A stretch of 64,000 nucleotides of DNA from an uncultured delta proteobacterium (GCA_963840855.1 CAWJBB010000030.1:225755-289754); one strand, 5' to 3'. Shown: positions 1 to 64,000, numbered from the stretch's first letter. Numbers and translations: made by a program. Notes: generated by a model from the letters alone, not told the origin.

Positions 1-3000
1 CTTGTAAATAACTTCGCGGACCAGAGTGCTCTTGCCGGAGCCGGATATGCCGGTGACGCAGGTCCACATGCCGAGAGGAATTTTGACGTCGAGGTTTTTC
101 AGGTTATGCGCTTTTGCCCCGCGAATCGTCAGCCAGCGCGATGTTTCCAGCATGCGCGCCGGGCCAAGCCGTTTTTTGTCCGAGCGCAGATAAATTCCGG
201 TGGGAGATTCAGGATGGTTCTTAATCTCGTCCGGCGAGCCGATGGATACGACGTAGCCCCCGTGGACGCCGGCGCCGGGCCCGAGATCGACGATGATATC
301 CGCCGACTGGATGGTTGCCTCATCATGCTCGACGACCATCACGCTGTTGCCGGCTTCTTCCAGACGGCGCAGGGTCTTGAGAAGCATCTGGTTGTCGCGC
401 GGGTGCAGTCCGATGGTGGGCTCGTCGAGGATGTAGCACACGCCGCGCAGGTTCGATCCCAATTGGGCGGCCAATCGAATGCGTTGCGCCTCGCCGCCGG
501 AGAGCGTGTCGGCGCGCCGGTCCAGGGTTAAATAGGGCAGGCCGACTTCGTCGAGGAAATTCAAGCGCTGCTGAATTTCCCGTAAAATCTTATCGGCGAC
601 GGCGCGGTCGCGCTCGGCGTTGCCGTTTTTTGCGTGGGTGATTTTCAAGTGGTCAAAGTATTCCTTGGCCTGTTCCACAGAGAAAGCCGCGACCTGCCAT
701 ATCGCTTTGCCGTTGACGCGCACCGCCTGCGCCCGGCCGTTTAACCGCCGGCCGCCGCAGGCGCCGCACGCCGATTCCGCCAACAGTTCACCAAGCTCTT
801 GGTTGGCCTCCTCTTCGCCGTCGCCCCACAGCTCGCGCAGGCGCGGGATGATGCCGCGAAACGCCGCGCGACCACTGCCGCCGAAAAGAATTTCTTCCTG
901 GGTTTTCTTGGCCAGACGTCCCCAGGGTTTGGCGCTGTCGATGCCGCGCGCTGCTTTCAATTCTTGGCCCAAGCGCTCGACGGCGCGGCGCAGATGGCCG
1001 GCATTGCCAGAGAAGAGGCCGGCGAGCGCGGCAAGGGAGTCGGACAGAGTTTTTTTTGCGTCGGGGAAGAGCAGCTCGCGGTCGAAATCCCACTTAAAGC
1101 CCATGCCGCCGCACGGCGAGCAGGCGCCCTGGCGGCTGTTGAAAGAGAATAGGCGCGGGTCGAGGGGCTCATAGCCGATGCCGCAGCGCAGACAAAAAAG
1201 CCGCTGGTTAAAAATCTGCTCGCCGCGCTCGGAAACTAAATGGATGACACCGTTGCCGAGGCGGAGTCCCTGATCGATCATCGCTTCCACCTCGCGGGTG
1301 CTGGCCTTGCTCTTGCCCACGACGATGTCGATATCATGTTCTTTGAAGCGCTCCAGGCCGTTGGTCAGCTCCGGCGCTCTGAGCTCCAGCAGTTTTCCGT
1401 CGATGCGCGCTTGGCGGTAGCCGAGGCGGCGCGCGCCGGCAATGACTTCCTTATGAAAGCCCTTGCGGCCGCGTACGATGGGGCTCAGCACCACGACGTC
1501 TTTGCCGCGGTAGGCGCGACCTATGCGGTCGAGGATCTGGCTGCGGCTCAGGGAATGAATCTGCCGCCCGCACTGCACGCAGTGCTGCTTGCCGATCTTG
1601 GCATAAAGCAACCGCAGATAATGATAGATCTCCGTAACCGTCGCCACAGTGGATTTCTTGCCGCCCTGGCTGAGCCGCTGTTCGATGGCGACGGTGGGCG
1701 GTATGCCCGCGAGCAGGTCCACGTTGGGGCGCGCCATCACTTCGAGAAACTGGCGCGCGTAGGCGGAAAGGCTGTCGATGTAGCGCCGCTGCCCTTCGGC
1801 GTAAATGATGTCGAAGGCGAGGGACGATTTTCCCGAACCGCTCAAGCCGGTGATGACGACGAAACGGTCGCGCGGAATCTTGAGGCTGATGTTTTTCAGA
1901 TTATGCTCTCTGGCGCCGACGATGGTGATGGCGTTTTCTTCAACGGGCAAGGGCGCGGCAGGCCTTGCCCCTATGCTCTCCAGAACCGGCGTGAATGGCG
2001 ACGCAGCGTCTGTCGAAAGATAGGGTTTCAGGTAAATTCCTGTGTGCGAATTTTCCACCCCGGCGATCTGCTCCGGGGTCCCGGTGGCGACGATGTAACC
2101 GCCCGCGTCGCCGCCTTCGGGCCCGAGGTCGATGATGTGATCGGCGCACTTGACCACTTCCATGTTGTGCTCGATGACGACCACCGAATGGCCCTGGTCG
2201 ATCAATTCATTAAAGGCCCAGAGCAGCCGCTCGATGTCGTGAAAATGCAAGCCCGTCGTCGGCTCATCGAAGATAAACAGCGTGCCGGTCTTCTTGGCTC
2301 TGGCCATATGCGCCGCCAGTTTGAGGCGCTGCGACTCGCCTCCGGAAAGGGTTGTCAGGGGCTGGCCGAGCCGGACATATTCAAGACCGACGGCTTTGAG
2401 CGGGTAGAGGCCATTTTTGATTTCCGCCGTGTCTTTGAAGAATTCCAAAGCTTCGTTCACCGTGAGATCGAGCACGTCGCGGATGCTCTTGCCGCGATAC
2501 GTGACTTCCATGATTTCTTCCCGGTAACGGCTGCCATGGCACTCGGGGCATGAAGTGTAAACATCCGAGAGAAACTGCATCTCGACTTTTTCATAGCCTT
2601 CGCCGCGGCAGGTCTCGCAGCGGCCGCCTTCCACGTTGAACGAAAAAGTCGACGGCGTGTAGCCGCGCAGGCGCGAGAGATCGGCGGCGGCGAACAGGCG
2701 GCGAATGCCGTCGAAGGCTTTCATGTAGGTGGCGGGATTGGAGCGCGGCGTGGTGCCGACGGGGGACTGGTCCACCAGCACCACCTCGGAAATCTTGTCC
2801 GCGCCATCGATCTGAGCGCAGTCAACGACATTGGCAACGCGCGCTTCTTTGAGCTTTTTCAAATTGCGGTAAAGCACTTCGTCCACCAGACTCGATTTTC
2901 CCGAGCCGGAGACGCCGGTAATGCAGACGAAGACCCCGAGAGGGATTTCCACGTCGATGTTTTTGAGATTGTTGGCGCTGGCGCCGGAAATTTTGATCGC

Positions 3001-4770
3001 TCGTTGGAGGAGCGGCTTGCGGTTGCGCGCTGGAAAGGGAATCGTTTTGCGCCGGCTCAGATAGGCCGCGGTAAGCGAGTTTTTATCTTTGAGCAAAGCC
3101 TCATAGGATCCCGCGAACATCACCTCGCCGCCCTGTTCCCCGGCGCGCGGGCCGAGATCGATGATGTGGTCGCACTCCTTGATGATCTCCGGATCATGCT
3201 CGACCACGACGACGGTGTTCTGGTTGGCTTTGAGGCGGTGCAGAATCTCGACGAGCCGGTGGCTGTCACGCGGATGCAGACCGATGGACGGCTCATCGAG
3301 CACGTAGAGCGTATTGACCAGCGACGAACCGATGGCCGTAGTGAGATCGACCCGTTCCAGCTCGCCACCGGAAAGCGTCCGCGACTGGCGGTCAAGGGTC
3401 AGATATTCGAGGCCCACGCTCGCGAGATATCCGAGCCGGCGGCGGATCTCGTCGAGGATCAAGCGCGCCACCTGGTCGAGGGCGCCTTGGAGCTTGAGCT
3501 CGGCGAAAAAACGGTGCGCTTCGCCCACGCTCATGGCGGTGATCTGGGCGATGTCTTTGCCGTCAATTCTGTAACGCAGCGCGTCGGGTTTCAGGCGGCT
3601 CCCCTGACAATCGGGGCAGATGAGATAGGCGCGGTAGCGCGCCAGCATCACCCGAACATGCATGCGGTAACTGCGGCGCTCCAGACGGCGAAACCAGCCG
3701 CGGATGCCCCGGTACTCGCCGTCGCCGTCGATGACGAGCCGCTGCTGTTTCTCAGCCAGTTCGCCCCACGGTTTTGTCGTTGAGATTTTTTTGCGCTCGC
3801 AGAAATCGAGCAAGCGCCGCGTTCTGCGCTTGCGGTTGATCCAGGGCTTGATGGCGCCCTCGCTGAGTGATTTGCCGTGGTCGGGAATGACCAGATCGAG
3901 ATCGATGTCGATCACGCGGCCAAAACCGCGGCAGGTTTCGCAGGCGCCCAACGGACTGTTGAAAGAAAACAGGTTGGGCGCCGGATCGCGGTACGATATA
4001 TCGCAGTGGGGGCAGTGGAGATGGTTGCTGAAGGGCTCGCGCCGCCAATTTTCCTGCGGCAGATGGAGACTCAACCGGCCTTTGCCGTAGTGAAACGCCT
4101 GCTCGAGGGAATCCAGGATTCTTTTTTTATTCTCCGCCCGGAAAGCGAAGCGGTCGGCGATGATTTCCAACGCTTGTTCGCGCCGCGGTGCCTCCGTGAT
4201 CTCATCGAGTTCCCGAATGTTTTGGCCTTCCAGAAGGCGGTGAAATCCCGCTTGGCTGAGCCCGTTGCGCATTTCCTCCCAGGAGACCGCCGCCGGCGCC
4301 GCCAACGGAAAAGTCAGAATCACCGGCGCGCCCTCCGCGAGAGTGCCGAGCTTGGCAAGCACCGACTGCGCCGAATCGCGTTCGACGATCCGCTCGCAGG
4401 CGCGGCAGTGGAGCACGCCTATTTTTGCGAAAAGCAATTTGAAATGATCGTGCAGCTCGGTCATGGTGCCGACGGTGGAGCGCGAGGTGCGCACCGCGCG
4501 GCTTTGATCGATGGCGATGGTGGGCGGGATGCTCTCGATGCTTTCCACGTCCGGCTTGTCCATGCGGTCGAGAAACTGGCGCGCGTAGGCGGAGAAGCTT
4601 TCGACGTAGCGCCGTTGCCCTTCGGCGTAGAGGATGTCGAAGGCGAGGGTGGATTTCCCAGAGCCGCTGACGCCGGTGATAACCGTAAGGGCGTTCAGCG
4701 GAATGCGCAGGTCGAGGTTTTTTAGATTATTCTGCTTGGCGCCGCGTATCTGTATCCAGCCGTGGCTCAT
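1..4770 (-). CDS. uvrA: Excinuclease ABC subunit A, double-length (four ATPase domains); 3' end lies outside the window
   Basis: Manual minus-strand translation gives [29 protein letters not shown]. Further Walker A motifs lie near 2900 and 1840 and at about 20-60 ([20 protein letters not shown]). [14 protein letters not shown] and FSFNS zinc-finger segments are present. Missing from the ORF track because there is no stop codon in the window. The start could be 4776. Confidence 0.95.
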
Positions 4771-4781
4771 GGTCATTCGCT

Positions 4782-5033
4782 TTATTGCAGGCGATACTTT
4801 TCCACCAGAATCCGGCGGAAACGCGAGCCGTAGATCAAATCGAAGGTTGCTTCTTTATCCGGAAAGAGTTTTAGCGCCGTTTGTTTGGCATGCTCCACAA
4901 CCTCCTGGGCTTCGTCAAGGGTAAGTTCCACTTGCCGCAGCAAAACGGCCGCCACGTCCATCGCCCGGCTGAGCCGGCGCAGCTTGCGTTCTTCTTCCAA
5001 TAGCGCTTGTTTGTCCACAGCCACGGCCTCCAA
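4782..5033 (-). CDS. Hypothetical protein (83 aa, helical)
   Basis: ORF directly upstream of and co-oriented with uvrA; protein-like composition (LFPDKEATFDLIYGSRFRRIL). Confidence 0.7.
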   Translation of the reverse strand: MEAVAVDKQALLEEERKLRRLSRAMDVAAVLLRQVELTLDEAQEVVEHAKQTALKLFPDKEATFDLIYGSRFRRILVEKYRLQ

Positions 5034-5093
5034 GATTAACGGTGATTACTACCACCCCAATACTTCAAAGGCGCCAACCTTTAACGTCTACCA

Positions 5094-5212
5094 CGTTCAA
5101 AGAACGCGGTTCAAGGCGGCGCCTTCGGCGCGGTTCAAAGTTTCGCGTTCAACGTTCAAGTTAACGCCCAGCCAACCTTCTATTCCGAAACCTTGAACCT
5201 TGAACTTTGAAC
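5094..5212. repeat. GTTCAA-core short tandem repeats with inverted TTGAAC copies
   Basis: Several gttcaa units followed by ccttgaaccttgaactttgaacg. Confidence 0.7.
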
Positions 5213-5264
5213 GAGCAACAGCGGCGCGCTTCCGCGCGCGTCACGTCTTTGCTACTCTTCGTTC

Positions 5265-5952
5265 ATGCGCATCGCGGAAATCTTCTATTCCCTACAAGGC
5301 GAAGGGCGGTTGATTGGTACCCCGTCGGTGTTTATTCGTACTTCGGGGTGCAACCTGCGTTGTGTATGGTGCGACACGCCCTACACATCGTGGAAACCAG
5401 AAGGTCGGAATTGGCGCATTGATAAGATACTATTGCGAAGTCGGCAAGTATCCGGGCCGTTTCGTTGTCGTCACCGGCGGGGAGCCATTTTTGGCTCCGG
5501 AAATAGAAGAACTAACGCAAGCGCTTAAAGAAACCGGCGCCCATATTACCATCGAAACGGCGGCGACGATTTTCAAACCGGTGGCCTGCGACCTGTTGTC
5601 GATGAGTCCGAAGCTCACCAACTCCACGCCGTGGAAAAAAGCCAATGGAAAGTTCGTCAAGATGCACGACGCGCGGCGGCTTAATTTCCTCGTGATGCAG
5701 AATTTTCTCGACCGCTATGACTGCCAGTTGAAGTTTGTCGTCGATCAACCGGCGGACTTCGATGAGCTGCGCGACGTTCTCGCCCAACTGAATCAGGTCG
5801 ATCCAAGTAAAGTGCTAATCATGGCGCAGGGAAAGACCGCGCGGCAGATTCACGCGAAGTCGCAATGGATCGTGGAAGCCTGCAAGAACTACGGCTACGG
5901 CTACACGCCGCGGCTGCATATCGATCTGTACGGCAACCGGCGGGGCACATAA
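5265..5952 (+). pseudogene. queE: 7-carboxy-7-deazaguanine synthase QueE (radical SAM), frameshifted near 5435
   Basis: [25 protein letters not shown] (CxxxCxxC) lies in one frame and [25 protein letters not shown] in the next. Either a real pseudogene or a sequencing error. Confidence 0.85.
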
Positions 5953-5969
5953 CGGTCGCTAGCGCGACC

Positions 5970-6010
5970 GGTTCCAGTCGTTCAAAATGTTCCAGCAGTT
6001 CCAGTCGTTG
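5970..6010. repeat. 9-bp period GTTC(C/A)A repeats
   Basis: gttccagtc gttcaaaat gttccagca gttccagtc. Confidence 0.6.
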
Positions 6011-6038
6011 AAAAGATCGGATTCTTGCCGGATTGAGA

Positions 6039-9000
6039 TCACTGCGCTAGCGGCAGCTCGCTGGGTGGGTGAGAAGGGGTGAAGTTGATGTCCCGTATTT
6101 TTACTTTGTTGAGATTTTCTCTGGCGGGAAGAAGTGGAGCCGTGGCCGCTTTTTTATCCGAATGCTCCATGATCGCCGGCGCCAGCAATTTTAGAATCGT
6201 CACCGGCAGCGCGCTGGTAAATTTATAATTTTCAGCCTCCCGGCCCTGGACGTAGGCCGTGACGACACCGTAGTAACTCTCGTCGATGTAAAAAACGAAA
6301 GTCGCCGTACGGTTGGTGGCGCGGGAAGAAGTCACACCGCCTTGCCGGTTGAAGGTTTGAATGCGGTTGTCGCCGGAGCCGGTTTTTCCGCCCACCGTAA
6401 TGAGCTTGCCGTCGGGATATTTAAATGCCCCATGCAAGCGCCGCGCGGTGCCCTGCGCGACGACGTCGGCCATCGCTTTGCGCGCCGCGCGCGCCACCAC
6501 CGGGTTCAGTACGACTTCGCCTTTAGGCGGATTGCGCTCCAAAACCGTTTCATAGGGCGTGCCGGGGGCGAAGTGGATCTTGGTCAATGCCGTTCCAGGG
6601 CGGCGCACGCCGTCGTTTACCAGAATGCCGACCAACTCGGCCAGCGCCACCGGCCGGTCGCCGGAGCTGCCAATGGAGCTGGCATAGGACGGCACCATAG
6701 TCTTAAAAGGAAAACCCAGTTTCTGCCAGTAAGGCGTGAGGCGGGCGAAGGCGTCTCTTTCTATCTTTATGCGCAAGCGCAAGTCCTGGGCTTTGCGGTG
6801 GCGCGCATTAAGCAGCCAGGACGAGCCCTCGAGCCCCGCCTTGCGGCTGCCGGCGAGAAGATCGTCCCATGACAGATTTGGATTCTTGCGGTATTCCTGC
6901 GCGCACCAGAGGTCCAAAGGGTGAATGGAGAGCAGATAGGCGAAATCCATCGCGGTGAGTCTGGGGTTCTGGTAGGCTCGAAACAATCTCGCCACGTCCA
7001 CGGACGCGGCCTGCGCGCCGTGTTTCTTGAGCCATGCCGCCAGCGCTTGTTCATCGGCGCCGATGCGCCAGGCGAAGAAAAGTATCGCCAGCCGCCGCTC
7101 CGCGTTGCCTCTAGTTCCCACCAGCCGGGCGATGATCTTTTCCTCGCTCTGTCCTTTATAGTTGGGGTAAGAGCGCCGCAGTACGCTGCGCGATTCCTCA
7201 TCGGCGATCTCCACGAGCATGCGGCGGCGCTCGGGATGATCCGGCTTGGCGAGCACGTCGTCGGCGTTATAGGCCAGCCGCGCGCGGTGGTAGCCTATGA
7301 TATCGCGCATGAGACGGATGAACACGAGATTGATTGAGCTCTGAAAGGCCTCGCGCAGCGACAGGATTTTGCCGTTATCATCGGGATCGAAATTGGCGAA
7401 GTCATGCAGCCCGCCGCCGGTGAAAAACATTTCCCCGGGACTGGCTGAATAACGCCGCTCCATGGAGCTTTGCAGAATCGCCTCGAGGGTGATTTGGGGG
7501 TCCGTCTGAAGCGTTTCAATGACCCAGCGGGTGAGCGGATCACGCGCCTCCTTCGCCGCCTGCTCGAGGTCTGGTCCGGCCAAGGAGGAAAACTCCTTGT
7601 GCAGTTCGGCGATGATTTCCAGATAGTGCGTCAACGTGCGCAGCTTGGCGGTGCTGCCGAGCTCGAGCTTGACGCTCTTATTGAAATCGAAGGGCGTGGC
7701 GAGATTGTCCGCTTGCACCCGGACCATGTTGCCTTGCGGCGTGGGTTCCACGAGCAGGAATGAATAAACGATCTTTTTCGGGTCGGCGTAGTTGAGCAGG
7801 TATTCGCCGATCAATCCTTTGGCTTCAACGACCTTGCGGTCTCCCAGGCTGTTGAGAAAATCCGTCACTTTCTGCTGTAGCGGCACGTCGATGGTGCTTT
7901 GCAATTCCAAGTGCAGGCGGTTGAGGTCATAGACGTTGTTAATGCCCAGATACTCCATCGTCGTAATGCGCACGGCGTTGGCGGCTTTGTTCTTGTAAGA
8001 CGAAGGCTGCGGCGTAACCGGCCCCGTGCCCAGATATTCGATAGGGGTGTGCTCAATGGCGTCGGCCAGCTGCTTTTCGATGATGCCTTCGCGCGCCATC
8101 AGCTTGGCGAACTGGCGGACTTTTTCCTCGAGGCCCGGCCGGTCATCGACCAGAAATGCCGACGGCGAGCGCACCGAGACCAGCAGCGTTAGCACTTGCT
8201 TATAGGCGTCCACTTTCGCAGCCGTAATACCCGGCTCCTTGATGGCCTTCAGGGCGTCTTCCAACTCGGTTCCGAACCAGGCGTAAAGCCCCTCGCCGAG
8301 GCCGTGGATCTCGCCGTAACCGGGCGCGGCGGCCAGCGGCACGGCGTTGAAATAGTCCACAATGATGCGCTCGCGCCAAGCGCGCGTGTTCTTGCCGGCG
8401 CGGTAGGCTTTAAGGCTGGCGCCGACGAGCTGGCGCAATTTTTCCAACGGCGTGTCGGTGCGGCCGTGGGGAGAGTGGCGGAATTTTTCCAATTGCACGG
8501 CGAGGGTGCTACCGCCTTGCACCGGCACCGGCAAATAAAATTTGGCGCCAATGTAATAAAACAGGGCCTTCACCGTACGGTCCCACTCGATTACCGGATT
8601 CTGCCAGGACGCCGCGGGGTGGTCGAGATCGCGGTTTTCCAAAAACAGCAGGGTCTTGACCAACAGCGGCGGGATGTCGTTGATCCCTTTGAACAGGAAT
8701 TCCGATTGGGCGTATTGAAACAGCGGAGCGCCCTTGGTGCCCGCGCCGCTGTTGCTGGCATTGACGCCCTGGACGACGATGCCGGTTACTCGCGGCTCGG
8801 TGTAGGGCGGCGCGATGCCATGGCCGATGAGATTGGCGAGAGTCTCTGATTGCCGCGCCTGCTGCGTGACTTGGTAGCCCTGTTTCTCAAGACGCGACTG
8901 AAAGTCGGATAGCTTCGAATAGCCTCTGCGGTCATCAAAGGGGGCGGAGCGCGGAAACGCTATGCTCGGACTGCGGCCGTCGGCCAATTCAAATGATAGC

Positions 9001-9194
9001 CGCTTGTTGGTTGCGGTGAAGAGCCAGGATTGCAGCACCGACGTGCGGACCTCTATGATGCCGCAGACGATGATTATCAGGAAAAAAAGGCACCACTTCA
9101 GCCAGCGCTTGAGGAAGCCGGTCTTGGTGAAGAACCAGCGCGATACCAGCGAGGGGGTCGGTTGAGCTTCAGTGGGAATCGAATCGGCGTCCAT
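6039..9194 (-). CDS. Class A penicillin-binding protein (transglycosylase-transpeptidase)
   Basis: N-terminal TM helix; transglycosylase motifs LENR and QGGSTLAVQL; transpeptidase motifs STAK (SxxK), SIN (SxN) and KTG. Confidence 0.85.
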   Translation of the reverse strand: MDADSIPTEAQPTPSLVSRWFFTKTGFLKRWLKWCLFFLIIIVCGIIEVRTSVLQSWLFTATNKRLSFELADGRSPSIAFPRSAPFDDRRGYSKLSDFQSRLEKQGYQVTQQARQSETLANLIGHGIAPPYTEPRVTGIVVQGVNASNSGAGTKGAPLFQYAQSEFLFKGINDIPPLLVKTLLFLENRDLDHPAASWQNPVIEWDRTVKALFYYIGAKFYLPVPVQGGSTLAVQLEKFRHSPHGRTDTPLEKLRQLVGASLKAYRAGKNTRAWRERIIVDYFNAVPLAAAPGYGEIHGLGEGLYAWFGTELEDALKAIKEPGITAAKVDAYKQVLTLLVSVRSPSAFLVDDRPGLEEKVRQFAKLMAREGIIEKQLADAIEHTPIEYLGTGPVTPQPSSYKNKAANAVRITTMEYLGINNVYDLNRLHLELQSTIDVPLQQKVTDFLNSLGDRKVVEAKGLIGEYLLNYADPKKIVYSFLLVEPTPQGNMVRVQADNLATPFDFNKSVKLELGSTAKLRTLTHYLEIIAELHKEFSSLAGPDLEQAAKEARDPLTRWVIETLQTDPQITLEAILQSSMERRYSASPGEMFFTGGGLHDFANFDPDDNGKILSLREAFQSSINLVFIRLMRDIIGYHRARLAYNADDVLAKPDHPERRRMLVEIADEESRSVLRRSYPNYKGQSEEKIIARLVGTRGNAERRLAILFFAWRIGADEQALAAWLKKHGAQAASVDVARLFRAYQNPRLTAMDFAYLLSIHPLDLWCAQEYRKNPNLSWDDLLAGSRKAGLEGSSWLLNARHRKAQDLRLRIKIERDAFARLTPYWQKLGFPFKTMVPSYASSIGSSGDRPVALAELVGILVNDGVRRPGTALTKIHFAPGTPYETVLERNPPKGEVVLNPVVARAARKAMADVVAQGTARRLHGAFKYPDGKLITVGGKTGSGDNRIQTFNRQGGVTSSRATNRTATFVFYIDESYYGVVTAYVQGREAENYKFTSALPVTILKLLAPAIMEHSDKKAATAPLLPARENLNKVKIRDINFTPSHPPSELPLAQ

Positions 9195-9409
9195 GGAGTG
9201 GTTGAGATTATAGCATACGCGCAAAAAATTCCCACGTCGCATTTATGACAGTGCCTGCGGATGGGTCCGGGCTTACTTAATGGTTCTGTGGAATCTCGTT
9301 TCATTTGCTTGCCGCCTCATGAGGCCTTGGGATAAGGCTGAAACTGGGGACTTGCCAGTGGCAATGCTCCGATAATATAAAATAGACCGCGACAAAGGAG
9401 GAGGACGGC

Positions 9410-10513
9410 ATGAAAGTCACCAAAATGATTGGCGCGATCGTCGCTGGCGGCTGGCTCGGCATGGCGCTTGTTTCTAGCACCGAGGCAGCCAGCGTCGAGG
9501 AGCTGTTTGCCGGCATTGGCAAATTGCCCGCGAAGGAACGGCAGCGGCGGCTCGAAGAGGGCGCAAAAAAAGAAGGAAACCTGGTGGTCTATTCCAATCA
9601 TGGACTGGAGACCACGCAGGAATACTCGGACGCGTTTCAAAAAAAGTATCCATTCGTAAAGGTCGACGCTTCCCGTCTCCAGGGGGCAAAGGGGCTGGAC
9701 CGAATTCTTCTGGAACATCGCGTCGGCAAACTGCCCGCGGATGTAGTGGGCGTCGACTTCGATAACATCGGCGAGCTGATGAAAACCGGCGTGCACGCGC
9801 GCTATGACTCGCCGGAAAAAAAGTATTATCCGAGCCAGTTCTGGGACAAAGAAGGGCGCTGGTACACCGCCGAATACACCCTGGTGGTGATCGCCTACAA
9901 TACCAATCTGGTGAAGCCCGCCGAAGCGCCCAAAAGTTACCAGGACCTGCTCAACCCGAAATGGAAAAACGACATCTCCATCGACAATGAGCCTGAGCAG
10001 GCGGTGTTCGCCTGGCTGATGGAGTGGGGCGAAGAAAAGACGGCGCAGTACATGAAGGCGCTGATGCGCAATGGCGCCGTGGCGCGGCGCGGCCATACGC
10101 TGCAAGTGCAATTGATCTGCAGCGGCGAGACTAAAATCGCCGTGGAAGTCTATCCGCCGCGGGTATTGCAGATGAAATACGAGAAGAAATGTCCCATCGC
10201 GATGGTCTTTCCCAATCCGACGCCGGGATCGCTGGGAAGCCACACGGGCATCGCCAAGAGCGCCAAAAACCCCCATGCCGCTGCCCTCTACATCGACTTC
10301 ATGCTGAGTGAAGACGGCGCAGCCGCGTTAGCGCGGGGCGGCGGCACAATCTCGGCGCGCAAAGGCGCCAAGGCCGGCTGGCAGGACATAATAGACGCGG
10401 TGGAGAGCAAAAAGTTCCGCACGACGCTCGTCGGCCATGAAAGAATGGGAGAGTTGAAAGACAAGGGCTACAAGTTGATCGAAGACATCATCGTGCGCAA
10501 GCAGCTGAAATAG
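9410..10513 (+). CDS. ABC transporter substrate-binding protein (Fe3+/thiamine-like family)
   Basis: Signal peptide; AKKEGNLVVYS, IAYNTNLV..PKSYQDLLNPKWK and AKNPHAAALYIDFMLS motifs. Confidence 0.9.
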   Translation: MKVTKMIGAIVAGGWLGMALVSSTEAASVEELFAGIGKLPAKERQRRLEEGAKKEGNLVVYSNHGLETTQEYSDAFQKKYPFVKVDASRLQGAKGLDRILLEHRVGKLPADVVGVDFDNIGELMKTGVHARYDSPEKKYYPSQFWDKEGRWYTAEYTLVVIAYNTNLVKPAEAPKSYQDLLNPKWKNDISIDNEPEQAVFAWLMEWGEEKTAQYMKALMRNGAVARRGHTLQVQLICSGETKIAVEVYPPRVLQMKYEKKCPIAMVFPNPTPGSLGSHTGIAKSAKNPHAAALYIDFMLSEDGAAALARGGGTISARKGAKAGWQDIIDAVESKKFRTTLVGHERMGELKDKGYKLIEDIIVRKQLK

Positions 10514-10533
10514 CGCGACGCCCCGAGGCGGCG

Positions 10534-12236
10534 TCACATTTGCTGGATCGAGTAGCGCGCGCCGACGGCGCGGGCGATCAGACTGATAACGACGAGAATC
10601 ACGATCATGACCATGCCGAGGGCGGACAGCGCTGGATACTGGCCGCCGTCCCATAATTCAAACAGCACGATGGAAATCACCTCGGTGCCGCTGCGGTAGA
10701 GCATGATCGAGGTGGAAAGCTCTCTGAAGGAGTGGGTGATGACATAAATCCACCCGGCGACGAAGCCCGGCGCAAGCAGCGGCAGGATGACGCGTTTAAA
10801 CGTATGCCCCCACGCCGCGCCGCTCGCTTCCGAAGCCTCTTCGAGTTCCTTTTTGATTTGCAGCATGGACGAAGAGCACGCGCGCATGCCGTAGGGCAGA
10901 TATTTAGTAACGTATGCGATCAAGAGAATCCACAAAGTGCCATAGACCGGCACCGGCAGTATTAAATAAAGCCACAAGATCGCGATGCCCAGGACGAGGC
11001 CCGGCATGGCGATGGGACTGAAGGCGAGAAAGTCGAGGGCGCCCTTGCCGCGCCATTTCGTGCGCACGACGATCCAGGCGATGACGGCGGTGAGCAGCAT
11101 CGTTAACGTCGAGCTTCCCAAACCCAACACGAAACTGTTCCACATGGCGCGGTGCACCAGCGGCAGGTTCCAAAGATTTGCATAGTTTTCCAGCGTGAGG
11201 CTGGCAAAGGCCGTTTCGGACGGCGCCATGTAAAAGGGCAGGAAGGACGACCAGACTACGACCAGCACCGGCAGGATGAAAAGGACAAAGCAGAGCAGCA
11301 AATTAAGGCGACCAGAGGGAGGCGCCAGCGCCCAAGGTCGAACGCCGTCGGGCGAAATCCCTTGCCGGTGATCGTTGCGTATTGTTCCGAAGCCGCCGTC
11401 CATTTGAGGTAGAGCAGTACGCCCGCGGTCGTGATGGCGAGATAGACCACGGCAAAAGTACTGGCGAGACCGAAGTCCGTCGGCACGGTTTTGGTTGCCA
11501 GATAAACTTCCGTGGCGAATACGAGGATGCCCGCGGGCATGCCAATCAATGCCGGCACTTCGAAATTCTCGATGGCGCGCACAAAGCTGATCATCCACAC
11601 GGCCAGAATGGCGGGGAGCAGCACGCGCAAAGTGATGCGCATCGTCGTGCGGAATATGTTGGAGCCGGCGACCATGGCCGCTTCTTCAAGCGACGGGTCC
11701 ATGGAACGGAGCGCCGCCGCGAGCAGCAAAAACGCCAGAGGAATCTGGTCGGTTCCCTGGACCCAGATCATTCCGGGCATATTGTTGATCTCGATGGGCT
11801 CGCTGAGCCCAAGATACTGCATGGCAATGATATTGATGATCCCCGAGCGGCGGCCGAAAAGGAAAATCCAACCGACGGTGGTAAGAATGCCCGGCACAAT
11901 CATCGGAATCAGGATGCAAGTGTAAACTGCGCTGCGCCAGGGCAGGTTGGTGCGTTCGGTCATCCAGGCGAGGTAGAGGCCGCCGGCGAAGGCGAGAAAG
12001 CTCGAGCCCGTGCTGAAGATGACGGAATTTAGGAGCGCTCCGGCCAAACGCCAGTTCTGAAAAAGGGCGAGGTAGTTTCGAACCGTGAATTCGCCCGGAA
12101 CCCCCGGCGGCCCGCTTTTCACGCTGCCGTAGAGTAGCATCGCCAGCGGAATCAGCGTTAAATAGGCGATCACCGCTGCCGCCAGCGCAACCAGAATAAA
12201 CTGCGGGCGCATGCCCAGGCGAACTCCGTTTGCCAT
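10534..12236 (-). pseudogene. Fe3+-type ABC permease (two BPD domains), frameshifted near 11305
   Basis: Two EAA loops (MDPSLEEAA; IKKELEEAS) fall in different frames; the junction follows ITGKGFRP..GRWR. Paralogue of 13756-15522. Confidence 0.85.
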
Positions 12237-12289
12237 CAGATGTTTTCTCTAGCATGGTGCAGGGAGAGCGCACAACATTGTCGATGATG

Positions 12290-12332
12290 CAGTTCAGGGG
12301 GTTCAAATCGTTCAAGCCGTTCAAGGCGTTTC
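12290..12332. repeat. 9-bp period GTTCAA repeats
   Basis: gttcagggg gttcaaatc gttcaagcc gttcaaggc. Confidence 0.7.
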
Positions 12333-12580
12333 GAAAGGATACAACGGCTGCTGAGAAACTAGGCTTGACATGGCCCACCGTAGTCGAATAGACAAGGTTG
12401 AGTTGCGGCATGGTTTTGTATTGGGCGGAGATACCAAGCTGATCGACAGCCCACCAAGGTCTCGATATTGTCGAATACACCGGGCCGCGAGGACGAAGGG
12501 CGGTCCAACGTAGGAGGCGATTATGTTCGTTGAGACAGTAGCAGTGAGTAAAGCCTAATCGCCGATTGATTCATCGACGG

Positions 12581-12652
12581 TGTCATCCCGTCGAAAGCGG
12601 GAAATAGGCTGTTTCGAATTATTCCTGAATGCCCGTTCGCGGAGGATGACGG
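12581..12652. repeat. Degenerate REP-like palindrome (GTCATCCC...GGATGAC)
   Basis: tgtcatcccgtcgaaagcggga ... cgcggaggatgacg; same family as the copies at 56159 and 59330. Confidence 0.5.
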
Positions 12653-12654
12653 TC

Positions 12655-13743
12655 ATGCGTGGGAGAGCCTCGTTGTTTACGACGTTATTAGTCATCATGG
12701 CATAGCAGTGCCAGGTGTCGTATTGCACTTATTTTGGCGTTGGGCTCTAGACAGCGGCGGCCCAGCGCATTGGAAAAAATCTCGATGAAATAGCGCAGCT
12801 GGCCAACAAAGAGAAGACTATCCGTGTTGCCAACTCCTGGGAACCGCAGAATGAACCGGTGCTGCTCAAAGGCTTCTATCAAAAGTATCCCGGCCTCAAA
12901 GTGACCAGCACCCGCGCAAGCGGTATTGAGACCAGGGAGCGTATCCTGAACGAAGCGCTGGCTGGAGTTTTCGACTTCGACTTGGTGAATGTATCGGGGG
13001 AGCTCAGACCCAATTACATCAAAGCCGGGGTCATGGCCGGTCCCATTGAATGGCGCAAGTTGTTTCCCGACATAAAGGACCTCCATTTCAGTCCCGATGG
13101 TTATTTCGTCGTCAGTGGCTTTAGCAAATACATCATCGCCTACAATCCCACCCTGGTGCCGAAGGACAAAGTACCCAAGAAATGGGAAGATTGTCTCGAC
13201 CCCTACTGGAAGGGAAAGCTGGTGGTCTTGACCCGTCCGCGAACGTTCACCGGTCTTGCCTCGGGCTGGGGCGAAGAGAAAACCATCAAGTACGCTCGGG
13301 CGCTCAAGGATAATCAGCCCGTGTGGAAGAGCAGCCAGTCCGGAGCGCTCACCCAAGTTGCGATCGGTGAATACCCGATGCTCTGCGGCGTGGGTTACCA
13401 CTCTACCAAAGATCTAATGGTGCGCGACCCCAAGGCTACTATCGCCTATTCCGTGCCCGGCGATTTGCCGATCCAGATCGGCGAGGCGATGGCGATTATG
13501 AAAGGGGGCAAAGCGCCCAACGCGTCCCTACTGTTAGCCGGGTGGTTGATAGCGCCGGAAGCCCAGAAGATTATGCATTTAGAGGGACGGGACTCGCCTT
13601 TTGTCGAAGGGACTGAGTCCGATCAGTTGATCAAGAAGCACGGCGCTAAGCCTATTTGGGAAGGTTGGGACGCCATTGAGCACGAGGCGCAGATGGCGCG
13701 CAAGATTACCGCGGCCTGGGGCTTCCCCAAGGCAAAAAATTAG
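12655..13743 (+). CDS. ABC substrate-binding protein with a disrupted 5' end
   Basis: The frame extends upstream of 12859 (TAAAQRIGKNLDEIAQLANKEKTIRVANSW), but the leader contains TAG stops or a frameshift. IAYNPTLVPK..PKKWEDCLDP and C-terminal AAWGFP are present. Confidence 0.8.
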
Positions 13744-13755
13744 ACGCCGAAGGAC

Positions 13756-15522
13756 GTGAACGTGATGAAAACCATCGCAATCCCGTATTCGGGTTGGCAA
13801 GGTGTGAAGAGCCGCTTGCGCGGTAATGTGCTGCCTTTTCTTCTGACCGGCTTTCTCGTCTTTCTGGTCATCATTCCACTGGCGCGTTTGGCAATCAACA
13901 GTTTTCAATTGGGTCATCCGGCGTTGCCTGAAGGCTGGACGCTGCAGAACTATTCAACGGCCTTGTCGATGCCGCTTTTTTATGAAGCCCTTGGCACGAC
14001 AGTTGTAATCTCCGCCATCGGAACTCTATTGACTCTCGGCATCGCCATTTTATTCGCGTGGCTGATCGAGCGCACGGATATGCCCCTGCGCAATCTCGCC
14101 TGGGCTTTGATTTTGATCCCGATGGCGATCCCCGGCGTGCTTTTCGCCCTTGGATGGGCGCTGCTGCTCGCCCCTAAGACGGGGGCGTTGAATCTTATAC
14201 TGCGGGCGGCTATGGGCGCGTTGGGTTTCGAAGCAACCACGGGTCCGATCAACATTTACTCCGTCGGCGGATTGATCTTTCTCGACGGCCTGCGCGGCGT
14301 CACGACGGTGTTTCTCATGGTCGTCGGCGCTTTTCGGATGATGGATCCGACTATGGAAGAGGCGGCGCGGGTGGCGAAAGCCAGCGGCAAGAGCGCTTTT
14401 TTTCAGATCACTCTGCCGGCTTTACTTCCGGCCGTGCTCACCGCCGCGATCTACTCGTTTATCTCGAGCATGGAATCCTTCGAAGGACCGCTGGCCATCG
14501 GGCTTCCGGGGGGGATTTTCGTTCTAAGCACGTTGATCTACTTCACGACCCGGCTGCAGGCGCCACTGGATTACGGTTTAGGCGCGGTATTCGGCGTCAT
14601 ATATATGGTCTTGATGCTGTTTCTATTGGTTGGTTACCGGCGAGTGGTGCGCTATTCCGAACGTTATTCGACCATTACCGGCAAGGGATTTCGCCCCCGA
14701 GTGGTTTCCATCGGCAAATGGCGCTATCCGGCTCTGGGAATGTTTATCGCCTATTTTATCGTTACCGTCGGCGCGCCCTTTGTGATTTTGTTATGGGCTT
14801 CGCTGCTGCCGAGTTATCGCATTCCTTCGATGGAGGCTTGGAGTCTCATTTCCCTGACGAATTATTTGCAAGTCTTCGCCATGCCTAATGTCGGTTCGGT
14901 GGTTTGGAACACGCTGTTCTTGATGATTATTTCGGCCACCGCCACCATGCTCTTGGCCTTCTTCGTTTCCTGGGTCATCGTGCGCACACAGCTCAGCGGC
15001 CGGGGCGCCCTCGATGCGGTGGTATTTTTTCCGCACGCGGTGCCGGGTATCGTGGTCGCCTTGGCGCTGATGATGGCTTACTTGAGCCCGCCGCTGAAGT
15101 ATCTCGGGATCTACGGCACGATCTGGATTCTCGGTATGGGTTTCATCGTCAGTTATATCGCGTTCGCCACCCGTTTGATGAACAGCTCGATCATTCAAGT
15201 GCATAAGGAATTGGAGCAGGCGGCTTATGTTTGTGGCGCGACACCGACGCGCACCTTGCTTGCCATTACTCTGCCGCTTCTCTTTCCCGCGTTTGCCGCG
15301 GGTTGGGTTTGGGTCGCCGTGCACGTGCTGCGGGGTTTTTCCATTCCCTTGATGCTTTCGAGCAGAAACAACCAGGTTTTTGCGGTGATGCTGTGGGATT
15401 ATTGGGACAGAGGGCTGGTCTCGCTGGCCTCGGCGCTGGGAGTCTTGCTCATCCTCGTATTGATTCCGCTGACCCTGGTCATGCGCCGTTTCATCGTTCA
15501 AGTCAGCGGGCAGCAAACCTAA
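13756..15522 (+). CDS. Fe3+-type ABC transporter permease
   Basis: Many TM helices and two EAA motifs (MDPTMEEAA, VHKELEQAA). Confidence 0.92.
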   Translation: MNVMKTIAIPYSGWQGVKSRLRGNVLPFLLTGFLVFLVIIPLARLAINSFQLGHPALPEGWTLQNYSTALSMPLFYEALGTTVVISAIGTLLTLGIAILFAWLIERTDMPLRNLAWALILIPMAIPGVLFALGWALLLAPKTGALNLILRAAMGALGFEATTGPINIYSVGGLIFLDGLRGVTTVFLMVVGAFRMMDPTMEEAARVAKASGKSAFFQITLPALLPAVLTAAIYSFISSMESFEGPLAIGLPGGIFVLSTLIYFTTRLQAPLDYGLGAVFGVIYMVLMLFLLVGYRRVVRYSERYSTITGKGFRPRVVSIGKWRYPALGMFIAYFIVTVGAPFVILLWASLLPSYRIPSMEAWSLISLTNYLQVFAMPNVGSVVWNTLFLMIISATATMLLAFFVSWVIVRTQLSGRGALDAVVFFPHAVPGIVVALALMMAYLSPPLKYLGIYGTIWILGMGFIVSYIAFATRLMNSSIIQVHKELEQAAYVCGATPTRTLLAITLPLLFPAFAAGWVWVAVHVLRGFSIPLMLSSRNNQVFAVMLWDYWDRGLVSLASALGVLLILVLIPLTLVMRRFIVQVSGQQT

Positions 15523-15525
15523 AGG

Positions 15526-16626
15526 ATGCCCATGCGAGTCACCGTAAGCGGATTGACCAAGAGCTTTGAAACAACGGACGGCCGCGCTGATGCGCTGCGC
15601 GGACTCGACTTCCAGGTCCAGGCGGGGGAGTTCTACACGCTATTGGGACCCAGCGGATGCGGCAAGAGCACGACGCTCAGGTGTATAGCGGGGCTCGAGC
15701 GTCCCGACTCTGGTGAGATCGCCATCGGAGAGAAGATCGTGGCCGGCTCAAAGGTCTTCGAGCCGCCGGACAAACGGCCCATCGGAATGGTGTTCCAATC
15801 CTACGCCATCTGGCCGCACATGACCGTATTCAAGAACGTAGCTTTTCCCCTGAAACAACAGCGAGTGCCGAAGAGAGAGCGGGAAAAACTGGTCATGGAA
15901 GCGCTTGCTCTGGTGAAGATGGAGGAACTGGCGCAGCGGCCGGCACCCTATCTGAGCGGTGGCCAGCAGCAGCGGGTGGCGCTCGCCCGAGCCCTGGTGT
16001 CGAAGCCCCAAGTGTTGTTGCTCGATGAGCCGCTCAGCAATCTGGACGCCAAGCTCCGCGAGGACCTCAGGTTCGAAATCAAGGAACTGACGCGGCGATT
16101 AGGCATTACCACGCTGTATGTCACCCATGATCAGACCGAAGCCCTGGCCATGTCCGACCGGATTGCGGTGATGCTGAGTGGGCAGATTCTCCAGGAGGCA
16201 TCGCCCAGGGAGCTGTATCTGAAGCCAGGCGCGAAGTTCGTCGCGCAGTTCATCGGTCAAGTGAATTTCTTCGAAGGGAGCGTCGCCGATTCATCCCGCG
16301 ACGGCTTGGGCGTGGTTCGCACGGCGCAAGGAGATCTGCGCTGCCTCATCCCATCGTCGCTGCCGAGCGGCGCCAAAGCTCTGGTTAGCGTAAGGCCGGA
16401 GAGTTTTCAGATCACGCGGGAACGGCAGGCGAACGAGTGCAATGTTTTGGAAGGAACGGTCGAAAAGTTCGTTTTTCTCGGCGACTTCATCGATTGTCAA
16501 ATCCTCATGGGTGAGCAGGCCGTGCGTGTCAAACTGCCCGCAACAAGCGATCTCAATCAGGGAGAACGGGTATTTCTGCAGTTCGATCCCCGCGCCTGCA
16601 TCCTGATCCCGGCAGCAACTGCATGA
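15526..16626 (+). CDS. ABC transporter ATP-binding protein (FbpC/PotA-like with TOBE domain)
   Basis: GPSGCGKST, LSGGQQQR, LLLDEP and YVTHD motifs. Confidence 0.95.
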   Translation: MPMRVTVSGLTKSFETTDGRADALRGLDFQVQAGEFYTLLGPSGCGKSTTLRCIAGLERPDSGEIAIGEKIVAGSKVFEPPDKRPIGMVFQSYAIWPHMTVFKNVAFPLKQQRVPKREREKLVMEALALVKMEELAQRPAPYLSGGQQQRVALARALVSKPQVLLLDEPLSNLDAKLREDLRFEIKELTRRLGITTLYVTHDQTEALAMSDRIAVMLSGQILQEASPRELYLKPGAKFVAQFIGQVNFFEGSVADSSRDGLGVVRTAQGDLRCLIPSSLPSGAKALVSVRPESFQITRERQANECNVLEGTVEKFVFLGDFIDCQILMGEQAVRVKLPATSDLNQGERVFLQFDPRACILIPAATA

Positions 16627-16647
16627 AGTGGCCTCATCTCGAGACGG

Positions 16648-17349
16648 TCAGTCGACACCCGTCGACTTAAAGGCTGCACGTACCGCGGGCGTGGCGAGGA
16701 AGCGCACAAAGCGCTGCGCCAGCTCCGGCGCCTCGGCTCCGGTTGAAACCCCGGCCGCATAGGTGGTGATGTTTTCGATTTCTTTGGGAAGAGGACCGAC
16801 CAGTTTCACGCCTTGATCGGAGCGCATGAGAATCGCAGTGATCTGGCCAAAGCCGATTTCCCTGGCGGTTCGACTGCTGGCGAGATGTTTCATTACCCCT
16901 TCGGCATCGGGAAAACGGATGGTTTTGGCCTTTGCCTCTTCGGCAATGCCTAGCTGTTCCAAGAGCTTCTCGACGAAAATCCCCGACGAGCCTTCGGTGT
17001 AAACAATCGATTCGCTGGCGATGAGTTCGTCTTTGAGCGCCCGCGCTGTGGAGATGTCGGGCTCGGGCTCGCCCCGGCGAATCACCACGCCGGCCTTTAC
17101 GCTGCCGATAACCGCGCTCGATCCGGCGGCGACATGGCCGCTTGCCGCGAAATCTTCCACTGTTTGAATGGGAACGAGGAGCACATCCGCGTTAGCTTCC
17201 CCGCTTTCCACCCGGCGGCGAATAGCTGGAGCCGTGGCGAATGTAAGGACGACCTTGTGCCCGGTTTCTTTTTCGAAGGCCTGGGCTGCGGTTTCGAGCC
17301 CTCTCTGCACCGCGCCACCGCTCAGGACTTTTAGGATTGATGCGACCAC
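16648..17349 (-). CDS. ModA-like (SBP_bac_11) substrate-binding protein
   Basis: LKVLSGGAV..FEKETGHKV, PDIST..LK and VGPLPKEIENITTY. Start uncertain. Confidence 0.8.
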   Translation of the reverse strand: MVASILKVLSGGAVQRGLETAAQAFEKETGHKVVLTFATAPAIRRRVESGEANADVLLVPIQTVEDFAASGHVAAGSSAVIGSVKAGVVIRRGEPEPDISTARALKDELIASESIVYTEGSSGIFVEKLLEQLGIAEEAKAKTIRFPDAEGVMKHLASSRTAREIGFGQITAILMRSDQGVKLVGPLPKEIENITTYAAGVSTGAEAPELAQRFVRFLATPAVRAAFKSTGVD

Positions 17350-17418
17350 TGAAGTCAACTTGATCGAGTTCTGCCAGCTAGGAGGCCTCAACCAAAGGGA
17401 AAGAATGAATGTTGCTTT

Positions 17419-17494
17419 ACCACGAAGGCACGAAGGACACGAAGTCTGAGCGAATAAATATCCGAACCCTTCGTCTACTTCGTGCCTTCGTGGT
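17419..17494. repeat. Inverted repeat with a CACGAAG 9-bp periodic core
   Basis: accacgaaggcacgaag ... cttcgtgccttcgtggt form perfect inverted arms. Confidence 0.75.
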
Positions 17495-17511
17495 GGAATT
17501 TCTCTGCTGCT

Positions 17512-17937
17512 TCAGTCCGCCAGCACGCCCATGTCCCGGCCACCGCCATGCTGATAGATGATGCGCTTGCCGGTCTTTTCATCGATTTCGTTTCTCTGCC
17601 CACCGGCCTTCGCGACATCTTCCGCCGTCGCCTTGTGGCTGTTGCCCAGGAGAATCATCGGCTCGTCATTGGGATTCGACCCTTCGTAGAACTCGTGGGC
17701 CGGGATACTGATTATCTGTCCCTGGGAAACCTCGTGGGTTTCATTGAGCCCCTTCATGATCCCTCGCCCGGTAAGGACGTAATAGGTCCGGTCCGACGGA
17801 TGGTTGTGCATGCGCTGCACGTCACCCGGCGGAAAAAACAGAATCCAGGTGTCCAGGTTCTCTCTTCTAAAGAGATCCAGGCGGCGGTCGCCTTTTTTTC
17901 TCTCCTTTGCCTTCTCGGAAATATCTATAACCTGCAT
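17512..17937 (-). CDS. Cupin domain protein
   Basis: MHNHPSDRTYYVLTGRG and GQIISIPAHEFY cupin motifs; GGGAGG RBS. Confidence 0.85.
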   Translation of the reverse strand: MQVIDISEKAKERKKGDRRLDLFRRENLDTWILFFPPGDVQRMHNHPSDRTYYVLTGRGIMKGLNETHEVSQGQIISIPAHEFYEGSNPNDEPMILLGNSHKATAEDVAKAGGQRNEIDEKTGKRIIYQHGGGRDMGVLAD

Positions 17938-18289
17938 ACTAACCTCCCTTTTAGTTTTAATTTCTTTCGCATTGTGCCTCCCCCCGCCTCCACCGAACCG
18001 ACTCTAGTCCCGCCAGCGACGGGCTGTCAAGTTCCATCCAGGCAGAGGAATACAAAATAACAGATCCTGCTTGTTGTCATGCCCCGGTTCTCAAGGAAAA
18101 AATGGTTCGTCGCCTTGACGTCCCGGCGTTGACTGAAAGTGTTGCAGTCATATATGCCAGCGCAAGGAGTTGATTCAGCGGAAGAAGATTGCATCGGCAG
18201 CCTCCGCTGGCGGCTTAGCGCCCGGTTTCTGACCCGAGAATGGGCACTATAAGACAGAATCATCAATGTCACGCGCCAATTGCTTCGTG

Positions 18290-18373
18290 GGGTTCAATAG
18301 TTCAACGGCTAATAGCCACTAAACCCGGTTCAAATCGTTCAAGACATTCAACCGCTTCGCTCTGTTCAAGCCG
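18290..18373. repeat. GTTCAA-core repeats
   Basis: gttcaatagttcaac ... gttcaaatcgttcaagacattcaacc ... gttcaagccgt. Confidence 0.65.
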
Positions 18374-18449
18374 TAGTGGCAGCAAATAGCAAGAGTAAAG
18401 ACCTACCCTATTCAGTGACGGTTGCTCTAAGAAATATCCTCTTGCCTAA

Positions 18450-18660
18450 ATGTATCATTGCGTGCGACAGTGACGGTGCTTAAATATGCGGTGGATTTCC
18501 TGCACGGATTCTATGGAATACCGATTACCCGCATGCCGATGGAATGGAACCGGCCAGAGCTCTTCCTGATTTCGACAGTCACCCGATCTCAGATGAGTCG
18601 AAACGGACAATTCTGTGGGATAACGCGGTCAAGCTCTCCGGGCAGCGTTTAGTCAGCTGA
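18450..18660 (+). pseudogene. C-terminal remnant of an amidohydrolase_2 gene
   Basis: A frame not in the ORF track reads RILWNTDYPHADG..ISDESKRTILWDNAVKL*. There is no N-terminus. Confidence 0.7.
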
Positions 18661-18738
18661 GAAGTCGATTTGAACGCGGCTTATCCTGAGGAACAACACT
18701 TGAGGGAATAAAACTAAAAACGCAACGAGGAGGTTCGC

Positions 18739-19890
18739 ATGGCCGAATACAAGCTAATCTCGGCAGATTCCCACGCAAATGAAGTCCCTGCAACGTGGGA
18801 GCGTGTCCGCCGCAAGTACGGCGATCGTGCTCCGCAAATAGTGTGGGATCCAAGCGAAGAGGAACACGGTCCGTACCTATCGATTCCGGAGTGGGAAACA
18901 AGTCTCGAAGGGAATAACCGTGAATCGTGTGCGATGGAGTTCGTGGGTATGGTGATCGGCGGGCTCGGCGTCGGCAGCGTCGTCGGTCGTACTTCGGCGA
19001 AAGCGGCCGAATTTCGCAAGAAATTCCGCTTTGAGGACTGGCCGGGGCCGTGGGAGCCGAACTCCCGGCTTAAAGACATGGACCGCGACGGAATAGAAGC
19101 CGATATTATTTACGCAAGTCATCTGCGCCACATTTACGGGCTAAGCGTTAAGGACGAGCCTTTTTTTCGCGCGATTGCGCAGTCGTACAATGACTGGTTG
19201 ATGGAGTACTGCAGCGTTGATCCTAAGCGGCTTATCGGTCTGCCGGTACTTTCCATCCTTGACGTTCAAGGCGCGGTGCAAGATTTAACCAACTACAGCA
19301 AGCAAGGGGCTAAAGGATTCATGATAGCGTCATCGACGCCGATCGGCAGCAGCTACGGCGACAGAAAGTTTGATCCCTTATGGGCGGCAGCGCAGGAAGC
19401 GGACACGCCCCTCGCCCTGCACACCACGACCGGGGCATGGAAAAAAGTCAAGTTCCATCACCCGCGGGTTCGGACCAGCATTCGCGGCGAGGGTGAAATT
19501 CAAACGTCCCTTCTGGAGATGATCTACGGCGGTATTTTCGATCGATTTCCTCGTTTGAAGATTGTCGCCGCAGAATGGGACATCGGTTGGGTCGCTCATA
19601 TGGTGGCTAAATTCAAAGACCATGATCCTAAAACCGGACTCGAATTGGCTCCCGCCGAATACTTCCGCCGTAACATCTGGTTCACGTTCGAAAATGACCG
19701 CGCCGGAGTGTTGACGACCCCGCTGTACGGTGCGGACCGCTTTTTATGGGCGAGCGACTACCCGCATGGCAACACCACATGGCCGGATTCCAAACAGATT
19801 GTCGAACAGCAGTTTGAAGGGATCCCTGACGAAATCAAGCGTAAACTCACGCGGCAGAATGCGATCGATCTCTACAAGCTGGAAGTGTGA
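18739..19890 (+). CDS. Amidohydrolase_2 family protein
   Basis: ISADSH, RLKDMDRDGIEA, FDRFPRLKIVAAE and WASDYPH motifs; GAGGAGG RBS. Confidence 0.93.
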   Translation: MAEYKLISADSHANEVPATWERVRRKYGDRAPQIVWDPSEEEHGPYLSIPEWETSLEGNNRESCAMEFVGMVIGGLGVGSVVGRTSAKAAEFRKKFRFEDWPGPWEPNSRLKDMDRDGIEADIIYASHLRHIYGLSVKDEPFFRAIAQSYNDWLMEYCSVDPKRLIGLPVLSILDVQGAVQDLTNYSKQGAKGFMIASSTPIGSSYGDRKFDPLWAAAQEADTPLALHTTTGAWKKVKFHHPRVRTSIRGEGEIQTSLLEMIYGGIFDRFPRLKIVAAEWDIGWVAHMVAKFKDHDPKTGLELAPAEYFRRNIWFTFENDRAGVLTTPLYGADRFLWASDYPHGNTTWPDSKQIVEQQFEGIPDEIKRKLTRQNAIDLYKLEV

Positions 19891-19938
19891 TCGCAGTATT
19901 GGCGAGCTTAGGTCACGGCAGATCCAACGGAGTCATTT

Positions 19939-21042
19939 ATGAAACTGTTACGCCGGCATGCGGCTTTCTCTTGGTTAGTGTTCGGAGCTCTTGGCTTGCC
20001 GCTTTTCGCAGCGACCGCGCAGCCGAAGCAAACCAAGCCGCAAGGCTACCATGTTAGTTCCGGTCGCGAAGAAATCGTCTCAGCGGCGATGAAAGAAGGA
20101 AAACTGCGCATTCTCACGACCATGGATGATGCAGACAGCAAAGCGAATACGGCGGCGTTCAAAAAGAAATACCCGTTTCTGGATGTCCACGCACAGCAAA
20201 GCCGCGGAACTGATTCGGCGCAGCGCTTGTTGCTGGAAATCAAAAGCGGCATGGCTAAAGAGTGGGATGTTGTGCTGGTCTCCGCGGATTTCTACAGCGA
20301 GTATCACCCGTACCTCTGGAAAGTGGATATTCTCGAGATGGCGAAAAAGGGAGTCCTCCAGATACCGCCGCCGATGATTGATCCTCGCAATAAAAATGTG
20401 CTCGCTTCGTTCAGCTACTTTCAAGCGACCGCGTATAATTCCAAGCTGATCCCGGCCAATTTGGTTCCCAAAACATTGAACGACCTATTGCGACCGGAGC
20501 TCAAAGGGCGAAAGTTTGCCGTGGATATTCGACCTAAGGATGTCGCCGGGCTTGTTCCTGCATGGGGCGTGGAGAAAACTTTGGATTTCGCCCGTAAGAT
20601 TGCGGCCCAGCAACCGATCTGGGTGCGCGGCGGGACGCGCGTTATGATGTCCATTATTTCAGGCGAAATCCCCATGATGATGGGCAATAACTATGGTAGC
20701 GTTCGGGAAGCGCAGCGCAAAGATCCTGCGGGTGTGCTCCAGTACGCAATCCTCGAGCCCGTACCCGTCAGGTTCGGCAACGCTCAGGCGATTTTGATGA
20801 GTGCGCGCAATCCTTACGCTGGCTTACTCTGGCTGGAATGGCTTGCATCCCCCGAAGCACAGAAAATCATCGACGACACTGAGCCTTACAGTTCTTCGGT
20901 TTACGTGCGCGGCGGTGTGGTGGAACAAGAACTCAGGGGCAAGAGCTTGTCTGTTGTTGATTGGGAGCACTATCCGCAAATGGAAGACTGGCAGGCAAAA
21001 ATCGTGGCGGCGTACGGTTTCCCCAAGGCCGATACGAAGTGA
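19939..21042 (+). CDS. ABC substrate-binding protein (Fe/thiamine-like)
   Basis: Signal peptide; AYNSKLIP, QQPIWVRG, GLLWLEWLASPEAQ and AYGFP. Confidence 0.88.
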   Translation: MKLLRRHAAFSWLVFGALGLPLFAATAQPKQTKPQGYHVSSGREEIVSAAMKEGKLRILTTMDDADSKANTAAFKKKYPFLDVHAQQSRGTDSAQRLLLEIKSGMAKEWDVVLVSADFYSEYHPYLWKVDILEMAKKGVLQIPPPMIDPRNKNVLASFSYFQATAYNSKLIPANLVPKTLNDLLRPELKGRKFAVDIRPKDVAGLVPAWGVEKTLDFARKIAAQQPIWVRGGTRVMMSIISGEIPMMMGNNYGSVREAQRKDPAGVLQYAILEPVPVRFGNAQAILMSARNPYAGLLWLEWLASPEAQKIIDDTEPYSSSVYVRGGVVEQELRGKSLSVVDWEHYPQMEDWQAKIVAAYGFPKADTK

Positions 21043-21085
21043 TCGCATTACAGGGAGCCGCGGCTCGAGAGGAGTTTACTGTCAC

Positions 21086-22036
21086 ATGTCTGAAGAAAAA
21101 CCGACTACGCGCCTGAGAAAGCTGCTCAACAGGACAGATCGGGTGCTCGTGATGCTTCACCCTCCCAGTGCGACGCATGCGCGGATTATGGAAACTGCCG
21201 GCGTCGAAGCGCTGTTCGTCGGGACCGGCGCCGTCGTCGGGGCATACACCGGTTTAGCGGATGTGGGAGTGGCGAGCATGACCGAATGTGTAACGATTGC
21301 CGGCTGGATCGCGCGCAGTGTTGCGATCCCCGTGATGCTCGATGGCGACACGGGTCACGGTGGCATCATGGCCGTACGGCGCCTGGTGGCCGAGTGCATC
21401 AGGGCAGGGATTGCTGGACTGCGTCTTGACGACCAACCGGGTGAAACCAAGCGGGGAACACAAACTTCCGGAATCGAAGTAGCACCGCTCGAAGTTGTCC
21501 TGGCCCGTTATCGGGCGGCAGTGGACATGAAGGACGAACTTGATCCTGATTTCGTGATTATGGCGCAGAGCTACGCGCGCGACGCGGCCAATGGCGGATT
21601 CGATGAGTTTTTACGGCGGATCAAAGCTTACAAAGAACAGGCCAAAGTGGATTGGGTTCAATTTGAATCGCCTCACTCGATAGAGGAGATTCAGCAAGCG
21701 CGCGCGGCTGTGGCGGGAACTTTCTCTGCGCAGAAAGGCAAGCTCTCACGAATTCTATCTCTCAAAGAGCATCTCGAATTGGGGCTCAACGCAGCGTGGT
21801 ATTCCGGTATGGGAACCGCAGTCACCTATGCCGCGCTGTGGGATTTTCTGCAGGATTTCCAACAACGCGAGCTCGCAGCCTGGGAGGATTTCCGCGCAGC
21901 CCACAAAGATAATCCGTATCTGCGCGGTAGCCGCGGGGCAAGTCCGGAAGGGCGCGAAAAACAACGCGAGCTGGAGGAACGCTATTTCCCGAACGAGATG
22001 CTGCAGAAATACCGCGACCCTTCCGACAAACGCTAA
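21086..22036 (+). CDS. Isocitrate lyase/PEP mutase family protein
   Basis: GLADVG, PVMLDGDTGHGG, AGLRLDDQ and DPDFVIMA motifs; RBS GAGGAG before the ATG at 21086. Confidence 0.88.
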   Translation: MSEEKPTTRLRKLLNRTDRVLVMLHPPSATHARIMETAGVEALFVGTGAVVGAYTGLADVGVASMTECVTIAGWIARSVAIPVMLDGDTGHGGIMAVRRLVAECIRAGIAGLRLDDQPGETKRGTQTSGIEVAPLEVVLARYRAAVDMKDELDPDFVIMAQSYARDAANGGFDEFLRRIKAYKEQAKVDWVQFESPHSIEEIQQARAAVAGTFSAQKGKLSRILSLKEHLELGLNAAWYSGMGTAVTYAALWDFLQDFQQRELAAWEDFRAAHKDNPYLRGSRGASPEGREKQRELEERYFPNEMLQKYRDPSDKR

Positions 22037-22163
22037 TCTGCTGCAAGGTTTGGAACCCTTGGAAAAAATCCGGCCTACGACGCCTTACATGCTGACCATC
22101 GACGACGTCAGAGAGTTTCCGAGGTATGAGAAAACGTGGAAGGAAACCTTTCAGATCCGCTGA
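22037..22163 (+). pseudogene. Probable C-terminal remnant of an SBP gene
   Basis: PLEKIRPTTPYMLTIDDVREFPRYEKTWKETFQIR* resembles SBP C-termini; there is no start codon. Confidence 0.4.
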
Positions 22164-22264
22164 AATGAAATTACCGGAACGATCCAGAACAGCGCGGCTC
22201 GGAATTTTCATCGGGTCACAGAATCCGTATTCAGGCTGCACTTAGGTCTACTCTATGCGCCCGT

Positions 22265-23404
22265 CTATTTTTGGCCCTCAGCTTTAGGGAAACCATAGGC
22301 GTCAAACACTTTCTTCTGAAGCTCTTGCATCTTAGGGGAGTGGTCCCACGCCACCAAAGAGGATTTTTTTCCCCGCGTGACTTGATAGGCAATTGTGCCG
22401 GGCGTGAAAACAGAACCCTCAAAACTGCTCTCTATTATTTTCTGTGCTTCCGGACTGGCAACGAATTCAAGCCACAAAAGACCGGCATAGGGAGATGCAG
22501 CTTTGTCAAAAACAGCCTCATGGTCGCCGATCCGAAGCGGGATAGGTTCAACGACCTTGTAAGCAAGATCGCCGGCTTTGTCTTTCTCCATGGCTGCCTT
22601 AGTGCTGTTTAAATTAGCTCCGAGGAGCATCGGGTATTCTCCCGCAACCATCGCCGCAAGCACTCGGGAATGACCTCGGACCCAGACCGGGTTTTGCGCG
22701 GCTATCCCTTTGGCAAATTGCAGAGTTTTTTCAAGTCCCCAGGCAGGAACCAAGGCGGCAACCTCCGAGGGCCGGATGTCGACGACGAATTTTTTCTCTT
22801 TGAATTCGGGTTTTAAGAAGTCATCCCATACGCCGGGAACCTTGTCCTCGGAGATTAGTTTCTTGTTGTAGGCCACAACCTGGGTATTGGTGGTGTAAGC
22901 CAGAATGTTGCGGTTTACCGGGTCGATCATCTCCGGCGGAATGCGGAGAACACCGTGCTGTGCCATGCCCAGGAGGTCAAGTTTCATTTGGTGCGGGAGG
23001 TAGTCGTCGTATAAGTCTGCGGCAACATAGTTCGTATCCCAGCCCTTTGCTGCACCGCTTTTCATTTCCAGGACCATGCGCTGATGTGTATCCGTTCCCT
23101 GGACCTCCTCTGCGCGCAGATCAATGAAGGGGTATTTCTTTTTGAACGCTTCCGTAAGCAGCTTCAGGCTTCTTTGCGTTGTCAGAACGCGTACCCGCCC
23201 CTCTTTTTTTGCTTTGGCGACTATTTCGTCGTGACTGGTTTCGAAGATATACCCTTTGGCTTTCGCCGCCTGCTTCGCTTTGGGTAAGTCAGGACTTGGC
23301 GCGGCAGAATAGGCAAGCGGAGTTGCCAGCCCGGGAGCAAACAGCAGCGCCAATAGCGCGAATTGGGACAAATACCGAAGGTTCATAAAATACGTCCGCT
23401 CCAT
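22265..23404 (-). CDS. ABC substrate-binding protein (paralogue of 19939 and 25509)
   Basis: AKKEGRVRV, VAYNKKLI, QNPVWVRG, GLLWLEFVASPEAQ and AYGFP. Confidence 0.9.
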   Translation of the reverse strand: MERTYFMNLRYLSQFALLALLFAPGLATPLAYSAAPSPDLPKAKQAAKAKGYIFETSHDEIVAKAKKEGRVRVLTTQRSLKLLTEAFKKKYPFIDLRAEEVQGTDTHQRMVLEMKSGAAKGWDTNYVAADLYDDYLPHQMKLDLLGMAQHGVLRIPPEMIDPVNRNILAYTTNTQVVAYNKKLISEDKVPGVWDDFLKPEFKEKKFVVDIRPSEVAALVPAWGLEKTLQFAKGIAAQNPVWVRGHSRVLAAMVAGEYPMLLGANLNSTKAAMEKDKAGDLAYKVVEPIPLRIGDHEAVFDKAASPYAGLLWLEFVASPEAQKIIESSFEGSVFTPGTIAYQVTRGKKSSLVAWDHSPKMQELQKKVFDAYGFPKAEGQK

Positions 23405-23592
23405 TTTCAGATGGGGGCCCGCTTATTCTGCTGGGGCTCCCTCTTTTATGACGCGCCCCGCAGCTGTAGGCATCGGTCTCGTACGCTGACCGAATCGCGT
23501 CGTCCCGATTCTCGTGTTGCCGACGTATGGCGCTAAGCTTTGCTGCCGGTCCCCGTTGTTGCATCCTCAGTATGTTAACATCCTCGGTTTGA

Positions 23593-23639
23593 TGCCCCGA
23601 AGGCAGAGGTCACAAGTTCGAATCTTGTCGGGTGCGCCA
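23593..23639 (+). tRNA. 3' half of tRNA-Arg(CCG); fragment, possible att scar
   Basis: ccgaaggcagaggtcacaaGTTCGAATCttgtcgggtgcgCCA contains the CCG anticodon, T-arm, acceptor 3' strand and CCA. There is no D-arm or 5' acceptor strand upstream. Confidence 0.75.
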
Positions 23640-23651
23640 GACCTCAAATCC

Positions 23652-24725
23652 TTACTCCGGCGCATACACCACGATGCATCCACGGCAGGCCAACTCCTTC
23701 GCTGTCGTGGCCACATAGACGCGATTGTTGGCGAGACTCACCCCGAGCGAGCGCGCGCCATTCGACGTCGGTATCTGCTGCAGGCCCTTTTTCGTCTTGG
23801 TGTCGACCACCATCAAGGTTCCACCTGAGGTGGAATGGTAGTACTGGCCGAGTTTGCGATTCACCGTCGAGCCGCCGTTGCCGCCGTATCCCGTGAGATA
23901 TGTTTCCACCTTGCCGGCCGCGATATCGAAAATCGCCATGTCACCGCCGGGCTTGGGAGACGGGCCGTGGACGCTGCTGCAACCCAGGAAAATGGTCGAG
24001 TCCGAGACGATGGCGAGACTATGCGGATGACACCCACCGAGTTCGTGCAGCTTCACGAGCTTGCCGTTTTTGGGATCGGTCTGCGCCAACAATCCCTTGG
24101 TGGTGTCGGCGCGTGATACCGGGATGGCTGTGTAGAACATGCCGCTTGGCGCGTGATACGCGGAACGCTCCAGGTTCTCGCCGGATTCCGGAATAGGGAT
24201 CTTCGCCAGGATTTTGTGATCGGGCGCAGTCGAGATGAAGCTGAGGAACGGCGGATCGTCGTTCGAATTGGCGACGATGACGACGCCGATGTCTTCGCCC
24301 ATGGCCATCCCGTTGGCGCGCTTTTTTCCGCCAGTGGCGACCGTCCCCGTAATCTGGCCGGTCTTGGCATCGATCACCTTGATCGCGCTGTCGCCGTCGC
24401 TCACCCATACTTCGGCGCCGCCCTTGACGACCACAACACCATTCGGTCCCGAGGCATTGCCATCCTTTAACCGTCCGACGAAGCCCGGTATCCGCGAGAC
24501 GAATTTGTCGGTCTTAGTATCGAAGACGACAACGGATTTGTTGGTCTTGTCGGCGAGATAGCCAAGACCCGTCGTTTGGTCGATGGCCATAATGCCGATG
24601 TCGGTGATCGGATCACCGGGAATTGATATTTCTGCGACCTGTTTCAGGCCTCCGGCCTGCGCGGGACTAGCGGAGATCATGGCGGCGAGTGCTGCAACGA
24701 TCACGGACGTGGAACGCGACTTCAT
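23652..24725 (-). CDS. Secreted YncE/YVTN-like beta-propeller protein
   Basis: Signal peptide MKSRSTSVIVAALAAMISASPAQA; repeated VVFDTKT, VIDAKT and VVDTKT blades; GPNGVV. Confidence 0.8.
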   Translation of the reverse strand: MKSRSTSVIVAALAAMISASPAQAGGLKQVAEISIPGDPITDIGIMAIDQTTGLGYLADKTNKSVVVFDTKTDKFVSRIPGFVGRLKDGNASGPNGVVVVKGGAEVWVSDGDSAIKVIDAKTGQITGTVATGGKKRANGMAMGEDIGVVIVANSNDDPPFLSFISTAPDHKILAKIPIPESGENLERSAYHAPSGMFYTAIPVSRADTTKGLLAQTDPKNGKLVKLHELGGCHPHSLAIVSDSTIFLGCSSVHGPSPKPGGDMAIFDIAAGKVETYLTGYGGNGGSTVNRKLGQYYHSTSGGTLMVVDTKTKKGLQQIPTSNGARSLGVSLANNRVYVATTAKELACRGCIVVYAPE

Positions 24726-25057
24726 CGGCTCCCTCCCTGTATCTTTTCTTGGCAAGCATTAGCGACACATTATCACGATCAGACCCATGGACGCATCACT
24801 ACAACAGAGAGAGCCATAATGAAAGCCCCTTGAGCTAAAAGCGAAAGCTGTGGCAGCACGCTAGCCCAAGTCTCATTGTCCATTGCTCGCCAAGTTGCGC
24901 AGGCTTTGCGGAGAGTATGCGGGGTAATTCGCATCGCTTGCAGTCTCGCTCGGCGACCGGTGATGGCATATCCGCTTGCAAATGTTTGCAAGGGTGTTCG
25001 AAAGTTTGATGCGATTTTTTATGATGGGTCGTGGAGGTCTAGACCGTTGTCTCGGTC

Positions 25058-25375
25058 TTACGTTCTCCAGCGCAGCGTCTCGCCCTTTACGGGATTGACG
25101 AACGGCTGGCCGCTCTCCGAAGACGCCAGCCACGCCTTCTTCAGCTGCAGATACCATTTCATCGATTTATCGGCATAGTTGATCAGAATTTGCAGTGGCG
25201 AATGACGCAGACCATCCTGCGGCGTGCTATTTTCTCTGCCGACGTTTTCAGGGAACGCGATGAGGCGATCGGCTACGAGTTCCGAGTGCTCGATGAGGTC
25301 GGTGGCGTGGCTGACAACACCCGGAATCAGGATCTTCCCGGCGGGGAGTTTTACGTCGCGCCAGACCTGATACTC
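25058..25375 (-). pseudogene. Fragment of a cobalamin-independent methionine synthase II family gene, joined to unrelated sequence
   Basis: EYQVWRDVKLPAGKILIPGVVSHATDLIEHSELVADRL..VGREN is the typical C-terminal region of this family; there is no start codon. Confidence 0.7.
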
Positions 25376-25508
25376 AAGATCGCTCTCTGACTATCACTTT
25401 AACTCCAATTGTGAGATACAGTGGGCGAGTGCCGCTATGCTTTAGGCATCAGCCTACGAGCGACGGCTCTGATCCGGCACACGGGCAAAAAACCAAAGGG
25501 TATGCGCC

Positions 25509-26645
25509 ATGGACACGACTTTTACGCGGAGAGTCTCATTGTTGCTGATTCTCGTTCTTTCCGGTTCCTGTGCAGTAGCTTCCGCTGTTATTGCCGCCTC
25601 CGCTGAGCCCAAATCAGTTACAGCTTCGCACCTCGATTCCAAGAAACAGGGCTACACGTCCTTCGGCACCAAAGATGAAATCGTGGCTGGTGCCAGGAAA
25701 GAGGGTAGCCTGCGCGCGATGAGTCAATTCGATCAGAGAACAAATAAGGCTTGGGTTAGTGCTTTCAAGAAGCGGTATTCGTTTATTGATGTTCAGGTAG
25801 CCGATGCCACCGGAACTGACCCGCAGCAGCGGCTGCTCCTCGAATTAAAGAGCGGGCGACCGACAGGCTGGGACGTCTATGACATAGCTCCGGACTTTCA
25901 TTCCGAATACCTTCCGTATACCGGGAAGTTTGACATCATGGGAATGGCTACGGCGAAGGTTCTCGCAATACCCGTACCCATGATCGACCCAAAGAATCAC
26001 AATGCAGTGAGTATCGCGAGTTCCGCCCATGGAATCGCATACAACAGAAAGCTGATCCCAGAGGGTAAACTCCCCAAGTCATGGGACGACTTCCTAAGGC
26101 CGGAGTTCAAAGGAAAAAAATTTCTAGTTGATACTCGCCCCCAAGGATTCGCCGCTCTCGCCGCGGGACTAGGTGAGAAGTGGGTCGTAGATTATGCGCG
26201 GAAGATAGCGGCGCAGGATCCAGTTTGGGTACGTGGTCAGAGCCGTTATTTCACCTCCATAGCACAGGGAGAGCACGCGTTGTTTCACCTCGCGTATCAA
26301 TACAGTTGCGTAAGAACAGCGAAGAAAGTCCCCACCGATTCTTTGGGATGTGAAATCGTTGAGCCTGTGCCGGTTAGGATTCAAAACTTTTTAGCGATAA
26401 ATAGTACTGCTCAACACCCAAACTCCAGCCTTCTCTGGCTGGAATTTCTCGCAAGCCCTGAGGGCCAGAGGATTATTGACGAGCATGAGGAATTCAATGC
26501 ATCGTTGTTTTCTCCAGGCTCAAAACTCGCAAACTTGATTCAGGGAAAGAAACTGTCCGTGAATAGTTGGGACACTATTCACAATAGCGATAAGTGGCAA
26601 CGGATGGTCATCGAGGCCGTCGGGTTCCCGACTGCGGAGAAGTAA
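25509..26645 (+). CDS. ABC substrate-binding protein
   Basis: Signal peptide; IAYNRKLIP, QDPVWVRG, LLWLEFLASPEGQ and AVGFP. Confidence 0.9.
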   Translation: MDTTFTRRVSLLLILVLSGSCAVASAVIAASAEPKSVTASHLDSKKQGYTSFGTKDEIVAGARKEGSLRAMSQFDQRTNKAWVSAFKKRYSFIDVQVADATGTDPQQRLLLELKSGRPTGWDVYDIAPDFHSEYLPYTGKFDIMGMATAKVLAIPVPMIDPKNHNAVSIASSAHGIAYNRKLIPEGKLPKSWDDFLRPEFKGKKFLVDTRPQGFAALAAGLGEKWVVDYARKIAAQDPVWVRGQSRYFTSIAQGEHALFHLAYQYSCVRTAKKVPTDSLGCEIVEPVPVRIQNFLAINSTAQHPNSSLLWLEFLASPEGQRIIDEHEEFNASLFSPGSKLANLIQGKKLSVNSWDTIHNSDKWQRMVIEAVGFPTAEK

Positions 26646-26707
26646 CGTGACATACATTTCGGAACGTTAGGAACTTTCACCTGGAATATTCGCATAAAGG
26701 AGAAAAC

Positions 26708-28381
26708 ATGGCAGAGCTCGAAGTGTTAAATCCGGTGGCGGCGATCCGCGGCGAGCTAAACGCTCGGGAGGTTAGCCCCCGACTAACGAGTCTGGAGGGA
26801 AGGACGCTGGGGTTGTTGTGGTCAGGAACTACCAACGGTGACGTGGCATTGCGCCGGGTGGAGCACCGTCTGCAGGAGCGATTTCCCAATATTCGAACGA
26901 AGTTCTACCGTGGCGAGCATCCGTTTGCCGAAACCTTGCTGCGCGACGTAGCGCAGGCGTGCGACGGGGTTGTGATCGCGACCGCCGATTGAGGGACCTG
27001 TAGCTCGTGGAGTATCCACGGGGCAGTAGAACTGGAGAAACTAGGAAGACCAGCGGTTACCATTGTGTCGGGGCGGTTGGAGGGGGACGCCGTCGAAAGC
27101 GCCCGTGTGTTCGGGATGCCGCATCTGCAGTATGTAGTAGTGCCCTGGATATATCGGAACCTGGACGCCGAGCGCGTGTTGGAGCAGACGGACGGAGCGA
27201 TCGATGACGTGGTGTGCGAGCTTACGACGGCGCGGCAGGCGAGAAATGGGCATGTTGTTTCGTCCGAGTCGGAGCGATTCAAAGGATGCGATCGGTTCGA
27301 GGCGGTGGAGCGGATGAACGAAGCATTTCTCCTGCGCGACTGGGGCGACGGCTATCCACTGCTGCCTCCGACCCCCGAGGCGGTGGATCGACTACTTAAG
27401 GGAACCTGCCTGCCGCGAGATCACGTGCTGTGTGATCTACCGCCCGGATGGGGATTGGCAACGATTGAGAAGGTAGCCATCAATGCAGCCATGGCAGGGG
27501 CGAAGCCGGAGCAGATGCCGGTAATCTTGGCGGCTCTCAAGGCGCTCTCCAAGGTGGATCCGGAGATGGCGCGGCACATCCTCATGTCCACCGGCTCCCA
27601 CGCCTCCCTGCTCGTGGTGAACGGGCCTATCGCAAAGGAAATCGGGATCAACGGGCGGGCGTGTATGGGCCCAGGCCGGGACAACCATGTAAACCTGACG
27701 ATCGGTCGCTCATACACGTTGTGTCTGAAGAACATTGGCCAGTGGTACCCTGGGCAAATGGATATGGATACGGTGGGCTCCGTGCGCAAGTTTACCGTGT
27801 GCGTGGCTGAGAACGAGGAAGCGAGCCCGTGGGAGCCCTTCCACGTCGAGAAAGGATACCGCAAAGACGACAGTGTCGTTACCCACATGGCTACTCGGGG
27901 GGAGATCGATATAATCGACCAGGGGAACACTATCCCCGAGCGGGTCCTGATGAACATCGCCTTTAACTCCACCATGGGACAGAAAGATCTGCGGCACGGG
28001 GCAGATTCAGAAATCGGTCGCCGAATCATCCTCATGGTGCCGCCGGATCCGGCGCGAATAATCGGTGAGGGCGGCTTTAGCAAGCAGGCGGCGAAGGAGT
28101 TCATTCATTTTCACGCCCGCAAGTCCTTGCTTCACACTCTTGCGTACGTACCGCTGCGCAGCACGGAGGGCGATCTCCGGTGGCTGCCGCGACACTGGCG
28201 CTGGCTGCGAGACCTTTCGGACAAGGAGCTGGACCAGATCCTCGAGCCGGTGGTGGACCGCGCCGACCGGTACGATCTGTTCTGCGTGGGGGCGGACCGG
28301 GCGAAATTCCAGATCATGCCCGGGGGGCCTTCCGTCCCCTCACTGGAGAACATCGACCAGTACCGCGCCAGCGCCGGATAA
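26708..28381 (+). CDS. UGSC-family selenoprotein (Sec at TGA 26990-26992), 557 aa two-domain fusion
   Basis: ORFs 26708-26992 and 27065-28381 share a frame. Read-through gives ATAD-U-GTCSSWSIHGAVELEKLGRPAVTI. The downstream domain has WGDGYPLLPPT and TIEKVAINAAMAG. A SECIS-like hairpin follows the UGA. Confidence 0.88.
27004..27022 (+). promoter_or_regulatory. Candidate bacterial SECIS element
   Basis: Stem CUCGUGGA/UCCACGGG with a GUA loop beginning with G; the loop starts 19 nt after the UGA. Confidence 0.75.
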
Positions 28382-28402
28382 ATGAGGGAAGAGGGTGCGA
28401 AT

Positions 28403-29482
28403 ATGAAGCGGAAAAGAACAACATGTGAGCTCGTTCTTGTATCGCTTTTCTGCGCGTTCCTGATCGGTCCCCTCATTGTAAATGACGCTTTCTCACAAGC
28501 TCCTTTCTACGAAGGCAAGACCATCAGAGCTATCATAGGCCAATCGCCGGGTGGCTTGGGAGACAGCCGGCTCAAGGCTGTCATTCCTTTTCTGCAGAAG
28601 TATATTCCGGGAAAGCCCCTAATCGTTAGGGAGTATATGGAGGGGGCAGGGGGCCAGAAAGCCGCAAACTATGTTCACAAGACCGCCCGTCCAGATGGCC
28701 TTACCATCGGCTTTTATGCCGCAGGCACGGTGCCGGCGGCCGTCCTCGGACAACCTGGAGTGCTCTACGACCTCAAGGAAGTGATTTTTCTTGGGGCCCA
28801 CCAGACTGGGCGCCCAACGGTTTTTTTTACCCGCAAAGAATTAGGTCTGGACAATCTAGACAAACTGCGGATGCACTCCGGTTTGCGCATCGGCGCTCAG
28901 GCGGTCGGGCATGGCACGTACTATGTCAGTCGACTGTTCGCCTACGTATTTGGTCTCCGCGAGCCAAAATGGGTTACGGGCTATAGTGGCCCGGAGTCCG
29001 ACATTGCCATCGCGAGCGGTGAGATTGATGCTCGGGGTTCTGCGACGCATCAAATCGTAACTTCTCGATCAGACTGGGTCGAGAAGGACCTCATGCACTT
29101 TCACGCTATTTACGAAGTTCCCAAAGGCAATGGGCACCCGCATCCTCGCTTTGCTCGACTCCCCGAGTACAGCAGTTTTGCGAAGTCCGAGAGAGAAAAA
29201 AAAGTCATAGAATTATATCGGACGACGCAAAGCGCCTCCCATCCCTTTGTTCTTCCTCCGGGCACTCCTAAAGAGAACGTCCAGATTCTCCGGGAAGCGG
29301 TGCGAAAGATGTTTGAGGATCCGCAATTCTACAAGGAATACGAAAAGCTCACCGGGGAAGCATCCCGGCCAATGAACGGGGAGGCGCTCGAAAAGGAGAT
29401 CAGGAGCATGGCCGGCGAACCAGACGTCGTAGAGTTGCTCAAGAAAATTGGCGGACCTGATCCCTTACCGGCCCGCCAGTAA
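28403..29482 (+). CDS. Tripartite tricarboxylate transporter substrate-binding protein (TctC/Bug-like)
   Basis: FYEGKTIR, SPGG, GAGG..AANY..ARPDGLTI, VTGYSG and PFVLPPGTPKE. Confidence 0.88.
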   Translation: MKRKRTTCELVLVSLFCAFLIGPLIVNDAFSQAPFYEGKTIRAIIGQSPGGLGDSRLKAVIPFLQKYIPGKPLIVREYMEGAGGQKAANYVHKTARPDGLTIGFYAAGTVPAAVLGQPGVLYDLKEVIFLGAHQTGRPTVFFTRKELGLDNLDKLRMHSGLRIGAQAVGHGTYYVSRLFAYVFGLREPKWVTGYSGPESDIAIASGEIDARGSATHQIVTSRSDWVEKDLMHFHAIYEVPKGNGHPHPRFARLPEYSSFAKSEREKKVIELYRTTQSASHPFVLPPGTPKENVQILREAVRKMFEDPQFYKEYEKLTGEASRPMNGEALEKEIRSMAGEPDVVELLKKIGGPDPLPARQ

Positions 29483-29521
29483 GGCGCCGAAACGAGCAAA
29501 GAAGGGCCAGCGGAATTCGCT

Positions 29522-29767
29522 ATGGGTGACGCGATGATAGAAACGATTGAAGGAGCACTGGAGACGCTTCGCAAGTCACTTCAGGCCGACGGTTTCGATC
29601 TTAAAGTTGAAGGCTTCAAAGAAGGTGTTGTCTCCGTGGTGGTTGTAGCCGGACCCGACGCGTGTATCGAGTGCTTAATTCCACAAGAGCATATTAAGTT
29701 AAGAATAGAGCATAGGCTCAAAGGTCTCGCTCGGACGGTTCGGCTGCGTTACCCTGAAAAGCCGTAG
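29522..29767 (+). CDS. NifU C-terminal-like domain protein (CxxC)
   Basis: LRKSLQADGFDL..GPDACIEC matches the NifU-C/Nfu pattern. Confidence 0.75.
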   Translation: MGDAMIETIEGALETLRKSLQADGFDLKVEGFKEGVVSVVVVAGPDACIECLIPQEHIKLRIEHRLKGLARTVRLRYPEKP

Positions 29768-30113
29768 TGAGCGCATTGCCAGGGTTGGTGAGCGCAGATA
29801 AGATTGCCGATCGCCTGGGGGGAGGGTTGAGCTTCGACAACAGTCCCGTCGCTCACATGTGGCGGAGGATCCAGAGGCCGACGAAGTATCTCTGAAGCGG
29901 CCTAGCCGCTCCTTCGGGACGTGATCGTTTTCGTCAGCGTGGTTCGTCTGCTAAACCGGGAGCCGCCGGACGCTTGACTGATGCTTTTTGTGCGAACAGT
30001 AAATCAAGAACTTGGCTTGGTTCGACCCGCAGCCGGGTGTATCACAACTGAACGCTCTTTGGCATCACAGATATAAGCCGGGGTGGAACGGGTCAATCGG
30101 AGCAGGTCTCGGC

Positions 30114-30530
30114 TCACCTCTTTCCACGCGAGCTAAAAAAATTGTCGAGGCCCCACCTGACGGCGCCGCGGCTGGAGATGAAAAGGAACGTAAAGCAGTA
30201 AAAGACCGCGCGCTCGCCGGTGTTCAATATCGGCCAAAATCCCTTGGGAAAATGATTCTGAAAATAAGCGACGGCCATCTCGCCGCTGACGATGAAGGCC
30301 GCGTAGCCGGTGAACAGCCCAATCGCGACCAGAACGCCGCCGAAAAATTCGATCACCCCAGCGAACCAGTATTGCGCAGGAAACTGCGCCACCGCTCCGG
30401 CCCCGTCCAGGCCACCGAAGACGCCGAACAATTTTCTCGCTCCATTGCAGGAAAACGCCAGTCCCACGAAAATCCGCATCAGGGCATAGAGATAGTCCGA
30501 GTACCTCCCGAGAAATCTCTCCATGATCAA
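30114..30530 (-). CDS. DoxX family membrane protein
   Basis: GARKLFG, AGVIEFFGG, SGEMAVAYF and PILNTGE. Confidence 0.9.
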   Translation of the reverse strand: MIMERFLGRYSDYLYALMRIFVGLAFSCNGARKLFGVFGGLDGAGAVAQFPAQYWFAGVIEFFGGVLVAIGLFTGYAAFIVSGEMAVAYFQNHFPKGFWPILNTGERAVFYCFTFLFISSRGAVRWGLDNFFSSRGKR

Positions 30531-30707
30531 CCTCCTTCTTGAGTTATTGGTCCAGGCTACTGGTGCTGTAAAATAAACCTTGTTTATTGCTGATTCAGCT
30601 CAATAGCAATAAGGACACTAATTATGTGGCGTTGCCAGTCCAGGAAAATCCGCGTTGAAGGGGGATGCGAGTCCTGGAATAAAGTGCAAACCCTTTTCTC
30701 CATGATA

Positions 30708-31057
30708 TTAAAACCTCCGGGAGCAGGTCTTGTAATCCAACATCAGTAAGTCGCGCGCTTGAAACAAATGACGTACACCCGTTTGTGGCGGCGATAGAAG
30801 CTCTGGCTGAATATGCCGTTTAGCTGGCGCATGCCTATGGAAAGATTGGCGCTTAGGGGTCTCAACAAGCAAGTGATAATGCTTTGCCATCAAGCAATAG
30901 GCATGACAGATCCAGCGGTATCGAGAGACGACATGTGCGAGGGTCTTAAGAAACAACTCGCGGTCGGCGTCGTTGAAAAAGATCTTCTGGCGAGCATTGC
31001 CCCGACTGGTCACATGATAAACCGCACCGGCAAATTGCAACCAAGCGGGCGTGCCAC
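30708..31057 (-). pseudogene. Truncated, frameshifted Y1 (RAYT/IS200-like) transposase
   Basis: GAVYHVTSRGNARQKIF..HAYCLMAKHYHLLVETP contains the HUH motif; the reading frame then breaks down. Confidence 0.85.
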
Positions 31058-31184
31058 GGCGCGCTTGTATCAGCTCACTCTGTTGGATTGCAACACCTGA
31101 TCCTCCAACAGTGCTAGCAAGAAGCACAGGTGCTACCGGCATCGATCTTCTTCGTTGGGAGGCGGAAGAGAAAAATCGTGGCGT

Positions 31185-31565
31185 CTACGGCACTGCTTTA
31201 TCCCCCGTGCCCATACTTTCCTTCACCCTGTAGCAAGTGGAGCAAAACTCGGCTTGGGAAAACGAATCCAGCCAATCGGGTTCGATGGCATTGTTGCACG
31301 CCAAACAAACGCCGTACCGGCCGCTCGCCATGCGCTGCAGCGCGCTGTCGACCTGTTCGATTTCCCGCTGATGAAAGCTGAAAAGATAGCTAAGGAGAAA
31401 TTTTCTTTGCTGTTCAAAGCCTTCCTTGTGCAACAAAGCGTGCCGTTCGAGCTGTTCTAGTTCAGACTGTATCTTGTCGATCCGTGCCCGAATTCGATCA
31501 CGCCGATTGACGAGCCGGTCCATGTAGACTCTATTGGCGTCCGCCTCCTCCTTCTCTAGGAACAT
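31185..31565 (-). CDS. TraR/DksA-type C4 zinc-finger protein
   Basis: Coiled coil followed by ALQRMASGRYGVCLAC..FCSTC. Confidence 0.8.
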   Translation of the reverse strand: MFLEKEEADANRVYMDRLVNRRDRIRARIDKIQSELEQLERHALLHKEGFEQQRKFLLSYLFSFHQREIEQVDSALQRMASGRYGVCLACNNAIEPDWLDSFSQAEFCSTCYRVKESMGTGDKAVP

Positions 31566-31684
31566 AGGCTTCTCCTTTCCGTCGCCGGTAGGTCGACCGC
31601 CTATCCTTTCATCTTAGGAGAGTGTCGATAGGATACTGGAAACTCGAGCCGCCAAGCCTGGTGCGATCCTTATTCCGCAATCCC

Positions 31685-32068
31685 TTATTCGCCGCCCAGC
31701 GATTTGCCCATGCCGCTAAGCCCGGCAGGCCAGACGTTTCGCAGCGGAAATGTCGACACGCTCGCTTCGGATCGGGATGTCAGCGCTGTGATTTTCATAA
31801 ACTTTGGCAACGTGTTCCGGTCGAGCCAGATGCCGCCACAGCCCGAGCAGCGGCGCACGGGAACATCCATCAGGGTTGAGTTTTGCAGGTGAACGCCGCA
31901 TTGAGGGCACTGCAGATTAGGATTTTCCTCTTGGCCTTGGTGCGCCCGTTCCAGGCTATGTTTGAGTCTATCGAGAAGCTGCCGGTCCCTTTCGGCGAAG
32001 TAGACATCTTCTCTCGCCCGCTCCAGCAATCGAATGAAATCTCCAAAGCGGTCCCTTTCTTCGTTCAT
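31685..32068 (-). CDS. zf-TFIIB domain protein
   Basis: EDVYFAERDRQLL followed by CPQC..CSGCGGIWLD; RBS AGGAGG. Confidence 0.8.
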   Translation of the reverse strand: MNEERDRFGDFIRLLERAREDVYFAERDRQLLDRLKHSLERAHQGQEENPNLQCPQCGVHLQNSTLMDVPVRRCSGCGGIWLDRNTLPKFMKITALTSRSEASVSTFPLRNVWPAGLSGMGKSLGGE

Positions 32069-32127
32069 AGACTATCCCTCCTGCGCCCGAGGGAGACACA
32101 TCTCACGGCCCGAGTCGCTGCCGCAAA

Positions 32128-32162
32128 GCAAAAAGGGCATCCTCCCCTTGAGAATGCCCTTC
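32128..32162 (-). terminator. Intrinsic terminator
   Basis: The minus strand reads AAGGGCAUUCUC-AAGGG-GAGGAUGCCCUU followed by a U-tract. Confidence 0.75.
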
Positions 32163-32343
32163 TTTGCCGGCGCGCTATACGCCAAATAATTCTATGGTCT
32201 TTCTATTGCCGTACCCGCATGCCGCCATCTTGCTACCCTCGCGGGTCTCACTCCCGTGCAAACTTTCGGATCGTCCTTCGATCTAAGGCCTTCCGTGTTT
32301 TGCCACTGTAGTGGCGCTCCGCATCTGGCGGCTCAGTTGAGGC

Positions 32344-32445
32344 CTAGCGTTGACGGTTCCTTCGGGTGAGACAGAAATCGGATCCGGAAGAATAGCCGCC
32401 CGCCAGCAGCGGGCTTTGGTCATCAGGTGGTGTGCCGTCTTGCAT
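32344..32445 (-). CDS. Putative 33-aa peptide MQDGTPPDDQSPLLAGGYSSGSDFCLTRRNRQR
   Basis: Strong SD (AAAGGAGGT) 9 nt before the ATG; below the ORF-track size cutoff. Confidence 0.4.
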   Translation of the reverse strand: MQDGTPPDDQSPLLAGGYSSGSDFCLTRRNRQR

Positions 32446-32535
32446 AACGCAAAGACCTCCTTTCACCTTTCGGGCTGCGGCTCTTTGCGATCCATCTGCC
32501 CCAGCGCCTGGCGGCGCTCGATGAATCTGATTGGG

Positions 32536-32564
32536 CTTCTATTATCCTGAAGCCTATTTGTCAA
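32536..32564 (-). promoter_or_regulatory. Possible sigma70 promoter
   Basis: TTGACA-17 nt-TAGAAG on the minus strand. Confidence 0.4.
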
Positions 32565-33108
32565 GCCGGCATTGCTCGTGAACACAGTGGCCGCGTCGCA
32601 TTGTGCAAATAAGCAAAATGAAGTCCGGACCAGCGGAGGTTATTGATTCATAGAGTTCGCGTAATGAGGGCGGCTTAGTTGACTTCGAGCTGGGAGTTTC
32701 GTCGTTCTCGCCACCCGCCAACCAACCGGCGACAGTTCAAAAAAGCCGGAACACATCCGGAGGGAGTCAGGTTGAGCTGCCCCCATCCAGTTGCATTGTT
32801 TTTGTACGAGCACGAAACACGAACAGAGATACCGCGATTCGTTTCGGAATGTGTTTCAAAACGTCGGCGGAATTATGAATGAACCTGCAGATGACCTATG
32901 AGCTGCGTAAAGCCGAGAAGGCACTCCGGCAAGAGTTAGAAAGAGCATTGAGGAAAACAGAAGCGACCTTGAGAATTACCGAAATAACGCAATATGATAT
33001 GAAAGCCCTCTGCCTCTGCCTAAGAGTTGGCGGCGAAGTTAGTGGTCGGGCTGCATCACGATCGGTGCACAGACGCCGAGAACAAATGTGCGAGGCCCCG
33101 CTTGCGGG

Positions 33109-33564
33109 TCAACGCGGTTCATTCTGCTGGCTGTGGTGCTTCTCAGGGAAGGGAACACAAGGATAGTAGAAATCTGAAGGATCATGGCAATAATAAGAAC
33201 CGGTGATAGCATCGTAGTGAAAGGGCGACGGTGAATAAACAAAGGAAGATGGTCGAGTGCTAAATCCATGGCGTGTGCGCCAGTTGTGCCCAGCGTTCCC
33301 ATCGTCGCCAGCACGGTCACGCTGATGGCGACCGGAGTGTCTGTCATGACGACGGTGATCGCGACCGGAGTGTCCACCACGACCACCGTGATCGCGACCG
33401 GAGTATCCACCGCGACCGCCGGAGTATCCACCGCGACCGCCGGAACCTCCACCACGACCGTCTCTGGCATCCACGAGGCTATTTCCACCTTCAAAGGCGA
33501 AGAACAGGCCTAAAATTAGGAGGAGCAAAATGGGCCTGAAAGCTTGGAATAACGTTAAGATCAT
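33109..33564 (-). CDS. Putative secreted Gly/Arg/His-rich low-complexity protein
   Basis: Hydrophobic leader followed by GGRGGYS and GRDH repeats, then YYCHDP..YYP. Confidence 0.45.
   Translation of the reverse strand: MILTLFQAFRPILLLLILGLFFAFEGGNSLVDARDGRGGGSGGRGGYSGGRGGYSGRDHGGRGGHSGRDHRRHDRHSGRHQRDRAGDDGNAGHNWRTRHGFSTRPSSFVYSPSPFHYDAITGSYYCHDPSDFYYPCVPFPEKHHSQQNEPR
33328..33462. repeat. Coding tandem repeats (21-bp and 33-bp units)
   Basis: ggagtatccaccgcgaccgcc occurs twice with a degenerate third copy; cgtgatcgcgaccggagt units are also repeated. Confidence 0.7.
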
Positions 33565-33631
33565 TACGTGCCCTAGCATCGCTACATCTATCACCCGAGC
33601 CCGAAGCGCACAAGAAACAGTGGCTGTTATT

Positions 33632-34336
33632 ATGCTACTTGTGGGAGCAGTAGGTATCACGGCCTCGTGTGCCACTTTGCTACCTCTTCCGCTGGCTCCG
33701 CATACTGAGATCCAAAGGGTTAGGCAAGAATTTCTTGGAGGGCGTACGGTCGGCCTCTCTTACTATCCTAGTGCATGGGATGGCATGTATGAGGGCGAGG
33801 GAGCGACAGGCCGCCATGCCTTTGGCTTAAATTCTCTCACAAGGAAATATGAGTTGGCTTTCTACGTGAAGTTGAGGAACCGGAGCGACGCTCCACTGCA
33901 AGTGGCTTCCTCGCACTTCGGTCTGGTTACAGTAAACGGTCAGACGTATTCCGCTGGCCCTGCGACGGCTTCCACTTCTCGCCCCTTTCCTACAACTGAA
34001 TTGTGGCCGCAAGCTTGGACAGAGGGCTATATCGTTTTTGAGCTTCCGTTAGATGTGCTCCGAAGAGATCGACCTTCAGTACTACAGTATGATGATGGGG
34101 CCGGAACCCGTGCAGTTCGCTATCTCTCCATCCCGGATATGGTGCGATACGAAGGGCTTGGCTCTGGGGTATCTGAAGAAACTGAAGCGGGGCCGCCACC
34201 TCCAAGGGAAATGGAGCAGGAGCAACGCTGGATACCTGGCCGTTGGGTGAACCAGTGGATACCGGGGCGCTGGTACGAGGGCGTATGGTATCCTGGTCGC
34301 TACGAAACTTTCTGGATCGAAGGCCGCTGGAAGTAA
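33632..34336 (+). CDS. Putative lipoprotein with a DUF4352-like Ig-fold domain and C-terminal WxPGRW repeats
   Basis: Lipobox-like TASC; VKLRNRSDAPLQV..FGLVT..GYIVFELP; tail WIPGRW/WIPGRW/WYPGRY/WIEGRW. Start uncertain. Confidence 0.6.
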   Translation: MLLVGAVGITASCATLLPLPLAPHTEIQRVRQEFLGGRTVGLSYYPSAWDGMYEGEGATGRHAFGLNSLTRKYELAFYVKLRNRSDAPLQVASSHFGLVTVNGQTYSAGPATASTSRPFPTTELWPQAWTEGYIVFELPLDVLRRDRPSVLQYDDGAGTRAVRYLSIPDMVRYEGLGSGVSEETEAGPPPPREMEQEQRWIPGRWVNQWIPGRWYEGVWYPGRYETFWIEGRWK

Positions 34337-34854
34337 GACATGGAGTAGATGCGGGGTGAGGGTCTATCACCGAAGCACAACGTTGGAAGCGCGGGTTTAG
34401 ACGTTCGTTTTCTCGACAATTTCGCGGAAGGCCTCGTCCGCTCGTTCACGAAAGAAGGGCGTTCGATCCGTGATTCAGGGGCTCCGGCGGCGCTGGCTGC
34501 TTTGATTTCTCCGGGAGGCACAGCATCTCGCACAGGCACTTTTGAATTCAACTACCCAACTTCTTGCTCGCGATCACCGCGCCGTCGCGCAGGGCGCTTA
34601 TCGAGGCGCGAAGTTTCTGGTTTGCCGATCGGCTCTCAGATTGCAGGAGAAACCTGGAACCAGAAGGCGATTTGCGGATGGACGCGGCCGTTTAAGCCGC
34701 AGTGCGATTCTCCATCTCCAAGGTCGGAAACGGGGTTGCGGTCTGTAATCGTGGATCCGAACTTCCAGGTTTCGGGAATTCCGAAAACCTGGAAATCGCG
34801 ACCGGCACGATGGCAAAAAGCCTATCGGGGGAAGGTGCAAGCTATTGGACGGAT

Positions 34855-35166
34855 TTACGAACCCGATTTACGTTTTCGGGCTCGTGAAGGGCGCTTGCCT
34901 CGATGGCGCCGGGCGACAGTCTTCCAGAATTCGTCGTGTGATACGCCTTTGCCTGCTTTAATGCTTCTTCGTGACTTACTAAGCAAAGACTGCAAACGGC
35001 GCGAGTGGGCTAACATCAGTCGTTCCAAATCGTCGTCGTCCTTGGGTGCCAGCAATACCGCAGCTGCCTTGCCGTTGCGCGTGATAATGATCGGGCCTTC
35101 GTTCTCGCATTCGCCTACATAAGCACTGAGATGGGCTTTCACGTCCGCCAGCGCTGCGATCTTCAT
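34855..35166 (-). CDS. Phd/YefM family antitoxin
   Basis: ADVKAHLSAYV..PIIITRNGKAAAVL. Confidence 0.9.
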   Translation of the reverse strand: MKIAALADVKAHLSAYVGECENEGPIIITRNGKAAAVLLAPKDDDDLERLMLAHSRRLQSLLSKSRRSIKAGKGVSHDEFWKTVARRHRGKRPSRARKRKSGS

Positions 35167-35503
35167 AATTCAAACTCCTGTCCGCCAATAAACAGCCGAT
35201 TTCCTTCTTTCACGCCGATCGCCAAGACAGAGACAGTCTTTTCTTCATGACTCACGCCATAAAAAACACGAAATGAGTTTTTGAGACCAAAACGCAACTC
35301 CCACGTCGCGCCAAACGAGGCGGGCTCCTCAAGTGGTTTCCGGTTTCTCGTCTCCGTTGTAGGTGTTTGGGAAAGCTGCTCCTCGATCCTGGTCGCGACT
35401 AAACGGAGATATTTAGACTCGATCCAATCCAGATGTTTGTACGTCTCTGGCGCGTAGTAGTCCCGAATAATTCGTCGAAACGAAAACAACACCGCGCTTT
35501 CAC
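35163..35503 (-). CDS. RelE/ParE family toxin (5' end apparently frameshifted)
   Basis: IEEQLSQTPTTETRNRKPL..WELRFG..FRVFY..VLAIGVKEGNRLFIGG; overlaps the antitoxin start by 4 nt. Confidence 0.8.
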
Positions 35504-35585
35504 GTTGACCACTGGCGAGACCGACCAAAATCCGAAATGCCAAAATACAAAGATTGACCCCACTGCACTGACAGTGAACTCTTAT

Positions 35586-36314
35586 CTACGTTGTGACAAT
35601 TTCGCTGAAACTGCTGATGACACCGTGAGCATGCCCCTTTGGCTGAGGTGGATTGCCCGGTCGAACGGAGAGTAACGTCTTCATACCTGAGCTGCTGCCT
35701 GCATCGAGCTCTTTGATCACGTCAGAAACGAAAAGCACTTCTGAAGCTGCGACCTTAAATTCTGCAGCGATTCGACGATAGCTTTCCGCCGACGTTTTGG
35801 GACCTATGCCGGTATCAAAATACCCGTTCAGGAAACCGGTCAGGTCTCCGGCTTGCGTATTCGCAAAGAGAAGTCGTTGCGCCAATAGGCTGCCGGATGA
35901 AAATATTCGGACGTCGAGATTTTTCTCTTTCCAGTCTTTAAGGGCGGGCGGCACATCTGGAAATACCTGACTTTTAAGTTCTCCTTTCAAATAGCCCTCT
36001 TGCCAGATTTTACCTTGTAGTGATTTTAGTCCAGCGGATTTGCGATCACGGTCCATTAACCAAAAAACATAACGCACAACGGACTGTATTTGCGCATCCG
36101 GAGGAGCGTCGATCCATTCTGGCGGGGCCAGTGCCTCTGCCAAGTCCTTCACGTGCTCTTCGCGCAATTCTAAAAGATCACGCTCCAGTTCTTCGGAGCC
36201 TGCCTTGCGCTTAAGATACTCCTCGAGGTGCAGACGCGCATAGGGAAAAAGCACTTCGTAAACGAAATCAATGGGTGAGGTTGTCCCTTCAATGTCCAAC
36301 AAAATTCCATGCAA
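35586..36314 (-). CDS. mtnC: Acireductone synthase (enolase-phosphatase E1)
   Basis: ILLDIEGTT, LFPYA, DRKSAGLKSLQGKIW, SSGS and LFVSD. Confidence 0.95.
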   Translation of the reverse strand: MHGILLDIEGTTSPIDFVYEVLFPYARLHLEEYLKRKAGSEELERDLLELREEHVKDLAEALAPPEWIDAPPDAQIQSVVRYVFWLMDRDRKSAGLKSLQGKIWQEGYLKGELKSQVFPDVPPALKDWKEKNLDVRIFSSGSLLAQRLLFANTQAGDLTGFLNGYFDTGIGPKTSAESYRRIAAEFKVAASEVLFVSDVIKELDAGSSSGMKTLLSVRPGNPPQPKGHAHGVISSFSEIVTT

Positions 36315-36349
36315 TGAGTTTGTCGAAAAGCGGAAAATTGCTGGCTCCG

Positions 36350-36907
36350 TTAAATTTCGGGAGAAATATAGGACGTTCCGAAGCAGATCGGTTGGAAATT
36401 TCTGTCAACACCACTATCGGTGTAATAAGGGGTCCACCCGGAGGGGTTTTGAAACAGACGAATAGCGCGGATCTGCCGATCGGCGCAGAGATCGAACCAG
36501 TGCCACGTTCCTTTGGGCAATAGAATTAGGTCGCCCGCTTCGACCTGTATAGAAACTACCTGACCTTCCCTCGGCCGCACATGAAATAGTCCATGGCCCT
36601 GTATGATGAAACGGACCTCATCTTCGTCATGCCAGTGTTCTCGATTAAATTTTTCGAGCATCGCATCAAGGCCGGGGGTCTGCGCATTCACGTCGATCAC
36701 GTCGGCGATAACGTAGCCACCGAGAGCTTTCAGTTTGTCAATTTCGCTGGCGTAGGCCTGCAGGATTTCTTCAGCGGGAGCGTTCGCTTCGACTGGATGC
36801 TCCGCCGTCCAGTAATCGTAGCGAACGCCGCAATTGCCGAGGTACTCCGCGATTGATTCTCTGCCCGTGAGCTTTCTATTTTCGTTTATGATTGTTACTA
36901 AGGCCAT
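36350..36907 (-). CDS. mtnD: Acireductone dioxygenase
   Basis: EHWHDEDEVRF, PKGTWHWF and AIRLFQNPSGW. Confidence 0.95.
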   Translation of the reverse strand: MALVTIINENRKLTGRESIAEYLGNCGVRYDYWTAEHPVEANAPAEEILQAYASEIDKLKALGGYVIADVIDVNAQTPGLDAMLEKFNREHWHDEDEVRFIIQGHGLFHVRPREGQVVSIQVEAGDLILLPKGTWHWFDLCADRQIRAIRLFQNPSGWTPYYTDSGVDRNFQPICFGTSYISPEI

Positions 36908-36908
36908 G

Positions 36909-37580
36909 TCACTGACTCCTTTTTTTGAGCTTGGGGTCGCCAACAGAATAGGTCTCAAGTTTGATCGATTGCAGCCGACCCATCGTTTCTAATAGAAACT
37001 CCAGAATTTCTACGTGCCGTTTCGCTTTTTGGAGGTCTGCCGCCCACGTATAGAGACCATGCTGTCGCAAAAGAAAACCGTGTGCGTCCGGATACAGGGC
37101 CAAAGTCTTCGACACGTTTTCCGCGAGCGCGCGCATGTCCTGCGAATTCTCGATGATCGGTAGCCACTCACCATGCTGGTGGCTCTTCACTCCTTCAAGC
37201 CCTTTTAACATTTCGAAGTCTTTGATCAGTATTCCGCCGGCAGGCGCATGAACGTTGGAAAGGACCGTGCTCCAGACAGAGTGTGTATGCAAGACCGCGC
37301 CGGCGCCGCGCTGGAGGGCCACGTTGACATGAAGTAATGCTTCGGCTGAGGGCTTACTCGTCAAATCATCGCGTGGGTTTCCTTCCCGGCCGACTACAAC
37401 AATTTGCTCGGCACTCAATTCGCCCTTGTCAGCGCCGCTGGCCGTGATGGCCAGCTGTAATGGCTCACGCGTGAGAACGGCGCTAAAGTTGCCGCTGGTT
37501 CCCACGGCCCAGCCACGCGCGTAAAAGCTACGGCTGATTGTAACCAGGCTGGAGGCAATCTCGCGAAAAGTCTGTTCCAT
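36909..37580 (-). CDS. mtnB: Methylthioribulose-1-phosphate dehydratase
   Basis: GWAVGTSGNFS, ITASGADKG, KPSAEALLH, LHTHS, EMLKGL and HGLYTW. Confidence 0.95.
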   Translation of the reverse strand: MEQTFREIASSLVTISRSFYARGWAVGTSGNFSAVLTREPLQLAITASGADKGELSAEQIVVVGREGNPRDDLTSKPSAEALLHVNVALQRGAGAVLHTHSVWSTVLSNVHAPAGGILIKDFEMLKGLEGVKSHQHGEWLPIIENSQDMRALAENVSKTLALYPDAHGFLLRQHGLYTWAADLQKAKRHVEILEFLLETMGRLQSIKLETYSVGDPKLKKRSQ

Positions 37581-37865
37581 CAGAACGGGCGCTGGCCAGC
37601 AGCCTTTGGATCTGTGTCGATCGGCTACTGTGCGATTAAAGACCTCTCCATACTACGCCTGTCCATAACTTTTTCTAGAGAGCCGAAAGGGCTACCGGAA
37701 GGAAACGCGTTATTATTGGATCAAGAGCAACGCAAGTAGCCTAAGACTTGAATACCTCACTTGAAGAGTAATGACCTCATGTATATAAACTGGACCCGTA
37801 GCACAATTTTTTCAAGCGCAAAGATGGCATCTGGTCAACGTCGCTTTTTGGCAAGCTAATAAACT

Positions 37866-38348
37866 ATGTGGACAGTGCTTAGAAGACTCTCGCTAGGGGT
37901 AAGCCTCATTATTCTATCCTCAGCTATGCTGCTGGTTTCCGATTGGCACCAACGCAGGTCCATTGGCGGCAAGATCCCGCGCGTGGCAATCGTCCAACAC
38001 TCGGCTAGTGCTGCGTTAGACGAAGGCGTTCTGGGAGTGCTTGACAGTCTGAAAGCAAACGGCCTGATCGACGGACAAAACATCAGAATAAACCGGTTCA
38101 ACGCTGACGCTGCTATCGTGTCGCGGGACAAACTAACGACTCTGATGGTGACCCATTCGATGCAACAAGCGGCTAGTTTAGGCGGCCGTCTGGTGATGAT
38201 GCATCGAGGCCGGGTTATTCATGATCTGTGTGGCGCGTAAAAGCGCCGCGCGCGGGTCGATGATTTGCTGGCGCGCTTCGAGGAAGTCAGGCGCCAGGAG
38301 CAGCTCGATGAGACCGCCGCGGAGATGCTGCGGAGGGCATATATCTAA
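37866..38348 (+). pseudogene. Deletion-derived fusion of an ABC SBP N-terminus and an ABC ATPase C-terminus
   Basis: RVAIVQHS..GLIDGQNIRINRFNA joins directly to TTLMVTHSMQQA..RLVMMHRG. An internal TAA at 38238 is followed by KRRARVDDLLARF..*. Confidence 0.75.
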
Positions 38349-38621
38349 TCAGTTCGGCGCTCTCAGTCCTCGCACGGGAAACGGTGTGGAGTTTGTGTGC
38401 ACGTCGTAAAAATCTTCCTGCTGAAACCCCGCTTGAGACGGCCTACGATGGGCCGACACCAAGCAGAGTTGTCTGTAATTTCCCCGGGATCGATTGGAAT
38501 AATGGAAATTTCATCTAAAATTAACAATCGCGTCTTGGGCCGTAAGATATAAGTGACTCAATACCGTTTTCTGCTTCCTAGTCAATGTTTACTGCATCAC
38601 AATAAACAATGGAGGCCATGG

Positions 38622-38975
38622 ATGGAATTGGAGATCAAAAATCAGTCGGACCAAATCACCCGCCTAGCCCTTCGAGGGCGGCTGGACACCACTGGAGTGG
38701 GGGAGGTCGAATTGAAGTTTACCAGTCACACGGTCCCAAGGGCAAAGCCGCTCCTTTTGGACATGTCGGAAATCACTTTTGTTTCCTCCCTCGGCCTGCG
38801 GATGCTTTTGACCGTAGCCAAAGCGCTAGACCAGCGTGGGGTCAATATGGTCCTCCTGAGTCCGCAGCCGGCTGTGCGTGAGGTCCTCAGCCTTTCCGGA
38901 TTCGATCAGCTGATGCCCGTGTACAATGACGAGAGGACAGCGTTGGCATTTCTTACAGGGATTGAAGCTCGATAA
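38622..38975 (+). CDS. STAS domain anti-sigma factor antagonist
   Basis: LRGRLD, LDMSEITFVSSLGLRML and VREVLSLSGFD; GGAGG RBS. Confidence 0.92.
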   Translation: MELEIKNQSDQITRLALRGRLDTTGVGEVELKFTSHTVPRAKPLLLDMSEITFVSSLGLRMLLTVAKALDQRGVNMVLLSPQPAVREVLSLSGFDQLMPVYNDERTALAFLTGIEAR

Positions 38976-39265
38976 GATCCCGTAGCCCTCCCTGGCTTTA
39001 CATTTCTCGCAGCCTTTCCCGTTTGCCTATTCGGTACTCGCTCGGGTCTCGACGGCGGGTGCATATGGTTGCTCTTTCTGTTCGGTTTCTGGCATCGAAC
39101 CCGCTGCCAATAGCGGTTGGTCTGTTCTGCTATGTTCGCTGGCCGAGAAGGGGTTTCATCTGATCACGCCTTAAGCCTGCGGGAAAACCGGACTTGAAAT
39201 TCCTTACCAGTTGATATTACATCGGGTCACGCCATAACCTCTGCACAATCCAAGAGCTTGGAATC

Positions 39266-40975
39266 GTGGCGAAGAAGCCCGCCAATTTGATTTACGGCCT
39301 CGACGAGAGTCCTCCTCTAGGAACGACCCTTCTGCTCGGCTTCCAACATATTCTCGCCTTGTCCGGTGCGTTCGTCTATCCTGTGATCCTTCTGCAGGAG
39401 ACCGGAATGCTCCCCGAGCAGGCGGAACGTATGATTCCTGCGTCGATGATCGTCATGGGGATCGCGACGATTCTGCAAACGCTCCGGTATGGCCGTATAG
39501 GATCCGGTTATCTCTGTCCCGAGCAGGTGGGCCCCGCATATGTCCCGGTCTCTATTCTGGCGGTCAAGACGGGCGGCCTGCCGCTGTTGGCGGGAATGAC
39601 TCTGGTGAGCGGTCTCTTCGGCGTAGTGCTCTCTCATCTCATGGGCCGTCTCCGTCCCTTTTTTCCCGCCGAGGTTACCGGCACGATCGTGATGATGGTC
39701 GGTTTCGCGCTTATTCCCGTAGCGGTCTTCAGGTTTTTAGGAATTGCAGAGTCACGCGCGGTCATTGATCCGCTCTCAGTGAGGATCGCTTCCATCACTT
39801 TATTCGTCATGGTCGGGGTGACCGTGTGGGGCTCATCGACGCTGCGGTTGTATGGCGTTTTGATCGGAATCGGTGCTGGCTCGATCTGGGCTTATGTGAG
39901 TGGTCTAGTGACCGATGAACACTTACGCCGTTTAGACCGGGCCTCTCTTCTCGCTTTGCCGTCTTTTCCGGGAGAGGGCTGGTCCTTTAGCGGCGCGTTG
40001 CTGGTTCCCTTTCTGGTGACGGCGTTGGCTTCATCGCTGAAGGCCGTGGGTGACTTGACGACATGTCAGAAAGTGAACGATGCTGAGTGGAAAAGGCCGG
40101 ATATGAAGTCTATCAGTGGCGGCATCCTTGCGGATGCTTGCGGTGTGATGTTGTCTGGGGGAGTAGGAACGATGGGACAGTCGACCTCCAGTGCCAACGT
40201 CGGTCTCTCCATTGCGAGCGGTGCGACTAGCCGCCGGATTGGGTTTGCTTGCGGCGCAATTCTGATGGTTTTGGCCTTCGTACCTAAGCTGGCGGTATTG
40301 TTTGCCATCATGCCGAGTCCGGTGATCGGAGCTTTTCTGTTTTTCGTGGTTTGCTTCATGATCGTTGCCGGAGTTCAGATTCTCACCTCGCGCATGATGG
40401 ATGCGCGCAAGACATTCGTGGTCGGCGTCTCAGTCATTTTGGGGTTAAGCGTGGATATGCTGCCCGGCGCCTACCAGAGCGTCCCTGGTATGTTCCAGTC
40501 TGCTTTTACCTCTTCGCTTTCGGTCTCTACGATCTCGGCACTGCTTCTGAATCTGTTGTTTCGTATCGGAATTGCGCAGCGTGCGAAGCTGCAAATCGAC
40601 CCACACTCGGATTCTTCTGACCAAATATTTTTATTCATGGAGAAGCAGGGAGGAGCCTGGGGTGCGCGCAAGGAAGTGATCGATCGCGCCAAGTCCGCGA
40701 TGAACGAATTTATCGAAGCGGCAACGGCGCTGGAGCTGAGCACCGGCAAGATCGACGCTGAAGTCAGCTTTGATGAGTTCAATCTCGATGTCGATATGCG
40801 CTACGACGGCGAGCCTATGGAGTTTCCTATAGAACGGCCTACGGACACGGACCTGTTGGAGGATGAGAGAGCGGTCGCAAAGCTGGCGGGTTTTCTGATA
40901 AGGAATTACGTTGACCGGGTCAAGTCCGACCGAATCACTGGTCGCTGCCGCGTTCAATTCCATCTCGAGCACTGA
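39266..40975 (+). CDS. NCS2 (xanthine/uracil) permease fused to a C-terminal degenerate RsbW-like HATPase domain
   Basis: YGLDE.PP, GFQH, FFPAEVTG, VGDL, NVG..SGATSR and MPSPVIG, plus a soluble tail of about 130 aa. Confidence 0.85.
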   Translation: MAKKPANLIYGLDESPPLGTTLLLGFQHILALSGAFVYPVILLQETGMLPEQAERMIPASMIVMGIATILQTLRYGRIGSGYLCPEQVGPAYVPVSILAVKTGGLPLLAGMTLVSGLFGVVLSHLMGRLRPFFPAEVTGTIVMMVGFALIPVAVFRFLGIAESRAVIDPLSVRIASITLFVMVGVTVWGSSTLRLYGVLIGIGAGSIWAYVSGLVTDEHLRRLDRASLLALPSFPGEGWSFSGALLVPFLVTALASSLKAVGDLTTCQKVNDAEWKRPDMKSISGGILADACGVMLSGGVGTMGQSTSSANVGLSIASGATSRRIGFACGAILMVLAFVPKLAVLFAIMPSPVIGAFLFFVVCFMIVAGVQILTSRMMDARKTFVVGVSVILGLSVDMLPGAYQSVPGMFQSAFTSSLSVSTISALLLNLLFRIGIAQRAKLQIDPHSDSSDQIFLFMEKQGGAWGARKEVIDRAKSAMNEFIEAATALELSTGKIDAEVSFDEFNLDVDMRYDGEPMEFPIERPTDTDLLEDERAVAKLAGFLIRNYVDRVKSDRITGRCRVQFHLEH

Positions 40976-41091
40976 GCCACGAAAGCATGCTGACTCCGAC
41001 CGAGTTGTCCCCTTGTGGTGTGAGCGGATATTCGAAATCTTCCACGAGAAAATGTCATCCGGTATAAGTGATCGTTCCAATAGGAATCACT

Positions 41092-42801
41092 ATGGCAAAG
41101 AAGCCGGCCAGCCTGATTTATGGTGTCGATGATAAACCCCCGTTGACCGCGTCGCTGCTGTTGGGGCTCCAGCATGTCTTCGTGATGAAGTCCGGTTGGG
41201 TGATGGTCGTGATAATCGTCACCACCATCGGCGGTACTCAGGAAGAAGTCGCCAACGTGCTCCGGATGTCGATGATTACGTCCGGAATCGCGACCATTCT
41301 GCAATCTTTACCTAACAGTCCGTTCGGTTCTGGCTATTTTTGCCCCATCAGCGGCGGACCTGCATACATCTCCGCGTCAATTTTGGCAGGCAAGGTTGGC
41401 GGTTTGAGATCAGTCTTCGCCATGACGGTGATCTCAGGCCTCTTCGAGGGGCTGCTCGCTCGGGTCTTGCCGCGATTACGGCCGCTTTTCCCTCCCGAAG
41501 TCACCGGACTGGTGGTGACGATGGTAGGGATAGAGATTGTGGCCTTGGGTTGTCCCAGGTTTCTCGGATTTCAGGACGGCGGCGCGGGTCCGCAAGGAAC
41601 CGCCACTGCTGTTGCGATAGTGACGTTGGCCGCGATGATCGGACCGACCGTATGGGGTAAAGGGAACCTCAAGTTATATCCTGTACTGATCGGTCTTGTG
41701 GTCGGTTACTTGTTCGCTTATTTTTTTGGTGTCTTTGAAAGGGAACGGTTGCAGGAGATGCTTGCCGCGCCAATGATCAGCCTGCCACGGAAGGTTCACA
41801 CGGGCTGGTCGTTTGATCTCGCTCTTCTTCCCGCATTCCTCATTGCCAGCCTGGCTTCGACCTTGAAAAGTGTGGGCGACTTGACCCTGTGCCAGAAAAT
41901 CAACGACGCCGATTGGAAACGGACCGACATGCAGTCGGTCAGTGGAGGGATTTTCGCCGGCGCGATCGGTACCGGACTATCGGGTTTGCTTGGCGGGATC
42001 GGCCAATCCACCTTCTCCAGCAACGTCGGTCTTTCCCTCGCCACCGGGGCCACCAGCCGCTCGATCGCCATTCCTTGCGGCATCCTGATGATCCTGCTGG
42101 CTTTTTTACCCAAGCTCGCGGCCTTTTTTGCCGTGATGCCCGACCCCGTGATGGGCGCGATCATCATTTACGCGGCTTGCTATATGATTCTTGCCGGCAT
42201 TCAGGTGATCACGTCGCGCATGCTCGACGCTCGGCGAATTTTCGTCGTCGGCATCGCTCTGATCTTCGGCCTGAGCGTCGACATGGTTCCCGGGCTATAC
42301 AGCAATGTGCCCGAATTGATTCAGCCTCTGTTTTCGTCGTCTCTCGCGATTTCCACTGTCCTGGTGGTTTTTCTGAACCTGCTTTTTCGGATCGGCGTTA
42401 CCAAGCGCCAGGTTCTGGAGTTGACGCCCGGTGTCGATGGTTCGCAGAAAATCTTTGAATTCATGGAGACCCAGGGGAGCGTTTGGGGAGCGCGCCGTGA
42501 GGTAATCCAGCGCGCGACGGCGGCTCTCAATGAGTTCGTCGAGTCCGCAGCCGCCCTGGATCTTGTGAAAGGAAAGGCCCAAGCCGAGGTCAGTTTCGAC
42601 GAATTCAATCTCGATATGGATATTCGCTACGATGGCGAGCTGATGGAGTTTCCCAGCCGGCGACCGACCGAAGACGCGCTTCTCGCCGATGACAAGGCCG
42701 TCGCCAGCCTCTCAGGCTTTCTAATTCGCCAGTACGCCGACAGGGTCAAAGCTGAAACGGCCAATGGCCGGTGTCGGATCCAAATGCATTTCGATCATTG
42801 A
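41092..42801 (+). CDS. Second NCS2 permease with a C-terminal degenerate RsbW-like domain
   Basis: Paralogue of 39266 (both 569 aa): GLQH, FPPEVTG, NVGLSLATGATSR and SFDEFNLD..YDG. Confidence 0.85.
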   Translation: MAKKPASLIYGVDDKPPLTASLLLGLQHVFVMKSGWVMVVIIVTTIGGTQEEVANVLRMSMITSGIATILQSLPNSPFGSGYFCPISGGPAYISASILAGKVGGLRSVFAMTVISGLFEGLLARVLPRLRPLFPPEVTGLVVTMVGIEIVALGCPRFLGFQDGGAGPQGTATAVAIVTLAAMIGPTVWGKGNLKLYPVLIGLVVGYLFAYFFGVFERERLQEMLAAPMISLPRKVHTGWSFDLALLPAFLIASLASTLKSVGDLTLCQKINDADWKRTDMQSVSGGIFAGAIGTGLSGLLGGIGQSTFSSNVGLSLATGATSRSIAIPCGILMILLAFLPKLAAFFAVMPDPVMGAIIIYAACYMILAGIQVITSRMLDARRIFVVGIALIFGLSVDMVPGLYSNVPELIQPLFSSSLAISTVLVVFLNLLFRIGVTKRQVLELTPGVDGSQKIFEFMETQGSVWGARREVIQRATAALNEFVESAAALDLVKGKAQAEVSFDEFNLDMDIRYDGELMEFPSRRPTEDALLADDKAVASLSGFLIRQYADRVKAETANGRCRIQMHFDH

Positions 42802-42867
42802 AAAACTAGCCAAACATATTTGAATTGTTTGGTTGGGTTTTGCCTTCTAGAATCGGAAAACGATGAC

Positions 42868-42942
42868 TCGCGCAAAGACGCAAAGCACGCCAAGGTCGGA
42901 GAAAATTAATCTTTCTTGGCGCTCTTGGCGCCTTGGCGGGAG
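42868..42942. repeat. Intergenic palindromic repeat (GCAAAGACGCAAAG / CTTGGCG family)
   Basis: cgcaaagacgcaaagcacgccaag ... cttggcgctcttggcgccttggcg; a similar copy lies at 59291. Confidence 0.7.
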
Positions 42943-42984
42943 AAAATTTCTTGAAGTCATTCTGTCAAACATCCCAAATGGAAG

Positions 42985-44381
42985 TGTCAGTGAACAATTA
43001 AAAATGCACTCGTTTAAACTTTAAAAGTGCACTATTTGTCTTCTTTGGGTTTTCATCATCATCCATTGAGCCAGGGAGGACAAGATGGGCAAGCATCTGC
43101 GCAAACTGTTTTCGGCAGACCAAGTAAAGGAAGTTTTTCAGAGGTATCTATCACGGCAGATCGGAGTCGATCAGGCGTCGGCAATACTCAAGATTCGAAG
43201 ACGTCAGTTTTTCAAATTGTTGAAGGTCTACCGGGAGAGGCCAGAGAGCTTTTCCTTGGATTATACCCGGAAGACACCTCCTCGGAAGATCGATGCCAAA
43301 GCAGAAGCGAAGATAACCCAAGAACTGAAAAAAGAGGCCGAGATCATTGGGGACAAGCGCAATCCGGTGCGGTTCTACAACTACAGTTACTTGAAAGAGA
43401 TCCTGGAAAAGAAGCACAAAGTCCATGTGTCTTTGCCAACCATCATCCGTCGGGCGAAAAAAATGGGTATTACGAACAAAGGCCTTCTCGAAAAGTCCAT
43501 GATCGGGAGGTCCTGACCAACTATGTGGGAGAACTTCTCCAGCACGATACCTCCTACCATCTGTGGTCCCCGCTGGCACAAACCAAGTGGTATCTCATCA
43601 CGACTATCGACGATCACAGCCGCAGGATTTTGCACGGGGATCTGTGGGAGAAGGAGACCACCTGGACGCATATCGTGGCTCAGAGGTCCGTGCTGACCCA
43701 GTTTGGCTGTCCGTTGAAGTACTATGTCGATAATCATTCGATCTTCCGCTACGTGGAGAAAAGAGACAGTGTGTGGAAGAAATTTGAGACCACCGAAGAA
43801 CAAGCCGTTGTTCAGTGGAAGGAGGTTCTCAAGGAGTTAAGCATCGAGGTGGTTTATGCCTTGAGTCCTGCCGCCAAGGGAAAAGTGGAGAGGCCCTACC
43901 AATGGCTGCAGGATCACCTGGTCAGGACCTGTGTGCGGGAGGAAATCACCAAGCTCGATCAAGCTCGCCAGCTCCTCTATGAAGAGATTCATCGGTACAA
44001 TTACCAACGGGTTCACTCCACCACCGGGGAAATCCCTGTTCGTCGTTATGAAAAAGCCCTTGGGGAGAATCGAAGCGTGTTTCGCAGGTTTGAAATTCCC
44101 CGACCTTATCAGACCCTCGATGATATTTTCTGTTACCGTTTCAAAAGGACGGTGGATGCTTATCGCAAGGTCTCCTGGAACGCTTTGCAGTTCAGCGTGG
44201 CGGGTGTTCCTATTCGCGAAGAGGTGGAACTGCGGATCAGCTTTAACCTTAAAACCCGGTTAGCCCTCATTCGATTCTGGTATCAGGAGAAGCTCGTGGG
44301 AGAGCAACGAGTCAAAGCCGAAGATCTCAAGAAAGTGCACTTTTAAACTTTAAACAGTGCACTTTTAAAAGTTTCCCAACA
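42985..44381 (+). mobile_element. IS481/IS1202-family insertion sequence, 1397 bp, 16-bp target duplication
   Basis: TGT...ACA ends with imperfect inverted repeats containing repeated TAAAAGTGCACT. ACATCCCAAATGGAAG flanks it at 42969-42984 and 44382-44397. Confidence 0.9.
43085..44346 (+). pseudogene. DDE transposase, split by a -1 frameshift at an A7 run (about 43457-43463)
   Basis: An HTH N-terminus (43085 frame) and the catalytic motifs QHDTS, IDDHSR, YVDNHS and KGKVER (43027 frame). Confidence 0.85.
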
Positions 44382-44507
44382 ACATCCCAAATGGAAGAAT
44401 CTACACGACCCTTTGGTTTTTTTCGATGACTCGCGGCGCGTTTTTTGAGACATCATCGGATTGCGAAACGTGCGCCGTGCGCCGGAAAGAATGAATAGGA
44501 GAAACTT

Positions 44508-46841
44508 GTGACGATACGGACGCAAACGCTATTGATGGTGACCCTGTTGCTGGTCGCCGCGGTCCTCGCTACAGCCGGTGTTCTTGGCTGGAGCTCACGG
44601 CAGGCGGTGCTGGCCGAAACCGAGGCCCAGGGGCTCGTTATCGCGCGCTTATTGGAACGCAGCGCGGCGTTCGGCGCCCGGGTCATGAGCGATGTTGAGG
44701 CCGCCATCGGCGAGCAGATGGTCATCGAGGCCACGATGGCGGCACATCTCGTGGCCTTGGGGGAGATGGCGGGAGTCAACCCGCAGGAAATCAACCGGCG
44801 GCTTAAACAAATCGCCGACGATACGGTGCTGGACGAAATCTGGATTACCGACGAGAAAGGTCACGCCTACTTAAGAAATATCTCGGAAATCGACTTCACG
44901 TTTAGTCCGGACCCCAAGCAGCAATCCCAAGCCCACGTATTCTGGCCCCTGCTCACAGGAAAAACCAAAAGCGTTGTCCAGGACTCGCGACAGCGCGAAG
45001 TCGATACACAAGTTTTCAAGTACGTCGGAGTCACGGGGGTGGATAAGCCGCGCATCGTCCAGGTAGGTTACAACGCCGCCTTTCTTCAACAACTGCGGCA
45101 GCGCATGGGGCTGACCCGTCTGATCAATCAGCTGGTTTCCGAAGGAAGCGTCATCGCTATCCGCGTCCTCGACAAGAACATGATCACCGTGGACTATGCT
45201 GAGAGGCTTCGGGACGATAAGCTGCCCGAGCCTACGGAGAACGATCTGGCAAACCTTCGCAAGTTGATAAGCGAAGGGCGAACCGAAAGCCATTTGGAAG
45301 GGTCGCTCCTCAAAGTCGCGGCTCCGATCGGCGAAGAGGGGGGAGAATTAAAAGGCGGGGCGATTCTGGTGACTCTCCCTACCGATCGAATGCAGACCGC
45401 CATTCGCAGCGAGACTCGGTTGGCAACAACTGTTAGCGGCTTTGTGCTTTTGTTCGGATCGGTCATTGCTATTTTTGGCGCCAAGACCATCTCCAAGCCG
45501 ATTGCCGACCTCACCGAAATGACCCGCCGGATCGCTGGCGGTGATTTCACGCAACGGATCGATATCCGAGCGAAGAACGAAATTGGCGCCCTTGCGTTCT
45601 CATTCAACGAGATGACGCGGCGCTTGAACGAATCCATCGAACATCTCAAACAAACCACCGCGGCCAAGGAACGGATCGAAAGCGAGCTGCAGATCGCCCA
45701 CGAAATCCAGATGAGCATGGTACCAAAGATTTTTCCGCCGTTTCCGGAGCGCAGCGAGTTTGATATTTTCGCCACCCTGGTGCCGGCCAAAGAGGTTGGG
45801 GGAGATCTCTACGATTTCTTCTTCATCGATAACGATCACCTATGCTTTGCCGTCGGCGATGTCTCCGGTAAAGGAGTCCCCGCCTCGCTCTTTATGGCCG
45901 TCACCAAGACTCTGTTCCGAGCTACCGCCGGCAACGGTGGCACTCCCGGTGAAATCCTCGCGCGCTTGAACGCCGAGATCTGTCGCGATAATGAGTCTTG
46001 CATGTTCGTGACCTTTTTTTGCGGCATCTTGAATACGCGCACCGGTCAGGTCGATTATAGTAACGGTGGCCACAACCTGCCCTATTACCTTCACCACGAC
46101 GGCATCAGTCCTTTGGAAAACGCCGGCGGCAGAGCTCTGGGGCTTGTGGAGCAAAGTCCCTACGCATCGAAGCGGATGGTTCTCGGGCCTGGGGAGGGCC
46201 TGCTGCTTTACAGCGATGGGGTGACCGAGGCGATGGACTCGAGCGAGGCGCTTTATTCCGATCAGCGGCTCGCGCGGTTTCTGGCGAGCAATCGCCGCTC
46301 TTCTCCGCGCCAAATCATCGGCGATTTGGTCAGCGACGTAAGGCGGTTTGCCGGCGGAGCTCCGCAGTCGGATGATATCACCGTTCTGGCGCTGCACTAT
46401 CTTGGCACCACGGAAAACATGACGGAACGCGTAGAGGTCAAGCTTCTTAACAAGCTTTCAGAGCTCGACCGGTTTAATCAGAAGCTGACGGAATTCGGCG
46501 GGCAACACGGTCTACCCGACGAGGTCATGCACGATCTCAACCTCGCCCTGGAAGAAATTCTCACCAACATCATCTCCTATGGTAACATCGACAGCCGGGA
46601 ACACGAGATTAGAGTGCGCCTGAGCGTGCAACCAGGAGAGATAACAGCCGAAGTGGAAGACGATGGGCAACCCTTCAACCCCCTTGACGTGCCTGAGCCT
46701 GACACAACGAAATCGTTGGAGGACAGGACGATCGGTGGACTTGGAATCCATCTCGTGCGCAAAATCGTGGATGGCCTTGAGTACAAGCGGCAAGGAGAGA
46801 GAAATCTGCTGACCATTAAAAAGAAGACGCAGAAATCTTAG
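44508..46841 (+). CDS. Membrane sensor: TM, Cache-like, TM, HAMP, SpoIIE (PP2C) phosphatase and RsbW-type HATPase kinase
   Basis: HAMP NEIGALAFSFNEM; PP2C EVGGDLYD, GDVSGKG, YSDGVTEA and QSDDIT; kinase LEEILTNIISYG, EDDGQPFNP and GGLGIHLVR. Confidence 0.93.
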   Translation: MTIRTQTLLMVTLLLVAAVLATAGVLGWSSRQAVLAETEAQGLVIARLLERSAAFGARVMSDVEAAIGEQMVIEATMAAHLVALGEMAGVNPQEINRRLKQIADDTVLDEIWITDEKGHAYLRNISEIDFTFSPDPKQQSQAHVFWPLLTGKTKSVVQDSRQREVDTQVFKYVGVTGVDKPRIVQVGYNAAFLQQLRQRMGLTRLINQLVSEGSVIAIRVLDKNMITVDYAERLRDDKLPEPTENDLANLRKLISEGRTESHLEGSLLKVAAPIGEEGGELKGGAILVTLPTDRMQTAIRSETRLATTVSGFVLLFGSVIAIFGAKTISKPIADLTEMTRRIAGGDFTQRIDIRAKNEIGALAFSFNEMTRRLNESIEHLKQTTAAKERIESELQIAHEIQMSMVPKIFPPFPERSEFDIFATLVPAKEVGGDLYDFFFIDNDHLCFAVGDVSGKGVPASLFMAVTKTLFRATAGNGGTPGEILARLNAEICRDNESCMFVTFFCGILNTRTGQVDYSNGGHNLPYYLHHDGISPLENAGGRALGLVEQSPYASKRMVLGPGEGLLLYSDGVTEAMDSSEALYSDQRLARFLASNRRSSPRQIIGDLVSDVRRFAGGAPQSDDITVLALHYLGTTENMTERVEVKLLNKLSELDRFNQKLTEFGGQHGLPDEVMHDLNLALEEILTNIISYGNIDSREHEIRVRLSVQPGEITAEVEDDGQPFNPLDVPEPDTTKSLEDRTIGGLGIHLVRKIVDGLEYKRQGERNLLTIKKKTQKS

Positions 46842-46844
46842 ATC

Positions 46845-47192
46845 ATGGACATTAGCGAAGATAGAAAAGCCGACGCGGTCGTATTGGCATTATCAGGCAA
46901 ACTCGATGCCACGACGGCAAAAGCCTTCGAGAATAAAATCCTTACTGTGATCGACTCGGGCGCCCAGCGACTCGTCGTCGATCTTGCCCAGCTGGATTAC
47001 GTCAGCAGCTCGGGCCTGCGCGTCTTTCTGCTTGCCGCCAAGCGACTGCAGGCGACAAACGGGAAGATTACCTTGTGTGGGCTGCAAGATCAGATTCGGC
47101 CGGTGTTCGACTTGGCCGGCTTCTCATCCATCATTTCCATTTACGGCTCGCGCGACGACGCAATCAAAGCCCTATCTACTCTGGCACCATAG
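46845..47192 (+). CDS. STAS domain anti-sigma factor antagonist
   Basis: LSGKLDA, LDYVSSSGLRVFL and VFDLAGF. Confidence 0.93.
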   Translation: MDISEDRKADAVVLALSGKLDATTAKAFENKILTVIDSGAQRLVVDLAQLDYVSSSGLRVFLLAAKRLQATNGKITLCGLQDQIRPVFDLAGFSSIISIYGSRDDAIKALSTLAP

Positions 47193-47391
47193 CGGTGAGC
47201 GGGTTTTCCTTACGACCACCGACCTTCTCTCGCCCTCCTCTCACGCGTGAGTGAATCGTCTACCCAAGCTGCGGGAAAGCGCTTGTTTCGCTGTGGCGGT
47301 TGGAATAGATTGCCCGATAGTTGGCAAACAACGTCGCGCATACTGGGACTTTCGGGGTTAAACCGTTGGACGATAAACTAAGGAGACTGCC

Positions 47392-48417
47392 ATGATCGAC
47401 ATGCATGCCCATTGGAGGCCCGCCGAGCTGATCGACGCCCTGCGCGCCCGCACCAAGGAACCGCGCATCGTGCGCAATCAGGACGGCGTAGAAGTGCTGA
47501 AGAGCCGGATCGGCGAGGAGCCGGTGTCCAAGGCGTTTGATGACGTGGGATTCCATCTCGCAAGGATGGATCGCCAGGGCGTGAACACCAGCGTCCTGTC
47601 GCTGCTCGGTGCGTTCTGCTGGATCGAGTCGCAGCCGGTCGAGGTTTCGCTGCCGCTGTGCAGGTTGGTCAACGACGCACTGTCGGGGCTTTGCCAGAAA
47701 TACGACGGGCGCTTCAGTGCGTTTGCCGCGCTGCCGCTCGTGGATATGTCCGCCGCCGCCGCCGAGTTTGAGCGCGCGCTGGCGCTGCCGGGCGTGGTCG
47801 GCGCGCAGGTGCCGGGAAACGGGTTTCTCACCAAGAAGGACGCCGAGAACATGCGCCCGCTGTTGGAGGTGGCGAACCGCCACCGTGCGATCGTGTTCAT
47901 TCACCACGGTCCGCGCCCTGGCGACGCGTTCCCCAAGGTATCCGGCGACACCGACAACGCGCGCCGCCGCAACGGCACGCTCGACATGCAGGCGAGCCTC
48001 TCCTCGGTGATGGTGACGCTGTGCCTCACCGACTACCTCGCGCCTTACCCCGATGCGACGGTCCTGGTTCACAATCTCGGTGGAAATATTCCCTACGAGA
48101 TCGAGCGCATGGATCACCGCAGCCTGCTGGATACAGCGAAAGAGGAACTGCCGTCGTCGCGCTTTCGCCGTGCGAAGGTGTACGTGGATTGCAACTCGTT
48201 CGGCCCCGGCGCGATCGAGGCCGCGGTGCGCTTGTACGGCGCCGAGCGCATCGTGTGCGGCACCGACGGAACCGAGTTTGGCTGCGAGTGGACCAGCAAG
48301 GCGCTTGCGGAAGCGCAGATCGGCGAGGATGCGCGCGCGAAGATCTTGCACCGCAATGCCACAGCGATGATGTCGCGCCTCGCAAAGGTCGCGCAGCGCG
48401 AAACCGTCGCCGCGTAA
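47392..48417 (+). CDS. Amidohydrolase_2 family protein
   Basis: IDMHAH, MDRQGV, VFIHHG, HNLGG and GTDG. Confidence 0.88.
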   Translation: MIDMHAHWRPAELIDALRARTKEPRIVRNQDGVEVLKSRIGEEPVSKAFDDVGFHLARMDRQGVNTSVLSLLGAFCWIESQPVEVSLPLCRLVNDALSGLCQKYDGRFSAFAALPLVDMSAAAAEFERALALPGVVGAQVPGNGFLTKKDAENMRPLLEVANRHRAIVFIHHGPRPGDAFPKVSGDTDNARRRNGTLDMQASLSSVMVTLCLTDYLAPYPDATVLVHNLGGNIPYEIERMDHRSLLDTAKEELPSSRFRRAKVYVDCNSFGPGAIEAAVRLYGAERIVCGTDGTEFGCEWTSKALAEAQIGEDARAKILHRNATAMMSRLAKVAQRETVAA

Positions 48418-48511
48418 TCCTCGCGCGAGCGGAGGACGGGGTTGAATCTTAAAGACCGCCCACTGCCAGTGGGGGAGCGAGCAGCCGGGATTTCCGGCGG
48501 TATCGACGAAC

Positions 48512-49477
48512 CTAACCGCGCCAGTTGTAGTACAAACTGGCGTAATTTGTATTGTAACTACCGCCTTGCTTGACGCCGCGCGGAAAAGTTGACGCTGCCG
48601 GAAAATCGCCGCCACAATAAATCTCGAGCAGGTTTCCAGAGGGATCGCGAAAGTACATCAAACCTTTCTTGCCGTCGCGCGTCCACGGACCCGGCGTTAC
48701 CACGCCGTGGGATTTGAGCCACTCGATCATTCGCAGGAAATTCTCCGTGTCCGCGTAAAACGCGTAATGCGGATATTCGACATCGCGCCCGGTCGGCACG
48801 CCCCCGCGCGTCGACAAGCCGACGACGGCGCCGGCGAGCCGAACCTCAGTGAACGTCTCTGGATCGCTCGTTGCGATCGCGTCGCCGCCCATCACCTCGA
48901 CGAAGAAGCGCTTGGACTGTTCGATGTCGCGCACCGGCATGCTGAGGTGGCCGAAGGAATGAATGCGCGGCCGTTCGGCGGCATTTTCCACCGCACCGTT
49001 CCACTGAACGTACTGGAGCGCTTCCAACGGCAGCGATCTCCCGCCCTGGCGCGGTCCCAGTGCCAGCTCGCGAATGTCTTCGTAGCCGCTGTCGCAGTAA
49101 AGCTCGAATAGATTACCCGAAGGATCGCGAAAATAGAGTAGCGCAGTTTTGTAGTTTCGCGTCCAACCGTGCTGAGGCACCCGGCATGCTTCAAACCAGC
49201 GGCGGGCCAGCGCAAAGTTCTTTCCGTCGACATTGAGCCCGTAATGCGGGTACTCCACCGTTGGCCCCGTCCAACCGCCGGATTGCTGAGAGATGCCGAA
49301 GATAATGTCGGCGATGCGTACCTCAGCGAATCCGGGAATGTCATGGATGAGCTCCCCACCCAATACCTGGGTATAAAATCGCTTTGACTCTTCCACGTCG
49401 CGGCACGGTAGACTGATATGATGCAAGTAAGCGAAGCGGGGTCGTTGATGCTGCGCAGTTCCGGCTCTGCTCTCCAT
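48512..49477 (-). CDS. VOC/glyoxalase family protein with two repeated domains
   Basis: HHISLPCRD..YPHYG..YFRDPSGNLFEL recurs as GHLSMPVRD..YPHYA..YFRDPSGNLLEI. Confidence 0.88.
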   Translation of the reverse strand: MESRAGTAQHQRPRFAYLHHISLPCRDVEESKRFYTQVLGGELIHDIPGFAEVRIADIIFGISQQSGGWTGPTVEYPHYGLNVDGKNFALARRWFEACRVPQHGWTRNYKTALLYFRDPSGNLFELYCDSGYEDIRELALGPRQGGRSLPLEALQYVQWNGAVENAAERPRIHSFGHLSMPVRDIEQSKRFFVEVMGGDAIATSDPETFTEVRLAGAVVGLSTRGGVPTGRDVEYPHYAFYADTENFLRMIEWLKSHGVVTPGPWTRDGKKGLMYFRDPSGNLLEIYCGGDFPAASTFPRGVKQGGSYNTNYASLYYNWRG

Positions 49478-49637
49478 AGCTAGGCTCCTCCGGAGTGTGA
49501 TGGTCGGACTATTACACGACTGTGCTACCTGAACAAGGTTCGACCGTTCCGAACCTGCCAAAGCTGCTTCTCGTATTGCACTGGGCGTTAATGTAAAAAC
49601 AATTCCAGATAATATCTTTACTTGAAAGGAGCGGACT

Positions 49638-50192
49638 ATGGCCAAATGGTTTTTCGAACCGGGGCACACGGCGGCGGAGGTTTCTGTGCGTCACATGATG
49701 GTGACTTTTGTCCGCGGCCATTTCAAAGATGTCCACGGCACGCTTGTTTTTGACCCGGCGGACCCAGGCGCGACTTCCGTCGAGGCCACGATCGAAGCTG
49801 CTGGAATCTGGACAGGCGAAGCGGCGCGCGACGCTCATCTTAAAAGCGAGGACTTTCTCGACGTAGAGAAACATCCGAAGATTACTTTCGCGGGTAAGCA
49901 GGTCGAACTGGCCGGCGCGGACGAAGCGGTTCTCACGGGCGAGTTGACGATTCGGGGCGTCACCCGCACCGTGCCACTGCGCGTCCATTATCTAGGTCAG
50001 TGGCAAACCCCATGGTGGGAAGATGGGCTGGATAAAGGACCGAAGACCAGGGCGGGCTTTGCCGCCACCACCACGATCAATCGCCACGACTTCGGCGTGA
50101 GCTGGAATAGCGCTTTAGACAGGGGTGGGGTCGTCGTCGGCAACATGGTTGAGATCACGATCGACGCCGAAGCGATCCTGCAAGAAGATTGA
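49638..50192 (+). CDS. YceI family protein
   Basis: VRHMMV..VRGHF, RDAHLKSEDF, GELTIRGVT and INRHDFG. Confidence 0.92.
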   Translation: MAKWFFEPGHTAAEVSVRHMMVTFVRGHFKDVHGTLVFDPADPGATSVEATIEAAGIWTGEAARDAHLKSEDFLDVEKHPKITFAGKQVELAGADEAVLTGELTIRGVTRTVPLRVHYLGQWQTPWWEDGLDKGPKTRAGFAATTTINRHDFGVSWNSALDRGGVVVGNMVEITIDAEAILQED

Positions 50193-50308
50193 TCGTCCAC
50201 AGCTTCTTCGGATCGATAACCTGGTAAAATCAAAAGGTTCTTCGTCACGGCTTCGGCTCACTGAAACGGGATAGGGGAAGCGTATGGTCAGACGTGATAT
50301 TTGTTATT

Positions 50309-51091
50309 TTAATGCTCGATGGCTGACGCGATTCGCTCTAATGTTCCCTCGAGCCGTTTGTCGGTTTTCAACCGCACTTCCATTCGCGCAACACTCCGGC
50401 TCACGCAGGTCGGATCCACTCCGAGCATCTCCGCTAGTCCCTTGACCGACAGCTCCGTACAACTACTGCCCACGTGACACACGAGCTCGCGCGCCAGCAC
50501 CCGCTGCAGATCTTTTCCCGCACCGATCACCTCTCTTCTCGTCATTCCGAGCACCTTGCAGACAGCCTCAAGAAGCGCGTCCGCCTTGATCTTAATCCGT
50601 ACCCTCTCCTCCTCTCCCGCCTTGCTTTTGACCTCCTCCGCAAACTGTCGATCCCCAAGAAATCTCCCATCGAGCACGTCGTAATACTCTTCCTTGTGCC
50701 CCTCGTCCATTCCTTCTGATACAAATTTCCGATAAAGCTTTTTGGCTTCCCTCACGGTTCGGCTGAACTGCCTCAACACCTCAGTGGTATCCAACCACGG
50801 CTGCTTGCTACCATCGGTTATGTAGGATCGGTAACTGCTCCAAACATATTCTCCCGGGTCCTTCACCACTTTCGCTCGCATCGGGTTCAAATGCAGATAC
50901 CGACTGAGCTCTAATAGATAACTCTCCTTATCGCACAGGATCGCTTTATAGCGACCCTGAAACAGATGCCCCACAAGTTTGTGCCGCCAGTTGAAATACT
51001 GCGTGTATCCGCTGCCAAACCTCTGCATCAGCCGTGATAACGGAATCTCGCCCGCCTCCAAAAGCAGATGGACGTGATTTTCCATCAGCAC
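50309..51091 (-). pseudogene. 5'-truncated Y1/RAYT transposase with a C-terminal HTH
   Basis: LMENHVHLL (HUH), GHLFQGRYKA, RYLHLNP and WSSY; the N-terminal YHV..RG segment is missing. Confidence 0.85.
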
Positions 51092-51176
51092 GTACTCGTG
51101 GGCGACAGATCGCGAACTTTTTTACGCGATCTGTTTCATCCGGGCGAACCGCTCACCTGATCTTCAGAAGCGCCCT

Positions 51177-51614
51177 TTAGCCCGGCGCCACAATCCTCAG
51201 TCCGGGTAGATGCCTCGCAATTCGGCTAAAGTCATCCAGATTGCTGGTCAGGACTGTTGCGCCGATTTGCCGTGCGGTCAAGGCGATCAACAAATCGTTA
51301 ATGGGCCCCAGCCGGTCGTCGAGTCCGGAGCCGTCGCCGTAGAGAGTCCGAAATAATCGTCCGGCGTGGTCGAAGAGCGGCGGCAACGGCGCGATCGAGC
51401 GGCTCGCAGGAAAAGCGGCCTGTATGCGATCGACCGCTCTGTGGCGCCGCGCGGTGTCGGCGCCAATACGGAGTTCCAGCAGCACGACGGAGGAGAGAAA
51501 ACGAATGATGTTGCTAACACTACCAAAGATCCAATCGGCATAAAGATCGGCGCGCAGGTAGTCAATAAATACATTGGTATCGAGCAGCACTTTGCCGGTT
51601 ACCGGTAGGGCCAC
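51177..51614 (-). CDS. PIN domain (VapC-like) toxin
   Basis: LLDTNVFI, SSVVLLEL, NDLLIALTA and TSNLDDF. Confidence 0.9.
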   Translation of the reverse strand: MALPVTGKVLLDTNVFIDYLRADLYADWIFGSVSNIIRFLSSVVLLELRIGADTARRHRAVDRIQAAFPASRSIAPLPPLFDHAGRLFRTLYGDGSGLDDRLGPINDLLIALTARQIGATVLTSNLDDFSRIARHLPGLRIVAPG

Positions 51615-51790
51615 GGCCGCCTATCCCCTTTCAAACTGCCCTTTAACGGCTCCATGGCGGCAAGGATCTCTTTTTCCTCAATGAGAAGCGAGAGCGCCCG
51701 ATCGATCGCCTCTTGCTCTGAGTCCACGCCAAAGTACCGTTTGGCAAAGTCGATCTTTTTCTGATCGAGTTTTAAATGTTTGTGCTTCAT
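51599..51790 (-). CDS. Putative VapB-like antitoxin
   Basis: Small RHH-like ORF (KHLKLDQKKIDFAKRYFG..EQEAIDRAL) overlapping the PIN gene start. Confidence 0.75.
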   Translation of the reverse strand: MKHKHLKLDQKKIDFAKRYFGVDSEQEAIDRALSLLIEEKEILAAMEPLKGSLKGDRRPWPYR

Positions 51791-51977
51791 CGCGGTGCTA
51801 CGCATCTCGCCGTTCTCCGATGTACATGACGTGTACACAGCAAACTATCACGCCACTTGCTTAAATACAACTTTCACGCCTTAGCGGATGAGGCTGCGTG
51901 TGTCGGCGAAACTCGATGGGTGCCTGGGTAGTCTTCGCAAACCCATCGCACGCGCTTTGTGCGAATCGCGTGCGGCG

Positions 51978-53345
51978 TTATTCCTCCGGCGTCATAGTCG
52001 GAAGGCCAATCTCTTCCACCCTCTGAACGAACACCCGGTTGACGAACCACAGTGCCATGCCTATCGCGATTAGCACGCCGGCCCGCGTATAGACTGCGGC
52101 GGCGCGGCCGGTGATCGGAAGAATAAGAACCAGGCAGGCCAATGCGCCAAGCACCGGCATCCAGGTCGGCGCTCGGTAATGGTCATGATCGACTGGACGA
52201 CGGCGCAGCACCAGCACGGATACGTTCACTAGCGCGAAGGCGCAGAGCAGCAGGAGCACGGTGGTCTCGGCCAGGTTGCCTACGTCGCCCGTCGCGACCA
52301 GGACCACGGCAATGGCGACTGTGAACAGGATCGCCACCCACGGCGTGCTCCGCGAGGGGTGCACGACCGCAAATACCGGTGGTACGACACGCTCGCCGGC
52401 CATGCCGTACACCAGGCGCGACGCCATTATCATATTCATCAATGCGGTGTTGCTGACCGCCAGCAGCGCGATGATGGCGAACAGTTTGGGCGGAAATGCC
52501 AGGCCCGCAACCTTGACCACCTCAAGCAGCGGCCCGGAGGACGTCGTCAGGGTCCTCGTATCCACTAACATAGTGGCCGTGAAGGCGACCGCGATGTAGA
52601 TCAACGCTGCGATGATCAGGCCGCCGAAGAGCGCGAAGGGAAAATCCTTTGGCGGATTCTTGGCCTCCTCCGCGAGGTTAACGGAATCCTCAAAACCGAG
52701 CAGCGCATAGAAGGCCAGCGCCGTTCCCCCGAGCACGCTCAGTAGCGCGCCGTTTGCCGGGTTGAACTCGATGGCTCGAGCCGGATTCCCTTGCCCCATG
52801 GACAGCGCGTAGATGCCGATGACGATGATGACGAGCAAGCCGAACGCCTCGATGACCGTCAGAACTACATTGACTTTGACGGACTCGGAGATTCCGACGA
52901 AGTTCACCAATGTGACGAGGCCGAGGAAGATCAAGGCGCTGACGAGGACTGGCAGGGTGACGAACTCGGCGAGGTAACTGCCGCCGAAAGCCCTGGCTGC
53001 GGCGCTGGCTGAGGTGACGCCGCTCATCATCACGGCGAAGGCGACGATGAACGTCACGAAAGGAACGCCGAACGCCTGGTGCACATAGAGCGCCGCCCCC
53101 GAGGCCCGAGAATACTTGCCCACCAACTCGGCGTACGCGGCGGCGGTCAGTGAGGCGAGTGCGAAAGCCAGCAAAAACGGGAGCCAGAGCATTCCTCCGA
53201 CGTGCCCGGCCACCTTGCCGACGAGCGCGTAAATGCCGGCGCCGAGGATATCGCCGACCACGAAGCAAAGCAGCATCCCGCGCCCAATGACGCGCTTGAG
53301 TGCGGGCTTGCCGGCCGCGTCCGCTGAATCTACTGTCTTGGCCAT
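51978..53345 (-). CDS. APC family amino acid permease
   Basis: GDILGAGIYAL, YAEL, GFEDSVNLAEE and SRLVYGMA. Confidence 0.92.
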   Translation of the reverse strand: MAKTVDSADAAGKPALKRVIGRGMLLCFVVGDILGAGIYALVGKVAGHVGGMLWLPFLLAFALASLTAAAYAELVGKYSRASGAALYVHQAFGVPFVTFIVAFAVMMSGVTSASAAARAFGGSYLAEFVTLPVLVSALIFLGLVTLVNFVGISESVKVNVVLTVIEAFGLLVIIVIGIYALSMGQGNPARAIEFNPANGALLSVLGGTALAFYALLGFEDSVNLAEEAKNPPKDFPFALFGGLIIAALIYIAVAFTATMLVDTRTLTTSSGPLLEVVKVAGLAFPPKLFAIIALLAVSNTALMNMIMASRLVYGMAGERVVPPVFAVVHPSRSTPWVAILFTVAIAVVLVATGDVGNLAETTVLLLLCAFALVNVSVLVLRRRPVDHDHYRAPTWMPVLGALACLVLILPITGRAAAVYTRAGVLIAIGMALWFVNRVFVQRVEEIGLPTMTPEE

Positions 53346-53887
53346 GCGGCTTTCTTTAGACGACCGCCTTAAAGTTCTCTTTCTCCGTTCCGTACACTGC
53401 GACTTTTTGCTTCAAGCGACGGTGATCAGTCGCCGCGGTAGCTAACATAGCTCTGCCCTCGATCGGATACGTCGGCCTGCGATCGAGCGATTTAACGCTA
53501 GCCTGCCGGGCTGTATTGTGCAAGAAAAAAAATTAGGTTCGAGGAAAAGGACAATGCATACCAAGATGATTGTTCAACGGGTGAAGCCAATGCGCCAAAC
53601 GGTTCGTCTGCTTCTTCTGCGCGCGGCGATTGACTGCATGGGCGCGGCAACGGACTGGGGACTCGATAAGATTCGAATCGACATGGGCGCGTTTCGGTAG
53701 GACTGGCACCGGCACTGGGGTTCCTGACCGTGGAGTGGGTTCTGGCGCAGTTCGGCCGCAACCGCAAGAGAGCTCTGGACAGGACGCTGGCTACACGAGT
53801 CCTTCTTGCGTCAGTCAGTGTTGGGCCGTCATTTGTTCGCGTCGCCGAACCGTATTATAAAAGGTGCCATTGGCGGAGGAGAGCGCA

Positions 53888-54787
53888 ATGAGCCTGATTC
53901 AACTCAACGTCATGTACGGCCATCTTGAAGGCAACGCCGGCGCATTTTCGCGGGACCCTTCAGGTTATCTATCCATTGAAGCCGGAATATTTAGCAAGCA
54001 TGGACTGGAAGTCTCGTGGAACCATGTGCAGGGCACCGAGGAGCGTTATCGCAGACTGGAGAACGGCACAGCGCAAATCTCGCTGGTGGTCGGGCGGGCT
54101 TCGCTCCAGCACTTCCTCGCTTCGGGAACGACGAGAATTCTCGGCTGCGCGATGAACAGCTGCTCGTACTATTTAATGGTCGCGCCGTCAGTCGCCAAGC
54201 TGGAAGATTTGAAAGGCAAGATTATCGCCTGCCGTGAAGGCCCGTCGCGGAACACTCCGATAGCTGAGAAGCTCCGCGAATTGGCTGGACTTGAAGTTGG
54301 CCGCGACTTGACGCTCAAATTGCCCGGCAGCGATCAAGAAACCTACGGTTTGTTGATCAATGGCGAAGTGCACGCGGCCTTGCTGCCGCGCGCATTTGGC
54401 TTCTGGGCGGAGGATCGAGGATTCAGAAGAATCACTGACTGGCCGGACGTGGTCGACGATCCCTTGCCGATCACCATCGAGACGACGGAGAAGCTCTGGC
54501 GCGAGCGCGGTAAGGACTTCGAGATTTTCCTGATGGCCCATCGCGAAGGGATTCGCCATCTCCAAGCGAATCGGGATGCGGCGATCAAGTTGCTCGGCGA
54601 GAAGTTCGGCCACTCGCCATCGTTTGCCGCCAAGACGTTCGACGATTATTTGGTTTGCTTGGACGCGAGTCTGAAGGTGGATTTCAAGCAACTGGAGCTG
54701 CTGCTCTCTCAGGTCGCGCCGGAGACGCGCGGCGGCGCGCGGCAAGTCGCGGCACGGTGGATTGTTCCGGGAGCGCTGAAGGCTTGA
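53888..54787 (+). CDS. NMT1/SsuA-like substrate-binding fold protein with no obvious signal peptide
   Basis: EAGIFSKHGLEV, LEDLKGKIIA, LINGEVHAA and AEDRGFRR. Confidence 0.75.
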   Translation: MSLIQLNVMYGHLEGNAGAFSRDPSGYLSIEAGIFSKHGLEVSWNHVQGTEERYRRLENGTAQISLVVGRASLQHFLASGTTRILGCAMNSCSYYLMVAPSVAKLEDLKGKIIACREGPSRNTPIAEKLRELAGLEVGRDLTLKLPGSDQETYGLLINGEVHAALLPRAFGFWAEDRGFRRITDWPDVVDDPLPITIETTEKLWRERGKDFEIFLMAHREGIRHLQANRDAAIKLLGEKFGHSPSFAAKTFDDYLVCLDASLKVDFKQLELLLSQVAPETRGGARQVAARWIVPGALKA

Positions 54788-54811
54788 GCACGGCAAAGCG
54801 GAGTCTGCAAC

Positions 54812-54847
54812 GGGTCGGGACTCCTGATCCGAAGACTCCCGACCCCC
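54812..54847. repeat. REP-like hairpin (GGGTCGGGA...TCCCGACCC)
   Basis: gggtcgggactcctgatccgaagactcccgacccc. Confidence 0.55.
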
Positions 54848-54869
54848 TATAGTTTCTCGCTGGAACTGA

Positions 54870-54934
54870 GTTCAAAGCGTTCAAGCCGTTCAAAACGTTT
54901 GGAACGATTGGAACCGTTGGAACGATTGGAACGC
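54870..54934. repeat. 9-bp period GTTCAA / TTGGAAC inverted tandem repeats
   Basis: gttcaaagc gttcaagcc gttcaaaac, then ttggaacga ttggaaccg ttggaacga ttggaacg. Confidence 0.8.
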
Positions 54935-55017
54935 TGAGGAACGTTAACAGTTTGCGGTGCCCGGCGCAGTTGTAATATTCATAGGCCAAACTCGGGAACG
55001 ATAAAGGAGGCAATTTT

Positions 55018-56112
55018 ATGGCTGGCATAATCGACGCGGACACACATATCGCCGAAGGCGAAGCGATGTGGGCGATGATGGACAAAGAGATGTATCCCCG
55101 GCGGCCGGTGTTGCTGAAGAGCCCGGAGGATACGCTTTACGGCCCGCGCAACGCCTTCTGGCTAATCGACGGCAATATTTTTCCCAAGCCCAACGGCAAG
55201 GGCAGCTTTCGTTTGATCACGCCGTCTGCGACCAAGTTGGAAACCTCCAGAGGCGATATTCATCTCGCTTACCGAGAAATGACCGATATCCCAGGCCGCT
55301 TGAAAGACATGGACAAGCTCAACGTTGAAACGCAGGTCGTCTATCCGACGTTATTTTTGATCTATATCACCGACGATGTAGCTTTAGATATCGCTATGGC
55401 GCGTTCCTATAACCGGTTTTTGGCGCAAGCTTGCGCCAAGGCAGGCAACCGGATGCGCTGGGTGGTGGTGCCGCCGCTGCACGACGTCGAAGAATCGGTC
55501 AAGGAAATCAAGTGGGGCAAGGACAACGGCGCGGTGGGGGTATTTTTCCGCGGCATCGAAGGCGAGCGGACGCTGGACAATCCATATTTTTACCCGATCT
55601 ACCAGGTCGCCAACGATCTCGATCTGCCGATCTTGATTCACACCGGCGCGGGCTGTCCGCTGTTTCTCAAGCTCTTCGACGTCGAGCGCAACCATACTTT
55701 CGGCCACAGCCGCGTGCAGCCGCTGTTCGCTTTCCGCGACCTGATCGCCAACAAGATTCCTGAGCAGTTCCCCAAGCTCAAGTTTGGTTTCATCGAGGCT
55801 TCTGCTGGTTGGGTTCCATTCATGATGCATATTCTCAAGCGGCTCTTCCGCGAGAAGTGGAAGTTCTCATCCGATGCCGATATGTTTCGTGAATATCGTA
55901 TCTTCGTCGCCTGCGAGGCAGACGAGGACGTCGCCTATATCGCGCAATACACAGGTGAAGACCATTTGATCATCGGTTCCGACTACGGCCACCAAGATCC
56001 ATCGGAAGAACGCCAACTAGTTGCGGCGATGCGCGCCCGCGAAGATATTCCGCGGGCGCTGACAGACAAGATATTCTTTGACAATCCAAAGCTACTGTAC
56101 CCGCTGAATTGA
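55018..56112 (+). CDS. Amidohydrolase_2 family protein
   Basis: IDADTH, QVVYPT, ILIHTG, FGFIEA and GSDYGH. Confidence 0.92.
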   Translation: MAGIIDADTHIAEGEAMWAMMDKEMYPRRPVLLKSPEDTLYGPRNAFWLIDGNIFPKPNGKGSFRLITPSATKLETSRGDIHLAYREMTDIPGRLKDMDKLNVETQVVYPTLFLIYITDDVALDIAMARSYNRFLAQACAKAGNRMRWVVVPPLHDVEESVKEIKWGKDNGAVGVFFRGIEGERTLDNPYFYPIYQVANDLDLPILIHTGAGCPLFLKLFDVERNHTFGHSRVQPLFAFRDLIANKIPEQFPKLKFGFIEASAGWVPFMMHILKRLFREKWKFSSDADMFREYRIFVACEADEDVAYIAQYTGEDHLIIGSDYGHQDPSEERQLVAAMRAREDIPRALTDKIFFDNPKLLYPLN

Positions 56113-56158
56113 TGTCCCGATTGGGGAATTTGATGAAACAGGGCCGCGCCTGTCCTCT

Positions 56159-56275
56159 CGTCATTCCCTCCCTTCGGCAGGGCTCAGGACAAGCTCCAGC
56201 GGGAATCCAGGTTCCATTTTCTTTTTCCCTGGATTCCGGCTCGCGCTGGCTTCCGCCAGCTTGGCCGGAATGACG
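56159..56275. repeat. REP-like palindrome (GTCATTCC..GGAATCCA..TGGATTCC..GGAATGAC)
   Basis: Nested inverted repeats in intergenic DNA. Confidence 0.7.
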
Positions 56276-56328
56276 TTATGAGGTCGACCGACATTGATCG
56301 AAAGGGGTTCGGAACGAGAGGTAATTAA

Positions 56329-57330
56329 ATGATTGAGAAGTTTTCACAGACGTGCCTGGGCAGACCGGTCTTGACGCTCGTCGGCGCCTTACTCGTCATA
56401 CAGCCAACGTTCGCCGGCGCCCAATCCCTCCAGACCGTGAACATGGCGATCCCGTCCAAGAGTTTTCAAATGGTAATTTATCCAATTGCTCAGCAAATGG
56501 GCTACATGAAAGAGGAGGGGATCGACCTTCGCGTCATTTTCATCGCGCCGACCACGAGTATTCAGGCGATGCTAGGCGGTGACGTCCAATTCACCGGCGC
56601 GGGCACGAGCGCATTGGTGACCATCGCGCGGTCGAATACGCCACTGAAAGTCGTTGCCGCGACCAACGACCGGGTCCTTCAGTGGCTCGTGACGAAACCT
56701 GAGATCACCAGCCCCAAGGACCTCAAAGGGAAAAAAATCGCCACTACGGGCGTGGCAGCGATCGCGACGTTCATGTTGAAGCAAATCCTCACCAAGCACG
56801 GGTTAGACGGCAACAAAGACGTGACTTACCTCGACGTCGGACAGGGCAATCAACTTCCGGCGCTGCTTGGCGGCGGACTGGATGCCGCGGTTCTGAGCGT
56901 CGAACAACGCTACGTCGGTCTCGACAAGGGAATGCGCGAAATGTTTTTCTTCGGTAACGAGGTGAAAAATTCCTGGGGGACACTGGCGACCACCGATAGG
57001 CTGATAAAAGAAAACCCCAAGGTGGTCGCCGGCTTCGTGCGCGCGACTCTAAAATCGATGCGTTACCTGCGCCACGACAAGGAAGGAACCATCTCGGCCA
57101 TGACGAAATTCGCCGGCGTCTCGCGTCAACAAGCCACTCGCGTCTACGAAGATATCATCCCGACTTTCACGCGGAGCGGCGCCGTCGATGATGAAACACA
57201 GCGCAACGACCTACAGATTATCCGCCAGGTTGTGAATACCAACGAGGCCGTGCCAAACGCCAAGGGTTACGATTTTAGCTTTGCGCAAGAGGCGGACCGG
57301 CAGTTGAATAAGATGGGGTGGAAGCCGTGA
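56329..57330 (+). CDS. NMT1/THI5/SsuA-like ABC substrate-binding protein
   Basis: Signal peptide; GYMKEEGIDL, DLKGKKIA and GLDGNKDV. Confidence 0.88.
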   Translation: MIEKFSQTCLGRPVLTLVGALLVIQPTFAGAQSLQTVNMAIPSKSFQMVIYPIAQQMGYMKEEGIDLRVIFIAPTTSIQAMLGGDVQFTGAGTSALVTIARSNTPLKVVAATNDRVLQWLVTKPEITSPKDLKGKKIATTGVAAIATFMLKQILTKHGLDGNKDVTYLDVGQGNQLPALLGGGLDAAVLSVEQRYVGLDKGMREMFFFGNEVKNSWGTLATTDRLIKENPKVVAGFVRATLKSMRYLRHDKEGTISAMTKFAGVSRQQATRVYEDIIPTFTRSGAVDDETQRNDLQIIRQVVNTNEAVPNAKGYDFSFAQEADRQLNKMGWKP

Positions 57331-57496
57331 CGCCAAGCGTCGGGTCTATGTTCCGGGTTTCGAGTTAAACACTGTGCCAGTCAACACTGCGGCCGGGTGC
57401 AAAGAAACCCGGGTCTGGCAGGCTGCTGTCGTGAATTGGGCTAGAGTCGGAGCATCGTTTTTCGCGTCACCTTGACTCAAAGGAGGAGAAACCCAG

Positions 57497-59128
57497 GTGC
57501 AGTGGGACGACGAAGTTGATTTGATTTGCTTGGGCTCTGGTATCAGCGGCTGCGCCGCTGCCATCGCGGCCGCTGACGCTGGACTAAACGTTACAGTGCT
57601 CGAAAAATCCCATAAGCTCGGCGGGACAACCACTTGGTCTTTAGGGATTGTATGGGTCGGGAACAGCCACCTTGCGCGAGCAAAGGGGGTAAACGATACG
57701 GCCGCAGAATCCCGGGCCTACCTCGACTACCTGGGTGGCGGCCGCAATGATCCGGAAGTTACTCAAAGTTTCGTAGATCACGCGCCTGAAGCCCTGCAGT
57801 TTTTCGATAAAGTAGCCCAGGTGCCTTTCTATTTAGTAGAGAAGTTGCCGGACCATTACTATCCAGCCGGAGAAGGCTCTAAGCCATTCGGCAGAAGCCA
57901 TCAGGTCCGCCCTTTCGAGGGTTCGTCTCTCGGAGTTCGGCAAAAACAGCTGGATCTAACTCCTTACAGGCATGGCCGGATGACTTTCGAGGAAATGGCT
58001 GCGCGCGGCGGCATGGCGGGGCAGTGGGATCGTGAGCTAATCGCTGAACGCGAAGCTAAAGATATTCGTACGTTCGGCGGAGCCGTGGCGGGTTACTTCC
58101 TTAAAGCGGCGATCGATCGTCGCGTGTCGATACGGACTGAGACCGAAGTCAGTCGTTTGATCGTCGACAAAGGCCGTGTTGTCGGCGTTGAAATAAATTC
58201 CAGCGACAAGACTACAACTATCCGGGCGTCCCACGGTGTAGTGCTGGCGACGGGACAATACGGTGCTAGTCCACGCCTTATGGGTCTCTTTGACGAGTTC
58301 AATTCCTGGCCTCCACGAGGGCCCCCGCGCAATCAGGGGGATGGCCTCATCTTGGCCGCCGAGCAAGGCGCGGCGCTCAAGGTGATGCACTGGAATCTGA
58401 CGACGATGCTCGGTTATCACGTGCAAGGAGAAAGTTTCGATGGCCAACCACTGATGCGCGGCGCGGGTTCTCGGGAAGTGGCTTATCCCCATTGTATTCT
58501 TGTCAATCGCGCCGGTCGGCGCTTCGCCGATGAATCCTGTTTTGGCGACGTAGCCGCCAAACTCCGCGACTTCGACGTGTGGACTCATCGTCCCGTTAAC
58601 GTACCCTGTTATCTGATCTTTGACACGCAGTATTGGGCCAAGTACGGACTTCAGCCTCTCGTTCCGGGTAGCGAGCCGCCGGAATGGCTGCAACGCGCCG
58701 GGACTTTGCCTGAATTAGCAAATCGCTTAGGGGTCAATGCCGACGGACTGAGCGAGACAGTAGAGCGTTTCAATGGTTTCGTAGCCGCGGGACAGGACGA
58801 GGACTTTCACCGTGGGCGCATGCCGTGGTCGCAGCAGGCATCCGGGGATTCGAGCCAGAAAAATGCCAACCTGGGCTCCTTGTCCCAGCCGCCCTTCTTC
58901 GGGCTCGAGACCAAACCTACTTCGGGTCACGCGGTTGGACTGCTGACCAACGGCAACGGTCAGGTTATTCACCTCCGGGGGCATGCCATTCCAGGATTGT
59001 ATGCCTGCGGCGATGTGGCCGCATCGTTGCACGTTGGGGTCGGCTACCAGGCGGGACTGAATTTAGCCGGCGGCATGACTTTTGGGTTCATGGCCGCGCA
59101 ACACGCCGCGCGCCGACGGCTCACGTAA
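57497..59128 (+). CDS. FAD-dependent oxidoreductase, 3-ketosteroid-delta1-dehydrogenase-like (FAD_binding_2)
   Basis: GSGISG, EKS..LGGTT, ILVNRAGRRFADE, DEDFHRG and IPGLYACG. Confidence 0.88.
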   Translation: MQWDDEVDLICLGSGISGCAAAIAAADAGLNVTVLEKSHKLGGTTTWSLGIVWVGNSHLARAKGVNDTAAESRAYLDYLGGGRNDPEVTQSFVDHAPEALQFFDKVAQVPFYLVEKLPDHYYPAGEGSKPFGRSHQVRPFEGSSLGVRQKQLDLTPYRHGRMTFEEMAARGGMAGQWDRELIAEREAKDIRTFGGAVAGYFLKAAIDRRVSIRTETEVSRLIVDKGRVVGVEINSSDKTTTIRASHGVVLATGQYGASPRLMGLFDEFNSWPPRGPPRNQGDGLILAAEQGAALKVMHWNLTTMLGYHVQGESFDGQPLMRGAGSREVAYPHCILVNRAGRRFADESCFGDVAAKLRDFDVWTHRPVNVPCYLIFDTQYWAKYGLQPLVPGSEPPEWLQRAGTLPELANRLGVNADGLSETVERFNGFVAAGQDEDFHRGRMPWSQQASGDSSQKNANLGSLSQPPFFGLETKPTSGHAVGLLTNGNGQVIHLRGHAIPGLYACGDVAASLHVGVGYQAGLNLAGGMTFGFMAAQHAARRRLT

Positions 59129-59290
59129 CAGCCTTAAGTGGAGTGCAACCAAGCACGCGAAGCGATTCTACTATTTACTTCACTGCTGTCCAAATTTACG
59201 TTGCAAACCACCGATGCAGAGCTATAAGTGCTTGGTTCTTCGTAACTGGCTTGACTCGTTGTAGATCAGACCCACCCCAAAGAATTCTAT

Positions 59291-59431
59291 TCTCGCGCCA
59301 AGACGCCAAGACGCAAAGAAAGATTCTTTGTCATTTCGACCGAAGGGAGAAATCCTTCTTAGATCCCTCGCATTTGCTCGGGATGACGAGCCTCGGCCCG
59401 TCACCTTGGCGTCTTTGCGCCTTTGCGCGAG
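59291..59431. repeat. Composite palindromic repeat (CGCCAAGACGCAAAG arms enclosing a GTCATT..GATGAC hairpin)
   Basis: tcgcgccaagacgccaagacgcaaag ... tgtcatttcgaccg..gggatgac ... cttggcgtctttgcgcctttgcgcga. Confidence 0.75.
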
Positions 59432-59483
59432 TCATAATCCGTGTTCGTGGTCTTTGTGGCGGCTAATTTGGACAAGAGTGCGA

Positions 59484-60491
59484 TTACTTATAGAGACGAT
59501 CGATATAACCGCTATCGTCTAATTCTTTTACGAATCTCGCGTCGAGAAATCGCTCGGGCTCAACTATTTTTGCCGCGGGGATCGTATAGGCCAACTGTTC
59601 CAATACTAGCTGTATTCCCTGAATAAAAGGGTACGGCTTTTGCCGGTATGTCTGGGCATTAAAATCATAACCGATGTCAATCACTCTGGGATCGCTGACT
59701 TTCATATATTTCGACATAATCTCGATGCTCTTTGCCTTGCGGGTTTTATAGGTGTGAATCCCCTCCACAATAGACCTAATGAATCGACGGACGGTTTCCT
59801 CTTCTTTTTTGATGAAAGACCTCGTCGTAACCACGCCGGAACTGAGCACCTCAACGCCCGCCTTCGGTATATCGACTAAAATATTCAAGCCGAATTTTTC
59901 GGCAATGAGCTTGTCCTCGACAGTAATCGTTGTGCCATCGATGGATCCCGCCTGGAGCGCCGCCAATCTGACAGGTGATTGACCTACTTGGCGTATCGTC
60001 ACATCTTTATCGGGATCAATCGCGAGCTTTCGCAAGGTTCGGCGCAAAATAAAATCACCGGTTCCGCCGAGCCGGTCGATTCCGAGTATCTTGCCTTTGA
60101 GTTGCGCAGGATTGGTTATTTTTGGGGAAGTGACTAGATATGCGATTCCTGACACGTTACTCAAACTTGCCACAAGAACCAAGTCACTTCCGCTGAGATT
60201 GCTCGATACCGCAGGGGCCCCACTGGTTAACCCAACGGGCGCGTTCCCCGCGAGCATCGCCGCAACTAGAATCGGCGAGCTTTGAATGAACAGAAGCTCG
60301 ACATCCAGTCCGTTCTTCTTGAAAATCTGTTCTTCCTTGGCTATCCAGGCGACGGCATAGCTTCCGGTCAATGTAGGATACGCGACGCGCAATTTAATCG
60401 GCGTCTCCGCAGCGTAGCTGGTCGACGAAACAAACAACACAATCAGAACGATCGCGACCTGGAAGCTGAAGGATTCTTCTGTTAAATTCAT
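59484..60491 (-). CDS. NMT1/SsuA-like ABC substrate-binding protein
   Basis: Signal peptide; [25 protein letters not shown] and [13 protein letters not shown]. Confidence 0.88.
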
Positions 60492-60544
60492 GGTTGACCG
60501 CGCTGACACATGACACCAAGTCACGTTCGCATATTGTGTCTCAG

Positions 60545-62935
60545 ATGACCATTACCATTTCAGAAGCTGCGCAGATCAAGATTGTTCAACTCATCGCCAA
60601 GGAACTCGGCGTCGGGCCCGGTCAGGTCGCTGCCGCGGTGGCGCTGCTCGACGAAGGTTCCACCGTGCCCTTCATCGCGCGCTATCGCAAGGAGGCCACC
60701 GGCAACCTGGACGACACCCACCTGCGCAATCTGGAAGAACGGCTGCTGTATCTGCGCGAACTGGATGAACGGCGCGCCGCAATCCTGTCATCGATCGAGG
60801 AGCAGGGCAAGCTCACCGACGAGCTGCGCGGCGCCATCGAGGCGGCCGTTACCAAGCAAGCCGTGGAAGACCTCTATCTACCCTACAAGCCCAAGCGCCG
60901 CACGCGCGCGCAGCTGGCGCGCGAGGCTGGGCTGCAGCCGCTGGCCGATGCGCTGTTCGCCAATCCCACCCTCGACCCGCAGCAGGAAGCGGCCAAATAC
61001 GTTAATGGCAAACCTGCTGCCGACAACGGCGTTCCCGACTCCAAAGCCGCGCTCGAGGGCGCGCGCGACATTCTTGCCGAGCGTTTTGCCGAGACGGCCG
61101 AACTGTTGGCCAAACTACGCGCCCGCATGTGGGAGCAGGGCATCGTTACCTCTAACGTGGCGAAAGGAAAGGAGACCGCCGAAGAAGAAAAATTCCGCGA
61201 TTACTACGATTATTCCGAGGCCATACGCACCATCCCGTCGCACCGCGCGCTGGCGCTATTTCGCGGCCAGAGCCTCGGCGTGCTGAAGATCGAACTGGGC
61301 CTAAGCGACGCACTCGAAGCTGCCGTGCCGCATCCGTGCGTCGCGACGATCGCAGCACATTTTGGCATCGAAGACCGCGGCCGTTCCGCCGACAAGTGGC
61401 TGACCGATGTTTGCCACTGGACCTGGCGCGTCAAGGCGCACTCGCATATCAGCACCGAGCTGCTGGCGCAATTACGTGAAGCGGCGGAAGCCGAGGCAAT
61501 CAAAATATTCGGCCGCAATCTGCACGAGCTGCTGCTGGCGGCGCCCGCAGGTTCGAAGGCCGTACTGGGCCTTGATCCCGGGATACGCACCGGATGCAAA
61601 GTGGCCGTCGTCGATGCCACCGGCAAACTGTTGGAAACAGCCACCATCTACCCGCACCAGCCGCGCAATGATTGGCAGGGAGCGCTGGCGACCTTGGCAC
61701 GCCTGGTGGCGCAGCATGGCGTCGAGCTGATCTCGATCGGCAACGGCACCGCCAGCCGCGAAACCGACAAGCTCGCCGCCGAGGTAATCAAGCTGGTGGC
61801 GTCTAAAATGCCGGAACGGAAGGTCAACAAGATCGTGGTCAACGAAGCCGGCGCCTCGGTCTATTCGGCGTCGGCATTCGCCGCCGCCGAATTTCCCGAG
61901 CTGGACGTGAGCCTGCGCGGCGCGGTATCCATCGCCCGGCGCTTGCAAGACCCATTGGCCGAGTTGGTGAAGATCGATCCCAAGTCGATCGGCGTCGGCC
62001 AATATCAGCATGACGTAAACCAGCGGGCCCTAGCCCGCTCCCTCGATGCGACGGTCGAAGACTGCGTCAACGCAGTGGGCGTGGACGTCAATACCGCTTC
62101 GGCACCGTTGCTCGCCCGCGTGTCGGGGTTGAACAGCGTGCTGGCGAAGAACATCGTCGAGTACCGCAATGCCAACGGCGCGTTTACAAATCGCAAAACG
62201 ATACGCAAGGTGCCGCGCCTGGGCGACAAGACCTTCGAGCAGGCCGCAGGTTTCCTGCGCATCAACGACGGCGACAATCCGCTTGACCGCTCCTCGGTCC
62301 ACCCGGAAGCCTATCCGGTGGTCGAGCGCATTCTGGCGCGCATACGCAAAGGCATCGGCGAAGTGATGGGTCAGCCGGCGGCGCTGAAGGAGCTTTCCCC
62401 CGCCGAATTCACCGATGACAAATTCGGCGTGCCGACAGTGCGCGACATCCTCGCTGAGCTGGAAAAACCCGGCCGCGATCCGCGCCCTGAATTCAAAACG
62501 GCCACATTCCAGGATGGCATCGAGTCTCTATCCGACCTGCGGCCCGACATGATCCTCGAAGGCGTCGTGACCAACGTCGCCGCCTTTGGCGCCTTCGTCG
62601 ACATCGGTGTGCACCAGGATGGCCTCGTGCACGTCTCCGCGCTGGCGAACAGATTCGTCAAAGATCCTTACGAATTCGTCAAGCCCGGGCAGATCGTCAA
62701 AGTCAAGGTGATGGAAGTCGACGTGAAGCGCCAGCGCATCGCTCTGACCATGCGCCTCGACGACCTACCCGGCACCGGCTCGCGCTCAGGTGACGCGCGC
62801 GTGGACGCAAACGCGGGCACAACACGCGGCCCGGGTGACCGGCGCCCGCTCGGGCCGAAGCGCGCGCCGGGGCGCGAGCCACAGACCGGCGGCGCCATCG
62901 CCATGGCGCTGGAGCGCGCCAAGCTGAAGAAGTAA
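60545..62935 (+). CDS. tex: Tex family RNA-binding transcriptional accessory protein
   Basis: [49 protein letters not shown] and the S1 domain [15 protein letters not shown]. Confidence 0.96.
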
Positions 62936-63037
62936 CATCACGCAAACAGCGGGTGGTGCTGGGTCGATCCACATGCGCGTGGCGATATTTTTCTTTCGCG
63001 AGAAATGTCAACACGGCCATGCCGTCTCCAGGTCGGA

Positions 63038-64000
63038 TCAGATGCCGTAGAATTCGCAGGGATTGTCGCGCACCATTTTATCGATGACGCGTGGTTGGCA
63101 CACTCTCCAGCGCGCGGAGAGTGGGCAGCAGATTGCGCTGTTCGAAGGGATCGTTGTGGCCGTAGTCGGAACCAATCAGCAGATTGTCCTCGCCGATGCA
63201 ATTCACCAGTGAAGGGAGATCTTCGCCCGTCTCGCAAGCGATGAAAATTCGATAATCGTGAAATAGATCTCGGGTGGATGAATATTTCCACTGCTCGCGA
63301 AACTGTCTTTTGAACGAGTGCAGCAGATACGGCACCCAGGTGGCGTAGGCCTCGATAAAGCCGAACTTCAGGCGCGGGAAAAGTTCGGGGATCTTGTTGT
63401 TGACGATGTCGTTGAAAGCAAACAGCGGCAGGATCGCCGAGTGGGACCATTGGCGGTTTCGCTCCAGGTCGAAAAAGTTGATGAACATGGGACAACCGGA
63501 GCCCTGGTGAATGCAGATCGGCAGATCGAGATCACTGGCCTCCTGATAGACCGGGGAAAAGTAGGGATTGTCCAGTGTTCGATTCCCCTCGATGCCTCGG
63601 AAGAACACTCCCACGGCGCCTCTTTCCTTGGCCCAGCGGAGCTCCTTGATCGATTCGTCAATCGAGCGCAACGGTGGAATCGCCACCCACTTCAACCGGT
63701 CATTGGCCTTCGAACATGCTTGAGCCATCCAGCGGTTGTAGGCGCGGCATAACGCGACCTCGAGCGCCACGTCATCCGTCAGGTAGATGAGAAACAATGT
63801 TGGGTAAATCACCTGGACGTCAAATCCCGACTGGTCCATGTCTCGCAAACGCGCCTCCGGGTCCGTGATCTCCCGGCAACCGGCGCTGATATCCGTTCTG
63901 GTTTGCTGTCTTTTGGCCGCTGAGGGTGTGATCAGCGCGAAGCCGCCTTTGCCGGCGGGCTTGGGGAAAATGTTACCGTCGATCAACCAAAAAGCGTTGC
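63038..64000 (-). CDS. Amidohydrolase_2 family protein (5' end outside the window; frameshift near the C-terminus)
   Basis: Close paralogue of 55018 (NAFWLIDGNIFPKP, GSDYGH). After about 63090 the expected tail RVIDKMVRDNPCEFYGI* is in a shifted frame. Confidence 0.88.

Follow-up and report, generated by a model that had tools for sequence, protein, structure and literature searches.

NCS2-type permeases with a putative RsbW/SpoIIAB-type pseudokinase tail in a partner-switching gene cluster

Partner switching is the textbook means of sigma-factor control. HsbR–HsbA of Pseudomonas reportedly pairs a bifunctional PP2C/RsbW-type kinase regulator with a STAS partner and has a non-sigma output. 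Small proteins also dock on transport proteins according to modification state, as in GlnK–AmtB, unphosphorylated EIIA-Glc on LacY and MalK, SbtB–SbtA, and MlaB–MlaF. MlaB has a STAS fold and binds the ATPase of a transporter (PMC5016091), and for SypE/SypA the output is not necessarily a sigma factor (PMC10120452). SLC26/SulP and SLC23/NCS2 carriers form one 7+7 TM gate/core fold family (PMC6497670 and PMC5539350); according to a 2021 review, the role of the SLC26/SulP STAS domain “has not been fully explored” (PMC8256260). We found no NCS2 permease with an RsbW-like tail, and no STAS protein regulating such a permease, in the non-subscription full-text literature covered, including passages of the NAT/NCS2-hound paper (PMC6308229) and of the STAS review (PMC8256260). 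The cluster described here is probably a partner-switching module that acts on a transporter in place of a sigma factor, with STAS docking regulating transport.

The window, a 64,000-nucleotide stretch of DNA from an uncultured delta proteobacterium, contains the following features.

38622–38975, + strand: STAS-A, 117 amino acids (Pfam STAS, 69.9 bits; TIGR00377, 66.8 bits)
39266–40558, + strand: permease 1, NCS2/SLC23-fold membrane domain, residues 1–431 (Pfam PF00860, Xan_ur_permease, 186.7 bits, residues 20–398)
40559–40975, + strand: permease 1, C-terminal tail, residues 432–569, putative pseudokinase domain of RsbW/SpoIIAB fold (AF2, Foldseek, hhalign)
41092–42801, + strand: permease 2, a paralogue with the architecture of permease 1 (PF00860, 202.1 bits)
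~42385–42801, + strand: permease 2, tail, 61% identical to the permease 1 tail
42802–42972, strand not given: dispersed REP/MITE-like intergenic repeat downstream of permease 2 (genome copies)
42985–44380, + strand: ISNCY-type insertion sequence, 1396 bp (ISNCY_2 match, terminal inverted repeats, genome copies)
43027–44346, + strand: transposase ORF of the ISNCY-type insertion (weak Pfam rve/rve_3 matches)
44508–46841, + strand: membrane sensor, 777 amino acids (Pfam HAMP, SpoIIE, and HATPase_c_2)
46845–47192, + strand: STAS-B, 115 amino acids (Pfam STAS, 76.9 bits; TIGR00377, 83.2 bits)

The initial annotation had read this region as a co-oriented series of STAS, NCS2, NCS2, insertion, sensor, and STAS genes without a sigma factor, and Pfam matches bear out the order at these coordinates, on the + strand throughout. 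Sigma70_r2 has no match in the window, the nearest on the contig lying ~36 kb before the window start; the classical target bound alternately with STAS, a sigma factor, has no match in the cluster. STAS-A has an alternative, longer GTG start at 38553. For permease 2 the likely start is ATG 41092, and a GTG occurs at 41068. The REP/MITE-like repeat recurs in ~50 partial copies (74–94% identity) scattered over many contigs of this genome, inverted pairs among them. The insertion has ~55-bp terminal inverted repeats, is flanked by a 17-bp direct repeat (42968–42984 and 44381–44397), and occurs in further genome copies at 100% and 90% identity; its transposase scores 140 bits against NCBIfam ISNCY_2, under the cut-off of 250. 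It separates the permease genes from the sensor gene and may have disturbed expression in the window's genome.

The two permeases are 54% identical without gaps over 569 amino acids, tails included. Both belong to PF00860 (186.7 and 202.1 bits; cut-off 27) and to NF037981 NCS2_1 (62.3 and 58.2 bits; cut-off 40). Neither matches the Pfam STAS or Sulfate_transp domains, which places them outside SLC26/SulP. The permease 1 membrane domain aligns with the structures of UapA, SVCT1, and UraA (full-length AF2 model, pLDDT 86.2). In characterized NCS2 members the substrate-site residues include a TM8 Glu (UapA E356) and a TM10 Gln/Glu (UapA Q408). Permease 1 has Lys259 in place of Glu356 and Ala310 in place of Gln408. 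Among 73 full-length tail-bearing homologues, 72 have Lys at the TM8 position; at the TM10 position, 62 have Ser, 7 have Ala, and 2 have Gly. Scores against TIGR03173 pbuX (251 and 254 bits) lie below the cut-off of 414, and those against UraA, RutG, and other equivalog profiles lie far under theirs. The substrate is probably not a canonical nucleobase. Hundreds of such proteins are now annotated “xanthine permease XanP,” a name that is probably wrong because the canonical substrate-site residues are missing.

Each permease ends in a tail of ~138 amino acids, which the initial annotation had aligned by eye with the RsbW-type kinase domain of the sensor. The AF2 model of the permease 1 tail (pLDDT 95.1, pTM 0.88) has a GHKL fold of the RsbW/SpoIIAB subclass, as that annotation had anticipated. 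The top Foldseek match was SpoIIAB (1til_E, E 5e-6, TM 0.71), and VIA-align placed the tail closest to UsfX (Z 14.4, rmsd 2.1, 116 residues), SpoIIAB (Z 13.5), RsbW (Z 13.3), and the RsbW domain of Rv1364c (Z 13.2); the next structural class, histidine-kinase CA domains, reached a Z of 8.7 or less. Alignment by hhalign of 56 tails with the 15 RsbW-type (HATPase_c_2) domains of linked loci gave a Prob of 94.8% (E 5e-8) end to end over 131 columns and reproduced the three by-eye alignments, save for a shift of one residue where the third begins. BLASTP of the tail against the sensor kinase domain gave E 6e-5. The relationship is visible by fold and profile-profile methods and weakly by a home-made HMM, which matched 18 of 92 tail ORFs at E≤10 (best 5.6e-5). 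Pfam families, including PF13581, had no match to the tails at E≤0.1. A PDB sequence search with a single tail returned 0 matches at E≤10, and one with the 56-sequence tail profile returned spurious coiled-coil matches only (for example, spike S2 constructs) and no GHKL protein. In the ESM Atlas, used for leads only, 15% of members of the rank 2 cluster carried PF13581 and 19% of those at rank 15 carried PF00860.

The loss of the N-box Asn and the GGLG box, first remarked in the window's two tails, extends across 56 homologous tails. Asn occurs at the N-box position in 0 of 56; the G1 Asp position holds Tyr in 51 and Trp in 4, with the G1 Gly kept in 55; and few tails have Gly at the three G2 positions (2, 3, and 1 of 56, respectively). 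The residue aligned with the kinase invariant Glu43 is Glu in 44 tails and Gln in 11. The tails therefore lack the ATP-binding motif set of N-box Asn, G1 Asp-x-Gly, and Gly-rich G2 lid. We propose from these alignments that the tail descends from an RsbW/SpoIIAB-type anti-sigma kinase and is no longer able to bind ATP.

The sensor contains HAMP (residues 325–375, 60.4 bits), SpoIIE (442–630, 174.6 bits), and HATPase_c_2 (649–772, 94.0 bits) domains. When aligned with RsbW-type domains, its kinase domain keeps the invariant E43, N47, D78, G80, G103, G104, and G106, so that a PP2C and an apparently intact RsbW-type kinase are predicted in one protein. The extracytoplasmic part (residues 1–331) has no credible Pfam match, and the “Cache-like” label given to it initially is not upheld. 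The homologous dCache-HAMP-PP2C-kinase sensor of locus L063, 35% identical over residues 288–772, has a dCache_2 domain, and its extracytoplasmic part does not align with that of the window's sensor.

The two single-domain STAS proteins are 30% identical, and both keep the Ser-x-Gly-Leu-Arg motif of the phosphoacceptor region, as had been noticed at the outset. All 40 linked STAS proteins aligned share D21, S55, and R59 of STAS-B, of which Ser55 is presumed to accept the phosphate. Fifty of 52 linked STAS ORFs from other loci are nearer STAS-B and two are nearer STAS-A. By this measure STAS-B represents the family-wide partner type; STAS-A, which adjoins permease 1, is an extra paralogue specific to its lineage.

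The tail was found in at least 317 species genomes. Gene linkage was examined in 80 loci from 80 species-level records, collected with a 12-sequence tail subset and the pattern [SRA]FDEFNLD, which biases the loci towards tails keeping that motif. STAS and PP2C genes were detected with iterated profiles made for this analysis and built from whole ORFs; four of four PP2C-labelled ORFs tested against Pfam contained SpoIIE. Within 4 kb, 38 loci have a small STAS gene, co-oriented in 36 of them; 42 have a PP2C gene, co-oriented in 40; and 46, archaea among them, have one or the other. Where at least 4 kb was available on both sides, STAS or PP2C was present in 23 of 40 loci, both in 17, and neither in 17. 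STAS density per 100 kb was 10.9 at 0–2 kb, 1.8 at 6–8 kb, and 0 farther out; that of PP2C fell from 14.5 near the permease to 0–2.6 past 2 kb. All-against-all clustering of neighbors gave just two widely conserved clusters, PP2C/kinase in 51 loci and STAS in 43, and no second conserved output protein was found. A search of 20 kb of L009, the closest relative, returned no PP2C gene.

A tail-less control drawn from the window's relatives failed: 16 of 17 NCS2 regions carry a second, divergent tail of ~150 amino acids, and L089 alone is tail-less. No other NCS2 gene was found in the window's own genome. Canonical short NCS2 genes occurred, among five genomes behind the loci, in Sporomusa only, and this set was dropped as a control. 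The control was repeated in another order. There, in an even sample, STAS or PP2C lay within 5.5 kb of 9 of 11 tail-bearing versus 0 of 28 tail-less NCS2 genes. The co-occurrence of tail homologues with STAS and SpoIIE-type PP2C genes, which the initial annotation had suggested surveying, is thus far more frequent than distance or tail-less paralogues predict.

A canonical HATPase_c_2 domain is missing from the locus in 18 of the 42 PP2C-linked loci. These PP2C–STAS–permease modules might be completed by the tail itself, if it still phosphorylated STAS in a non-canonical way and so amounted to an RsbW joined to its own target; the Glu retained opposite Glu43 and the retained Gly86 and Asp121 fit such an activity. 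We regard this as very improbable, given that the N-box Asn is gone from every tail, that Tyr or Trp replaces the G1 Asp in 55 of 56, and that the G2 glycines have largely disappeared. Moreover, the sensor in the window brings an intact kinase domain of its own, and in five of five tested genomes of kinase-less loci an open frame of 142–168 amino acids with a HATPase_c_2 match is encoded elsewhere.

By record title, 20 of the 80 loci are archaeal, and 10 of these have both STAS and PP2C genes. In the Methanothrix locus L036 the order is STAS, 5TMR_LYT-SpoIIE, HATPase_c_2, and permease. Archaea are not known to have sigma-70 factors; 10 of 14 control genomes had a PF04542 match, all 10 listed being bacteria. 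A switch in archaea would therefore have to act on something other than a sigma factor, and the one RsbW-like candidate available is the permease tail.

Structure prediction, run on alignments made in this analysis, paired the tail with STAS-B at an ipSAE of 0.81 in three of three runs (best of three controls, 0.00), a score that may reflect the model's memory of solved SpoIIAB–SpoIIAA and RsbW–RsbV complexes, and so likeness rather than binding, because similar complexes have already been solved. Solved complexes attained this mark in 58 of 80 cases, mismatched pairs in 2 of 110. Contacts agreed by at least 94% among runs, with partner pLDDT of at least 88. The modelling had been suggested in the initial annotation, and the confident interface it yielded has the phosphorylatable Ser55 of STAS-B at its center, in predicted contact with tail residues 52, 55, 56, and 108–115; these are the sites at which the catalytic Glu, the N-box, and the ATP lid once lay.

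Conservation is no higher at the predicted interface than elsewhere in the tail (top-residue frequency averaging 0.44 vs 0.49, permutation p 0.84). The best-conserved motifs, WGxR, FDEFNLD, Y84/G86, D121, and the C-terminal His, all lie outside it and point to a second tail function. One could hold on these grounds, together with the possible memory effect in the complex score and the 17 of 40 full-flank loci that have no switch genes nearby, that linkage occurs without contact: the switch would control expression or another protein, and the tail would serve permease dimerization, stability, or ligand binding. We judge this quite unlikely. The tail resembles specifically the anti-sigma kinases, whose defining partner is STAS; the linkage separates tail-bearing from tail-less paralogues in the order sampled; the STAS frame ends a few bases from the permease frame in many loci (for example, L056, L061, and L073); and the core interface residues E52, E55, L111, G113, and L115 are 75–84% conserved.

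For the favored reading, STAS-regulated transport, we infer the following flow of signal from sensor to permease. The intact HATPase_c_2 domain of the sensor would phosphorylate STAS at Ser55, and the PP2C domain, governed by the extracytoplasmic domain through HAMP, would remove the phosphate. The pseudokinase tail would have kept the ancestral binding of unphosphorylated STAS (here STAS-B), so that the unphosphorylated form alone would dock on the permease, altering its transport activity up or down. Fusion of the RsbW-like component with its presumed target may leave no two partners to “switch” between.

The same predicted interface would also serve a transceptor, in which the tail would hold or release STAS according to transport or conformational state and so feed substrate availability into the switch, the output being another STAS-binding protein elsewhere. 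The second conserved tail surface could couple to the membrane domain. The window's genome has 11 STAS matches in 7.1 Mb, 9 beyond STAS-A and STAS-B, RsbW-type kinases occur elsewhere in tested related genomes, and some loci, such as the window, L010, and L019, have multiple STAS genes. However, the PP2C proteins have input domains of their own (dCache, 5TM-5TMR_LYT, HAMP), the neighborhoods have no conserved second output protein, and archaea have no sigma factor to take the signal; a transceptor seems unlikely.

More tentatively, STAS-regulated transport may be general, such that widespread SLC23-fold carriers, from many bacterial phyla and from methanogenic and related archaea, would be regulated post-translationally by phosphorylation-switched STAS docking on a built-in, RsbW-derived pseudokinase receptor. 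If so, partner-switching modules gain a direct transporter output, even in organisms without sigma factors, and a dead anti-sigma kinase domain would bring solute uptake under direct, post-translational control by partner switching. The STAS, PP2C, and RsbW genes of archaea would then be explained. In some lineages a threonine ammonia-lyase fused to STAS may be held at the carrier by the tail receptor, forming a transport metabolon; such a metabolon and the conserved TM8 Lys hint at an amino-acid or 2-oxo-acid substrate rather than a nucleobase.

Among systems with a non-sigma output, SypE–SypA of Vibrio fischeri is like the sensor described here in having PP2C and RsbW-type kinase in one protein and a single-domain STAS partner. 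Unlike SypE and HsbR, the regulator here is a membrane sensor with HAMP and without a receiver domain, and the proposed STAS target, as compared with SypE–SypA and HsbR–HsbA, is a pseudokinase domain inside a transporter. GlnK–AmtB, EIIA-Glc, SbtB–SbtA, and MlaB–MlaF share the proposed logic, in which one modification state binds and tunes transport, but they involve other families and surfaces, and none has an RsbW-derived receptor or a Ser-phosphorylated STAS.

The tail has the same fold as RsbW, SpoIIAB, and UsfX, the partners of RsbV, SpoIIAA, and RsfA/RsfB (Z 13.2–14.4; profile homology 94.8%), and the predicted tail interface, like those of solved anti-sigma kinase/STAS complexes, sets the phosphorylatable Ser against the former active site. 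UsfX reportedly does not phosphorylate its antagonists and would thereby set a precedent for an RsbW-type protein that lacks kinase activity yet retains STAS binding. These relatives are free proteins of ~140 amino acids, whereas the tail forms the C-terminal part of a 14-TM carrier, has lost the N-box Asn, G1 Asp, and G2 glycines, and belongs to a system that has no sigma factor and is also archaeal.

SLC26/SulP carriers, like the tail-bearing permeases, have a C-terminal cytoplasmic regulatory module from the partner-switching toolkit, and the permeases would work as their counterpart from outside the family. SLC26/SulP proteins carry the STAS half in cis; in the permeases it is the RsbW half that is present in cis, and STAS would be recruited in trans, so that phosphorylation could switch the contact. 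If the proposed circuit is true, the permeases have a trans-acting, switchable equivalent of the cis STAS of SLC26/SulP, the two being answers to one regulatory problem on one fold. The same transporter fold with STAS in trans would then offer a natural experiment on the SLC26 STAS question.

The two NCS2 permeases of the cluster share 54% identity across 569 residues with no gaps, the last ~138 residues included, and no Pfam family covers these last ~138 residues in either protein. The initial annotation described a co-oriented STAS–NCS2–NCS2–IS–sensor–STAS order, and Pfam and NCBIfam bear this out, with all genes present and all on the + strand.

Features of the cluster
38622–47192, + strand: cluster as a whole (ORFs; Pfam and NCBIfam)
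First gene, + strand: STAS-A, 117 amino acids
Second gene, + strand: permease 1, 569 amino acids
Start at GTG 41068 or, likely, ATG 41092 (aligned with the permease 1 start), + strand: permease 2, 577 amino acids if GTG 41068 is the start
42985–44380, + strand: transposase-bearing insertion sequence of the ISNCY type, 1396 bp, lying between permease 2 and the sensor
Following the IS, + strand: membrane sensor, 777 amino acids, with HAMP, SpoIIE-type PP2C, and HATPase_c_2 domains
Last gene, + strand: STAS-B, 115 amino acids

The flanking genes (methionine-salvage enzymes, a Phd-type antitoxin, an amidohydrolase, a glyoxalase-fold protein, YceI, and a Y1 transposase) include no additional switch component. 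A search for sigma-70 region 2 gave no match inside the window; the initial annotation had seen no sigma factor in the cluster. Database relatives of the permease carry the label Candidatus Binatia.

The IS is bounded by an intact 17-bp direct repeat (42968–42984 and 44381–44397) and has terminal inverted repeats of ~55 bp. Its insertion looks recent, because the same genome holds one copy that is 100% identical (at C52) and one that is 90% identical (at C61). Without the IS, the spacer between permease 2 and the sensor would be ~300 bp. The transposase frame is in two pieces (43085–43516, HTH-like; 43027–44346, rve), so that it either depends on programmed frameshifting or is defective. Nearby, 42802–42972 is a dispersed REP/MITE-like repeat with ~50 partial copies (74–94% identity) on many contigs, some in inverted pairs; the Y1 transposase gene (50309–51091, – strand) is IS200-like and possibly REP-associated. 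G+C content rises to 62–65% across the amidohydrolase gene (47392–48417), versus ~55% in the cluster, and this stretch (47000–49000) may be a compositional island. Upstream, the ORF at 37866–38240 is chimeric: it begins like a TrpX/ABC_sub_bind substrate-binding protein and ends like an ABC ATPase, and was probably left behind when a deletion collapsed an ABC transporter operon. In L009, the locus of the closest relative, an ABC ATPase gene (6839–7681) lies immediately upstream of a STAS-A-like gene.

The relationship of the tail to anti-sigma kinases mostly escapes sequence methods used alone. A Pfam search with the tails gave no match, and a PDB sequence search with a single tail or the tail profile gave none that revealed the relationship. 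BLASTP aligned the tail pairwise with the kinase domain of the sensor at E 6e-5, and hhalign of the tail profile against RsbW-type domains (n=15, from linked loci) gave 94.8% probability (E 5e-8; 131 columns, end to end). This alignment reproduced the three tail/kinase matches made earlier by eye, with a one-residue offset at the start of the third. The AlphaFold model of the tail (mean pLDDT 95.1, pTM 0.88; input A1, the alignment of 56 tails) placed SpoIIAB, RsbW, and UsfX on top in a Foldseek search of the PDB (E 5e-6, TM 0.71). VIA-align superposed the tail on UsfX with Z 14.4 (rmsd 2.1 Å, 116 residues), and Z was 13.5 for SpoIIAB, 13.3 for RsbW, and 13.2 for the RsbW domain of Rv1364c, versus 8.7 at most for histidine-kinase CA domains.

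Invariant kinase residues mapped onto the 56 tails
Glu43: Glu in 44/56, Gln in 11/56
N-box Asn47: Asn in 0/56
G1 Asp78: Tyr in 51/56, Trp in 4/56
G1 Gly80: Gly in 55/56
G2 Gly103, Gly104, Gly106: Gly in 2, 3, and 1 of 56
Asp115: Asp in 51/56

The absence of the N-box Asn and the GGLG box, pointed out in the initial annotation, thus extends across the 56 tails, with few exceptions at the G2 glycines; the kinase domain of the sensor retains every canonical residue. By neither profile match nor motifs does the tail qualify as HATPase_c_2. Because of these losses of ATP motifs, the tail is, as far as computation reaches, settled to be a kinase-dead descendant of an anti-sigma kinase. That it is an active non-canonical kinase is possible, and is the least likely of the rival readings.

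The tail is widespread. With HMMER, an all-against-all comparison with 1.84 billion cluster representatives gave 587 proteins at E≤1e-3, of which 294 reached E≤1e-10. Among the 150 matches listed, 45 are at least 500 amino acids long, with the tail match reaching the C-terminus or ending at most 16 residues short of it; the remainder are shorter and mostly fragments. PF00860 was present in all 120 matches listed from a word-indexed search. Scanning a single genome from each species, with a pattern as seed, yielded 317 confirmed relatives, from which 80 loci were kept. These come from Binatia, Syntrophales/Smithella, Sporomusa, Vicinamibacteria, Verrucomicrobiota, Ignavibacteria, Armatimonadota, Dehalococcoidales, and Alphaproteobacteria, and, for 20 loci by record title, from archaea (Methanothrix, Methanoregula, Methanophagales, and others). 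In the taxonomic family of the window, the tail is patchily distributed and occurs in 4 of 24 genomes, one of them the unpublished G015, which enters only the tallies of tail and NCS2 occurrence in family genomes. The window's genome has these two tail-bearing copies only, and no other NCS2 gene was found in it.

NCS2 permeases of loci L090–L105, from a sister family of the window's order, carry a second, divergent tail of ~150 amino acids. With hhalign, its match to the main tail family has Prob 89% (E 2e-6) and that to RsbW-type domains Prob 55% (E 1e-4). A STAS gene follows downstream in L090, within a few bases, and in L094, ~450 bp away. In L137, another long C-terminal extension of an NCS2 permease has a weak HATPase_c_2 match (7e-5). 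NCS2 permeases with pseudokinase tails thus extend beyond the 587 clusters. Eight of the cluster representatives (P0151, P0157, P0180, P0189, P0216, P0223, P0229, and P0240) have a length of exactly 112 amino acids and start at a Met equivalent to tail residue 29; these may be tail proteins that stand alone, or artefacts of gene calling where a permease gene is broken.

The initial annotation had called for a survey of gene neighbourhoods, and the outcome favours its proposal. The STAS, PP2C, and kinase domains of the window served as seeds for profiles, which were run against all translated ORFs of the 80 loci. Within 4 kb of the permease, STAS was found in 38 loci (36 on the same strand), PP2C in 42 (40 on the same strand), either in 46, and both in 34. 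For the 40 loci whose flanks reach 4 kb or more on either side, the corresponding numbers were 20, 20, 23, and 17, and 17 loci had neither. The density of both genes falls off with distance from the permease, set against a genome-wide STAS scale of 11 matches in 7.1 Mb (window's genome).

Matches per 100 kb by distance from the permease
0–2 kb: STAS 10.9, PP2C 14.5
2–4 kb: STAS 5.7, PP2C 2.6
4–6 kb: STAS 3.1, PP2C 0
6–8 kb: STAS 1.8, PP2C 2.4
8–10 kb: STAS 0, PP2C 0

Unsupervised clustering of neighbours returned a PP2C/kinase cluster (51 loci) and a STAS cluster (43 loci) as the only broadly conserved ones; the next, ABC ATPase, covered 10 loci. Pfam gives the order STAS / 5TM-5TMR_LYT-SpoIIE / HATPase_c_2 / permease in Methanothrix (L036), 5TMR_LYT-SpoIIE / STAS / permease in Smithella (L056), and permease / dCache-HAMP-SpoIIE-HATPase_c_2 / STAS in Armatimonadota (L063). 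The decisive control is a comparison of NCS2 paralogues within one order, in an even sample of 61 genomes: a STAS or PP2C neighbour within 5.5 kb occurs in 9 of 11 tail-bearing loci versus 0 of 28 tail-less ones (open frames of 427–493 amino acids). These are given as counts without a test, because the genomes are related and the first survey already included at least five of the 11 loci. The comparison leaves out L137 (the twelfth long-frame gene, without an A1-type tail), intermediate-length matches (538 and 549 amino acids), and eight further short ones. Mere co-regulation of permease and switch genes is a possible reading of such linkage, second in likelihood among the rivals.

In L009, a STAS-A-like gene is followed by two genes for tail-bearing permeases and then a STAS-B-like gene, and no PP2C or kinase gene was found in 20 kb. 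The locus also encodes a 431-amino acid protein with an N-terminal STAS domain and ~300 residues matching no family; a similar 412-amino acid protein occurs in L053 and L054.

Judged by sequence, STAS-B is the family-wide partner type and STAS-A a local extra, since 50 of 52 small STAS ORFs of the loci are nearer STAS-B, and the STAS immediately upstream of the permease in L010 and L011 is 91% identical to it. All 40 linked STAS proteins share D21, S55, and R59; Ser55 of STAS-B, the presumed phospho-acceptor, corresponds to the position phosphorylated in SpoIIAA and RsbV. In seven of the 42 PP2C-linked loci, kinase and phosphatase form one protein, like the sensor of the window; a separate RsbW-sized gene lies nearby in 14 and farther off within the locus in three; and 18 have no kinase within the locus. 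An open frame of 142–168 amino acids with a HATPase_c_2 match was found elsewhere in 5/5 genomes of such kinase-less loci, and a trans-encoded kinase is therefore available.

A complex of the tail and STAS-B was predicted from our own alignments (A1 and A4), with ipSAE 0.81 in 3/3 runs and 0.00 for the best of three controls; 58 of 80 solved complexes reach the ipSAE mark, as do 2 of 110 mismatched pairs. Contacts agreed by at least 94% among runs, with a partner pLDDT of at least 88. The score may reflect likeness only, since like complexes have already been solved. The lowest-error predicted contacts join STAS Ser55 to tail residues 52, 55, 56, and 108–115, the remnants of the catalytic Glu, N-box, and ATP lid, and a phosphate on Ser55 would fall mid-interface. 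Interface residues of the tail are not enriched in conservation over the rest of the tail (0.44 versus 0.49, p 0.84); E52, E55, L111, G113, and L115 are 75–84% conserved. On the STAS side, conservation is higher at the interface (0.66 versus 0.49). The best-conserved tail motifs lie outside the predicted interface: WGxR, FDEFNLD, Tyr-x-Gly, Asp121, and the very C-terminal His (residues 36–39, 73–79, 84–86, 121, and 140 in the numbering of P0001, which maps onto the permease 1 tail; window 40658–40669, 40769–40789, 40802–40810, 40913–40915, and 40970–40972). Membrane-domain contact, dimerisation, or a ligand site are possibilities for these.

The most economical reading is a four-step scheme. 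The extracytoplasmic domain and HAMP would set the balance between PP2C and kinase in the sensor; this balance would set the phosphorylation state of STAS-B; unphosphorylated STAS-B would dock on the permease tails; and docking would alter transport. Flow might also run in reverse, with the permease a transceptor signalling into the switch, the likeliest of the rivals. The permease is favoured as the output because the phosphatases carry their own sensory domains, because no other neighbour is conserved, and because both STAS and PP2C occur in 10 of 20 archaeal loci, although archaea are not known to have sigma factors.

The membrane domain of the permease aligns with UapA, SVCT1, and UraA. 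In TM8, UapA Glu356 corresponds to Lys259 (Lys in 72 of 73 full-length homologues), and in TM10, Gln408 is replaced by Ser, Ala, or Gly; all nucleobase equivalog models score far under their cut-offs. These features make the database name of the relatives, xanthine permease XanP, doubtful. In four loci, a single-ACT type threonine ammonia-lyase is encoded on the permease strand at a distance of 77–180 bp (TIGR01127 470–498 bits in the two loci examined with this model); in three, the enzyme has an N-terminal STAS domain fused to it.

Threonine ammonia-lyase genes beside tail-bearing permeases
L012:2012–4156: N-terminal NHLP/NHase-alpha-like segment and STAS fused
L029:713–2854: STAS domain fused
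L031:79–2361: STAS domain fused
L033:10499–11812: plain enzyme

We speculate that the STAS-tagged enzyme is tethered to a carrier with a STAS-receptor tail, which would hint at the substrate.

The component parts belong to known families, and their arrangement (NCS2 permease, RsbW-like tail, and STAS switch) is not described in the literature searched. The tail stands apart from HATPase_c_2 (RsbW-type) proteins by the profile and motif tests of that family. The cluster would work like a partner switch but is not a member of that class. Nor is it a member of the SLC26 STAS arrangement, whose transporters, unlike the permeases here, have a STAS domain; it resembles that arrangement turned inside out.
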